DNA of 64,000 nucleotides from Mytilus edulis. Taxonomy: Eukaryota. The notes beneath the pieces were generated by a model. It made no database searches. It worked only from the letters and a program-made list of their open reading frames with translations, and had not been told where the DNA came from. The DNA is taken from NCBI RefSeq assembly GCF_963676685.1, contig NC_092347.1:95976001-96040000 (forward strand), given 5' to 3'. This document shows, piece by piece, positions 1-64,000 of the stretch. Position 1 is the first letter of the stretch; each line of letters opens with the position of its first letter. The translations under genes and the position numbers were made by a program.

Positions 1-3000
1 TGTCACATTAGTCAAGATTACAGGTCATTTAACTGTATCCTATAAACTGTCACGTTAGTCAAGATTACAGATCATTTAACTGTATCCTATAAACTGTCAC
101 ATAAGTCAAGATTACAGATCATTTAACTGTATCCTATAAACTGTCACGTTAGTCAAGATTACAGATCATTTAACTGTATCCTATAAACTGTCACATTAGT
201 CAAGATTACATGTCATTTAACTGTATCCTATAAACTGTCACATTAGTCAAGATTACAGATCATTTAACTGTATCCTATAAACTGTCACATTAGTCAAGAT
301 TACAGATCATTTAACTGTATCCTATAAACTGTCACATTAGTCAAGATTACAGAGCATTTAACTGTATCCTATAAACTGTCACATAAGTCAAGATTAAAGA
401 TCATTTAACTGTATCCTATAAACTGTCACATTAGTCAAGATTAAAGATCATTTAACTGTATCCTATAAACTGTCACATTAGTCAAGATTACAGATCATTT
501 AACTGTATCCTATAAACTGTCACATTAGTCAAGATTACAGATCATTTAACTGTATCCTATAAACTGTCACATTAGTCAAGATTACAGAGCATTTAACTGT
601 ATCCTATAAACTATCACATAAGTCAAGATTAAAGATCATTTAACTGTATCCTATAAACTGTCACATTAGTCAAGATTAAAGATCATTTAACTGTATCCTA
701 TAAACTGTCACATAAGTCAAGATTACAGGTCATTTAACTGTATCCTATAAACTGTCACATTAGTCAAGATTACAGATCATTTAACTGTATCCTATAAACT
801 GTCACATTAGTCAAGATTACAGGTCATTTAACTGTATCCTATAAACTGTCATATTAGTCAAGATTACAGATCATTTAACTGTATCCTATAAACTGTCACA
901 TTAGTCAAGATTACAGGTCATTTAACTGTATCCTATAAACTGTCACATAAGTCAAGATTACAGATCATTTAACTGTATCCTATAAACTGTCACATTAGTC
1001 AAGATTACAGGTCATTTAACTGTATCCTATAAACTGTCACGTTAGTCAAGATTACAGATCATTTAACTGTATCCTATAAACTGTCACATAAGTCAAGATT
1101 ACAGATCATTTAACTGTATCCTATAAACTGTCACATTAGTCAAGATTACAGGTCATTTAACTGTATCCTATAAACTGTCACATTAGTCAAGATTACATGT
1201 CATTTAACTGTATCCTATAAACTGTCACATTAGTCAAGATTACAGATCATTTAACTGTATCCTATAAACTGTCACATTAGTCAAGATTAAAGATCATTTA
1301 ACTGTATCCTATAAACTGTCACATTAGTCAAGATTAAAGATCATTTAACTGTATCCTATAAACTGTCACATAAGTCAAGATTACAGGTCATTTAACTGTA
1401 TCCTATAAACTGTCACATAAGTCAAGATTACAGATCATTTAACTGTATCCTATAAACTGTCACATTAGTCAAGATTACAGGTCATTTAACTGTATCCTAT
1501 AAACTGTCACATTAGTCAAGATTACAGATCATTTAACTGTATCCTATAAACTGTCACATTAGTCAAGATTACAGATCATTTAACTGTATCCTATAAACTG
1601 TCACATTAGTCAAGATTACAGAGCATTTAACTGTATCCTATAAACTGTCACATTAGTCAAGATTACAGGTCATTTAACTGTATCCTATAAACTGTCACAT
1701 TAGTCAAGATTACAGATCATTTAACTGTATCCTATAAACTGTCACATTAGTCAAGATTACAGATCATTTAACTGTATCCTATAAACTGTCACATTAGTCA
1801 AGATTACAGAGCATTTAACTGTATCCTATAAACTGTCACGTTAGTCAAGATTAAAGATCATTTAACTGTATCCTATAAACTGTCACATTAGTCAAGATTA
1901 CAGATCATTTAACTGTATCCTATAAATTGTCACATTAGTCAAGATTAAAGATCATTTAACTGTATCCTATAAACTGTCACGTTAGTCAAGATTACAGATC
2001 ATTTAACTGTATCCTATAAACTGTCACATTAGTCAAGATTACAGATCATTTAACTGTATCCTATAAACTGTCACATTAGTCAAGATTACAGGTCATTTAA
2101 CTGTATCCTATAAACTGTCACATTAGTCAAGATTACAGGTCATTTAACTGTATCCTATAAACTGTCACATTAGTCAAGATTACAGATCATTTAACTGTAT
2201 CCTATAAACTGTCACATTAGTCAAGATTACATGTCATTTAACTGTATCCTATAAACTGTCACGTTAGTCAAGATTACAGGTCATTTAACTGTATCCTATA
2301 AACTGTCACGTTAGTCAAGATTACAGAGCATTTAGCTGTATCCTATAAACTGTCACATTAGTCAAGATTACAGATCTTTTAACTGTATCCTATAAACTGT
2401 CACATTAGTCAAGATTACAGAGCATTTAACTGTATCCTATAAACTGTCACATTAGTCAAGATTACAGATCATTTAACTGTATCCTATAAACTGTCACATT
2501 AGTCAAGATTACAGGTCATTTAACTGTATCCTATAAACTGTCACGTTAGTCAAGATTACAAATCATTTAACTGTATCCTATAAACTATCACATTAGTCAA
2601 GATTAAAGATCATTTAACTGTATCCTATAAACTGTCACATTAGTTAAGATTACAGGTCATTTAACTGTATCCTATAAACTGTCACATTAGTCAAGATTAC
2701 AGATCATTTAACTGTATCCTATAAACTGTCACATTAGTCAAGATTAAAGATCATTTAACTGTATCCTATAAACTGTCACATTAGTCAAGATTACAGATCA
2801 TTTAACTGTATCCTATAAACTGTCACGTTAGTCAAGATTACAGAGCATTTAACTGTATCCTATAAACTGTCACATAAGTCAAGATTACATGTCATTTAAC
2901 TGTATCCTATAAACTGTCACATTAGTCAAGATTACAGGTCATTTAACTGTATCCTATAAACTGTCACATTAGTCAAGATTAAAGATCATTTAACTGTATC

Positions 3001-3090
3001 CTATAAACTGTCACATTAGTCAAGATTAAAGATCATTTAACTGTATCCTATAAACTGTCACATAAGTCAAGATTACAGATCATTTAACTG
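1..3090. repeat. 47-bp tandem satellite/minisatellite, about 66 copies, extending beyond the window start
   Basis: Unit TGTCACATTAGTCAAGATTACAGATCATTTAACTGTATCCTATAAAC recurs every 47 nt with few variant positions; ends abruptly at about 3090. Confidence 0.97.
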
Positions 3091-3490
3091 ATCAAGTATT
3101 GACCATATCCAACTGTTTGATGTAACTGACAAGTTGACAACGTCACATATGAATAAAATGCATTATGGAACCAAATGATAAAATAAAAGATAGTTGAAAA
3201 ACACTGTACATATATAAGATATCAGCTTAGAAAAATGTTGTTTTACAAATATAGCAATAGCAAATATGGCAGTTGCATATATGTATTCATATTTAAGAGA
3301 AATTTGAAATTTGTGTCACTTGCAAGTTTACATCTTTTTCTTAGCTGGTTTCGAATTCTTGCTTTGGAGACATTAACAAGGAAATGTGGGGTTTACATTA
3401 ATGAGACATTTAAATAAAGGGTCGAATTAAAATAATTGGTCAATATATATACAGTACCATACGTTTACATAAGGTCAAGATATTATATAG

Positions 3491-3833
3491 TATTTAGTAC
3501 CCTAGAAAACATATTGATTCCAGATTATATACTATTTAGTACCCTAGAAAACATATTGATTCCAGATTATATACTATTTAGTACCCTAGAAAACATATTG
3601 ATTCCAGATTATATACTATTTAGTACCCTAGAAAACATATTGATTCCAGATTATATACTATTTAGTACCCTAGAAAACATATTGATTCCAGATTATATAC
3701 TATTTAGTACCCTAGAAAACATATTGATTCCAGATTATATACTATTTAGTACCCTAGAAAACATATTGATTCCAGATTACATACTATTTAGTACCCTAGA
3801 AAACATATTGATTCCAGATTATATACTATTTAG
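3491..3833. repeat. 42-bp tandem repeat, about 8 near-identical copies
   Basis: Unit AGTACCCTAGAAAACATATTGATTCCAGATTATATACTATTT; explains the STLENILIPDYILF pseudo-ORF. Confidence 0.95.
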
Positions 3834-4130
3834 ATTATTATTTGTAACTAATAATAGGGAATATTGTATTTTTCTACTTTTAGACAAATAGTACAACCTT
3901 TAAGTATAACGAGTACATTACGAAGATAGAAGAATAGGACAGTCAGGATCTGTCCAAAAACCAGACCAATAAGATGTATAGATATATAACCAGACCAATA
4001 AGATGTATAGATATATAACATTTACAAACTGTTGTTTAGTTAAATAACAATCAATGTATATTAAGTGTATGTTAACTTCGAGAAGTATAGACAAATTTTA
4101 TATGTTTTTCATTATATATCCTCATACCAT

Positions 4131-4228
4131 ATAGATATAAGAAGATTTGGTATGAGCGCCAATGAGTCAACTCTCCATCCAAGTCACAATTTGTATTTAT
4201 ATAAGTAAACCATTATAGGTCAAAGTAC
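4131..4228 (-). mobile_element. Fragment of an abundant dispersed repeat family ending ...GGAGAGTTGTCTCATTGGCA..CCACATCTTCCTATATCTAT
   Basis: Reverse complement matches copies at about 4610-4664, 23930-24014, 32170-32238 and 45673-45766. Confidence 0.75.
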
Positions 4229-4299
4229 CAGATTTTGTTAAAAATAAGTATTTCACTCGTTGAATGAAAATTGAAAAAAAATGCAAGTACTATGTTTTT

Positions 4300-4664
4300 T
4301 GAGTTAAGTCATTCCAATTGATATTTTATAGTGTGTCTTTCTATGTTAATGCTATACTATTGTTTCAAAAAAGAGAGAAGGTTTGGTACCATTAAACGTT
4401 TAAACCCGCTGCAATTTTTTGCACCTATCCTAAGTCAGGAATCTGATGTTCAGTGGTTGTCGTCTGTTTATGTGGTTCATGTAAGCGTTTCTCGTTTTTC
4501 GTTTTTATATAGATTAGACCGTTGGTTTTCCCGTTTGAATGGTTTTTATGGAAATTTTTGGGGCCCTTTATAGTTTTTGCTGTTCGGTGTGAGCCAAAAG
4601 TTTTCTTTTATAAATTGTTACTTGGATGGAGAGTTGTCTCATTGCCACATCTTCCTATATCTAT
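4300..4664 (+). mobile_element. Longer copy of the same dispersed repeat family (class unresolved, SINE-like)
   Basis: Shares GTTGGTTTTCCCGTTTGAATGG..GGGCCCTTTATAG..GTGAGCCAA and the fixed terminus with 23828-24014; carries the TTTAAACCCGC..AAGTCAGGA core. Confidence 0.75.
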
Positions 4665-5210
4665 CTCTTTTATTTTCGGAAATATCACTGAATGAATTCC
4701 TTCAAACGTGATGCACTTTAGTATGAATGGGTCAATTATCAAATTAAAAAAAAAACTTAAAGGTAGAATGAATTTCAGTTTTGCATTTCTTTTCTTCTCC
4801 CGTTCCATCATTAAAACCCTTGATACAGTGGGGCGTCCGTTCGGCTGTGTTGAATCTTTAAATACACAGCCATGTTAAAAACAACCTTGAAGCAACTATA
4901 AGGGTCTGTAAACAGCATATATTCTTGCAACTGGTGCAAAAATACTCGCCAGAGAGTTGTTGCAATTGTTCTTTAACGCACAGGGGTAACTTGAGGCACT
5001 CTCTCTACACGAGGAATCTATATTATCGATCAAACGTGGTTGCGTACTTACTTATCCTGCACGTCAAAATGGGCGATGCTGCGTATATACATTCTGCGTA
5101 ACCAAAGCAGAACCTGCTCTAGATCATGGGTTTATAGCCGGAGGGGAGAAGTCCAGGATTTACCCTACTAACCATTGATGTTGCAAAATCATGATTTAAT
5201 ATATACAAAA

Positions 5211-5329
5211 CAGGAGTGGATCCAGCCCAGGACAAAAAGCGGGGGTCCAACCCAAATATAAGTCCCCATTCAAATGCATTGATCGGCATAAAAAGGGGGG
5301 GTTCCAACGGGTCCCTGGATCCGCCACTG
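5211..5329. mobile_element. MITE with CAG...CTG termini and 5-bp TSD (hAT5-like)
   Basis: TIR CAGGAGTGGATCCAG / CTGGATCCGCCACTG; CAAAA duplicated at 5206-5210 and 5330-5334. Confidence 0.8.
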
Positions 5330-6545
5330 CAAAATAATCTTCCGTCATTTGACAGTGGATATTTGCTGAGTTCAGTGGCATATGAATACATTGAAAAAGA
5401 TTGGAGCAGTTTTCCGAAAGTGACAAGCGGAAAACACATTTTATAATCTAATAATCTAGAAATAAGTAAGTGTCATCTTTCATTTTTTTTTATAAACAAA
5501 AACCCCTTGACTCCAGTTTCGGTTTCTCTATCTTCCTCTCGGTTCCTACGCCCCTGGTATTTATAAATGCTTCCATTATTTTGTAAACTCTTATTTCAAG
5601 TGTGATATTGATTCCAGTCTGATTATAAACAACCATCACTTTCCACTTGCGTTTGTAGGCAAGGATATTTTTACAGGACAAAAACGTTAAGAAAATCCAT
5701 GTTACAAAAGTTATTGTCATCACGCTATATATATATACCGGGAGTAAGCATTAAAAGACATGAACTCCATTAATGTCAAACATTGATATCATTGTTTAAA
5801 TTAATCTAAACTGTTGATTTGGGTTTTTTTTTAATTTGCAATATGACAAGTTGTTGCGATACTATTAAGTATTATTTCTATACACAGTATATTGGTCAAT
5901 AGTTCCTTTTTAAAAACTGTTTTTATTGCTGATATCTTAAAACATTATGTTTACACAAAAATATAATTTTAACTAAGTTCAATGTTCTTTATTGTATGAA
6001 TACTTTTTTTTTTAATAAATTTCATTTCATTGGCATTTTGATTAAAGTGTTATTGCAGCGTAGAATTTTGGTCCTTTATTCCAATACTTTCTCCAAATCA
6101 AACTTTTTCGTGTATACGATATGTTTGAAGTCGCAGATTTCAAAATGATCAATTTTTTTTTATGAAGCAGAAATTTTTATTACAAAAATTTCATTAAAAT
6201 TGTTTTAATGGGGAAAGGAATGACTATTCTTTATTTCTTTTAATTGATATATATCAGTGCATAAATTTTATATATATTCATTGCAAACTTACCCAGTAAG
6301 AAAACTACCAAAAGCCTCATATTCTCTCATCGGCATATAAAAGACAGATCGCCACTTATGTCATAACAATTTTTCTAATAATTGATTGATCTGAATCGTG
6401 GGTTTGCGTTCTTAAGTTTGCCTATGTCAATGTTTAGAGTATATATGTAATATTTATTCTCAGATGTTTAAATAATAGTTGTGAAGTAGCAGGTGGTAGA
6501 AACAGTATGTATAGTACAAACGGCGGACGCTGGTTTTCGATTTTA

Positions 6546-7930
6546 AGTTAAGTAACTAATTTAACTAACTAATTTTATTCAGTATAAAATAAAGTACAAA
6601 AGGATCATCGCTGAAACACATGAACACATATAAAAAACATATACAAAACAAAACAACAATAAAACATAACAGCCAACAATTTTGACACTTATAACAAGCA
6701 AGAGACAAAACTCACACTTCAATATTATGCAATTATTCCCAATGATGAATGTCTAATCAAAATACATTTGTCTATATATATAAGAAATCTGGTGAGAACA
6801 TCAGTCTCCGAACAGTTCATTAAATATTTAAATTTATCAAAATTATCTAAATTACAAAAACATGGTATAATATTAACAATGTCATCATAAAACTTTTCTG
6901 TCTCGTCTTGATAGAGGTTGCATTCACATATAAAATGAAACTCATCTTCAATTTTGTTATCAATACAATGTTTACATATTCTTTGATCCAAAGGCGTATT
7001 ATTATATCTGCCTTTTTCAATGTGTAAATTGTGGTTAGAAATTCTTAATTTACATAATTGTCTAATATATTGTTTTGAGATATTTAACTTTGTATAAGTC
7101 TCAGGTTTATATTCCTTTTTTAACTTGTAATATGTGCGTAGTTTATTTTGCTTTTCACCTGACAAACATGAGAAAAAAAAATTGCCATATCTTTCTTGTA
7201 ATATCTTTTTCACTGCAGATACGAGTTTTCCTTCTGACATACTATGATAGTTCCTTTATTATTCCAAACATGGTCAAAACGAGTGAATTTTAGAAACTGA
7301 AAAATGTGTTTATTGAAGGTACATGGAAAGGTACAATCAACATCTTCGATTGACTTATATGCTAATTTTGAAAAATTCAAAAGAGGGTCTTTATACAAAT
7401 ATAGCCAGTATTTAAGAGACTGCAAAATAACAAATATAGAGATTGGATAACGACCAAGTTCTGCCATACTGGCAGTATTAGAAGCATATTTAGTGGCACC
7501 AAGTACACAAATACAATTCAACATATTCACACTAGAATGTTTAAGCATCTCATTACTTATACAGTCAAAACCTACACTTGTGTTATTCTTTAAACTTTTT
7601 ATAGCTTTCAGCACTTCCTGCATATTTATATCATAATCAAGAAAAACATTATACTTTGTAGGAAAATCATCCTGTTCATTACTACAATCTACATTTAATA
7701 GTTTATTAAAATAATTATACCATTCATCAGAGGGAATATTGGAACTCTGATCACTGATGTCCTTGTCAGAATATCTAAATTTATTAATAATATCCCAATA
7801 AGCTTTGGGGTTTTTGTCTTCTAATTCCAGCAAGGAATCAAGCATCTTTGCTTTATACTGTCGGTTTTTTTTCGTACTAGTTTTTTGAACTGCTTTTTTA
7901 GCCCATAATAATTCTTCACCTTTCTTCATT
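6546..7930 (-). mobile_element. Degenerate non-LTR retrotransposon ORF2 with the RT core deleted, C-terminal CCHC domain and 3' tail
   Basis: ORFs 7210-7929 and 6725-7240 give the pre-RT motif AIKSLKNNTSVGFDCISNEMLK, post-RT ELGRYP, and KLRISNHNLHIEKGRY..RICKHC..IEDEFHFICEC; frameshifted; AATAAA plus a (TTAG)n-like tail near 6550-6580. Confidence 0.85.
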
Positions 7931-8185
7931 TACAGAACCCTTAGAGAGTGAGCGAGAAGATTGGATTAAATTACGATACATTGATTCGCACTCACTGTCA
8001 AACCCTAAACTAGATTTCTTTCGTTTACGTTTTTTAAAATTTAATTAAACCATATTAAAAGTGATTGTTCATATGACGTCCGCTGTGGAAGTAAAACAAA
8101 CAAGAATTAATCAATTATAAGACGTCTTTGGGTCAAATTCTGGAGGTTAAATAGTTCATTTGGAAAATCTTAACTTGTCTTGTTA

Positions 8186-8408
8186 GGGACGACATCAAAA
8201 GTTCAATGAAGGATAAAAAAAACTTAATTCAAATAGTTTTTTCACTGACCCCCCTACCCCCCTATTAACTTAATTTGGGAAAAATTGATTGACTCATATG
8301 GATATATGTAAAAATCAATGTCGGATAACCAAATCTTGCAGCAGTTCAACCCCCCCAAACTATTTGAATTAAGTTTTTTATCTTACATTGATCTTTTGAT
8401 GTCGTCCC
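8186..8408. mobile_element. PIF/Harbinger (Tourist-like) MITE
   Basis: About 55-bp imperfect TIRs starting GGGACGACATCAAAAG; TTA duplicated on both sides. Confidence 0.85.
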
Positions 8409-9683
8409 TTACAAAGTTGGCATATATTTCATGTAACATTCAACTATTTTTCTCTGTCGTCATGTTATTCAGTATAATAACTCCAAAAAATAGAACACAA
8501 TGTAACAATTAAGCATCTTTGATGATTGTTTTTTTTCTTCAAAAAATAATAAAGTGTATTGAATATACTTTGGGAAGGGGATATTGAATGACCTCGGATT
8601 CGGGGTCATCGTCCGAGTTTGCACCTAATTGAAATGCTAAGAAAATCCAGTTTTCTGGTGTGCTTGGAGAGCTTGACATTGTGCAATAAATGAAGTTATT
8701 GCGGCCAATTTATCTTGATTCAATTCCCACTAAAATAAGTTTGCGTTGAGTTAAATATGTTTTAAGAATTAAGAAAAAAATCCTGGTCAATGTCAAACTC
8801 CGAAACAGTGGTGACATCTGGCTACGTTTCTTTACAGTTTGAATGATATTTTATTTTATTTTTTTAAAGGCAGGGAAGAGTTTTCATTAAATTTTGGCTT
8901 TATATTCGTGTGATTTTATCGGTATCATTTATTTTCACAGTTAATTACCAGTTGCAGACGATTTGTTTACTCTGTAAATCACATTGTCATGTGAACCCCA
9001 GGGATGATTGAAACTTGATATTTTACCACCAGTATAACTACGCTGCACCTATCTCACATGTATATCTTATTCCTGGAAAATCCAACACGAGACGTATGTA
9101 AGTTGATTATTTAAAGATATTTTACAATATTTGAAATTTGAATATTAATTTATAAACTTGTTATCTTGAAAATGTCCATAAACTCAATATATAATTTTTA
9201 AATGCTTTTCGGTACATCATCGTGTAGTTGTCAGTGTATAATTAATTGATTATGATCTAAAATAAGAAGATGCCATTGTGGTACGAATGCCATAGCATGG
9301 AATGAAATTAAGTTAATATATCGGACAATATATAATTCTATGGTTTTATATGCTCAAAGGTAAACATGTTTTCGTTCTCTTTGATTTTACCGTGTATGAT
9401 ATCCTCGAAGAAGATCAAAGAAGTCCATTTTGTCTATTATGTTATTTGCCGCCATATTTTATCTTCAAGTTTATCTTTTCAAAATCTTAACACTGACATA
9501 TTCTTAATTTCCTGAATATCTGGCTTATACAAGATCGTTTTATGGATTATGTTCCATGTCAAAATATGTGTACCAAAGCCATTCAAAAGGGGGAATTATA
9601 ACTTGTTTTGAGACAGCAACCTAACGGTCCATTGTAATCCGACTAGACTTGGGTTTCCCGAAGAATGGGGAAAAATACTAGAG

Positions 9684-9866
9684 GGACGTTTCAACTCATA
9701 AGTCGAAAATAATCAGACAACGCCATGACTAAGAACGAAAAAGACCAACAGACAAACAAGGGTACACAAAACACAACATAGAAAACTAAAGACTGAGCCA
9801 CTAACCCCACCAAAAACTTAGGGTGATATCAGGTGCTCCAGAAGGGTAAGCAGATTCCGATGCACT
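9684..9866 (-). mobile_element. Dispersed repeat fragment, probably the 3' non-coding part of a Penelope-like element
   Basis: Reverse complement reads ATCTGCTTACCCTTCTGGAGCACCTGATATCACCC followed by a T/G-rich tail, recalled as following bivalve PLE RTs; not verifiable here. Confidence 0.45.
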
Positions 9867-9933
9867 GCAGGGGATTTATCGGGAGTGTATAATAGACCTT
9901 TACATACCATTCCCGATCCATAGGCATAGACCG

Positions 9934-10029
9934 CACAGTAGTACTCGGCCACGGACTTAATTCCACAGTAGTACTCGGTCACGGACTTAATTCCATAGTA
10001 GTACTCGGTCACGGACTTAATTCCACAGT
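9934..10029. repeat. 30-bp tandem repeat, about 3 copies
   Basis: CCACAGTAGTACTCGGTCACGGACTTAATT repeated with period 30. Confidence 0.9.
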
Positions 10030-11038
10030 TTTTGTATTAATTTCGTATTCATTTCTTACAAAACTTTAAATCCGTTTCTGTGTTTCAGCATCCGCGACAG
10101 TATTTATTTTTATTTTACACGCATCTTCCGAAATTCTTCATTTAAAGATATTTTTAAAAAGGTTTTTACCTGATAACCTAATGTTCCTGTACATAAACAT
10201 GATGCAAGCGAATTTATCACATATCATCGTAATTATAGAATGGTATGAAGAGCTATAATTCTGTCATCGCATGGTGATACGCAGTGTTGAAAGATAATAT
10301 TAAACATGGTAGAGGTAAAGGACAAATTTTTTTTAAATCTGGAAAGTGTTTCAAATAATTTATCTAGATATAAAATTTCGTATATTCTTTTAATTATGAA
10401 AACGGTAACGTAGATATATAAAACAAATATGCTATTTTATATAAATCTGTCAATGCTTAATGATTCAGTGACAGATATTAGTTAGCACAAGATGTATAAA
10501 AACAAGCGAGTGTGTAAATGTAACACAAATGAGGCTGGTATGCACAGTTTCTGGTAACGAGGCTGGTATGCACAGTTTCTGGTAACCATGCAATCGGAGA
10601 CACCTGTGTCACAAAAGCGCGGACTTAAATCATCATCTCGAAATCATAAGCGCGTTCAACAAATGCTACTACTAATATTTTATTAGTATTTTTAAACTTT
10701 TCAATATATACAATATAAATTGTATAGACGGTTCTTAAAAGTTATTCATGTATGCATTGACCCAGAGTTCAATTTTCAAAAATGAGGCTAAGCTAGGCAC
10801 CAGTATTATAAATAATGGCTTCTCCAGCATCATCAACAAGTAAACAATATACAGCATACCCATATTCAAAATCTTATTCAGAGAAAATCAGAAAAAACCA
10901 AGATTTGAAATAAGAAGATATTGTCTGAACTTGTGCACAAGAGACCAAATGACCTAAATTTAAGTCATCATGCGGCCTTCCGCAATGAGAAAACCAATAC
11001 TGAATAATACTCTATAATATTCCCGACATAACAGTTAA

Positions 11039-11652
11039 GGGCATGCGATACAGTTTTGATCCCATATTGAAATTTTGCTGACAATTTGCATATAAGCTAT
11101 TTTTTGCCTGATTAAATAAAAAATGTTATAAGAAAATATACCTTCATGTGCTACTTTTTGAGTAAAATGAGGTCCAAATTTTATATATTAATTTTGCTCA
11201 AAATTCGGATTTGTGGACGATTGTTTCCTTTCGGTAGAAATACATAACTCTTTTGTTTTAAAAGATAAACACAAGCTGTTTTTGTTAAATTATTTGTAAA
11301 TTCTGTTTTACATAAATATCCTTTCAATTTGTGCAATTTGTTTTTCAAATAACTCATATTTATCAAATGTACACGAATATAGTAAAAAACGTCAATTTTT
11401 TTGGCTGCATATTTATCAAATTAAAAAAAAAATTGCACTATTTACGTTTTCATGAATATTAGCACACATAATCTTCTTACGTAATGAAACCAAATGGCAT
11501 TTTAAAACAGAGGGGCCATGAACTCGTTTTCAAGTTAGATAAGTTTGAATGATATAAATCCGTCGAAAACTGAATCTTGATAAGTCATAGTTTACCGTCG
11601 CAAAATAACAATTTACGTTAGCAACGTCATTACCTCCGCTGTAACTGTATCG
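11039..11652. mobile_element. Probable non-autonomous TIR element (TTAA-flanked, Kolobok-like), right end eroded
   Basis: TTAA|GGGCATGCGATACAGTT at left; partial inverted match AACTGTATCG at about 11643-11652. Confidence 0.4.
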
Positions 11653-12267
11653 AATAAAATCAGAAAAATATCTTCTTGTCGAAATGAACATAGAATAGAA
11701 AAATACCCAGTAAATTGTAACAGTGACATATCCATTCTTATTTCAATGATGAGAATTTATAAAGATAAGAATTTGCATGTTCAGAATTTAGTGGTAACAA
11801 CAGAGCAGTTACTGTAGTTCAGAAAAGTAATTAATTGTAATTAATTGTTTAGTTCACATGTTAATGACCACTATTTGAGACATTTAGCATTCTTATATAA
11901 ATACATCCTATCAATCAGCATCTCCATTTGGTAATTAAAAGGTCAAAGGGTTTGGGGTACTAATGATTAATTTAGAATATTAGGTAATAGGCTACACAGT
12001 TATAGGGCGAACGTCAGATTTTGACTTTTGGAAATAACCAATTAACAGCTTATTGTTAAATCATTTATCCAAAAACTTGTTTATTTGTCTTCACAGCAGG
12101 AAATCTTCTGATGACCACAATATTTTAGATGACTGACCAGAAATTACTACATGTGAAAAATACCACGTGCATGCATAAATATTAATTGCACTGGTGATTT
12201 CGATCTTTCCCTTTTCTTTTCAAAATTCAGGACATGGCAGTAACAGCTTGACAATGTTACCTTCAAG

Positions 12268-12301
12268 CAAGGAATTGTATATTTAAATATACAATTCCTT
12301 G
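12268..12301. mobile_element. 34-bp perfect palindrome with 7-bp TSD (P-element-type footprint or micro-element), copy 1
   Basis: CAAGGAATTGTATATTT|AAATATACAATTCCTTG flanked by CTTCAAG at 12261-12267 and 12302-12308. Confidence 0.85.
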
Positions 12302-12372
12302 CTTCAAGCTTTCGATATTCTGGCCTTTAGCTGTTTCTCTTTTGTTTACTTTTTTTGAGTCACTGTCCAATT

Positions 12373-12540
12373 AAAAACTTTGACATTTTCGAAATCAAAG
12401 GTTTTCTACCCAAGAAATATCTTACTTAACTTCGTACTTTATTCGGCCTGTTTAACTGGTTTTTTTTTATTCGAACGAAGATTCTTTGTAGACTTAACTC
12501 GCGTCTGGCGTACACCATTTTAATCCAGGTATATTTTGTA
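12373..12540 (+). mobile_element. Highly decayed retrozyme-like monomer (hammerhead core partly deleted)
   Basis: Colinear with 13722-13915 (AAAACTTTGA.., ATTCGA.., TTTGTAGACT.A.C..GCG); retains CGCGTCTGGCGTAC downstream of the expected cleavage site. Confidence 0.5.
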
Positions 12541-12589
12541 TATCTACATATACTATTGTATTTTTGATATAAATTGGTTCTTTTGAGAG

Positions 12590-12709
12590 CAGAGGCGGAT
12601 TTTGAGGGGGCAAGGGCCGCCCCCCTTTTCTGGGGAAAATTTGGTTGATTATATAGGAAATCCCTGAAACATGACTGGAGCGGACCCCCTCTTAGGCAGT
12701 CAGTGGGCC
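12590..12709. mobile_element. Truncated copy of the CAGAGGCGGATTT MITE family
   Basis: Colinear with 34654-34780; right TIR missing. An orphan right end of the family lies at about 13125-13170. Confidence 0.75.
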
Positions 12710-13228
12710 AAAAACAAGTTTCACTGAAGAATATTTGGATCGATTTTAAAGTAAAATCAGGAAATCCTTAATATTTGAGATGTTTTATGAGACCAAACTT
12801 AGTCTCTATAAAAACACATGGATTCACATCGCATAGAAATTGAACTTTAAATTTATCATAGCTTTAAAACTTCTACCACGAGGGCAGACTGCTTTAATAA
12901 AAAGGTTGAGAAAATGTAGGCATCCATGCAGGAAACAAAATATAAAGATAAAATAAATGCATCCAGATTATAAAGAAAACTGCGTGCTTTAATTTATATT
13001 GCGATTGGTTTGTGCAATTTGCATTAGTCATCCGGTTTGTAGATACTGGGATTATAAAGGGTTATAAAAAAATATAAAAAATATGTACATTCTCAAGTAA
13101 ATTACAAATAAATGAAATAGTCTCCCCCCCCCCCCTCCCCCCTTTGTGAAAAGTTCTGGATCCGCCCCTGTCATCCAACATTGCTTTCTATATATATTGA
13201 CTTGTGCAAGAAGTTTAATATTGGTGTT

Positions 13229-13318
13229 TGGCGAGGGAAGAACAAAAAATTTGCGAAAGCAAATTTACAGATCTAACATTGTTGGGTTGGTGTTTAGACG
13301 AGTTGTATATATATATAT
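13229..13318 (+). mobile_element. Fragment of tRNA-derived repeat ending in (TA)n
   Basis: Reverse complement of 32329-32407 (GGCGAGGGAAGAAC..GCAAATTTACAGATCTAACATTGTTGGGTTG..TTAGACGAGTTG). Confidence 0.8.
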
Positions 13319-13721
13319 GACTAATGCAAATTGCACAAATATATATTAAGGCATACTTTACAATAAACATATTACACCAAAAAAAAAATATTGGTGTTTT
13401 AACATCATCATTATCTTTTTTCTATTCACAGTCAATTAGATCTATTTCAATTAAAAAACAAACTTTAGCTACAATCTTTTGGTGACCAGTCAGCGGGATA
13501 AGTTCACGTAATGCTTTTCATTTTTTTCTTTTTTTAAAGAAAGCAATTTCTTTGTTATTTTCTTTTTTTTTTAAATCAACGTTTTTTGTTAAACATTCAC
13601 AGAACTTATCTAACTGACAAACGTATCCATGCAATGAACAGCATCTTGAGAATAGTAAGATAAATCATTGGTGTTGTAAGTTGGGGTTTTTTTTTCAGTG
13701 CACTAATGATATTATAAATTT

Positions 13722-13915
13722 AGTTTACAAAACTTTGATTTTTTTCTAAATGGTTAGGAATATATATTTCGTGAATAGATTACCTTAGCTGTATTTTGCG
13801 AAACCTTTGGGAATTTTGGGTCCTAAATACTTTTCTACTTCTACAACCTTTTTTGATTCGAGCGTCAGTGATGAGTTTTTTGTAGACTAAACGTGCGCCA
13901 AACGTTCAAATTTTT
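13722..13915 (+). ncRNA. Decayed retrozyme-like monomer with a mutated type I hammerhead core
   Basis: GTCA-GTGATGA-GTT-TTTTGTA-GAC-TAAA-CGTGCG-CC at 13864-13899 aligns to CUGAUGA/stem II/GAAA/stem III/UH, with substitutions in catalytic residues. Confidence 0.55.
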
Positions 13916-14072
13916 TGCCTTTATTAGGATACAGTCTGAGGTTTTAAATTTCGTTGACATCTATAACGTTGTCAAAGCATCAGTTAATGAATGATATGAT
14001 AAATAAGGTTCTTCCAGAACACAAGTTAAATTAAAAAAATGTATCAATTTTCCCTACTTTTCTAATTTTTAA

Positions 14073-14246
14073 AGAGGGGGCAGGACCTTTTTCGGAACGT
14101 CGGGATCTGTGCTTTTAAGCTCGGGATTGATCCTTTCGGGACCCGGGAATTCTTTTTCTAATTTCGGGATGTTGGGATTTAAATTTGGAACCTCGGGATT
14201 TCATGTTTTTAAGCCCGGGTGTCTGGATTAGGACCCGTCCCCCTCT
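14073..14246. mobile_element. MITE with TTAA TSD and AG...CT termini (Kolobok-like)
   Basis: TTAA|AGAGGGGGCAGG ... CCCGTCCCCCTCT|TTAA; internal repeated TCGGGA motif. Confidence 0.7.
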
Positions 14247-14566
14247 TTAAGGGCTTTTTTAAAGTTAATATTTAGATTTAGTCTTCGGTTAAAGTTTCCA
14301 AATATCAATGAAATTTTATAAACAGTGACAGAGTACTGTATTGTTCGTGATCTACCATAAAATAAGACCAATTTGCTGAATGCCCCACCCCCTGATTATT
14401 AATTTTACTCCTTTGCATTAACTGTAATACCTTGGTGTATAGTATGCACCAGTATCTAATACAAAATAGGGTTAAAGAGAATGGAAATGGGGAATGTGTC
14501 AAAGCGACAACAGTCCGACCATGTTTAACACATGCATTATCAGAAACTGTAAGAAGAGAACGGTAG

Positions 14567-14972
14567 TTTTTATACGACCGCAAAAATTGAAATTTTTTGG
14601 GTCGTATATTGGTATCACGTTGGCATCAGCGTCGTCGTCGTCGTCGTCGTCCGAATACTTTTGGTTTTCGCACTATAACTTTAGTTTAAGTAAATAGAAA
14701 TGTATGAAATTTAAACACAAGGTTTATGACCATAACAGGAAGGTTTGGATTGATTTTGAAAGTTTTGGTCCCAACAGTTTAGGAATTAGGGGCCAAAAAG
14801 GGCCCAAATAAGCATTTTCTTGGTTTTCGCACTATAATTTTAGTTTAAGTAAAAAGAAATCAATGATATTTTGACACAAAGTTTATGACCACAAAAGGAA
14901 GGTTGGGATTGATTTTGGGTGTTTTGGTTCCAACTGTTTAGGATAAAGCTGCGCCCCTGCGGAGCATCTGGT
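14567..14972 (+). mobile_element. Non-autonomous Helentron-type (HINE/DINE-like) element with internal 159-bp repeats
   Basis: Starts in a T-run, short IR ATACGACC..GGTCGTAT, (GTC)n microsatellite, repeat units starting at 14661 and 14820, GC-rich hairpin-like 3' end, no TSD. Confidence 0.75.
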
Positions 14973-15237
14973 TATCAAGTGTCATCTGGTGAGATTGTAT
15001 AAGGTCCAACTTTAGGATTCCACATGGCCAAGGTGTTAATCGACTTTCAATTTTTTAACCTAATATATGGATCTGAAGTGACCCCGCATATTTTTCATTT
15101 TATTCTTTGCACAAAAAATCGATCTCAGCATGAAACCAAGCATTCCTCGTGACAAAGGTAATATATTGAGATTAAACACAAAGCCAGGCGGCATATCAGA
15201 TCTCCGATTTGTGCAACCAACAACACACCAGTAGTAT

Positions 15238-15420
15238 GAAGAAGAAGAAGAAGAAGAAGATGCTTTATTTCCATAAAATGGGCTCACAAGGAGCATAATA
15301 TAATATCATAGTAATATAATATTCTTTTACAAATATAATAAACAACACAGAGTTACAAACACAAATAAGGAACAACAGTTTTCACATATTAGTATATATA
15401 TAAAACCTTTGTCTCAGGCA
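15238..15420 (-). mobile_element. LINE 3' end remnant with (TTC)n tail
   Basis: Minus strand reads ATGCTCCTTGTGAG..AATAAAGCA(TCT)n; a similar GCTCCTTGTG motif precedes the tail at about 41570. Confidence 0.5.
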
Positions 15421-15612
15421 CACCTCTGGAAAGTAACAAAAAAGAATGCTGTGAGAAGGCTAAATATATCTAGCTGAACTGCAAAAGGCACCAAGGGACG
15501 GTGCTATATGGCATGGTGGGTGCATATTAAAATGTGTATCGGGACATTAATGATATGGTTAGATATGGTAAGAAGTTGCACATAAATGGTATGTCATCCT
15601 CGTGCCTGGTGC

Positions 15613-15646
15613 CAAGGAATTGTATATTTAAATATACAATTCCTTG
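15613..15646. mobile_element. 34-bp perfect palindrome with 7-bp TSD, copy 2
   Basis: Identical to 12268-12301; flanked by CTGGTGC at 15606-15612 and 15647-15653. Confidence 0.85.
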
Positions 15647-16944
15647 CTGGTGCAGAGGAGTCAGTACTATTTAAAGTGACACAACTGCAAGAGGCACCAA
15701 GGGACAATGCTAAGTGCACAAATTATGAAAAAGATAAAATATTACCAGTTTAATAAAAAAAAAAAAAATATCACAAACAAGAAGGTAATAGAACTTGTAC
15801 GATGTGTCCTGTACCCCACCATGCCAACCTCGTGCCTAGGGCAGACAGCCTGATTAAATATTAATCTTTTAAGTTATATTTTATCTTCATTAATTGTATG
15901 GGTGAAATATATTAATGTGTCGTGTAAATGTGAATACAATGACATACACAGTGATAGATGACAGTCTTTTGAAAAACAAACATCACTTTTAATAGTATTC
16001 TTTCTGGTTCATTTGACCAATATAATACTTCCATGATTTGACCATGAAAGTAAAATGAAAATGTAATACTTTCATTCTCTAGCTTCAATTATTTGACCAT
16101 GGAAATAATTTAATTTGCTTACTTGGTTAATGATTTCTAATTTTTTTTATACATATTTCAAATATTACACAACATAAAATTGAAAATGGAAATGGGGAAT
16201 GTGTCAAAGAGACAACAACCCGACCATAGAACAGACAACAGCAGAAGGTCACCAATCGGTCTTCAATGCATATGACATCTAAAAAATGATCAAAAGTTTT
16301 GCTTAGTTATTCCTTTTAAAAACATTAATATTCTAGTTCATACGGTCGAAATTTAGGAAATGGGGTATGCGTTAAAATATAGGGCTGTAAGCAATTACAT
16401 TCCAGCGTATGACCTTCAACGATGAGAAAAACACAATCAATATAGTCGGCTATAGAAGGCACCGGCATACATGCAAACATTTGTCAAACGAGAAAGTTAA
16501 AGGCGTAATTTATAACACAATCATTTACGAAAAACAATTGACAGACATGAACCCACAACACCCACTGACCTACAGGCTAATGACTTGGGACAAGCACTTA
16601 AACAATGAGTCGGGGTTAAAAAGTTTGTGGGTGCTCAACCGTCCTTTTAACCTGGGACAGTAGTGCAATAGCAAAGTATAAGAACAAACTTAAAAAAATC
16701 CGTTCAAATTGGCGTAACTCAAAAGATAGACACAAGGTACAAAAACAACTAACATAAAAACAAGACACAAACTGACAAAGCATTGAAATTAGAATACTCG
16801 CAGATAATGAAAGCTTGTTTTAAGTCAATTACAATATTAAATCAATTTCAATCTATGTAATATATGTTGGTGCAAAGTGATATGTTAATATCTCTGTTGT
16901 AGTGTGACACTCGTCCGTCTGTACATCCCAAAATTGTTTTCCGT

Positions 16945-18086
16945 CAGGCCGTAACTACCTATGAGGCAACTGCCTCTCCTGAACTTTCTATACCAAATTT
17001 TTTTTATGATGTAATAAAATGAAATATTAACAATATGTCGACGAAGAATTTGAATTTATAGTATAAACAACACAAGTTTACAGTTTTAACAGTGTTATCA
17101 TGATACGTGATATATGTCATTTATGGATTTTTGATCGATAGTGAAACGTTTCAGTATTTGTTTGTTTTTATTTGTTCCTGTGGTCGTCCGTCTGTTATTC
17201 AGTATTCGTACGAGAACACATATTAAACTTTGCTTTTCGATGATTTTGAATAAAACATAACTGTTCACATTTATTTAGTGACTCAATTAAGCATATGAAG
17301 TTCCCTTTGTACTGTGAATCTTTAATAATATCGGAAATTCGTTACTAGCTGAATCAGCAGTTGGATAATTTTTTTAACGTTTCCCGATCGTACGAGAACA
17401 TTATGGTCAATGCCTTAGTAGTTTAACACTCCCATTCGTTGTAGTAGGGACTTTCTATACTAGTATATACTCAGCTTTCAAAAATATTGAAATTCCAGGT
17501 TCTCGATAAAATAAAATATATCTTGCGTTCTATGATCTTGCTTTATATGGTTTTTTTTAACTTACCAGTTTATTGTTTGCATAAAAATTGTTTCCAGGAT
17601 CCAGCAATACTGATGTTTCTTAAAGAAAGGAAATCGAAGGAAAACGGGTCATTTTAGCTAGATTTTATTGAGAAAAACGAAGGAAAACGGGTCATTTTAG
17701 CTAGATGTTATTGAGAAAACATCCGCGGTCACAATGTATTTAATGTTAATAATTAAAGGTGAAAGTACGGCCTTCAAGACGGAGCATTGGCTCACCCGAA
17801 CAGCAATCTCAGCTTGTTTTTGCATAACAATTGCTTTCAGGTTCAAGCAATACTGATGTTTCTTAAAGTAAGGAAATCGAATGAAAAAGGGTCCTGATGA
17901 AGGTAAATCCAGAAAATCGCTTCGGATGCAATAACTTATTAAATGTGTTGTTTTCCATTTTTTTAGCCATTTTAATGAGAGGGGAAAATTGGCGGGGCTG
18001 CGCCCCCAACCACCTCTTTTAGGAACCTTATTCGGCGGCCCCAAAACCCCTGCCTCCCCTGAATTCGAACCCTAGTTACGACCCTG
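16945..18086. mobile_element. 1.14-kb non-autonomous TIR element with 5-bp TSD (hAT5-like)
   Basis: CAGGCCGTAACTA ... TAGTTACGACCCTG; TCCGT duplicated at 16940-16944 and 18087-18091; removing it restores the host repeat unit. Confidence 0.85.
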
Positions 18087-18531
18087 TCCGTTCTCTAACT
18101 TTAGTTCGCCTCAAACAAATGTTATTAAACTTGTACACAATGCTTATAATATGAACACACATATCATGGTATACAACATGTATAATAAGTTACATGTTGC
18201 ATACCTTTCTAGAAAAATATCTTTCGTTTCCGTTTTCTAACTTAAGTTTGCGTCAACCAAATGTAATAAATCTTTTACACACAAAACCCAACACGTATCA
18301 ACTTTAAATTTGGGTGGTGTCTCATTTACCCTTTTTGAGTGACGCCCCTTTACAAGTGGAAACTTTGCTGTATTTCTCGTTTCCTTTCTCTAAATTAAGT
18401 TTGCCTCCACCAAATGTAATGAAACCTATCCACAATGTTTATTTCCGAAAACACAGATCTAGTTTGAATTAGGATGGCGTGACTTTTTCGTTTTCGTTCT
18501 CTTACTTAAGTTGCCTCAACTAAATGTTATA

Positions 18532-19360
18532 CATACATCTTAGATATCAATATTTCAAATGAACAAATAGAAAATGTAGATTGTGAAAAACTTCTTGGTT
18601 TATATATTGACAAAAACCTAAATTGGAATCAGCAGATAGATAAAATGTCATGTACTATATCAAACAGAATCAACTTATTACAAAAGATAAGAAAATATTT
18701 ACCTATGCATATACGTATTATCTATTTTAATGCTTATATTCTGCCATTATTTGATTATTGTTGCAATATATGGGGAAGCTGTTGTGAAAGTGGAATAAAT
18801 AAACTTAATAAGTTATTAAAGAAATCTACTAGGGTTATAGTAGAAGCTGACATAATGACATCATCCAGTTTATTGTTTAATAGTTTACGCTGGTTAAATG
18901 TGGAAAAACGCATTCAATAGCAAAAGGCAATACTTGTATTTAAATCATTGGCTATTTACAAGAAAATTTTCATTTTACTGATAATCAAAATTATAACTTA
19001 CGTTCAGCTGATGAAAAACAATTAAATCTTCCAAAACCAAAAACAAATTTTTTAAAGAAAACATTTACATATTCAGGTTCTCAAATATGGAACAGTTTAC
19101 CAAATGAAATAAAAATGAGTAATACACTTGTATCTTTTAAAACAAAATGTTACAAATTTTTCATCAATTGTGCAAATTAATATGCTTTTTCATTATTATT
19201 TAAATACAATTGTATATTGTGTATAATATAACTTTATAATACCCTATGTACTTATAAATATGTTATTATTATTTTGAGGACTCTCAGGAAGATTAGTTTT
19301 AACTAATGGGATCATCCTCTTGAAATAAAGATTATTTATTTATTTATTTTTATTCTATTT
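18532..19360 (+). mobile_element. 5'-truncated CR1/L2-group LINE (RT C-terminus, 3' UTR, (TTTA)n tail)
   Basis: EKLLGLYIDKNLNW..YILPLFDYCCNIWG..YNLRS..KTFTYSGSQIWNSLP, with an internal stop and frameshift; AATAAA plus TTTA repeats at 19324-19350. Confidence 0.88.
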
Positions 19361-20474
19361 TTATAAACAATGCTTATTACCTCACTAACGAATTTGGGTA
19401 GCGTCACTCTTACCGTTAGATAGACTTATCTTCCTTTATAGTGCTATATGAAATGCGGTACATCATATGTGTCCCATGAACACACTCCCCATTTATATTT
19501 TCTTATTTTAAAAATGGACTATATGAACAATACAAGACAAGTGCATGTTACACAAAGCTAGTAATTATCTATATTAAATGATGATTACCACATAACACAG
19601 GACAAATTTGAATTTTGGTGGTGTCTTTTTACTGTTCTAGAGTAATGTCCCTTTTAATATGAAAAAATAATGCTGATTTTTTTTATGTTTCCGTTCTCTT
19701 ACCTTATTTTATCTTAACCAAATGTTATGAAACTGATACAAAATGCTTATAACCACATAACACATATCAAGTTTAAATTTTGGTGGCGACTCTTTTGCCG
19801 TTCTAGATTTATATGCAGTTGTCAAAAATTGAAAATACGGAATCTTTCGTTTCCGTTCTCAAAGTTACTTAAGTTTGCCAAATATTATTCAATTTATACA
19901 CAATGCTTATAACCACAAAACTCAGATCAGGAACAATTTTGTGTAGCATCACGTTTCCTGTTCTTGATTAATGATCCTTTATAACTTTTTATGCAAGCGG
20001 GGGCATTATCTGTGTCCCATGAACACATTCTTCATTTATTTATTTTTTGCGCGAAACGAAAAATTTAAATGGCTATACTTCCATACCAGAAATATCTTTT
20101 TCCTTCTTGATAAAAATAATCTTCAAAGCTCGAATTCGGATAGTTTTTTTTTAATTACTGTCTCACCTATGTGTTATTTATATACTATAGTACTAGTAAA
20201 TGTATGACAAATGGGTTCTTAGAACACTATCATAGTTATGCCCTCGCCACAGCGGAGAGTCATTATATATATAAAAAAAATAGCTGAGATGGGGATAGAG
20301 CAGATTGTTACCACAAGTAAACCATTATCAACTATATAAGGCGAAGCCAAGTTAGACAACGTTAGAAATATTAAGTTGTCATTTCTTTCTATTTTACAGA
20401 TAAAGAAAACAACACTTTCTGAGATATTGGGATAGCTGTAATCTTCATAAATATAGTGCTTCAAATTAAAGGAA

Positions 20475-22187
20475 ATGGCAATAACTATATGTCTTTCACG
20501 TGACTGTGATGTCTATTGTCTGGAGTTGGATGAATTTGATGGTTTACAAATAGTGGTGAAAGTTCATAACTATGACAATGTTAACAAAGAAAAAAAATCG
20601 CAAGCTGAAAAATCAATTGGTGATGTAAAGAATACAACTACGCGATCAACTCCCTCAAATACCGAAGTTGAAAAGCAGATGGAACGAAGAAAAAATCAGT
20701 TACAGCGATATTTATTTACAAATAACAGACCTGCAACACATTCGCAACCCGAAATACACGTAAATAAAAAACCGTATGCTTGTAATCTATGTGACAGGAA
20801 GTACAGCTGGAGATCTAGTTTGTTGTTTCATAAGAGAATCCACACCGGTCACAAAATACAACAATGCATTGAATGTGATAAAAAATTCCTTTCCAAAGGT
20901 CGTTTTGAAAAACATTTGAAAACACACCAAAAGGAAATAACTGATTATACATGTTGTATATGTGACAGGAAGTTTCAACAAAAAAGTTCTTTAACGTATC
21001 ATTTACGTACGCACGAAAATCTATCTTACCCATGTAGAATATGTGAAAAAGAGTATAGATATAGGGCATCGTTCAACAATCATATGCGACTTCAGCATAA
21101 ATGTATTGAAAACAAACAGTGTGTCAACAGTGTTTCTTCAGATACTACTATGATTAAAAGTACCCAATCATATAATTGTCCTATTTGTGAAAAACAGTTT
21201 TCCCATGATTCAAATTTATATGCCCACTTGAAAGTACATGATTGGTGTCAAAACGTCAAATCATCAATTAATGCTGACAACATAGTTACACTAACAGAAA
21301 CTTCTATCACAACAAGTACGACTCCACAAATGTGTTCTATCGTTCCAAACACGACACTTCCGATAACTACTGTAAACGACAACATGATACAAAGGTCTTC
21401 TAGCATTGCTAATACGACAGTCGGACTGAAAAACTTCTCCGAACACGAGACAACGCTGTGCTTACCTCTATTAGACTCTAAAATCATGTCAACAACTCTG
21501 GAAAACTTTGTCAACCACGAGATAATACATTGTTTACCTCCTGTTGACATTAAAAACATGTCAGACTCACTATCAAACTCTGGTGACTCAAATAATTCAC
21601 GAGCATCATCTAATGTCAACACACAGCCATCAGTTCCTACCAATGTAAACCAAAAACACCATTCTACACGTAATTCATCTGACTCAAACATATACTCATC
21701 GTCAACTCCTGTTGGTGGCTGTGCCGTACCACGTCGACCAAATATTAAACCGAGATCAACTTGTGTTGGTTGCAACATGACACAGCCAACTTCAGGTAAA
21801 TCCAATAAAACCGTATCCTCTTATACTGGTCGGCGTGAAGTACATTCTAAGTTGCAAGCCTACACTGATCTAATGAAATGTAGTAAAGACAAGAAGCTGT
21901 CTAGTCTTGAGAATGATCTAGACCGTCCCTATAACTGCACGACATGTTTAAGCAAGTTTATACGGAAGTACGACTTAGACAGACATACGAGGATGCATAC
22001 AGGTGATAAGCCTTATCAATGTCAAGATTGTGGAATGCAGTTTTCCGAGAACTATCGTTTAAAATCTCATCGCAAGAGGCATCAACGTTTCTATGAGTGT
22101 GAATGTCCCGTATGTGGAAAACTGTTTCTCAAACATTCGACTCTAAACACTCATATGAAAATACATAACTGGCGTGAAAGTATTTAG
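20475..22187 (+). CDS. C2H2 zinc-finger protein, 570 aa, 8 fingers in 4+1+3 arrangement with a Ser/Thr-rich spacer
   Basis: Uninterrupted ORF; eight CxxC-x12-Hxxx(x)H units, linkers HTGHK and HTGDKPY; splice-acceptor-like TTTCTATTTTACAG ending at 20399 just upstream. Confidence 0.9.
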   Translation: MAITICLSRDCDVYCLELDEFDGLQIVVKVHNYDNVNKEKKSQAEKSIGDVKNTTTRSTPSNTEVEKQMERRKNQLQRYLFTNNRPATHSQPEIHVNKKPYACNLCDRKYSWRSSLLFHKRIHTGHKIQQCIECDKKFLSKGRFEKHLKTHQKEITDYTCCICDRKFQQKSSLTYHLRTHENLSYPCRICEKEYRYRASFNNHMRLQHKCIENKQCVNSVSSDTTMIKSTQSYNCPICEKQFSHDSNLYAHLKVHDWCQNVKSSINADNIVTLTETSITTSTTPQMCSIVPNTTLPITTVNDNMIQRSSSIANTTVGLKNFSEHETTLCLPLLDSKIMSTTLENFVNHEIIHCLPPVDIKNMSDSLSNSGDSNNSRASSNVNTQPSVPTNVNQKHHSTRNSSDSNIYSSSTPVGGCAVPRRPNIKPRSTCVGCNMTQPTSGKSNKTVSSYTGRREVHSKLQAYTDLMKCSKDKKLSSLENDLDRPYNCTTCLSKFIRKYDLDRHTRMHTGDKPYQCQDCGMQFSENYRLKSHRKRHQRFYECECPVCGKLFLKHSTLNTHMKIHNWRESI

Positions 22188-23065
22188 ATACCAGAGATCG
22201 TTACATTTAACGCTGAGAAATATACAAGAACTGCACGGAAATGACTGATGGCCGACCAAGAAACCCAAAAAACATTTGTTGTGACCATATCTGTTTAGCG
22301 AATCTATTTTACGAAAAATATTTAAAATGAACAAACAAAAATGAACGGTTCTGCAGTGCAATTTGATTCTTTACAAATCATGTTTTGCGACAAGTTGCTT
22401 TGAAAAAAATTAAAAAGATTATGATTTTGCATGGTGAAATATTTTGAGTATTGTCAGAAGACATTGAGGTTTTATCATATATTTAACATGCTTACTTGGT
22501 ATCAGCCAGCTAAAGACCTATGACTTGATATTAAAGTCAGGGCCGATACCAAGGCAAAAATGGAAAATGCCATGTATTAATCTATAATTACCTTTAAAAA
22601 TACAAAGAGCAGCTGGCATCAATAACCAGATAACCAATTAAACTTTTCAACAAGAACTAACGAAGTACAAAACAATACTATATAATACGGCTATATACTG
22701 GAAAAAAAACACCAACGTTCCAGGTTCTTATTAAGTCTTTATAAAGAATAAGGTTTCGATGATGTGGGTCTTCGCAACTTGACTACAGGTCACCGTACGA
22801 CCACAAACATTAAGCAATACCCATACTGTATATTCAGCAATAAAAGGAATCGGATACACTCAAAGCACACAAAAAAGAACCTACATAAATGCCAAAGACA
22901 AAATCATCCATTTAATCTACCAAATTAAAGTATCAATCAGTACACATCCATCTGATTGAGCGTAAGATTGTCATTAACAGTCAGAGAAATGCAAGACTTT
23001 GAGCTAGGACTAAAGTTTTCATAACTTAATTCATATTGATGTATTAATCACCAAAACACCTTGCA

Positions 23066-23236
23066 GATTAATTGGTTGATTGGTGTTAAACCTGCACTTT
23101 TGTGCTAGTAAAGTGGCGGTCAGTCAAAAGTTTTATTAGTGGACGAATCCGGATTGTTTAAAGAAAACTGAAAATGATAATCAATTAAGTTTGTAGTCGA
23201 AGCAGCTGCCACGTGCCGGATTGAAACTGACAACCA
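23066..23236 (-). mobile_element. Degenerate tRNA-derived SINE
   Basis: Minus strand has a B-box-like GGTTGTCAGTTTCAATCCGG and a (CCAA/TCAA)-type tail. Confidence 0.45.
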
Positions 23237-23827
23237 AAAAGAAAAGTTCAAATTTTATTTTTTTAATTTCAAGAATTTAGAAATGAAAGCTCCCTCCCCT
23301 CACATATCAGACTGATATATTTGGGTCTTGAGGAGGGCAGCTATTGCTTTATTGATGACGTTTTCACAGATATTAATCAAAAGTATCATCGTTAATTCCA
23401 GCTTTACAGGATGTAACATTCGTGTAGTCTATAATTCTTTGAGTTGTCTATCTTAGAACTAATTAGAGAAGTTATGTAGTGATTTTCCTCTATTTTAAAA
23501 GATGCATATACACGATCATTCAAATAAAGACACTACATCAGATCATGAAATATTACTTCCATGATCAGATGAATAAAACGTCATGTCATTTTTCAAATAC
23601 TTGGTATTGACTATGCAAATGATATGAATGCTACATTTTGTGAATCCTTAGACAAATTTAAGAACTATATACAAACCAAGCTATGAATATTATGTATAAG
23701 CTGTTGAAAAAAAAAACTAATAGATAAATTTCTGACAGTAAACTGAAAACCAAACACTTTTATTTTGAAAAATATCTAACATTGATCAAAAAATTTGAAC
23801 TAAGAAGAAATTTTACTAAGTTACTTG

Positions 23828-24014
23828 TCGTTGGTTTTCCCGTTTGAATGGTTTTCCACTAGTAATTTTGGGGCCCTTTATAGCTTTTTGTTTGCTGTGA
23901 GCCAAGGCTCCGTGTTGAAGGCCGTACATTGACCTATAATGGTTTACTTTTATGAATTGTTATTTGGATGGAGAGTTGTCTCATTGGCACTCAAACCACA
24001 TATTCCTATATCTA
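23828..24014 (+). mobile_element. Dispersed repeat family copy (same family as 4300-4664)
   Basis: Direct similarity to 4520-4664, 32134-32238 and 45673-45766. Confidence 0.8.
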
Positions 24015-24733
24015 TTAGGTAGACATCAGTGTATTCCCCGAATTAACAGAATATGTGACTGTAATAAATGTTCTTCCAATACTATCGAAGAAGAGGCTCA
24101 TTTTCTATTTGATTGCAACAAATGAGGATGATAGAAATTGTATGTTAGCTATCAATTTCAGAACGAAATTTTTATTCTAATCATATGAGCAGTCAAAACA
24201 AAATCATCTGGTTATTAGAAAATGCTGATTTAATTAAATTTATATGTAATTGTATATCTTCCTTAGTGAAGAAAAGTTATTTAAGGGGATCTATGTGTGT
24301 ATGTACATTTGATTGGACATAGAAATATATGCATCTAAATATCACAAACATACTAGCCGATTTGAATGAAAAAAAAATTGTCGAGGTACATTTTTTATTC
24401 AAATAATGTCTAACATCCTTGAGGCATCGCTCCCTGGTATCAACTGCATTCAAGTTACATATAATGCAACATTTACACACATTTAACATGCCTATGGTCC
24501 ATAAGGTATCAACCCCTGGTGTCAGCTGCTTTTTTGAAACCATAATACTTTCCTATTTGCTATTGACACAGGATGAGTCATAGACATTTTTAACTTTAAC
24601 TTTCTTTTGGCTAGTTATTATATGTTTAATTGATTCAATTTATTGTGTACTATATATATAGCTTCTTGTGAAAGATGTCTCATAAATTGCACTAACAACA
24701 AATATGGGGAAAGAGAAAATTCATAAACGTCAC

Positions 24734-27700
24734 TAAAGAGGAGCGAATGAAACAGTATCTCAATAAAGAGGAGCGATTGAAACAGTATCTCAATAAAAAG
24801 GAGCGAATAAAACAGTATTTCAATAAAGAGGAGCGATTGAAACAATATCTCAATAAAGAGGAGGGAATGAAACAGTATCTCAATATAGAGGAGGGAATGA
24901 AACGGTATCTCAATAATGAAGAGCGAATGAAACAGTATCTCATTAAGAGGAGGGAATGAAACAGTATTTCAATAAAGAGGAGCGAATGAAACAGTATCTC
25001 AATAAAGAGGAGGGAATGAAACAGTATCTCAATATAGAGGAGCGATTGAAACAGTATCTCATTAAGAGGAGCGAATGAAACAGTATCTCATTAAGAGGAG
25101 CGAATGAAACAGTATCTCAATAAAGAGGAGCGAATGAAACGGTATCTCAATAATGAAGAGCGAATGAAACAGTATCTCAATAAAGAGGAGGGAATGAAAC
25201 AGTATCTCAATATAGAGGAGCGAATGAAACAGTATCTCAATAAAGAGGAGGGAATGAAACAGTATCTCAATAAAGAGGAGCGAATGAAACAGTATCTCAT
25301 TAAGAGGAGCGAATGAAACAGTATCTCAATATAGAGGAGCGAATGAAACAGTATCTCAATAAAGAGGAGCGAATGAAACAGTATCTCAATAAAGAGGAGG
25401 GAATGAAACAGTATCTCAATAAAGCGGAGCGAATGAAACGGTATCTCAATAATGAAGAGCGAATGAAACAGTATCTCAATAAAGAGGAGGGAATGAAACG
25501 GTATCTCAATATAGAGGAGCGAATGAAACAGTATCTCAATAAAGAGGAGGGAATGAAACAGTATCTCAATAAAGAGGAGCGAGTGAAACGGTATCTCAAT
25601 AATGAAGAGCGAATGAAACAGTATCTCAATAAAGAGGAGCGAGTAAAACAGTATCTCATTAAGAGGAGCGAATGAAACAGTATCTCAATAAAGAGGAGCG
25701 AATGAAACGGTATCTCAATAATGAAGAGCGAATGAAACAGTATCTCAATAAAGAGGAGGGAATGAAACAGTATCTCAATATAGAGGAGCGAATGAAACAG
25801 TATCTCAATAAAGAGGAGGGAATGAAACAGTATCTCAATAAAGAGGAGCGAGTGAAACAGTATCTCAATAAAATTAAGCGAATGAAACAGTATCTCAATA
25901 AAGGGGAGCGAATGAAACAGTATCTCAATAAAGAGAAGGGAATGAAACAGTATCTCAATAAAGAGGAGGGAATGAAACAGTATCTCAATAAAGAGGAGCG
26001 AATGAAACAGTATCTCAATAAAGAGGAGGGAATGAAACAGTATCTCAATAAAGAGGAGCGAGTGAAACAGTATCTCAATAAAAAGGAGCGAATGAAACAG
26101 TATCTCAATAAAGGGGAGCGAATGAAACAGTATCTCAATAAAGAGGAGGGAATGAAACAGTATCTCAATAAAGAGGAGCGAGTGAAACAGTATCTCAATA
26201 AATAGGAGCGAATGAAACAGTATGTCAATAAAAAGGAGCGAATGAAACAATATGTCAATAATGAGGAGCGAATGAAACAGTATCTCATTAATGAGGAGCG
26301 AATGAAACATTATCTCAATAAAGAGGAGCGAATGAAACAGTATCTCAATAATGAAGAGCGAGTGAAACAGTATCTCAATAAGGAGGGAATGAAACAGTAT
26401 CTCAATAAAGAGGAGCGAATGAAACAGTATCTCAATAATGAAGAGCGAGTGAAACAGTATCTCAATAAAGAGGAGCGAATGAAACAGTATGTCAATAAAA
26501 AGGAGCGAATGAAACAATATGTCAATAATGAGGAGCGAATGAAACAGTATCTCAATAATGAGGAGCGAATGAAACAGTATCTCAATAAAGAGGAGCGATT
26601 GAAACAGTATCTCAATAAAAAGGAGCGAATGAAACAGTATCTCAATATAGAGGAGCGATTGAAACAGTATCTCAATAAAGAGGAGCGATTGAAACAGTAT
26701 CTCAATAATGAAGAGCGAGTGAAACAGTCTCTCAATAAAGAGGAGCGAATGAAACAGTATTTCAATAAAGAGGAGCGAATGAAACAGTATGTCAATAAAA
26801 AGGAGCGAATGAATCAATATGTCAATAATGAGGAGCGAATGAAACAGTATCTCAATAAAGAGGAGCGAATGAAACAGTATCTCAATAATGAAGAGCGAGT
26901 GAAACAGTATCGCAATAAAGAGGAGCGAATGAAACAGTATCTCAATAATAAAGAGCGAATGAAACAGTATCTCAATAAGGAGGGAATGAAACAGTATCTC
27001 AATAAAGAGGAGCGAATGAAACAGTATCTCAATAATGAAAAGCGAGTGAAACAGTATCTCAAAAAAGAGGAGCGAATGAAACAGTATGTCAATAAAAAGG
27101 AGCGAATGAAACAGTATCTCAATGAAGAGGAGCGAATGAAACAGTATCTCAATAAAGAGGAGCGAATGAAACAGTATTTCAATAAAGAGGAGCGAATGAA
27201 ACAGTATGTCAATAAAAAGGAGCAAATGAATCAATATGTCAATAATGAGGAGCGAATGAAACAGTATGTCAATAAAGAGGAGCGAATGAAACAGTATCTC
27301 AATAAAGCGGAGCGAATGAAACGGTATCTCAATAAAGAGGAGCGAATGAAACGGTATCTCAATAAAGAGGAGCGAATGAAACGGTATCTCAATAAAGAGG
27401 AGCGAATGAAACAGTATCTCAATAATGAAGAGCGAATGAAACAGTATCTCAATAAAGAGGAGCGAATGAAACGGTATCTCAATAAAGAGGAGAGAATGAA
27501 ACGTTATCTCAATAAAGAGGAGCGAATGAAACGGTATCTCAATAAAGAGGAGCGAATGAAACGGTATCTCAATAAAGAGGAGCGAATGAAACGGTATCTC
27601 AATAAAGAGGAGCGAATGAAACAGTATCTCAATAAAGAGCGAATGAAACGGTATCTCAATAAAGAGGAGCGAATGAAACGGTATCTCAATAAAGAGGAGC

Positions 27701-29276
27701 GAATGAAACAGTATCTCAATAAAGAGGAGCGAATGAAACAGTATCTCAATAAAGAGGAGCGAATGAAACGGTATCTCAATAAAGAGGAACGAATGAAACA
27801 GTATATCAATAAAGAGGAGCGAATGAAACGGTATCTCAATAAAGAGGAGCGAATGAAACAGTATCTCAATAAAGAGGAGCGAATGAAACAGTATCTCAAT
27901 AAAGAGGAGCGAATGAAACGGTATATCAATAAAGAGGAGCGAATGAAACGGTATCTCAATAAAGAGGAGCGAATGAAACGGTATCTCAATAAAGAGGAGC
28001 GAATGAAACAGTATCTCAATAAAGAGGAGCGAATGAAACGGTATCTCAATAAAGAGGAGCGAATGAAACAGTAAACAGACTTATTAAAAGGGGATATAGT
28101 TACGATACTGTTGTCAGGTCATTAAAGATTGCATATTTTGGCTTTAACATTGATTCACTGATTGGGTCTTTGCATCGGAACTAAACACATTTATTTCTAA
28201 AAAAAACAGTTGTTGGCATGACACGGGTTATGTTCTTCTCATATATTTTATGATAGTATGATACTAAACCCCTAACGGGAGGGATTGTACCTGATATTCA
28301 TATGATGAAGACATAATCTTTCAATCAGTTTAATTGAGGTCTGGAGCTGGCATGTCAGTTAACTGCTAGTAGTCTGTTGTTATTTATGTATTATTGTCAT
28401 TTTATTTATTTTCTTTTGTTACATCTTTTGACATCAGACTCGGACTTCTCTTGAACTGAATTTTAATGTGCGTATTGTTATTCTTTTACTTTTCTACATT
28501 GGCTAGAGGTATAGGGGGAGGGTTGAGATCTCATAAACATGTTTAACCCCGCCGCAATTTTGCGCCTGTCCCAAGTCAGGAGCCTCTGGCCTTTGTTAGT
28601 CTTGTATGATTTTAAATTTTAGTTTCTTGTGTATAATTCGGAGTTTAGTATGACGTCCATTATCACTGTACTATTATGCATATTTTAGGGGCCAGCTGAA
28701 AGACACCTACGGGTGCGGGAATTCTCGCTACATTGAAGACCCATTGGTTGCCTTCGGCTGTTGTTTGCTCTATGGTCGGGTGGTTGTCGCTTTGACATAT
28801 TCACCATTTCCTTTCTCAATTTTATCTCAATCAAGAGGAGCGAATGAAACGGTATATCAATAAAGAGGAGCGAATGAAACAGTATCTCAATAAAGAGGAG
28901 CGAATGGAACGGTATCTCAATAAAGAGGAGCGAATGAAACAGTATTTCAATAAAGAGGAGGGAATGAAACAGTATCTCAATAAAGAGGAGCGAATGAAAC
29001 GGTATCTCAATAAAGAGGAGCGAATGAAACAGTATCTCAATAAAGAGGAGCGAATGAAACGGTATATCAATAAAGAGGAGCGAATGAAACAGTATCTCAA
29101 TAAAGAGGAGCGAATGAAACGGTATCTCAATAAAGAGGAGCGAATGAAACAGTATCTCAATAAAGAGGAGCGAATGAAACGGTATATCAATAAAGAGGAG
29201 CGAATGAAACGGTATATCAATAAAGAGGAGCGAATGAAACAGTATCTCAATAAAGAGGAGCGAATGAAACAGTATC
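24734..29276. repeat. 30-bp satellite, about 125 units, interrupted by an insertion at 28074-28822
   Basis: Unit AATAAAGAGGAGCGAATGAAACAGTATCTC with 27- and 29-bp variants; source of the MKQYLNKEER, EILFHSLLFI and RYCFIRSSLL ORFs. Confidence 0.97.
28074..28822 (+). mobile_element. About 750-bp dispersed element inserted in the 30-bp satellite
   Basis: Satellite phase is continuous across it (CAGTA|...|TATCTC); its right end matches minus-strand fragments at about 14474-14521, 16176-16270, 40143-40318 and 57585-57656. Confidence 0.88.
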
Positions 29277-29373
29277 CACAGAGAAATGAAACGTAACCGT
29301 AGGAAATGAAAAGTTGTCTCGTTTATCATAAATCTTATAGAATGACGATTTTCAAATGTTAAAGTCAATGTAA

Positions 29374-30645
29374 GGGGACGACCATTTGATATTCTGGGGG
29401 GGGGGGGGGGGGGGGGGCAGTAGGATTTTGAAAATAAATTACTCAGCCTTGATTATCACAAAAATAAATGGTTTGTTCTGTTGTAGTTTGAAAATAAATT
29501 ACCTTACTTGCAATGTATTGAAAATAAATAACTCAGCAGGTCTAATCGAAAGTATGAGATGGCACCAGATTCTTCATAAATTCATCTTTTTTCAAAAAAC
29601 TATTCGCCTTCGGCAAACACTGCCCAAATTGTTTAATAATATAAGCATAAATATTATTTAAATATACTTGAAATGTCTGTAAATTGGCTTCATTTAACTT
29701 GAGGTATGTTTTCTCAGCAACACTTACCTCACTTTTATTTAACAAGGCCGTGACTACATTGAAGCAAATGTCTCATGTAGAAAATTTCAAAACCAAACCA
29801 AACGCTTGTCTCCATATCAAATTGTTTTCACGTCGAGAAGCAAGTTCTGTTCTCCCTAAGACGTAGCCCTTGATTTTTCGGGATCAATGTTTCTTATTTA
29901 TTTGTCTTTTGTTCATTGATTGCCTTTCTGTATTCTGTTAGTGTTGCATTCCTTTTGTAATTTAGTAATTTTGTTATTAACTTGATCATGAGTTTAAAAA
30001 ACAGAAGCCCCAGACTTCAACTATGTGAATTACATTTTTGCTTTATCATGCATATTGGTTTATTGATGTTGTCCCTAAAAACTTAAGTCTTACACTGAAT
30101 GCATACATTTTGCTTTGAGACCAAAAATAAAAAAGGGTCTGGGGAACACCCAGAAAGCATGATTTTGCATCATTTCTTCTAAAGCTTCTTGTGCCTTCAG
30201 TGGCTCCAAAACCCTTTAAAAAAAATTTGCCCCGCTCCGCTCGGGGTACCATGTTTTGCCAATACTTTTAAAATAGGCTAGATACAATCAATCTTTAATG
30301 TAGTGTCTGGAAGCAATACATGTATATGCAGTTGGGAATATAGGAGATGTATTTCTGCAGAGGATGGTGATTAATTCTGATCAAATGATGCATGATGACT
30401 TAACTATACATGTATTATTTATAATTTATAAACAAATAATTTGAAAATTGTATGTTTTCGAATATTATAAATATAGTTGTGAAAATAAATAATCAGTCCC
30501 TTGGATTAATGAAAATGAAAACTCTTGCTTCAATAGTGCAGAAAATAGATAACATGTCCTCTTAGTTTACAAAAATAAATAACCGATCCTAAACAAATCC
30601 TCCTCCCCCTCCCCCCCCAAAAAAAAAAATCAAATGGTCGTCCCC
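29374..30645. mobile_element. 1.27-kb non-autonomous PIF/Harbinger element
   Basis: TIR GGGGACGACCATTTGAT / ATCAAATGGTCGTCCCC; TAA duplicated on both sides. Confidence 0.88.
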
Positions 30646-30759
30646 TAATAAGAATTGACGTCGAATTTAGTAAAAGTGAGTAAAGTTTGAGAAACTTTTA
30701 TATTTTGTTAAACTCTGGATTTTATAAAGGGAACTTTATTTCACATTTTGACATGGCTC

Positions 30760-31823
30760 GTCTTTTACCAAAGAGGAAATCCTGGATAATCATAGGTCTG
30801 TTTTATGTTCCTTTGGAATTTCAACCAAAGATGAAGAACTGGATCTTCCATCACTGTATTGGATACCTAAACTACATAAGTGTCCTTACAAACAACGGTA
30901 TTGTTGGGTCTTTCAAGTGCTCCACGAAATATCTTTCTAAATTCTTAACATCTATTTTATCAGCAATCAAAGACGGGCCCCAAAGTTATTGTGAAACTGT
31001 CTAATCTAGAGGTGGCGTGAATCTGATGTGGATACTAAAAAATTCCAAAGATCTTTTAGAAAACATACAATCTAAGACTCTCTCATCTTGCAATAGTATT
31101 AAAACATTTGACTTTTCTACACTTTACACAAGTATTCCCCATTCCAAACTAAAAGACAAATTGAAAGAGTTGGTATAACTTTGTTTTATTAAAACGAATG
31201 GCGAACGTAGATACAAGCATCTTGTCTTGGGGATGGATAAATCATACTTTGTAAAGAATTACTCTGATTCAAACAAAAAATTCTCTGAATTTGATATTAT
31301 CAAAATGCTTGATTTCTTGATTGACAACATATTTGTTACGTTTGGGGAACATGCTTCAGTCAACAGACTGTCGAAATTCCAATGGGAACCAATTGTGCCC
31401 CTCTGCTTGTCGACTTGTTTCTTTATTATTATGAGACTGACTTCATACAGAAACTTCTTAGGAAGAAAGATAAGAAGTTAGCAATATACGTTCTGCTATA
31501 TAGATGATGTTCTCTCACTAAATAATACAAAATTTGGTGACTATGTTGAACGAATCTATCTCATCGAACTAGAGATAAAGGATACTACAGATACAGTTAA
31601 GTCTGCCTCATATCTTGACTTACATCTAGAAATTGACAATGGGGGTAGGTTGAAAACAAACCTTTACGACAAAAGAGATGATTTCAGCTTCCCAATTGTG
31701 AACTTTCCATTTCTATGTAGCAACATTTCAGCAGCGACTGCAAACGGAGTATTTATCTCCCAATTGATACGATATTCCCGGGCTTGTATTTCCTATCATG
31801 GTTTCCTTGATAGAGGATTACTG
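30760..31823 (+). mobile_element. Penelope-like retroelement RT pseudogene (Naiad/Chlamys-type motifs)
   Basis: LPSLYWIPKLHK, MWILKNSK, IKTFDFSTLYT, IPMGTNCAPLL, YIDDVLS and YDKRDDFSFPIVNFPFL across frames, with stops and frameshifts. Confidence 0.88.
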
Positions 31824-32328
31824 TTAGTTGTTTCATTGACAATCAAACCACATCTACTCGTTTTATATCTGACTTAAAAAGCTTCAGCCATATGTTGTGT
31901 TTCGTTGAGTTGTTTTAGATTTAAATCACAAACTGAGATTTATGACAGTAAAGAAATTAAAAACGCAATACGAGGGGCAAAGTAAGTGCTTATCATTATC
32001 CAAATTTTTAATATTTTTAATAAAGACAAACACTTGTGCATGCATGCTATCTTACATACAAACATGTCGATAGATATTTTTTATGAATGAAAAAACAAGT
32101 TATAATATATGCACTGGTAATGACGTTATAACTTGGTGTTCGGTGTGAACCAAGGCTCTGTGTTGAAAACCGTACTTTGACCTATAATGGTTTAGTTTTA
32201 CAAATTGTGACTTGGATGGAGAGTTGTCTCATTGGCATTACCTGAAGATCTATGAAAGCAGTGAAAGTACTAGTAAAAGTGATGAATTGAAACCGTTATT
32301 ATCTTTTAATAATATTCTTTTATATATA

Positions 32329-32461
32329 TACAACTCGTCTAAACATCAACCCAACAATGTTAGATCTGTAAATTTGCTTTCGCAAATTTTTGGTTCTTCC
32401 CTCGCCGGGATTCGAACCCATGCTACTGTGATATCGTGACACCAAATCGCCTGCACTGCAG

Positions 32462-32507
<46 letters not shown>

Positions 32508-32971
32508 TACGTCTGAATCAGTGACAACTCTACAACAGATTTATCATTCGGATCACCAGCAATGATGGTGATACATGGCTGTGTACATTATGTATATACA
32601 ACTCGTCTAAACATCAACCCAACAATGTTAGATCTGTAAATTTGCTTTCGCAAATTTTTTGTTCTTCCCTCACCGGGATTCGAACCCATGCTACTGAGAT
32701 ATCGTGACACCAAATCGCCTGCACTGTAGCCGTCCCGCTAGACAACACGACCACCTGGGCTTCACAAAAATAAAGCTATCGGTGGCCGTGTGTTACCTTT
32801 CCTCGTCAGTTTTAATCTAGCGTCGTACTACAGTACATGATATATAAGGCATGAAGATGTTATTTTTTACAGATCAGCTAAATTATCTATAGTAAAGGAT
32901 CCTTCAAATTATTGCAAGATACAGTCACAGAAATAATTATATTGATAAGTACGTCTATATATATATATATA
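32329..32971 (-). mobile_element. tRNA-derived repeat, one partial copy plus one 442-bp permuted monomer, embedded in (TA)n
   Basis: Minus-strand head from 32760 with A-box-like TGGTCGTGTTG and B-box GGTTCGAATCCC (32675-32686); 32329-32463 duplicates 32597-32731; TA runs at 32320, 32464-32505 and 32956-32971. Confidence 0.8.
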
Positions 32972-32999
32972 GGTAAGCAATGAATGGTTGTTAAATTTG

Positions 33000-33365
33000 A
33001 TAGATGCTTTTTGTGCTTCTTTGTTAAATATTTGTTTGTTTTTGTTCTAATTGAGATTTTGACACAGTGATGACTGTTGTACTCCTATTTTGGCAATTTT
33101 ACCTTATTTCTGTTTTGTTCCCGCATTGTTGTAAATATAATGGAATTTGGGGCGACTGTCATACAAGTGAGAGGTTTAGCGCTATAAAACCATGTTCAAT
33201 CCACCATGCATTTTCTACATTTGAAAATGCCTGTACCAAGTCAGGAATATGACAGTTGTTGTCCATTCGTTTGATGTGTTTTATCAGTTGATTTTGCCAT
33301 TTGATTAAGGATTTACCGTTTTGAATTTTTTCTCGGAGTTCAGTAATTTTGTGATTTTACTTTTT
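33000..33365 (+). mobile_element. Dispersed repeat sharing the GCCTGT.CCAAGTCAGGA core
   Basis: Core at about 33228-33247 matches 28564-28581 and 4421-4440. Confidence 0.55.
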
Positions 33366-33875
33366 TCTTTCCTAAAGTCTACTCAATGGGCCAATAACCA
33401 TCGCATGTTATGTCTTTAATTTTTGAGATCTAAGATAAAGACATCTAAATATTACAAGAGAAGAAAGCCCGAATACATCCCTTTTTGTTATAATGGCCAT
33501 TCAACGGGAAGATGAACAACATTTCTTATTACACTGTACATGTAATAGAATTTCCGCAAAACGAGAAATATTAGAAAGGAAAATTAATTTTATATTCAAA
33601 ATACAGCGTGAAATTTACACTGCATGCTGAGATTCGTTTTGTTGTGGACGATATATCAGCTTTACTTATATATTAAAAATGTCGTCCATATAAGAGTCGG
33701 TGTCTAAATCATGATGATGAGGGAACTTCATCAGGTCTGATAAAATGATATATTATTTAGTATTTAACTTTTAATTCTACCATGTCTGTTGATAATATCA
33801 TTAATAATGCAGTTGCCAACAGGTCTAATTTATTGTTAATTAATTAGTGTATCGGAATATAAAGTTTTTTTTTTT

Positions 33876-36029
33876 GGCAGTGGCTATTTGACCGGCACCG
33901 GCTAAATAGCAAATTTGCTATTTGACCGGCACCGGCAAAATAGCAAATTTGCTATTTAGCCGGCACTGAATAAAACTGTTCATTGATGTGATTAATAGAG
34001 AATAAAAAAGATTAATAATAATTTAAAATCATTTTATCATAATATCAAGCATTAAAAATATAGTACAATAAAAAAAATTATTGAAGATGTTCATAAATAA
34101 ATAATTTATAACTTTATAATATTAATTAAAAGCATGAAAACACATTTGTATGTAACATTACTAAATATATTTTTTACTTAAAAATATTTATAAAAAATCT
34201 GTACTACACATCACTACTCCACATTACCAGATTTTGCTGAACACTTTCTGATCGCCTTAAATTCTTTGCGAACAGAACGAGACCTCAAGACAAGTGGTAT
34301 ATTTCAAAAGAGGACTGTTTCAGCATTCTCCGGAATGATTCACCTGAATATAGATATCAAGAGTTGGTGACGCCATATGCTTGGGCATATATCCTGAAAC
34401 AGTTTTCACTCAGGTCTGAAGTAAAACTGGAGCAGAAAGAGAGATTATATGGACAGCTACAACAAGCCAAGGCCAAATGAGGGTCAATTCAAAAAGTTAC
34501 TCTTGTATCTTTCATCTAAGTGTGCTTCTCCCGTGTAGGCATATACTCAAACTAAGAGAAGTTAATCACGAAAATTTGTTTGTTGAAGCAGTGTCAGATC
34601 GTTGGAAGATTAACACAGTCAAGACATCACATAGATTATTTGATGATACCAGTCAGAGGCAGATTTAGGGGGGGGGGGCAGGCCTCCCCCCCTTTTTGGG
34701 AAAAAAATGTGTTGCTTATATAGGGAATCATTGAAGCGTGACTGGGGCGGGCCCCCTCTTAGGTCAGTCAGTGGGCCCCACTTAATTATGAAAATTTCTG
34801 GATCCGCCACTGCCAGTCATCAGTGTGCTCTATCATATGTACACCAAAAAGAGTGAGAAAAATTTCTCAAAGCACAAAACACAGGGAGACACAAATTCTG
34901 TTACATGATGATGATATAAATGTAACAGACAATAAGGAAAATGATACTGATAATGTTCATTGATAATGTTCATATATTCGAAAAATCACGAAAACTAGTT
35001 TCGCAAGAAGAAGAACGAGATACTGCTCAACAAGAAGAACACCTATTGGATTCCAGTTGAACTTTGTGGATCGTGTGTTTCGCATATATTACTTCCACCA
35101 AATATGAAGAAACGTGGAAGGCCAAAAGGTTTGACCCAAACTGTCATCGGTCTTCAAAAAAAGAGTACCCGAAAAAGCAATTGTGTGCCATTTCATAAGA
35201 AAAGTTCCAAAGAAATCAGGGCATTTTATGAAAAAATGGTGGGTTGAACCTGGTTTTGTGGCATGCCAAACCTCCCGCTTTAATGACAGTGTTAATTACG
35301 TGGTTAATTATAACATTAATATGACAACATTACACGACAGGGTTACAATAAATAAACAGATAAATAGGAGAAAATATAGGACAGAGAAACAAACAAACAA
35401 AAGTCTTAAAAAGTGTGTCATAATAGAATCAAATCGGTAATTGGCAAATGGGTTGTTGTAAACATTGATTTAATTATTGTCGAAAAGATGCATGAGAAGC
35501 TATTAAGAGCGTTTATAAAGAAAAGAAAAAGAACCCTACCTACATATGCAACATATGCACACATGATGCAGATTCAAAGGAAGCCAGTGTAATGTGAAGT
35601 TCCTGTTTGGAGTGGCAACATTTATCTTGTGCTAGATTAAAACAACTTCCAAAGGCAAAGAATTGGTTTGTAACAATTGCAAATGTTAAATCATGTGTCC
35701 TTTTGAAATTCGTAGCAAACAACTTTTAATATTGTCTTTTTTAAGATGTACGGTGTAGTTTTACATAACACTATTTTTATAGCATGGCAGGATATTTAAA
35801 CCATAGATTTTACACATCTTCAATATTATTATTTTTTATTGTACTGTATTTTTAATGCTTGATATTGTGATAAAATGATTTTAAATTATTATTAAGCTTT
35901 TTTATTTTCTACTTATTACATCAATGAAGTTTTATTCAGTGCCGGCTAAATAGCAAATTTGCTATTTTGCCGGTGCCGGTCAAATAGCAAATTTGCTATT
36001 TAGCCGGTGCCGGTCAAATAGCCACTGCC
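33876..36029 (+). mobile_element. Mutator/MULE internal-deletion derivative with about 215-bp TIRs
   Basis: Near-perfect outer 100-bp TIRs (GGCAGTGGCTATTTGACCGG..), inverted similarity continuing to about 34090/35813, poly-T flanks compatible with a 9-10-bp TSD; internal remnants of SWIM (SC..LPCRH), AT-hook (KRGRPKG) and PHD finger (CNIC..CLEWQHLSC..WF). Confidence 0.88.
34654..34812. mobile_element. hAT5-like MITE nested in the MULE coding remnant
   Basis: CAGAGGCAGATTT ... GGATCCGCCACTG; CCAGT duplicated at 34649-34653 and 34813-34817. Confidence 0.88.
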
Positions 36030-36252
36030 TTTTTTTTTTATTTGTATTGAAAATATTTTTCAACAGAACGACAGTACTTTGATTTTTAATTAGTTCTACT
36101 AACCGAATTACTGTCAATCTGGACACTTAACATGCGTCTTTTATTATCGACTGCAACTTGAAATCGAAAATCAAAATTGCTAGATACTAATATGGGATAT
36201 CGTTTGTTAAGATTTCCCCTTGCGAACCTCAGTTAAAACGAAAATAATCTTA

Positions 36253-36288
36253 TGTGACGTCACAAGCACTGGTTCTTCCAAGATGGCC
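36253..36288 (+). promoter_or_regulatory. Candidate core promoter of the ADGRA-like gene: CRE palindrome and YY1-like motif
   Basis: TGTGACGTCACA (36253-36264) followed by CAAGATGGCC (36279-36288), about 540 bp upstream of the ATG. Confidence 0.5.
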
Positions 36289-36823
36289 TACGGAGGTACA
36301 GAATGTTTGTGTGTGGATTATTTTTTGTTTATATAGTGTACCGACATTTCTTTTGAAATTTGTTTTATCAATATTCATTTGATTAGGATAGAAGGTTTTA
36401 TTTTTCATGTAATCAATTTAATCCTGTTATATAAAATCAATGGACTGAATAAAAAATACAAAACATTGAAATAGGATTCTGAATCTGAATACAAAGCCAA
36501 GGTGTGAGGCATCGGTTTCTATTATAATTATTGTGATGTTAGATATTGCAGCTTTTCAAGTTCATTATTTCAAATTATTCTCATGTTGGATACAATAGTG
36601 ATTTGTAAACGCTAATTAAAAACGACTTTTTTTCTCTTTTGTTACAAATATTTTTATGCACCTGATGACTTAGTTCAGTAACAACTGTGGAATGACTACA
36701 TTTATTTGTGTATTATGATGTGAGGTAGATTGTGTATACACCTGATCTTATTAATTGAGGGTGAATATCATGTAAATAATGGAGTAAATAAGTTATAAAT
36801 GAATTACACAAAGCCTAGATCCA

Positions 36824-37065
36824 ATGAAGATCTTTCTCTTCTTGGGCACGTTGGTATGGAGTTTGTTTATTTTACACCCTACGACATGTGGGGCTTGCCC
36901 ACCAAGGTGCACATGCACATCTATAAAGAGCAAGGCTGACAAGAATAAAGATATTGTGGAGACGCCTAGAGTTGGTCAGGGGAAAAAAGTGATCTGTTCA
37001 GGGGACTATATACAAATCTCATCTGTGGCGGAAATTCGAAATCTACCGTTAGACACTGTAATTTT
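36824..37065 (+). CDS. ADGRA3: Adhesion GPCR A (GPR124/GPR125-like), coding exon 1: signal peptide and LRRNT
   Basis: MKIFLFLGTLVWSLFILHPTTCG-ACPPRCTC..VICS..LPLDTVIL; GTAAGT donor, phase 2. The symbol denotes the family; exact orthology is not resolved. Confidence 0.8.
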
Positions 37066-38643
37066 GTAAGTATATAAATGTATTGTTTCTTGAAAGGTCT
37101 TTTGCACAGATCTATCATTGTCTATGGCAAGGTGTACCATTAAAAGACAATACCCATGCATGGTCATTGGTAATTTCAAATTGAATATATCTTGTATATG
37201 TTTATATTTTTCTTTCAGTTTCAAATATAGAGCTTGAGTACTACATTTTTGTACATGTAGATAATTAACATATTTGGATGTCCCAGAGAAAATGCAAAAA
37301 TTTATATTTTTTATATAAATTAAACGAGTCACATTTTTCAATGGGTTTATTTTTAACTAATCATCCTAAGCAAGATAAAAATTGTAACATACTTTGCACA
37401 TTTACAATACATAAGAATTATGATCAATGACAAGAAAAATACAACACAGCAAAAAAACCTTGCTAAAAGATATGAAAAAAAAAGTGATTCAAATAGATAT
37501 AAAACCTAAAGCACTATAAATTGTACAAAAACATACATACATTTTGTACAAAATGATTTAATTTTATTTCAATCTCTAATTCAAAAGAGGATACATGTAC
37601 ATGAATGATGATGATGTAGTCATTCAATACAGAAATGTAGTATACATGTTTTTACTATGGCAAGGAAGCACAAATTTGTAAATACAAAGTTTACATTTAC
37701 AAAAGCAAGCTAATACCATACATTTGTACATGCATGACATGTACATGTATGTATGGCATGTCAAATATGTTAAATTGAAGCATTCTACATGCATATGCCA
37801 TTACCAGTACACAAGATCATGAACATGTATACCATTACAGCAATACCCGATATAAAGTCTTCTGGTTGGTTATTTTCTTACAAATTTTGTATGTACATGT
37901 ACAGTATGTATAATAAGAATCATATATATAAAGTATTGAGATACATTTTTGTAACTTGAGATACAGATATAGATTTCATAAATACAATATGGAATGGTTA
38001 ACTGTTAATTCCATATGACATTTATTTACATTTTTATGTAAATTTATGTAATTATATGTAAACCTTTGTTTTCCTATTGTATCATCTAAAAGTAAATTTC
38101 CTCACTTTGAATTAATCAATGTATACATATATTTAAATTTGGTTTCAAATGAAAATAACACTATACTCTAATATACATGTATATATATGTACCATACATG
38201 TACAATGTACCTGATGTAGTACAAATTAATACATAAATGTACCAATAAGACCAAAATACAAAAAAAATGTGTTTTAACTTTTAGTTTCTTGAGTGCAAAT
38301 TCATCTATGCGATTCCATGATCATGACCACCAACCATCAAATCTCATTCAATTCAACTTTTACAATTATTTTCTATGGCCCTGGACAGTAAAATTTTTAA
38401 ATATTTAAAATGATCATCACAAACCTTATGTTTTAAATCTGAAAATTTTAATGCCTCCCGAACATTGGAGAAATAGAATATCACACTAATGCAATATCAA
38501 AATATAACATCATGATAACTGCATCCAAGTTAATATTAATTGTGCCACCCTTTTAGTTGTACAAAAAATGTACATGTACTGTACTGTATCATGGTATTTT
38601 GTTTATATCTGGTCTTTACCAAGTGATATTTGTATAATTTCAG

Positions 38644-38715
38644 GGATTTAAGTAGGAATACTATAACAATATTACACAGAGGAGAATTTAATAAATTGTC
38701 TGGACTCAAAAGACT
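38644..38715 (+). CDS. ADGRA3: ADGRA-like exon 2 (LRR)
   Basis: 72 bp, TTTCAG|...|GTAAGT, phase 2-2; DLSRNTITILHRGEFNKLSGLKRL. Confidence 0.88.
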
Positions 38716-39940
38716 GTAAGTATACATAACTTTAAGTACAAAAATATATAGATTTGTACAATGGTTTCTACAGAAGCTTAAGGTAGTTATTATGAGAATA
38801 AACAGATGTACAATGTACGTCGCCCAAAAAAGTTAGAATGAAGCTATTGTAGACGATTCTACATGTATCTACTGGAAACAAGCTTATATAATGCCCTTTG
38901 TCATTACCAATAACCCTAGCTATTTCACTGTGATTCATATTCAACACCAGGAAGATTATATATGACAAGACTTGGGACTTTCTAAAATGGTATAGTTTGA
39001 TAGTTTGAATTGCTTAAACATGAAATACATGGTGACATGAGGCAAGTTTTTAACTTGACCTTGTGACCTAAGGGGAATACATTTGTACCCTTCTGGAGAC
39101 CCAATATTATTCAGTATGTGTGTACAAAAATGTATGAAGGTAAAATGTACAGTGCACATGTATAATGGCACATTTGCATGTTAAATAAAGGTTTGTTTTT
39201 GTCACCTTTTGCATGTACTAATTAATTGGAGAACTATACATTTGATATTCATACATTTAATTTATCTTTGTGCTGAAAATTGATTGAATGACTAACTAGC
39301 TACTCCAAAAGTTTATGTACATGTTACATGTACATTTGTAGGACAGAGGAAATACCTTTTCTGAGCCCCACATAAATGTTTCAATTACATGTAACGAACA
39401 ATGCAATCTACAAAAAATGTACATAAAGAAGTTTTGATTTTAAAACAATTATGAAGACATTTAAAGATGAAAGTAACCAATTAGAGGTGTACTCGACTTC
39501 TTTCACAGCTCTATACAGTAATCTTCACACATGCCTTCGTTTCAGTGTTCATGGTGTTTGTTATTCTGTGTTGTGTATATGAGATAATTTATAATTAAGA
39601 AAACAAGCATTGATGTTCTAGATAGATCATTATTATATGTTACTACTGAGGAAATATTTGCATCCTTCAGTAGACATCAGGATGAAGCTCTAAAACATCT
39701 GTCTATAACTTGTATTGTAGATGATTAACTGTAGGCATTCACCCCCAGGGAACGTAACAATGTCTTCTGGGGGAATGTTTTTCCTCAGTGTTTTTTTCAT
39801 TCATCCAGATCAGATTTTCTGCTCTAGTTGAGAAACCTGTTTAAAGTTTCATCTGTTGGCAAAGGGGGTTCTACAACTTTTACCAGTTTGGTGTATATAT
39901 ACAATATGATATACATGTGTGGATATTTGAATGCGATATA

Positions 39941-40109
39941 CAGTGAAACCTGCATAATCTGACACCTGAGTATTCCAACATGCTACTTTAACTGACACAT
40001 TTTTCTGGTCCCAAAATATGCCTTGCCTTGCAGCAAAAACCTGAGTATTCCGACATCCTGCTTAATCCGAGATTTTTTTGTCATGTGTCGAATTACACAG
40101 GTTACACTT
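39941..40109. mobile_element. Degenerate Tc1/mariner-pogo-type MITE
   Basis: TA|CAGTGAAACCTG..GACAC with inverted GTGTCG..CAGGTTACACT. Confidence 0.55.
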
Positions 40110-41510
40110 ATATAAAATTGAGAATGGAAAGGTTTCATTTATATAAAATTGAGAATGGAAACGGGGGAATACAATGTATGTCAAATAGACAACAACAGCC
40201 TAACCAAAGAGCAGAAAACAGCCCAAGGCCACTAATATAATGGGTCTTCAACAGAGGGAGAAAATTCCACACCTGGTGGTGGGCTTCAACTGGCCCCTGA
40301 ACAAAATTTTGTACTAGTCAGTATGAATTGTTATCACTTAATCTGTTTTGTTAGTTTTAAATAAGACTATACGTTGTATATATATCTTATAGTACATATC
40401 ATACAAATTCTTGTTTTTGATCAGAACTCTTGATAGATGTGAGACACAATTCCAATCTACATGTTTAGGTGTGTTCCTATAAATGTAGGTAGTTAGTTTG
40501 TCTGATGCAATTGTTATTTAAAAATGATTTTCATCTAGTATCTCGTGCCATTCTTTCCTTGAGTCATATGAATCATTGTGGCTACCGTAAACAGATTGCA
40601 GATCATATTTGTTAATCTGTAATCTGTATATATATAGTAGACATTAAAATGTTTTTCAACTAAATGTTTGAATTTGACAAAAATTATCATATTTTGGTTT
40701 TGCACTGTAAATTTTGTTGCAGTAGCTTAAGCTTTAAACAAATCAGTTTGCACTAAGAATATATAATATACATGTACATGTATAAGCAATTTGTATGTAA
40801 TCTTTTTCAAAAGAAAATCATATGGCTTGAACATGGACCAACTGAGGGACATGAATTAATAGTGAGAAATGTCTTCAGCAATTTGTTTTTCAATGCAATG
40901 GTGTAAAAACCATTTTATTCATGTTATTCGTAAAGTAAAACAGCTCATCATGCAAAATAAATATATCCATATGTTATACATCTACAAAGTTGATATAATG
41001 TATGTTACATGTTTTATATATAGACATATTTATTTAGCTCTAAAGGAATAGTTATAATTTGAAATTAAACATGCACACAATGAATGCAAATGAGGCTCTA
41101 ATTGTCAATCTTAACATTAATGATAATACATCATAAATAAACAGACTATAAAGATAAACCATAATAACATTAAAGGTACCATGTGTGTAAATATCTAGTG
41201 CATATTAAAAATGCATTTCTAATGATTATCTGAACTACTGTTGCATAATACATGTACATGTATATTCATTCTGTTATTATATAGTTCTAGTATAGAAGTT
41301 ACCAACCCGTCTAATCATAGAAGTGTTTTATTAGACACAGATCATTTTATCTTCTTTTTTTTTTTTTTTATAAAAGGAGGTCAGAAAATCATTCCCCACC
41401 CCTGCAAAATCAGATGTTCCTTGCCTTACAGTTCCATGCAACCTTTGGCAGATCCTGATCTGATTGCAATTTGTTTAATCAATGATAATGGTCAGATGAT
41501 TGTAATAGAC

Positions 41511-42370
41511 AAATTCAAATTCAAAATTCAAATTCAAATATATTTTATTGCTAATCAAACCACCCACAAGGAGCAGAACAATCAACATTAATTACATACA
41601 AAGTGATTCAATATGATTAAGACACAATGATATAAAAAAAAATTAAAAAAATATATTTATTAAGACAAGTAGAAGAATACAACAAGCACAGTGTTTAATA
41701 ATATAACTAGGTTAAAAAAAGGGGGGAGGGGGGGGGGGGGGGGAGGGTCACAGGGCATTACTAAATCTATATATCATTTAAGGAAACTTTCCTATATGAG
41801 GATAAATTTTCCAATAATTCTCCGAGTTTCTGGAGTATGAAAATATCTTCAGAGGACATTAGCCAAATAAATTGTGATTTAATATCTAAACCACTAAAAT
41901 GTCTAGGAGACTGGAGTTAACGTTTAACTCTTTGTTACCAGAGCGCTTCCACTACATATTGTGTGTTTTTATTAGTGTAGAAACAAAAGACAAAGTTAAT
42001 CTTTTTAAAATTGGAATATGAATAATTGATTTATACTATGGTCTGTATGAGTTAACATTGTATATTTGTTTTAATCTCCTTAGATTTCCTGTATGGAATG
42101 CCATTGGATCTCCGTCTTTACTTGTGTTCCTTACAAGTTAAAAAAGGATCTTTACCTAAATCCAGGGCTTTGTTTTTCTAGCTGACACATCAGATAGTAA
42201 TGATTTTACGGTTAAAACTGGAGACATGTATCTGCATTGGGACTCTCGCTATATCTTGATAATGTTAGACCTTTACAACTCAAGGATTATGTACATGGAC
42301 AGATTTCCCATGATAAAAACAAAGTTTCTTATAAACATAGTTCTCTGTGTATTTCTTGTTTAGAGGTTGA
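41511..42370 (-). mobile_element. LINE 3' remnant with (TTTGAA)n tail
   Basis: Minus strand ends AATAAAATATA(TTTGAA)n; upstream sequence resembles a decayed ORF2 C-terminus (QFIWLMSSED). The 5' boundary is uncertain. Confidence 0.55.
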
Positions 42371-45300
42371 TCTGGTGTTTTAGATAAAAAAAAACCTTTA
42401 AATTAAGAATGAATGGTACATTTTGTACATGTGCATATAAATTGTTGTGAATGTGTACATAGAAAAAAGTTGCATTTTTTTTTAATGCTGAATATATTGT
42501 AGATTGCACATAAATTATTTACAATTAATGTTGATAAGACAATAAATCATCCAACCAGATTTTTCTATCATTTATTATTTGTTTTTGGCATGGATAGACT
42601 TGAAGAAATCATAAAAAAAACCTTCTTCTGAACATGCATGACATATTCACCCCTGTATGTATAAAAGCAATTATTAGTGTCAATACAATATTATAGGAGT
42701 AGCCTTTTCTCAATTCTAGCAATATTTTTCCTCTGTGATTTCATACTGGTCTGCCCTGCACAATAAGCATATAAGAATATGTATACCAAAGTAAGGTTAT
42801 ATCTTCCAAAATTTGTATTTTGTTCTTTGTTCTTGTGGCAGTTTTGTTTGTTTTGTTTGGATTTGTTATTTGTTTTTTCCGAAAAGTCATTTCAATTTGA
42901 GGTAAAAACAATAGAAAGGAAGTTAAAGGGTTTTCAAAAGATATCCCAAAACATGTTGGATGGGGTGGAGGACTTTAATACATACTATCTAATTAGTTAC
43001 AGTGGGAATTATGTTCAAAATATGAATTTATTAAAGAGTTTCAGCAGATGATTGTAAAATCAAACGCACACATATATATCATGTGCAATGATAATACATA
43101 CAGTTTCAAACATTCTTTGTGTAATAATTTCAAACAGTGATTGATTTCTCACAGAAATAATGAATAATTAGTACAAGATATAGATCTATAAAATATTGTT
43201 TACTATATAATTAGTACACGATTATTATCTCTAAACTCTTATTTACTATCTCTATGATACACCTGTAGATCCCTTGTTTCACCAATATTAAACAGATGAA
43301 TCTTCCATTCATAACAAATTTTTAGGTGTTTCCATAGAAACAATCTTCTGCTTTTTCCACATTGTACAATATAAGTCATATTTAAGCAGCCTTTGCTACA
43401 TACTTAATGCTTATTAAATGACTGCTATAGCAGATTTACATATCTTGGTCGAAATCTGTTTGATGTTTTAAGAGTTCTTGGTTCAAAGTAATCTACATTA
43501 CTGTCAATGAGAAAAGCAGTTAATTTTTGTCATAAAATCTGTGTATATTTACATCAGGAGGTATTTCTGTTTTATACTGGTACCAGGTGTGCATTATTGT
43601 TGTTTTGGGGGAAAACAAAAAGATCTGGTGAAAAGATCATTTGTATTTAAACAAGTAGATTGATGACCAGGATAGGCACAACTTTTAAAGACTCCAGACA
43701 GTTACTTGAGATATTTTGAAGACCGCTGTTTTTAGTTGTATGTTGGTGTGTAGATTTCTTGTTATTTGGTTGCTGTCTCGTTGATTTATAACCACATCTT
43801 GCTTTATTTGCAAGTTTTTCTTCCAAAGCATTTTATCTAAGGCTTTCAAAAGTTTGGGAATATGTTGTCTACATGTATCTAATGGTTTAAGATACATTGT
43901 ACTGGGGATCTAATTTCATGTGACCGCCGCCATACTTTGTTTCAAGTTTTCACTCGTTTAAATAATTTGACCTTCAGCCAATTCCATAAACATATATATG
44001 TACCATTTTTTTAAGTTTTTATTTTTTGCTCTTGTCTATTTTCTTATATTGACTGCCACATATGTCCTGTGGTATTTAAGATGTCTGTCCTTAAGTAAAG
44101 TATACATTTATTTTTAGATTTGCGCCCTCATAAAAGGGTACTTGTAGTTCTGACAGCTGCTGTAAAACTGAAGTTTTCAATACACAATTTCTTATATATA
44201 TGCCTTAATATTTTTGCATTGTAAACTATAATTGAATATGTCCACATCATTCTGATTTGAAATGTATGCCCCCATTCACCTCTTGTTTAGAATCAATTAA
44301 CAGAAATAGGAAGGACAAATTAGAGAATTTAGTTGTAGAATTTTATTTTTCTGTGGTTTTGGTAATAGTGATATTAATTCTTTATTATTTGTAGTTCATG
44401 ACATCATGAATAGATTCAGTGGTGCGTGAAATCAAACTATTTTCATACCTTCATGATCATCATGATAACTTAAAAAAAATGACAAAAAAGTAGTTTATAT
44501 TACAATGTTTAATGAGTGTCAGAATTTGAGATTTAAAGATAAACTTTATGTAATTATGTATTTAAAATATGAATGATCTCATGGATTTTGTCAAAACTTT
44601 GGTTGTCTAAATACCTGCATAGATTTTACAAATCTTCTACCCCATTTGTTAAACAAGAGGCTCAAGATGCCAATTGCAATGATATGCCAATCTGACATTC
44701 AAAACTCATAATTCAAAAAGAAAATGATAATGTGATAGGCAAACAATGCAGTAGAGTTTTAACTTCTTGTATAATTTGGATGAAGATTGAAGCAGGACTT
44801 AACTAAAAAAGAAATTGACAGAGGCTTTAGAAAAGACAAAGAGCTGCACTGCCATAAGACAAAGACACGTTCTGGTGAGAATGTTCAATGTCCAGTATCT
44901 TCCATCAAACATTATAGCAATAACTTATTATGTGACATAAAGACAGTACCTACATTTGTATTTGACTTCCTGTCAACCTTAAGACATACTTTTAAATTCA
45001 TATGGTAGCAATTCAGAGGAATTAATTTTCCTTACTTTTTCTTAGGGTAAAACTATATAGCTAAGTCTTTGCTTCTATTTTTTAATCTAAATTTTTTTAT
45101 GGGGACAAGCCATGATAAGACACATTTTAGACTTAAAGCAAAGGTGGTACCACAAAACCAACAAGGCAGCTCCTGGATTTCAGAGCCATATGACTTCCCT
45201 GTCTGTAGTGGACCAGGATATAACTACCCTTCCTGATCACTAGTAGATGATTATATTTCTGCTGATTTGTGTATGGAAGTTTACCTATATAAGACTTACA

Positions 45301-46039
45301 AGTTGTAGCAAAATTAATGTCTTGCCTTTGAATGTGAACATTCAGTACCAAGTGTATGATTAATTGTCAAAACAGTCTATATTTCTCTGTGTCATCTCAA
45401 TCTTGTATTGTCTGATATATATAGCAAAGAAATAAGTTCTTTTGGTTCTTCATAACTGTTTTCCTCTACAAAACTTATAAATATAAGGATTTTTGGGATA
45501 CATGTACAAATTATCTGCATAATACATGGTCCTTGAGAATCTGTCTTGGTACAGATCTCATAGACAGTGATAGACATTACATTGTTAGATGTAATATGAT
45601 TCAGACAATTCTTCATACAATAGTACATGTATGTGTGAGGCTTGAAATAAAACTTGGCTACATTTAGTCATTACCGTACTTTGACCTATAATGGTTTACT
45701 TTTTTAAATTGTTATTTGGATGGAGAGTTGTCTCATTGGCACTCACACCACATCTGCCTTTATCTATTACACAATGTTATTAAGATAAACTATACAAATA
45801 ACGTCTCCCATTCAACTATGACATTATAATGTCAAAAAGTAATCAAACAATCAACAAAATGGAACACAACGAAAGACCGAGATCGTAAATTTTATTAAGA
45901 AGAATATAAAGTAAAAAAAAATCCAAAAAAAATCAGTGGTTTGATTCCCACCTCTTGTGTTGATCCTCTGTACCTGAAAATAAAAATAATTGCAGTTACA
46001 GCTACAGAAATCTTAATAAGGAAATGAATGCTGTGAATA

Positions 46040-46239
46040 AAAAGTCGTAAATTTGCATCGGATTTGTGTCCGACATTGTGCCCACGGTCGTCCACGGGAA
46101 CGCGTGGACCGCTGACATGTCCACGGCCGCCCACGCGGCGGAGTGGGCGACCCGCCCACGGTGGGCAGAGGGCGTGGGCACACGCGTGGACGTCCACGGT
46201 GGGCACGTGGAAAAAGCAAAATCCACGTGGCCTGTTGTG
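46040..46239 (-). mobile_element. GC-rich CCACG/CGTGG motif cluster, probable orphan end of a CAC-terminated DNA transposon
   Basis: About a dozen CCACG/CGTGG motifs in both orientations; minus strand begins CACAACAGGCCACGTGG; sharp boundary with AT-rich intron. Confidence 0.5.
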
Positions 46240-47938
46240 TAAGCTGTCAAATATCTAAAATAGAAATATGGTATTTGGATTGAGATACATTTACCCTTAT
46301 TGTTAGACTACACATACTATATATATTGTTCTGCATATAATGCCATATATATACAGGTCTGTTGAAGTAACCATTCAATGGGAAAATCTGGTACATGTAT
46401 GATCAAATTAAAAATATAAGATCCTTTTATAAAATGATTTACATATATCAAAATTGATATGAAGCGGACAAAGTAACTACATGTATTTCTTCATTCCTTT
46501 GAAATATGATATTAAATAGAAATCTTCAAAAAACCATACTGTTTATGTCTCTTGTAATATAAGGGTCATTAACGGTAATATATATTATTCTGCATTTGAT
46601 GCATACAAAGCACTACTCTTATATCTTGAATTAATTTATTAAAATTTCCTTTTATTTCAATTTTTTTTTTCTCTTTAAAGTAAGAATACAACTTCTTTTT
46701 AACCCTATTCTTTCCTGACATGTTTTAGATCTGGGGCATTTGTGTTCCTTACCATTACTTATTTTGATCAAATATATGTAGGTTTCTTGACTGCTTAAAT
46801 CATTTATTCTGCCACTAATTAAAAAAGGCTTGAAATATTTGGGTTCTATTCAAACATCTTTTTGTTTGTTTTCACAAGTAGAATGAAATCCTAGGTGTTT
46901 ATGCAAAGAGGATTGCATTTCAGTGTAAAGTTAAAAGATCTTTAGCAGATAAAATTATGAAAATAGTTTATGTGTGTGGTATAGCCAGTAAATACAATCT
47001 GATTGTGTTTTATATGGGAGAGATAGGATCTGTGTTTCCTGAAGCAGTGGACTAATTAGCATGCGATCTATCTTATAAATATTTATCAATAGTTTGAATT
47101 GAGGTGTATACTCTGATGAAAAATAGAATGCTGTGAGAATATTTATTTAGTTTGGGGAGGGACAAGTACATATATATATATGATATATGGTGCACTAAAC
47201 CACATCCCTTAAGCTTTCTACTGTAGTTCTTGGTCTAAAAAGTTTCCAAAGAGGAGTAACTATAAACACATTTATACACTTATATTAGAGCCTACATGAA
47301 TATAAAAATAAAGAAAACAAAATAAATCTAAGATTTGAATTGTCCAGCTTCTAAGCATGAATATAAAATAATTTGTGTGTAAATCCATAATCTTTTAACC
47401 TTCCATTATCCTGCTTGCACTCTACAGTTTCAGGTATCCTATAAAAAAAACTACACTCCCTATGTACACACCAATTAAAGTCTTTATATGCCAAGAGGTG
47501 CTTTTCAGTAAAACTGATCATATCAAATGATACATCTTCATTGAGTCTGTTATATGCCATACCTCCTCCTCACAAACAGGATATCACCCCATTAGTTTGT
47601 CTGTTTTATGGTCTCTAACAAGACAGTTATTTATATGCAGGACAGGTGTAAATATTTACCTCACTCTTTCATCTTTTATTGAATGATAAATGTAAAGACA
47701 ATCATAAATGTGAATAGCTCTTTCAGAACTGTTCAATATATATGTACTGGTGCACATTGTAACTGTTTGACCTGACTTTTTAGGAATTCAAATATAGGAA
47801 TTATGTAATAATAGAATGAGAAGGGCATCCCCATTGTGCAGCTATACATGTATATACATGTTGTATGGGATGTTGAGATATCCATTGCACAGTTGTTAAA
47901 TCCCTAAAGCAAAGTTACTTTGTATACACTTTGGATTC

Positions 47939-48082
47939 CAGTGGCGGATCTAGAGATTTTCATAAGGGTTGCCAACTAACTACCTAAGAGGTTGTAGGCT
48001 TCAGGGATTCCCTAAATTATTATTTTTGTTACCTCAAAAGAGGGGAGGGGGCTGGCTCGTAAACCCTCTAAATCCTTCTCTG
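47939..48082. mobile_element. Older copy of the hAT5-like MITE, inverted relative to 34654
   Basis: CAGTGGCGGATCT ... AAATCCTTCTCTG; flanks GATTC/TATTC. Confidence 0.7.
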
Positions 48083-48639
48083 TATTCAGAATGCGCAATG
48101 GCATGGTATGCACATTGATGTGGGATCCTACACGTAATTACACAAATTTGATTTACACAGCTTTGGCACAGTCAATTAAGGAACAGCTACTTTAATATAA
48201 CTACTTTCTTTCTCCCTCTTTTCAATGTTCTGTTGGTATTCATATTACAGTTTACAATAAAGATCATCCAATTACACTTTCAATAGTTCTCCCAACAGGT
48301 TTATATTGGTTATAGGCCAGATTATGAATGAAAATTGTACAATTCATTTGAAGAAAAAAACTCTTATTGAAGTTATTACAGACTTAAAGTAATAAATTGA
48401 CTATATTTAGTATGACAGGTGTTATTTAAATATGAAATCCACTTTAGATTGTAAAAAGTTGGCATTAAGTAGCTAGATATACATGAATAATAATCCTTCT
48501 ATATCCCTAATAAGTGCTTTTGATTGCACCTGGCCCCATATTAGTCTTGTGGGATATTTTGCTACACCATGGTTCTTACTGAAAACAAATTGCTATCTGC
48601 TTAAATCTGGAAATTATTAAGTAGTAGACAAATATATTA

Positions 48640-48853
48640 CTGTAAATTCAGAAATTATTTCTAGGTTTTTATTATTACGAAAAATGCAACAGAGTTGTAT
48701 TAAAACGCAATAATTTAAACTCGCATTTTAAAATATTTATATGAATTAAACAGGATTTTTCTCAAAATCGTAAAAAAATTGAAATCGCATAAAAGTCTAG
48801 AATGACAAAATAGCTATAATAAATGCATGAAATTTTTGTTTGTGAATTTACAG
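48640..48853. mobile_element. MITE with TA TSD (Tc1/mariner-like)
   Basis: TA|CTGTAAATTCA ... TGAATTTACAG|TA. Confidence 0.75.
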
Positions 48854-50301
48854 TATGTTGATTCCTTATTATTGATGGGGTTCTATAGAGATTTATAATG
48901 GGGAAAGTAGGAAGATGGTGACGGTTGGGTTAACAGCTGAGCTAAATATTATTAAGTTAGTACCTATGGCCATAAACTGGTGGGTTGTGTGAAAAAGGGG
49001 GGATATTGTTAAGTCAATATCTGCTGTAGGCTGATCTTTAAAATCAAGACAATAGATACATTCCGTCAGGCTTGATAAAGGCTGATAGGATGAAGGTTGA
49101 GCATTAGCATAAGATTTATGTGAAGTATGTCACTATCTACATGTAGCTTTTTGAGATCTGAGTATGTCTAATTCTATTATGAAGTGAATAGCCAAGTATT
49201 AGCAGGCTTTGTGAAAGCCAGGTTGAAGGGAAGCCAGTAGACTAATAGAGGCTTTGAGCTGTATTCTGAAATCTGCAGTCAGTTAATGTTTGGCATTATG
49301 ATAGCTATCAGAGTTGAAGGGCCGCTGTCTAGAATAATAGCATGTATCACTGTGGAAAGGCTTAGCTCTATTGTTAACATGGTTAATAAATAACAAGTCA
49401 AGCTATAGGAAGAATTAGATTTATTTGAAGTGTTCTGCAATATGATGGTTCCCACTGATATAACAACAGATGATGAGTCAAAATCACTTACCAAAGGAAT
49501 TTATATAAAATGTAAATTATTGTTAAATCACAAAACATAAGTGTGATTAACCTGATCATAGCCAAACATGATTAAAAAAGTGATTTAAAATATCCATTGT
49601 ACATTCATATAAATCTGCTTGATTCTTTGTAATGAATTCAGGTTATTAGCTTTGGCATAAAAAGTTTTTGTTTTGTGATGCAAATTGAATACATTTATCT
49701 GTTTAATCAATAAATAGGTTTTAGATATTGATTCTCTTGACAAGTTTAATAGGTTGAGGGTCACAAGGGTGCTTAGAATCAATGATTTAACCAAGATGGC
49801 TCAGTCAGATTTCTTTTAACTGAGTGTATTATACTAGAAGATGACCTATCAATTATTAAATTGTTATTCAGCTTGGGAAATAACTTTATTGAAAAATGTT
49901 TTCTAGTTCTTTGGCATTTTAGGCCATAAAGAAATAATCCAACGTGTATGCATTGTGTTTATTTTAGATTATGAATTAAAAAAATATTTCGATGTGAGTT
50001 TGCCCAGAAAAAAAAGTGTACATGTGTACTCAAAATGTGAAATCGCACATACATCATGTACATATATATCATGTACATACAGAGCATTGCTTAACTACAG
50101 AAATAGTAAGATGGAAGTTGTAGATGAGTTAGACCTTGACATATATTGTCTTTTGTTGGGAACTGTATGTGGACTCTGTGAAGTGTTTCAGTTATTTGTG
50201 ATGTTGGGTTGTTGTCTCCAGATGTTTTAAAAGCTTGACATATTGTAGACACCTGTCTTTTGTTGAGAACTGTATGTGGACTCCTTGTAGTGTTTCTGTT
50301 A

Positions 50302-51121
50302 TTGGTGGGTTGTCCTTTCATTGATATGGTACTCCACACACTTTAAACCAAGAATCGTTAATAATTGGCCTAATTACACAAACAACTGAAGCCCTGTTCT
50401 AGGATGTAATGATTAGGGTTGGTGGGTTTTCGTCTCATTGATATGGTACTCCACACACTTTAAACCAAGAATTGTTTATAATTGGCCTAATTATACAAAC
50501 AACTGAAGCCCTGTTCTAGGATGTAATGATTAGGGTTGGTGGGTTTTCGTCTCATTGATATGGTACTCCACACACTTTAAACCAAGAATCGTTAATAATT
50601 GGCCTAATTACACAAACAACTGAAGCCCTGTTCTAGGATGTAATGATTAGGGTTGGTGGGTTTTCGTCTCATTGATATGGTACTCCACACACTTTAAACC
50701 AAGAATTGTTTATAATTGGCCTAATTATACAAACAACTGAAGCCCTGTTCTAGGATGTAATGATTAGGGTTGGTGGGTTTTCGTCTCATTGATATGGTAC
50801 TCCACACACTTTAAACCAAGAATCGTTAATAATTGGCCTAATTATACAAACAACTGAAGCCCTGTTCTAGGATGTAATGATTAGGGTTGGTGGGTTTTCG
50901 TCTCATTGATATGGTACTCCACACACTGTAAACCAAGAATTGTTAATAATTGGCCTAATTATACAAACAACTGAAGCCCTGTTCTAGGATGTAATGATTA
51001 GGGTTGGTGGGTTGTCGTCTCATGGATATGGTACTCTGCACACTTTAAACCAAGAATTGTTAATAATTGGCCTAATTACACAAACAACTGAAGCCCTGTT
51101 CTAGGATGTAATAATTAGGGT
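50302..51121. repeat. 117-bp tandem repeat, 7 copies, intronic
   Basis: Units start at 50302, 50419, 50536 and so on; high identity. Confidence 0.96.
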
Positions 51122-51730
51122 ATTGAACAGGATTATATAATTGTTTGAAATTAAATCAAACAAGATGCACTTGTCAATCTAAGGAAATACGTCTTCAAAT
51201 CAATATCTCAAAAGCATTTGGAATATTTAATGCTCAGAAAGTCTTCAGAATGTGAAATTGAAATGCATTATAAGAGAGTGTGTGGGTATTGGGTGTAAAA
51301 TTTATACCACTGCATCAAAGTTATGTACAATTAACTATAACTCTACAGTTTAATCACCTGCTTCTGTTAAAAATGAAAAAAACTCAAAATATAAACATGA
51401 ATAAAAGAAGAGAATCTTCATGATTTGCCCCCATGTAGGGAAACATTTTGCAGGTTGAATTTTCAGGTTAACTAACTTTTATCTTGTATGCTTAATTAAG
51501 TTTTGGACAACTAGTTTTAAAACATGATATGTTATCCTTCCCATTTTGTATTTAGTCAAATTTAAATCATTTTCTGTAAAATTACACAACATTTGAATAT
51601 ATCCCAACATCAGATCCAAGACAGAAAAAGACTGGATTATCTACAAAATTGATATAATTTATATTTTCAATCAACAGCTATAAAGGGAAGTAATTTAATC
51701 TAAAGGCCCAAAGTCAAATAGTACATATCA

Positions 51731-52484
51731 TCTATAATACTAAAATAATGGGGGACAATTTGTCAGCTGTCATGGGGTTAAAAAACGACAAATCAAAGAA
51801 TTCAACTTTATATATAGCTAATATAGAACAATGGTGTAGATTAAAAATTACACCACTCCAGACCCTTTTGTTTTTCACATAATTCATATTGGCAATAATT
51901 AAGAAGTTCCAGGTCGAATCTGATACCGATACCAATAGTATATTCACCTGTTACCTATTACCTTATCTGTATGTTCCGCATCTGACAGGCGCACCACCAA
52001 ACGGTGTATTTAGGATTTTGCTATATACACGTGCACGGGTCATAATCACAGGGTTGACACTACTAAATTCAATCCTTGTCAAATTTTCCCCTATTGTATT
52101 ATTTTAATCAGTAAGACTTTCTAGGATAACAATACGAATACTAAAAATCTGGACTTGAAGGTACAGTTTTCAATTTGTTAGTGGGCATGACATTAAACAG
52201 CGAATCAAAGAATTCAACTTTATTTATAACTAATATAGAACAATGCTTTGATTAAAAAATACTCCATTCCAGGACCTTTTGTTTTCCAAATAATTAATAT
52301 TACCATTAATTGATAAGTTCCAGGTCGATGGGTTCAAACAGAAAGATTTGAAAGCAGAGAAAACTGTGTATCTTATAATCGGCATGACTTTATCAGATCA
52401 CAATACTAATACTAAAATAAGGCTTACGCATAGTTATATACTTTAATTCAGTCACAGACCCGCGATATCACAGGTGTGTTCTAG
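51731..52484 (+). mobile_element. Non-autonomous Helitron
   Basis: A|TC 5' end, subterminal hairpin ACCCGCGATATCACAGGT, CTAG|T 3' end, no TSD; internal duplication 51790-51917 vs 52203-52328. Confidence 0.88.
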
Positions 52485-52590
52485 TATAAATAAAGTTCTA
52501 ACGAATTGCTATATATGATGTATATACCATGTTTGGTCATTCCCCATATGTACAATCATTTCAAAAATTGATATTTTTTTCTGATTTCAG

Positions 52591-52662
52591 AAATTTAAGT
52601 AACAACCAAATAACACTAATAGAACCCAATGTATTTGAAGGGCTCCAGAATCTGGAAAAACT
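52591..52662 (+). CDS. ADGRA3: ADGRA-like exon 3 (LRR)
   Basis: 72 bp, TTTCAG|...|GTAAGT; NLSNNQITLIEPNVFEGLQNLEKL. Confidence 0.88.
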
Positions 52663-55000
52663 GTAAGTATCATTGAAAATCTATTAACGTCATATATGTT
52701 TTTTTCTGTCACAGATATTGATACATAGTCATAGGGATAGTGATTCGACAGTGGCGTTATCTAACACTTGAAAGCTTGATATTTCAGAAAGTAAAAACCC
52801 TTTATGCTTCATTCTTTGTATATAGATGCCTTGCGTTATGAAGTTTCCATCTGTCATTTGGTCATTGTCCTTGACCTCATTTTCATAGTTAAGTGACTAC
52901 TTGAGGTGAGTTGTTGAGGTCAGAGCCCAAAGAGACTAACAATAAGAAATTATTGTCCAGGACTGTAGCTATAAACAGTAATTTTTGGAAAAACCTTGTG
53001 CTTTAAAGGATATTTAATTGATCCCTCAAACATCAAATATGTAAACATTCATCATGATGAAGTATTGAATTGATCAACATTACTGATAAATAAAAAAATC
53101 AAATCTGAAAGATTTATTATACAGAGTAATATTTTAAAATATCTCTTTTCATTGTCTATATTCTGTTAAAGTTTGTAAAAATTGTAAATGGGAAAAAAAG
53201 AAGGTGAATAATTTTTTTATTTCATAGGAATCATGGTAATAATACTTGTCATAAATAGATGGAAAAAATTAGGTCGATAAATAAGTTAATACCATAGGTA
53301 AAAATACTACTAGTTATATACCATAGGTAACATGTTAAATCTTATGAGATGATTTCACCGAGCACCCAGGAGAAATGAATAGCTAGTCATCGTGTGGTGT
53401 CCCGTCAATCTGATTAACTTTTATTACAATGACAAATTCCCTTAAAGAAAAATTAAATTGCGTACAAAGTAATCTGTGCCATCTTTATTCACTTTTAAGA
53501 GACAACCTTGTTAGTGAAAGATTTAAATTGAACTGTTGGGTTAAAGTTTTAATAGCGAGGCTCCTGTGTGCTTTGTCATACCACAATCATAATGAACATT
53601 TAATTAACTACTGTTAAAACTACTTTTGAAGAAGTCGTATGGAAAAGCTCCAGAAACAACTTCACACTTGAATAAAAGTATTACTAGGTGTGATTTGGCC
53701 AATTTAAATCTGCTGATAATTTACACTAATAGGTCCAATTTGTTTGTAATTTATTCCCAGTTGTGAGAACAACTGTCATAGTTCAATTGTCAGTGAAGTT
53801 ATTTATTCTCACAAAAACATAGAAGCAAAAAAGGATGGCAAATATAAATGTCAATGGTTTTAACCTTAACCATTTTCTGAAATAACTTCATCACAAATAT
53901 TTACTTTTTCATTACAAATATTTGCTTTTGATCTTTTTACAGTGAAATAGTCATGATTATTAAAATTTACTAAGTTTTTGGGGTATATTGTCACATTACG
54001 AGATTTTATAAGCAAAACTTGAGGATATGGTACAACAAAATGTAGATTACTTGAATATTTATAAAAAAATTATGACGAGTTTCGGTCTTTTTAAAGGTGC
54101 AGTTACTATATTTTGGTAATTTACATATTTTCACAACTGTTTCTTTAAAAGTAAGACAAACTACAACAACAATATCAATACTGTTGAATCTCATTATCTA
54201 AAATTCTTATATCTCAAAACTCCTCTTATCTTACTCATATGTTATTTTTTTGGAAATCTGAAAATGTTATTTTTGATTTTAGTAGCAAATATATCCATTA
54301 TGCTAGATGTGAACATTTTATAGCTGTTAGAATATGTCATTTGTATATATAAAACATGAAGTATCTCTATATTTAATTCTTCCCTCAGAATATTTTGTGT
54401 GTTCATTAGAAGATAAGATGAAGAAGCAGACTGATGGTTATGTTAGCAATTATGAATTAATGAAAAATGAAGTACTCTGAAAAAACTTCTGATCAATTCT
54501 CATCTCTTTAATAAAATCCCTTTGTTATTGGTTCAATGCTGGGGATATATTTGTTGTGCAGTTCTAATTGTAAACAGAGGGAATTCAAATGGCTCGCTAA
54601 TGTCACGCCAGCGTTAATGAGTTGATTGTTTGATAACGTCCTAATTGATTTTTTGAGTGAATTCATCATATTGGGTTCCTTTTAAACAATTGTTCCTATT
54701 GATATAAAAAGTATTTGTACAAAAGCAACCAGAAGAGTTTAAATAGCAACATTGAAGAGGCCCTAGGAGGGATAAGTCTTTATAAAAAAAATATTTGTCA
54801 AGGACATACAGGTGCTTGGAAAGATTATGGCATAATTCATCATAACATAAAAAATAAGTGTTTTAGAGTTATAATAAACATGATATAGAATACTTTGAAT
54901 TTATCAAATTTAGAAATAAGTAAGATAAAACATTACAATTGCAGACAAATGATACTGTAATTTATTCATGATGATGTGGGGGCACTCGAATTAATTACTA

Positions 55001-55031
<31 letters not shown>

Positions 55032-55274
55032 TCATACTGACAATCCAAAGGAGGAACGTTTACTGGTTTGCCTCTGTCTGTTTGTCAATTTGTCTGTCAG
55101 TCTGTTCATCCTATTAAATGTTATTGCATTTTCTTTCAAAGGGAAATCATATGTTCAAGAAATTTTATATAAAGCTTCAACCAACAAAATCGTACAACTT
55201 TTATTCAAACCATTTAGATAAGATGAGCAAGCATGTTTGTATTATATATATATATATGTACAATGTATTTTCAG

Positions 55275-55346
55275 GGACATGTCTAACAACAAGATTGGAA
55301 GTATCAACAGTTCTATATTTACAGGATTACCAAAATTACAGAAATT
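55275..55346 (+). CDS. ADGRA3: ADGRA-like exon 4 (LRR)
   Basis: 72 bp, TTTCAG|...|GTAAGT; DMSNNKIGSINSSIFTGLPKLQKL. Confidence 0.88.
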
Positions 55347-55420
55347 GTAAGTTCTATTTGACCTCAAGGTTTTAACAATGAAATAAAATGTGAAATTTCT
55401 GTTAATATATATATATAAAT

Positions 55421-55558
55421 ACCCTAGGTGGTTGTGTGGTCTAGTTCGTCGGGCACAGTGCAACACAATTTGGTTCCAAGATATCTTAGTATCATGGTCA
55501 GGGAAGAACAAAAAATAGTTTGCTTAAGCAAATTCACAAATCTAACATTGTTGGGCTG
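55421..55558 (+). mobile_element. Diverged copy of the tRNA-derived repeat
   Basis: CCCTAGGTGGTTGTGTGGTCTAG..CAGTGCA..GGGAAGAAC..TCTAACATTGTTGGG matches the minus-strand head at 32760; preceded by a TA run. Confidence 0.7.
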
Positions 55559-55701
55559 TTATATAGATGAACAGCTATAAAAGCCCTGAAATGACAATAA
55601 AACAAGTCCATTTATTGTAATTATATCATGGCAATCTTAGCTATATTATCATAAATAAAGGAAGAAGTTCGATATATTGTAATGAGACAGTAACCTAACA
55701 A

Positions 55702-56281
55702 CAACAATAATAACCAAAAGATAGCCTTTTATGGGCAACATTTATATATTCATCAACAATAATAACCAAAAGATAGCCTTTTATGGGCAACATTTATATA
55801 TTCATCAACAATAATAACCAAAAGATAGCCTTTTATGGGCAACATTTATATATTCATCAACAATAATAACCAAAAGATAGCCTTTTATGGGCAACATTAA
55901 TATATTCATCAACAATAATAACCAAAAGATAGCCTTTTATGGGCAATATTTATATATTCATCAACAATAATAACCAAAAGATAGCCTTTTATGGGCAACA
56001 TTTATATATTTCATCAACAATGATAACCAAAAGATAGCCTTTTATGGGCAACATTTATATATTCATCAACAATAATAACCAAAAGATAGCCTTTTATGGG
56101 CAACATTTATATATTCATCAACAATAATAACCAAAAGATAGCCTTTTATGGGCAACATTTATATATTCATCAACAATTATAACCAAAAGATAGCCTTTTA
56201 TGGGCAACATTTATATATTTATCAACAACAATAACCAAAAGATAGCCTTTTATGGGCAACATTTATATATTCATCAACAAT
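55702..56281. repeat. 52-bp tandem repeat, about 11 copies, intronic
   Basis: Unit CAACAATAATAACCAAAAGATAGCCTTTTATGGGCAACATTTATATATTCAT. Confidence 0.96.
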
Positions 56282-56857
56282 AGTCAGGTGTTGCATAACA
56301 TGAAGTAAAATTATAACAAAAGTTTGGAATAATAATAAAAAGAATGATAGAAATGTTTGCCTTTGTTTTTATATTGATCAACGTGTAAGAACACACAAGA
56401 AGACATAATGAATTATAATGATGACTTATACCTGTCAACTACATGCTTATACCTGTCAACTACCTGCAGATACATTACAGGGAGAGTCACTTCTCAAAAG
56501 AATGTTTAACCTCCATGTATACTTTATGTACTAGTCTATAACAAGGACTCAAGGAGGTTAAGTCTTTTGATGTCAAATTGTTCTTTTTCTGGCTAAATAG
56601 CTATGTGGAAGACTTTATTTTGAATATTTTGTATTGATGGTTAAATTTCTTTTCAAATGCACCAGCATAACCAACCAGGACACAGCCATTTAATCTATTT
56701 ACACAGAAATATAGTTCCCATTGCTTTTCATGTCTTTGTAAATATGCACAAATCAAGTGGGCAAAATGAATAAGAAGTAACTTTTAGAGCAGGTATTTTT
56801 TTTTCATGTGTGTATTTCATTGATATAGCTTTGTCAATTTGTTGGTTAGTTTGGGAA

Positions 56858-57159
56858 TTTTTATACCCCATCTAAGAATAGAGGGGCATTATGTTTTCTG
56901 GTCTGTGCATCTATTTGTCCGTTCATTCGTTCGTCTGTTTGTTGGTTCGTCCTTCTGTCCTGCTTCAGGTTAAAGTTTTGGTTGAGGTAGTTTTTTTTTA
57001 AGTTGAAGTCCAATCAAATTGAAACTTAGTACACATGTTCCCTATGATATGATCTTTCTAATTTTAATGCCAAATTAGGGTTATGACCCCAATTATACTG
57101 AACATAGAAAATGATAGTGCGAGTGGGGCATCCATGTACTGTCGACACATTCTTGTTTT
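56858..57159 (+). mobile_element. Short Helentron-type (HINE-like) element
   Basis: T-run start, IR CCCC..GGGG, (GTTC/GTCC)-type microsatellite, 3' GGGGCATCC..GACACATTCTTGTTT resembling the end at about 20030. Confidence 0.65.
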
Positions 57160-58761
57160 ATTTCAAATAAAGTAGTAGTTCTGTCACATTACCTGTACGA
57201 TCAGTACCAGTAAACAGTTAAACACAAAGATGGAGTTTTAGTTAGAATCCTCCATTTTTAATGCAAATCTCAACATAATGGTAAAATGCAAATAGCTGTC
57301 TTAAAAGCCATAAAAAGAAATTTGCAGAACAAGCATGGTATGATTATCAAAATCTAAATTACTTCCAAGTTTCCTCAATATTATCAGATGATTCCCAATA
57401 TGAGAGTTATTGTCCTTAAATAAACAATATTGTTATATTATGTAAGCAAATATCTTTAAATTCATGAACTTATAAAGATAGACAGAAAATATTTACATAA
57501 TAGAGTAATCAGCAAGCTAAGATCAACTACTGGTTGTCTAAATCTGAATAAGCTGTAATTTATACACCACAGTTTCTATTCAATTAAAATTGAGAATGGA
57601 AATGGGGAATGTGCCAAAGAGACAACAACCCGACCATAGAAAAAAACAACAGCAGAATTAGAATGTTTAAGACAACTCTTTTTTTTTTTTTTTTTTTTTT
57701 TCCTTTAATAATATCTTTATTGCATTTTTCTTTGCTGTTATGACAAATTACTCGACCTACAGCAGTTGGATGAGTATCCCTGTGAATTAGTCACTGGATA
57801 ATCGGGGAATTTATTCAGTGAATTAATATTTATAGATAGCTTGTTAGTTTTACAATTCATAGTAATTACATACAACTGATCCAATAATTTGTGTAGAAAA
57901 CTGGAATATTTACCATAGCATATACTCCCACCTCAAAGTGGGTGTGGAAATTTTAATAATTTTCTGAAAGTAAAATATGCAAAAGGGTAATAATCCTTAC
58001 TGAGATTGCAAAATTATAATCTCAATTATGGAAAGTAAAAAACACATCAGAAGGCGCCTTTTGCCTTAAAGTCATATATTTTACAATTATCAAACAGAGA
58101 CATATTAACCCATTAGTGTTAAAAGAATTCTATCAAATATTTATGGCACCTTTCAGCACTAATTGGAAAATACTAACTTTGCAGAATCTCTCACTTTTAC
58201 ACAGTTTCTGAGTATGATTCAGTTTTCTGTAATGTTATTATCAATCAAAGGAAATAGCTTTGTGTACCAGAAAATGAATCGTTAGCTGTTAACCCTTCAA
58301 ATTATAAAGTTTGTTTATTTCCTGACTAGAAAGGTACATACAGATAGATATGCTGGGAACCTGTCTTCTCTTCTTGTAACAATCTTACAATGGTGGTTTG
58401 ATAGTGTTATGTTATTATTGTACATTTAAATTGGTTTCCATTAAATAGCTAAATTTGCTTTAGTCGAAAAATCATTATAAAATTAATTTTGGCAAGAATG
58501 GAAGATAGGATTGAAAACCAAAAAGTGGAAGATTCTTTTTTCAAACACTGATCCAAAGAGGTAAAAAGTTTTTATTTTTTTTTATTTTAGATGATAATAC
58601 ATGTAATAAGACTCATGTTTCCTATATAAAAAAGGGTAAATACCTTTGTTTTTACTAATTCTTCATGGGAGATTTTATGAAGAAGAAGAAAATGGTATTA
58701 TAAACATATTTTATTCCAAAATTGTAGATACAAAGTCTTAACTAACTTTTATATTTTTTAG

Positions 58762-58833
58762 GATTCTCTCTTCCAACAAGTTCAACACTATACCAGAGGG
58801 AACCTTTAATCCATTGATTTCTCTCAGGAAAAT
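58762..58833 (+). CDS. ADGRA3: ADGRA-like exon 5 (LRR)
   Basis: 72 bp, TTTTAG|...|GTAAGT; ILSSNKFNTIPEGTFNPLISLRKI. Confidence 0.88.
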
Positions 58834-60346
58834 GTAAGTGTGTTGTCAGGTTGCTCAGTCTAGTGGTTGTTTGTCTGCAAAACTCTACTGTAGGATAAAA
58901 TAAAAACTTCATAGTGAGAGCATTTGTGTAAAAATTAAAAAAAATTACATGTTACCAGATAATCACGCCGAAACTATGCTTCGATTGTTCCAGTTTTAAG
59001 GTTAATCGAAAAGACAGAAAAAAATTACTTTAGGCACATGAGAAAATGAGGTCTTATTAGAATTCAAGACACTAAATTTTAATGGTTTTGACAAGTGTTG
59101 TTTTATAAACAAACGCTGTTTTCAGCAGGTGCATAAATATCTTTTACCTTTATAAAACACTGCTCAGAAGTTTCATTGGCAATAAAAACCTGTTTAATTA
59201 AACTGTGTTTAGATCAAACAAAAGACTGTTTATGTCTCTGCAGATGTTTAAATATATTCAAAAGTCTATGGTAGCATCAATACACATCTTATTTTGTAAT
59301 GCTTTGAATGTGAAGGATAAAAGATTAGTATATTGAAAATGCATCAATAAAATTTCCAATTGTAATTTCATGTATATTGCTTCTTTATTGAGACAATATG
59401 AAATAAAGTCACACATAAAATAAATAACTAGAATCACCAAAAATATTAGACATTGCAATAGATCACACCAACTATCAGACTCCTATATGTGTATGGATTG
59501 TCAGGTTTTCTTCACATTGATATGGTAAAATCTCAAATCAAAGCTGTTATATATGAATAACAGAGCACTGAGGGTCTAACATAGGCGTATGGAAGCATGA
59601 TAAGATATAAATAACACATCCTAAAGCTGTATTAATTTTGAGGTATATTATATTTTATACACATCCTAAAGCAGTATTAATTTTGAGGAATATTATATTT
59701 TATATGGACTTCATTATTCTATAAGAGCTCATGGTTTTTCATTAAAACAAAAAATCTTATTACAATAAAAGATGATTGAAGAAAAATGACACTCTATCAG
59801 TATGAAAGTACTTTTCCTCTGAATTGAGATCTAGATTTACCCATAATTAGAATTATGATAGAAATGACAACAGACGATATCTGTTCAAAGAATCCGATGC
59901 TTTATACCAGAAATGCAATATGTCTGTAAAAATTTGTGAAAATCTTTATCTATTTGGTTTTCAATTTGTTCTGATATGTAAGATGATTAATTGCTACAGA
60001 AATAAACATCTGGAGTTATTACAAATAGGAAGCTATATTCTTTTCTCTGATTGATCTCCGTTTGTCATTTTGAAACTTGTATCATAAATTTGTTTATCAT
60101 CTGTCAAAATTGAAATAAGAAACGATTAAAGTTACATCAAACAAGTAGAAAAGAGATTGGCAGTGAAGCAGGGATTTGTCAGAGAATATGCCTGCTGGAT
60201 TTATTCCAGAATCTCTACATTTATATCTTGTCATCAATTGAACTGATTTCTATAGTTATTCCAGAGTTTCTAATGCAAAAGTTGTGGTCTACAATATTAT
60301 TAGACTCTGACTACTATATGATGTACAAATTCAAAGTCGGTCCTAA

Positions 60347-60660
60347 ATAGATATAAGAATATGTGGTATGAGTGCCAATGAGACATCTCTCTATCCAAGT
60401 CACAGTATAAAAAGTATGGTCTCCAATGCGGAGCCTTAGCTCACAGTGACCTGTAAGCTATAAAGAGCCCAAAAATTACTAGTTCAAAACAATTCAAACA
60501 AGAAAATGTTTATTTTCAGTCCTGAGAATCTACCCAAACACTAAATATAAAACAGAAGATGTGGTATGATTGCCAATGAGACAACTCTTCACAAAAGACC
60601 AAAAGACACAGACATAAGAAATTTAGGTCACTGTACGTCCTTCAACAATGAGCAAAGCCT
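60347..60660 (-). mobile_element. Two adjacent fragments of the dispersed repeat superfamily
   Basis: ATGTGGTATGA.TGCCAATGAGACA at about 60361 and 60559. Confidence 0.7.
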
Positions 60661-62080
60661 AATCTTAGAAATGTATATGTGTTAGATATGTAAACATCAG
60701 ATGAGCAAATTGATCATGAACCACAGATTACTTGGGTAGTTGGATGGATGCAATTTATAAAACAAGTTCATAATCAAAATTAAAAATCTTTAAAAGCGTC
60801 CTTATGTGATGAAAATGATACTTCCAAGACTAATCTCAATTTATTGTGTATATATTAAGACTACCTACTATAACATGAGTTACCCATGGATGAGCAATAC
60901 TGATAAAACAGGGATGTACATTCCATCAATATCATAAACCTCATTTTTATGGATTATTTTTTCTGAAGTGGGGAAAATAATAACTTTAAAAAGCAGATGT
61001 TTATGTTATACTAATATACATGAATATTTTTGATAAAAAATCTCTATAGATAGACCATTAAATAGTTTTTAAAGATACAAGGGGATATAATGGGAAAGAA
61101 TCTTTTCAAGGTTCTTAGAAGATAGCATTTCAAATGATTTTTCAGATCGTGGCAATCAGTAATGAGCTGTAATGTTTGTAAACTTTTTTTTTCTATTTGA
61201 AAACATATCTATTGAAATAATTTGAGTTTTTCTTAATTTTGCTTGTTTTGAGAAATGTTCAGAGTGGAATAAACAATCTGAATACGAAAAAATATCTTAT
61301 CTTTCATTTTAATTTTGTTATATCCTTCATACTTTGAGTCCCTCAATAATATTGACCTGTTAATTTCAAAAACCTACAAACGCAGATTCAATCATCTTCT
61401 GCAATCTGGCATTCTGCAGTATAAAGTAATTTTTATATAGCACATTTTTGATAAGACGACAAGAGTTGTATGTAACAACATGCAGATTCCTGGGAAGGTG
61501 TTATAATTTGTTGATTTATCACTGTTTATATTATTCAGTACAAAACACTTATAGCAAACACATATTCAAGAAAGAGAGGCAAGGGGAGATAAGCAGTAGA
61601 AGAGAAAAGTGTAAGGGAAGCATTGTCATTGCTCAAGCTATAACAGATAACAATTTCATTGTTTTGGATTTTTTGTATAGCCTGGCCATGGACAGAGTTT
61701 AAAAGCAATACTTATGTATGCTTTTATCAGCAGTACACAGCCAATGATTTGTTAAAAATTGTGATTAGTATTATAAAATTTTATAATAACATCTTTTTGA
61801 TGGTCACAGCATTGTCTCAGATACAGATCAGATAGTGTAGAAATGGTGTATAAATTCAATTCACATAAACCCTACACACACTCAACAAAACCACATATAT
61901 ATAACCAAAGGCGAAATTGTCCTATCAAGTCAAAATGAAGACCTCAACATCATTTGTTTGAGCTGAATTATTTGTTTTATGCCTTTAAACTTCATAGAAA
62001 CATGTGACTGTGACAGAGTCTGTTTATCACAATATTATATTAGATAATATGTAGTAAACTGATGTATTTATATTTTACAG

Positions 62081-62244
62081 AGAATTTATATCAGATTACT
62101 TGAGATGTGACTGTCACCTTCAATGGATTGTAAAATGGTCTCGTGAGAAAAATGTAAAGATTCAGTCCTCTACAACATGTGCTGTCCCTAGTGAACTGAA
62201 ATCTAGACCACTGAGGAAGTTAAAGGCTGAGGATCTACATTGTA
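62081..62244 (+). CDS. ADGRA3: ADGRA-like exon 6 (LRRCT); gene continues beyond the window
   Basis: 164 bp, TTACAG|...|GTAAGA, phase 2-1; EFISDYLRCDCHLQWIVKWSREKNVKIQSSTTCAVPSELKSRPLRKLKAEDLHC. The atypical LRRCT start (EF..xYL.CDC rather than NPW.CDC) is characteristic of ADGRA2/3. Confidence 0.88.
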
Positions 62245-62338
62245 GTAAGATATTATAGTTATTGTTTTAAATCTAGACCACTGAGGAAGTTAAAGGCCGA
62301 GGATCTACATTGTAGTAAGATATTATAGTTATTGTTTT
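62199..62338 (+). repeat. 70-bp tandem duplication spanning the exon 6 splice donor
   Basis: 62199-62268 is repeated at 62269-62338 with one substitution. Confidence 0.95.
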
Positions 62339-64000
62339 ATATATGGCATATTGGTGATGGATATCAGAAATTAAACAAAGTGTGTGTGGGAGGGAAAGGA
62401 AGAAGAGAATGCTCTTCACATCTGCATATTTTATTTTTGAATAACAAAGTATATGTAGATAACATTGAGTTTGTTTCTTTTTTATCTTTGATTACCCTTC
62501 TCAAAACAATGGTTCTGTTTTATATTAACTGTGTATGTTTTGATGTTTCTGAGAACTTGATTTGAGGAATTAGAACTATATCATCAAATTTATTGTATAT
62601 TTTCTGATTCACTGTTATGACAGCAGGTAACTCTTGATAATGTCATTAAAAGATCAATATATTTGTTGATTCACAGAAATAAACAACAATATATCACCTT
62701 TAAACAATCATTCAAAAATCATTCTGATTTAATAATATGACATATATATATTTTTTGTTCAACATCTGTTCACTCACATTTATTGATTTTTCTTTTACTA
62801 AAACTATGGAAAAACCTTGAGTTTTGAATTTAAAGTCACAGATGATATGGATGTAATGGTCAAATCTATATTCAACCTTATGGAAGCTATTAAGTGTGCA
62901 TATGCTTATATTTGGTTTGGATGTATGTCACATAAGAAAATTTATATCACACCTACATGTATTATTTGACCAAAAAAGGGGAAGAGTTTGATATAAAGCA
63001 GTCAGTTCAGGATGGTCACAGTGTCATTAATTGAAATTTTGTGTTGATTTTTGGGGGAAAAAATAGGTTAACCATAAAAAAGGTATTATATCAGTCAACG
63101 TCTGTTTTTTAAGGGTGAAAGGAAAGTTAAAAAAAAATCTTGTGAGTTCCATATGGATTTGCAATATTTATGATTGAAAAGAAATGAGGTTTTTGATTAA
63201 ATATGAAATAGTTTATATGAAGAACAAGATAAAAGATGGAACATATGATTATTCAAGCTGTGATCGAGATATAAACCTAATGAGGTGGAAAATTCTTCTA
63301 ACAGGCTTACAACAGGAAAAAACAACTGTTCAAAACATTAAAAAAATCTGTGTTTAGTCTTAAGGAAAAATCATTCAATCAATTGACCTTAGCAAAGGTG
63401 AACTGTAGCAGGTGGGTTCACGGATGATGATAAGTCTCCACAGGTTGGGCTCAGCAAAAATTGTTTCCCCAACTTCTAAAGGGTTTTTCATGATGTATCC
63501 TTTATTTTTCCTCCTCCCTTACAATTTTGTAGAGTTTGGGACTTTTTCAAAACCAGAAGGGATTGAGAATATTTGTTACAATTACAAATCTTTAAGACTG
63601 AATTAATGCATGCCTTTTGGTTGTTTCTCTTTAATTTTTACGGGAAAAGTTAACAGAAAGAAAGAAAAAGGAGTTGTGTAATGAAATTTTTGTTAGTATT
63701 GTACCAGAGATTTAGAGGTCTTTGTGTTGTATAGACACCTGTAAAGACTATATATGTTGACCTTAAGATCACTAGATGCATTTAACTTTGATATATCTTG
63801 TGGAAAAGCTATGCCTAAAAGGAAACTTTACCAACTGCACATGTTTGTCTGTTCTCTAACTTTCTAGGTTTAAACACACTCAATTTTTGTCCACTTAATA
63901 TTGTTTTTTTTCATTTTTAGCAGAGATGATAATAAGTCTCTAGCTATTCTGTGGCAAGCATGTGTAATACCCATACTATAGGTCACTGTATGGCCTTCAA

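Follow-up and report, generated by a model that had tools for sequence, protein, structure and literature searches.

Two palindromic sites in the window

The window, a stretch of 64,000 nucleotides from Mytilus edulis (NC_092347.1, positions 95,976,001 to 96,040,000), carries the same 34-bp palindrome twice. A search of the whole window matched the 34-mer, CAAGGAATTGTATATTTAAATATACAATTCCTTG, with 0 mismatches at 12268-12301 (site 1) and 15613-15646 (site 2); the window holds no third copy at up to 3 mismatches, and 100 shuffles gave none. Each site has its own perfect 7-bp target site duplication (TSD): CTTCAAG at 12261-12267 and 12302-12308 for site 1, and CTGGTGC at 15606-15612 and 15647-15653 for site 2. 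The edge of site 1 can be shifted by one base because the following base, C, is also the first base of the element, and the TSD length is settled at 7 by site 2. The sequences around the two sites are unrelated to each other. An earlier note had described two identical palindromes with different perfect 7-bp TSDs, and this was confirmed at both sites. The window ORFs near the sites, namely a C2H2 zinc-finger gene and low-complexity ORFs, are unrelated to them.

Scars and their TSDs across the genome

The earlier note had also proposed a genome-wide search for the 34-mer with a tabulation of its TSDs. The 1.37-Gb mussel genome contains 86 exact copies, 17 of which lie in one tandem array, and 145 copies when up to 2 mismatches are allowed. 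About 70 identical copies are independent and have differing 7-bp TSDs. Two-ended copies of any junction type number 168 genome-wide (the scar total being put at ~150), and about half of the 34-bp scars bear one or two changes. The flanks were read for 17 copies, 15 at genome loci and the two in the window; a 7-bp TSD was found at most of them, perfect in 12, matching at 6 of 7 positions in 4 and absent in one. TSDs also flank many of the variant scars described below. Because of the window match, the shuffles and the TSDs at the copies read genome-wide, the structure of palindrome plus TSD is far beyond chance.

The TSDs revealed a symmetric target motif, RTnnnAY. Symmetrised over a small sample of 24 sites, TSD positions 2 and 6 hold T and A, respectively, at 77% each, positions 1 and 7 hold R and Y at 71%, and the flank (-2/+10) shows T/A at 75%. 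Furthermore, some scars lie close together: the window pair is 3.3 kb apart and other pairs are 151 and 591 bp apart, where about 0.06 such pairs are expected. This clustering is consistent with the local hopping that the earlier note had suggested.

Parent elements of about 2.1 kb

If the palindromes are footprints, longer elements with the same termini should exist, as the earlier note had pointed out, and they were found. The 17-mer half followed by AAAA gave about 100 strand matches in the genome, which resolve into 28 plus/minus pairs. Twenty of these pairs span 2.03-2.18 kb, and the rest span 1.2, 1.7, 2.3, 2.6, 3.9, 7.7 and 12.6 kb. Thus at least 28 longer copies start and finish with the identical 21 bases, CAAGGAATTGTATATTTAAAA; examples are C1:11819798-11821918, C7:50453263-50455382 and C5:23331652-23335590. 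The parent surfaced only when the 17-mer was followed by AAAA. Searches with the 17-mer plus non-A, A+non-A or AA+non-A gave no long element, just junction variants, one-armed remnants and copies in other repeats.

The 21-mer was also found in three metagenome contigs, of which only L076, from the same or a near species, is relevant. This contig holds 520 bp of one parent end, in which no useful ORF was found. The 520-bp stretch, the only reference end, is 86-98% identical to one end of the paired elements and matches the opposite element end across bases 1-46. The parent terminal inverted repeat (TIR) is therefore about 46 bp long; it begins CAAGGAATTGTATATTTAAAAGG, and AAAA after base 17 makes bases 15-20 TTTAAA. 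The idea that the element was recently active is only partly right, as about half of the 34-bp scars have changed and the parents show the above divergence from the reference end.

Other candidates were rejected as parents. In contigs L077 and L078 the sequence diverges after the 21-mer, and these look like chance matches. A 508-bp candidate (L070/L071) has matching termini but turned out to be an unrelated ~470-bp MITE nested in a 39-bp scar variant; this MITE family has 3370 first-look candidates, termini GGTGTAATACC... and the 4-bp TSD TAAA. A supposed sister family with the tip CACGG (L016) consists merely of a few mutated copies, with 9 matches in total.

Junction variants and a second scar family

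The junction spectrum was read at 50 two-ended sites, drawn without bias from the 168. Exact 34-mers occupy 21 of the 50, and 34-mers substituted within the central 10 bases occupy another 9; one such variant, T13A, recurs at two sites. Four sites have 40-bp scars with TTTAAATTTAAA at their centre (two perfect, two with one change), to which a fifth, complex 40-bp scar can be added, and one site has a 38-bp scar, TTTAATTAAA. Two 26-bp scars and one 28-bp scar are joined at a TATA microhomology. An insertion templated by the TIR was observed at C3:61139152, besides several other fillers. Three 39-bp scars have a variant 22-nt arm, at odds with a tail of strictly 20 nt. One-armed scars, in which exactly one stub lies between intact TSD copies, also exist (L021/L032 and L025). 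In the sampled scars the retained TIR is never deeper than ~20-22 nt. These junction variants look like end joining. At least one variant is of later origin: in the young tandem array at locus L062, the palindrome of one unit is shortened to 28 bp by a 6-bp loss at its centre, while the remaining units hold the 34-mer. Since this variant postdates repair, later mutations within the palindrome may account for part of the central variation.

Two-ended scars of a second family, CTGAGACTACTATAACACAG..., number 301 and differ widely in their junctions. The scars are 32-59 bp long, their arms are commonly 19-20 nt and their fillers are templated; 7-bp TSDs were observed at L059:652-685 and L068:1431-1471. 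This heterogeneity argues against a mobile micro-element.

Superfamily and candidate transposases

Profile searches revealed P-type transposase genes in the genome. There are 47 matches to PF21787 (TNP-like RNase H), 18 to PF21789 and 150 to THAP; among the TNP-like RNase H matches are 10 of identical score, with an open frame of 798 aa. The PF12017 profile gave 0 matches in the genome and also 0 in the controls. In the genome profile searches, no PF21787, PF21789 or THAP match lies within the paired elements or beside an exact tip. An unpaired tip (C9:51304812) has a THAP match (C9:51301138) 3.5 kb away, perhaps by chance. The earlier note had proposed a P-like element. The 7-bp TSD, the RTnnnAY motif and the long stubs match P, and because of these features and the P-type transposase genes at other genomic loci we infer membership in the P superfamily, with no transposase tied to the 34-mer family itself.

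An excision model with tails of about 20 nt

We propose, with a probability of roughly 0.7, that the palindromes in the window are repaired excision scars of a ~2.1-kb, P-like, non-autonomous transposon whose cleavage leaves tails of about 20 nt. The excision-footprint reading of the earlier note is supported by the long TIR stubs, the 7-bp TSDs and the at least 28 longer elements with the same termini. According to this model, a ~2.1-kb non-autonomous cut-and-paste element with a 7-bp TSD would once have occupied each palindrome position and been excised in the germ line by a transposase, most likely of the P/THAP9 type, encoded elsewhere in the genome. The transferred strand would be cut at the element tip and the other strand about 20 nt within the TIR, so that each flank would be left with a 3' tail of ~20 nt of TIR adjoining its TSD copy. 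Since the final six tail bases, TTTAAA, are self-complementary, the two tails could anneal flush over 6 nt; filling of the 14-nt gaps and ligation would then give 20+20-6 = 34 bp between the TSD copies. Failed annealing, or annealing at other microhomologies, would produce the 40-bp (20+20), 38-bp (19+19), 26-/28-bp, filler and one-armed scars.

At site 1, the putative left-end stub (TIR bases 1-20, forward strand) would be 12268-12287, the first 17 bases of which are unambiguous and all of which agree with the parent TIR, and the putative right-end stub (TIR bases 1-20, reverse strand) would be 12282-12301. They would overlap by 6 nt, sharing the TTTAAA at 12282-12287 (TIR bases 15-20). At site 2, the 34-mer and the parent TIR likewise place the putative stubs at 15613-15632 (forward) and 15627-15646 (reverse), with the common TTTAAA at 15627-15632. 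The 34-mer can be read as two 20-nt tails annealed over 6 nt because the TTTAAA palindrome is centred on the junction between bases 17 and 18. Our best estimate of the stub length is about 20 nt, and at least 17 nt, as read from scars rather than from cleaved DNA.

Weighing other explanations

The commonest product is exactly 17+17, and a value of 17 nt is documented for Drosophila (PMC7776569). The palindrome might thus arise if a P-like transposase cut exactly 17 nt inside the TIRs, as in Drosophila, and the tails were joined end to end; the one-armed scars L021/L032 and L025, which retain exactly 17 nt between their TSD copies, would agree with this, although the search pattern had itself selected such cases. 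The AAA at TIR bases 18-20 would then be there by chance, which has a probability of ~4% at the present base composition and would make blunt 17+17 joining possible. However, the blunt joining of 3' tails that are not complementary would have to dominate in the mussel, whereas it is rare in flies, with one isolate per table in the two junction tables of PMC2895639 considered here. Moreover, each arm of the 40- and 38-bp palindromes is longer by precisely the 3 and 2 TIR bases, respectively, that come next (4 or 5 sites for the former and 1 site for the latter, n=50), unlike random filler, and the arms of the second family are commonly 19-20 nt. We regard such joining as unlikely. The earlier note had invoked the same 17-nt chemistry as in Drosophila, but the TTTAAA at TIR bases 15-20, the 40-/38-bp scars and the second-family arms point to ~20 nt, and the appearance of 17+17 is probably a coincidence of TTTAAA.

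Excision by a transposase from outside the P superfamily, with unfamiliar cleavage chemistry that likewise leaves long stubs, would be in line with P-type transposase and THAP matches being found neither within nor beside the 34-mer family. This explanation is unlikely: the 7-bp TSD, RTnnnAY, the CA tip (CAAGGAATTGTA), the clustering and the long stubs jointly match only P among described superfamilies (PMC4168063, PMC7776569), and the genome has intact P-type transposase genes, in several copies of identical score.

It is scarcely credible that the 34-mer is itself a minimal, TIR-only element that is cut and pasted by a transposase, an alternative that the earlier note had raised. The finding of ~70 identical copies, independent of one another and each with its own 7-bp TSD, and the recurrence of a few variants, such as T13A at two sites, would fit a mobile sequence. 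However, the longer elements with the same termini account for the copies, and the copies are not uniform: the 40-/38-bp variants hold parent-TIR bases past base 17 in an arrangement absent from the 34-mer, one-armed scars with intact TSDs exist, and the 301 scars of the second family vary too much to be copies of a single element. In addition, a cut ~20 nt inside each end would split a 34-bp element into two unpaired oligonucleotides. It is very unlikely as well that inserted elements lost their interior without transposase, by hairpin/cruciform processing or by replication slippage between inverted repeats. Inverted repeats are prone to deletion, and the L062 array unit did undergo a secondary 6-bp central loss. 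Yet the TIRs are ~46 bp long and the breakpoints of over 100 independent sites share a single fixed position; sampled scars never extend beyond ~20-22 nt, a sharp limit that inverted-repeat slippage does not give, and the templated fillers and microhomology classes fit end joining of double-strand breaks.

Comparison with known systems

Excision of the Drosophila P element leaves 17-nt 3' tails, as described in a review of the mechanism, which also names long stubs as a feature that sets P transposase apart (PMC7776569). In the tables of PMC2895639 considered here (its Table 1 for the following), P excision junctions show microhomology internal to the tails, templated insertions and loss of one tail. 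The mussel scars parallel these classes (microhomology, templated and small insertions, loss of one tail), and the mussel resembles Drosophila also in the TIR stubs of both ends between intact TSD copies and in the local clustering of insertions. On the other hand, the TSD is 7 bp in the mussel and 8 in Drosophila, and the mussel tails would be ~20 nt against 17 nt in the fly. A single product is dominant in the mussel, owing to the 6-nt palindrome at the end of the tail. The mussel scars are natural, germ-line, fixed in a mollusc genome and more numerous than the elements counted, and the mussel family is without a linked transposase.

Galileo/1360, members of the P superfamily in Drosophila, share with the mussel family a 7-bp TSD and a palindromic GT...AC-type target motif: the Galileo consensus is GTANTAC (PMC4168063), and that of the mussel is R-T-n-n-n-A-Y, with T/A at 77%. 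The TIRs of Galileo are very long and internally repetitive, and a P-type transposase is encoded or ancestral, whereas the mussel parents have TIRs of ~46 bp and no transposase recognisable in profile searches. The mussel family also resembles BuT5 (PMC3698922), a non-coding MITE of ~1 kb that is moved by a divergent P element, in being a many-copy, non-autonomous, non-coding, in the mussel presumed, partner of a P-type element, but an autonomous master with matching ends was found for BuT5 and not for the mussel family.

The footprints of Tc1/mariner, hAT and piggyBac are similar in that a donor-site scar lies between TSD copies. Tc1/mariner excision leaves 2-3 nt per end, hAT excision leaves palindromic nucleotides derived from the flanks, and piggyBac excision is precise. 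To our knowledge, none of them leaves 17-20 nt of each TIR.

Implications

In the literature searched, the long staggered P cut is documented solely for the Drosophila enzyme, and a preprint on zebrafish THAP9/Pdre2 cites only the Drosophila value for the cut. The mussel scars would be an in vivo record of a very long stub, probably ~20 nt, in a lophotrochozoan too. It can be suggested tentatively, at slightly less than even odds, that molluscan P-type transposases have kept the long staggered cut but set it at ~20 nt rather than 17, and that frequent germ-line excision followed by end joining has left more scars than elements counted, possibly thousands of scars in many families. The mussel cases also show that short palindromes with TSDs can be scars and not elements, which bears on repeat annotation, on estimates of past activity and on calls of micro-MITEs; the two families number 301 and 168 scars. 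The junction spectra also give a free view of bivalve germ-line end joining, including microhomology use and templated insertions. Templated insertions of this kind are attributed to polymerase theta in flies. On the tentative reading above, the genome would be a natural scar catalogue, from which the cut position and the end-joining preferences of the host may be read family by family without biochemistry.

Palindromic sites in the window and in the genome

The two 34-bp palindromes in the window consist of 17 bases followed by their own reverse complement with no spacer, without a mismatch at either 12268−12301 or 15613−15646. The former is flanked by a perfect 7-bp direct repeat of CTTCAAG and the latter by one of CTGGTGC, and the flanks outside these target-site duplications (TSDs) are unrelated; the earlier note had described the sites correctly. 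No further copy was found elsewhere in the 64-kb window. A 570-aa open reading frame (ORF) with multiple C2H2 zinc fingers is located at 20475−22187, 5 kb downstream of the second site.

The exact-match search proposed in that note, performed on the 1.37-Gb assembly (window, C4:95976001−96040000), found the 34-mer at 86 places; allowing up to two mismatches raised this number to 145. The 7-bp TSD was perfect in 12 of 17 readable copies, matched at 6 of 7 bases in four and was absent in one. A tandem array 0.6 Mb downstream of the window (C4:96576354−96641001; ~19 units of 3633 bp, one 34-mer scar per unit) holds 17 of the 86 exact copies, which we counted as one event, leaving ~70 independent exact 34-mers. 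One array unit is shortened, and another carries a 28-bp version of the scar (L062:1501−1528) among canonical neighbours. The scar was already present when the array was amplified and its centre mutated afterwards, which indicates that some junction variants are later mutations. A pattern that fixed only the 12 outermost bases on each side and allowed 0−30 bases between the arms detected 168 two-ended sites of this family (named CAAGG after its tip) genome-wide. One-armed remnants of the terminal inverted repeat (TIR) were also observed, eight inside larger repeated units within 290 kb (L049−L056, C3:15.48−15.77 Mb) and four dispersed but with identical flanks (L037, L038, L042 and L045). This indicates that they were copied passively along with their surroundings.

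Parent elements

We interpret the 34-mers as excision scars left by a P-like 2.1-kb family that is most likely non-autonomous, and the footprint idea of the earlier note was right: longer elements with the same termini exist and the junctions fall into classes like those of end joining. The 17-mer followed by AAAA has ~100 strand matches in the genome, forming 28 plus/minus pairs; 20 pairs are spaced by 2.03−2.18 kb and the others by 1.2, 1.7, 2.3, 2.3, 2.6, 3.9, 7.7 and 12.6 kb. Furthermore, a 21-mer scan of metagenome contigs revealed an AT-rich eukaryotic contig (L076; ERZ887851 NODE-20822) whose first 520 bases inward of the tip show 86−98% identity to one end of the paired elements. Its match to the opposite end of one genome copy is limited to bases 1−46, indicating a TIR of ~46 bp. 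A profile search of the genome found no match to P-type RNase H parts or THAP inside the paired elements, and the 520-bp end contains no ORF; therefore, the parents are most likely non-autonomous. The junction region of L076 is 99−100% identical to other places in the mussel genome, indicating that mussel-like host DNA is present in the ERZ887851 assembly. A 636-aa reverse-transcriptase ORF (L076:334−2244) adjoins the transposon end; this retroelement was either inserted in the parent element or merely assembled beside it.

The first matches of the 17-mer followed by bases other than the next ones of the palindrome were junction variants and one false lead, and did not include the parent. The false lead, a 508-bp insert bounded by the expected termini (L070/L071), was ruled out as parent because it is an unrelated ~470-bp MITE nested in a CAAGG-family scar (L070:1012−1519 and L071, at C8:5.637 and 5.655 Mb; L072:141−598). 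This MITE family, with termini GGTGTAATACCACC..., is abundant (3370 first-look candidates) and has an apparent 4-bp TSD (TAAA or ATAA).

Junction structure and stub length

The exact 17-nt cut assumed earlier is probably wrong. The parent TIR is CAAGGAATTGTATATTTAAAAGG, and its bases 15−20 (TTTAAA) form a perfect 6-nt palindrome centred on the 17|18 junction of the 34-mer, so the "17+17" reading is confounded. If two 20-nt tails with TTTAAA at their ends annealed flush, the 6-base overlap would give 20+20−6 = 34 bp, exactly the observed 34-mer. Of the 168 two-ended sites, we sampled the 50 that come first by position, regardless of junction type. Exact 34-mers accounted for 21 and 34-mers with one or two substitutions inside the central ten bases for nine. 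Four 40-bp scars had the centre TTTAAATTTAAA (20+20; two perfect, two with one change), a fifth 40-bp scar was complex, and one 38-bp scar had the centre TTTAATTAAA (19+19). The sample also contained TATA-microhomology scars (two of 26 bp, one of 28 bp), one insertion copied from the TIR and several fillers. Three to seven sites have a 35-bp form (TTTAAAATATAC), and one-armed scars, with a single stub between intact TSD copies, are also present. On both sides, the extra bases continue the TIR sequence and thus cannot be random filler, and clean palindromes reach at most 40 bp, which a tail of ~20 nt fits best. Together with arms of 19−20 nt in a second family (below), this indicates that a tail of ~20 nt with microhomology annealing is probable, although AAA at TIR bases 18−20 could be a coincidence (about 4%).

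These junction classes parallel those published for Drosophila P excision, where microhomology within the tails is commonest and blunt joins are rare in the junction tables (PMC2895639). In the zebrafish THAP9/Pdre2 preprint, the 17-nt Drosophila cut is the sole value cited and, within the passages searched, no cut position is given for THAP9.

Three 39-bp scars (C2:93531202, C4:11892342 (L026) and C4:13929181) share a variant 22-nt arm, CAAGGAATTGTACTA[GA]TAAGTA. This tip has 29 genomic copies, which form no inverted pairs among themselves, and may mark one end of an element whose two ends differ. At L016:1501−1595, a partial scar precedes a 64-bp palindrome; within the latter, inverted ~15-bp copies of another sequence surround a scar whose two tips are both altered (CACGG...CCGTG). 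This complex structure may be a fold-back repair product.

Other scar families and the micro-element alternative

A scan of 290 kb of DNA for short palindromes with 7-bp TSDs revealed two more kinds. The CTGAG family (tip CTGAGACTACTATAA, more fully CTGAGACTACTATAACACAG...) was found at L059:652−685 and L068:1431−1471 with TSDs AGTTAAA and TTTAATA, and has 975 strand matches of the 18-mer and 301 two-ended scars in the genome. Among 50 listed sites, its junctions are very diverse (32−59 bp, largest class at most 8 of 50), arms commonly extend to 19−20 nt (CACA or CACAG, on either side), and the arms served as templates for the fillers. In this family, stubs thus exceed 17 nt without the palindrome confound. 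No kb-scale plus/minus pair was visible for this tip among the first 100 matches listed. The other kind is a 24-bp perfect palindrome, CATGGAAGTATTAATACTTCCATG (L044:639−662), inside the TSD GGTAGAC, with a tip (CATGGAAG) similar to that of Drosophila P (CATGATGA).

It had also been proposed that the 34-mer itself is mobilised as a TIR-only micro-element. This is unlikely, because longer elements exist and the diversity of the sister CTGAG junctions is expected of break repair, not of copying a tiny element.

Superfamily, activity and possible local reinsertion

No transposase is linked to the CAAGG family, and we therefore infer P-superfamily membership from the 7-bp TSD, target motif, CA tip, long stubs and RNase H matches. 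The target motif is symmetric, with T at TSD position 2 and A at position 6 (77% each) and R/Y at positions 1/7 (n = 24), and resembles GTANTAC of Galileo (PMC4168063). Long stubs are a trait that sets P transposase apart, according to a review of the P element (PMC7776569). The mussel genome has 47 TNP-like RNase H matches, including 10 with an identical score and a 798-aa open frame. The sole domain match near any CAAGG tip is a THAP match (C9:51301138−51301338) 3.5 kb inside an unpaired CAAGG...AAAA tip (C9:51304812); chance alone would yield ~0.1 such cases.

The suggestion of a recently active element holds in part. Parent copies form two groups of identity to L076, roughly 95−98% and 86−90%, and about half of the 34-bp scars keep the exact sequence, indicating that activity was prolonged and not recent alone. 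The scars are also clustered. With ~150 independent sites, the whole genome would be expected to hold about 0.06 pairs within 3.4 kb, whereas we observed the window pair, 3.3 kb apart, and two pairs on C11 (151 bp and 591 bp); the first 50 CTGAG sites listed include pairs of 181 bp and 3 kb. The clustering is genuine and in line with local reinsertion, as in the local hopping proposed for the window pair.
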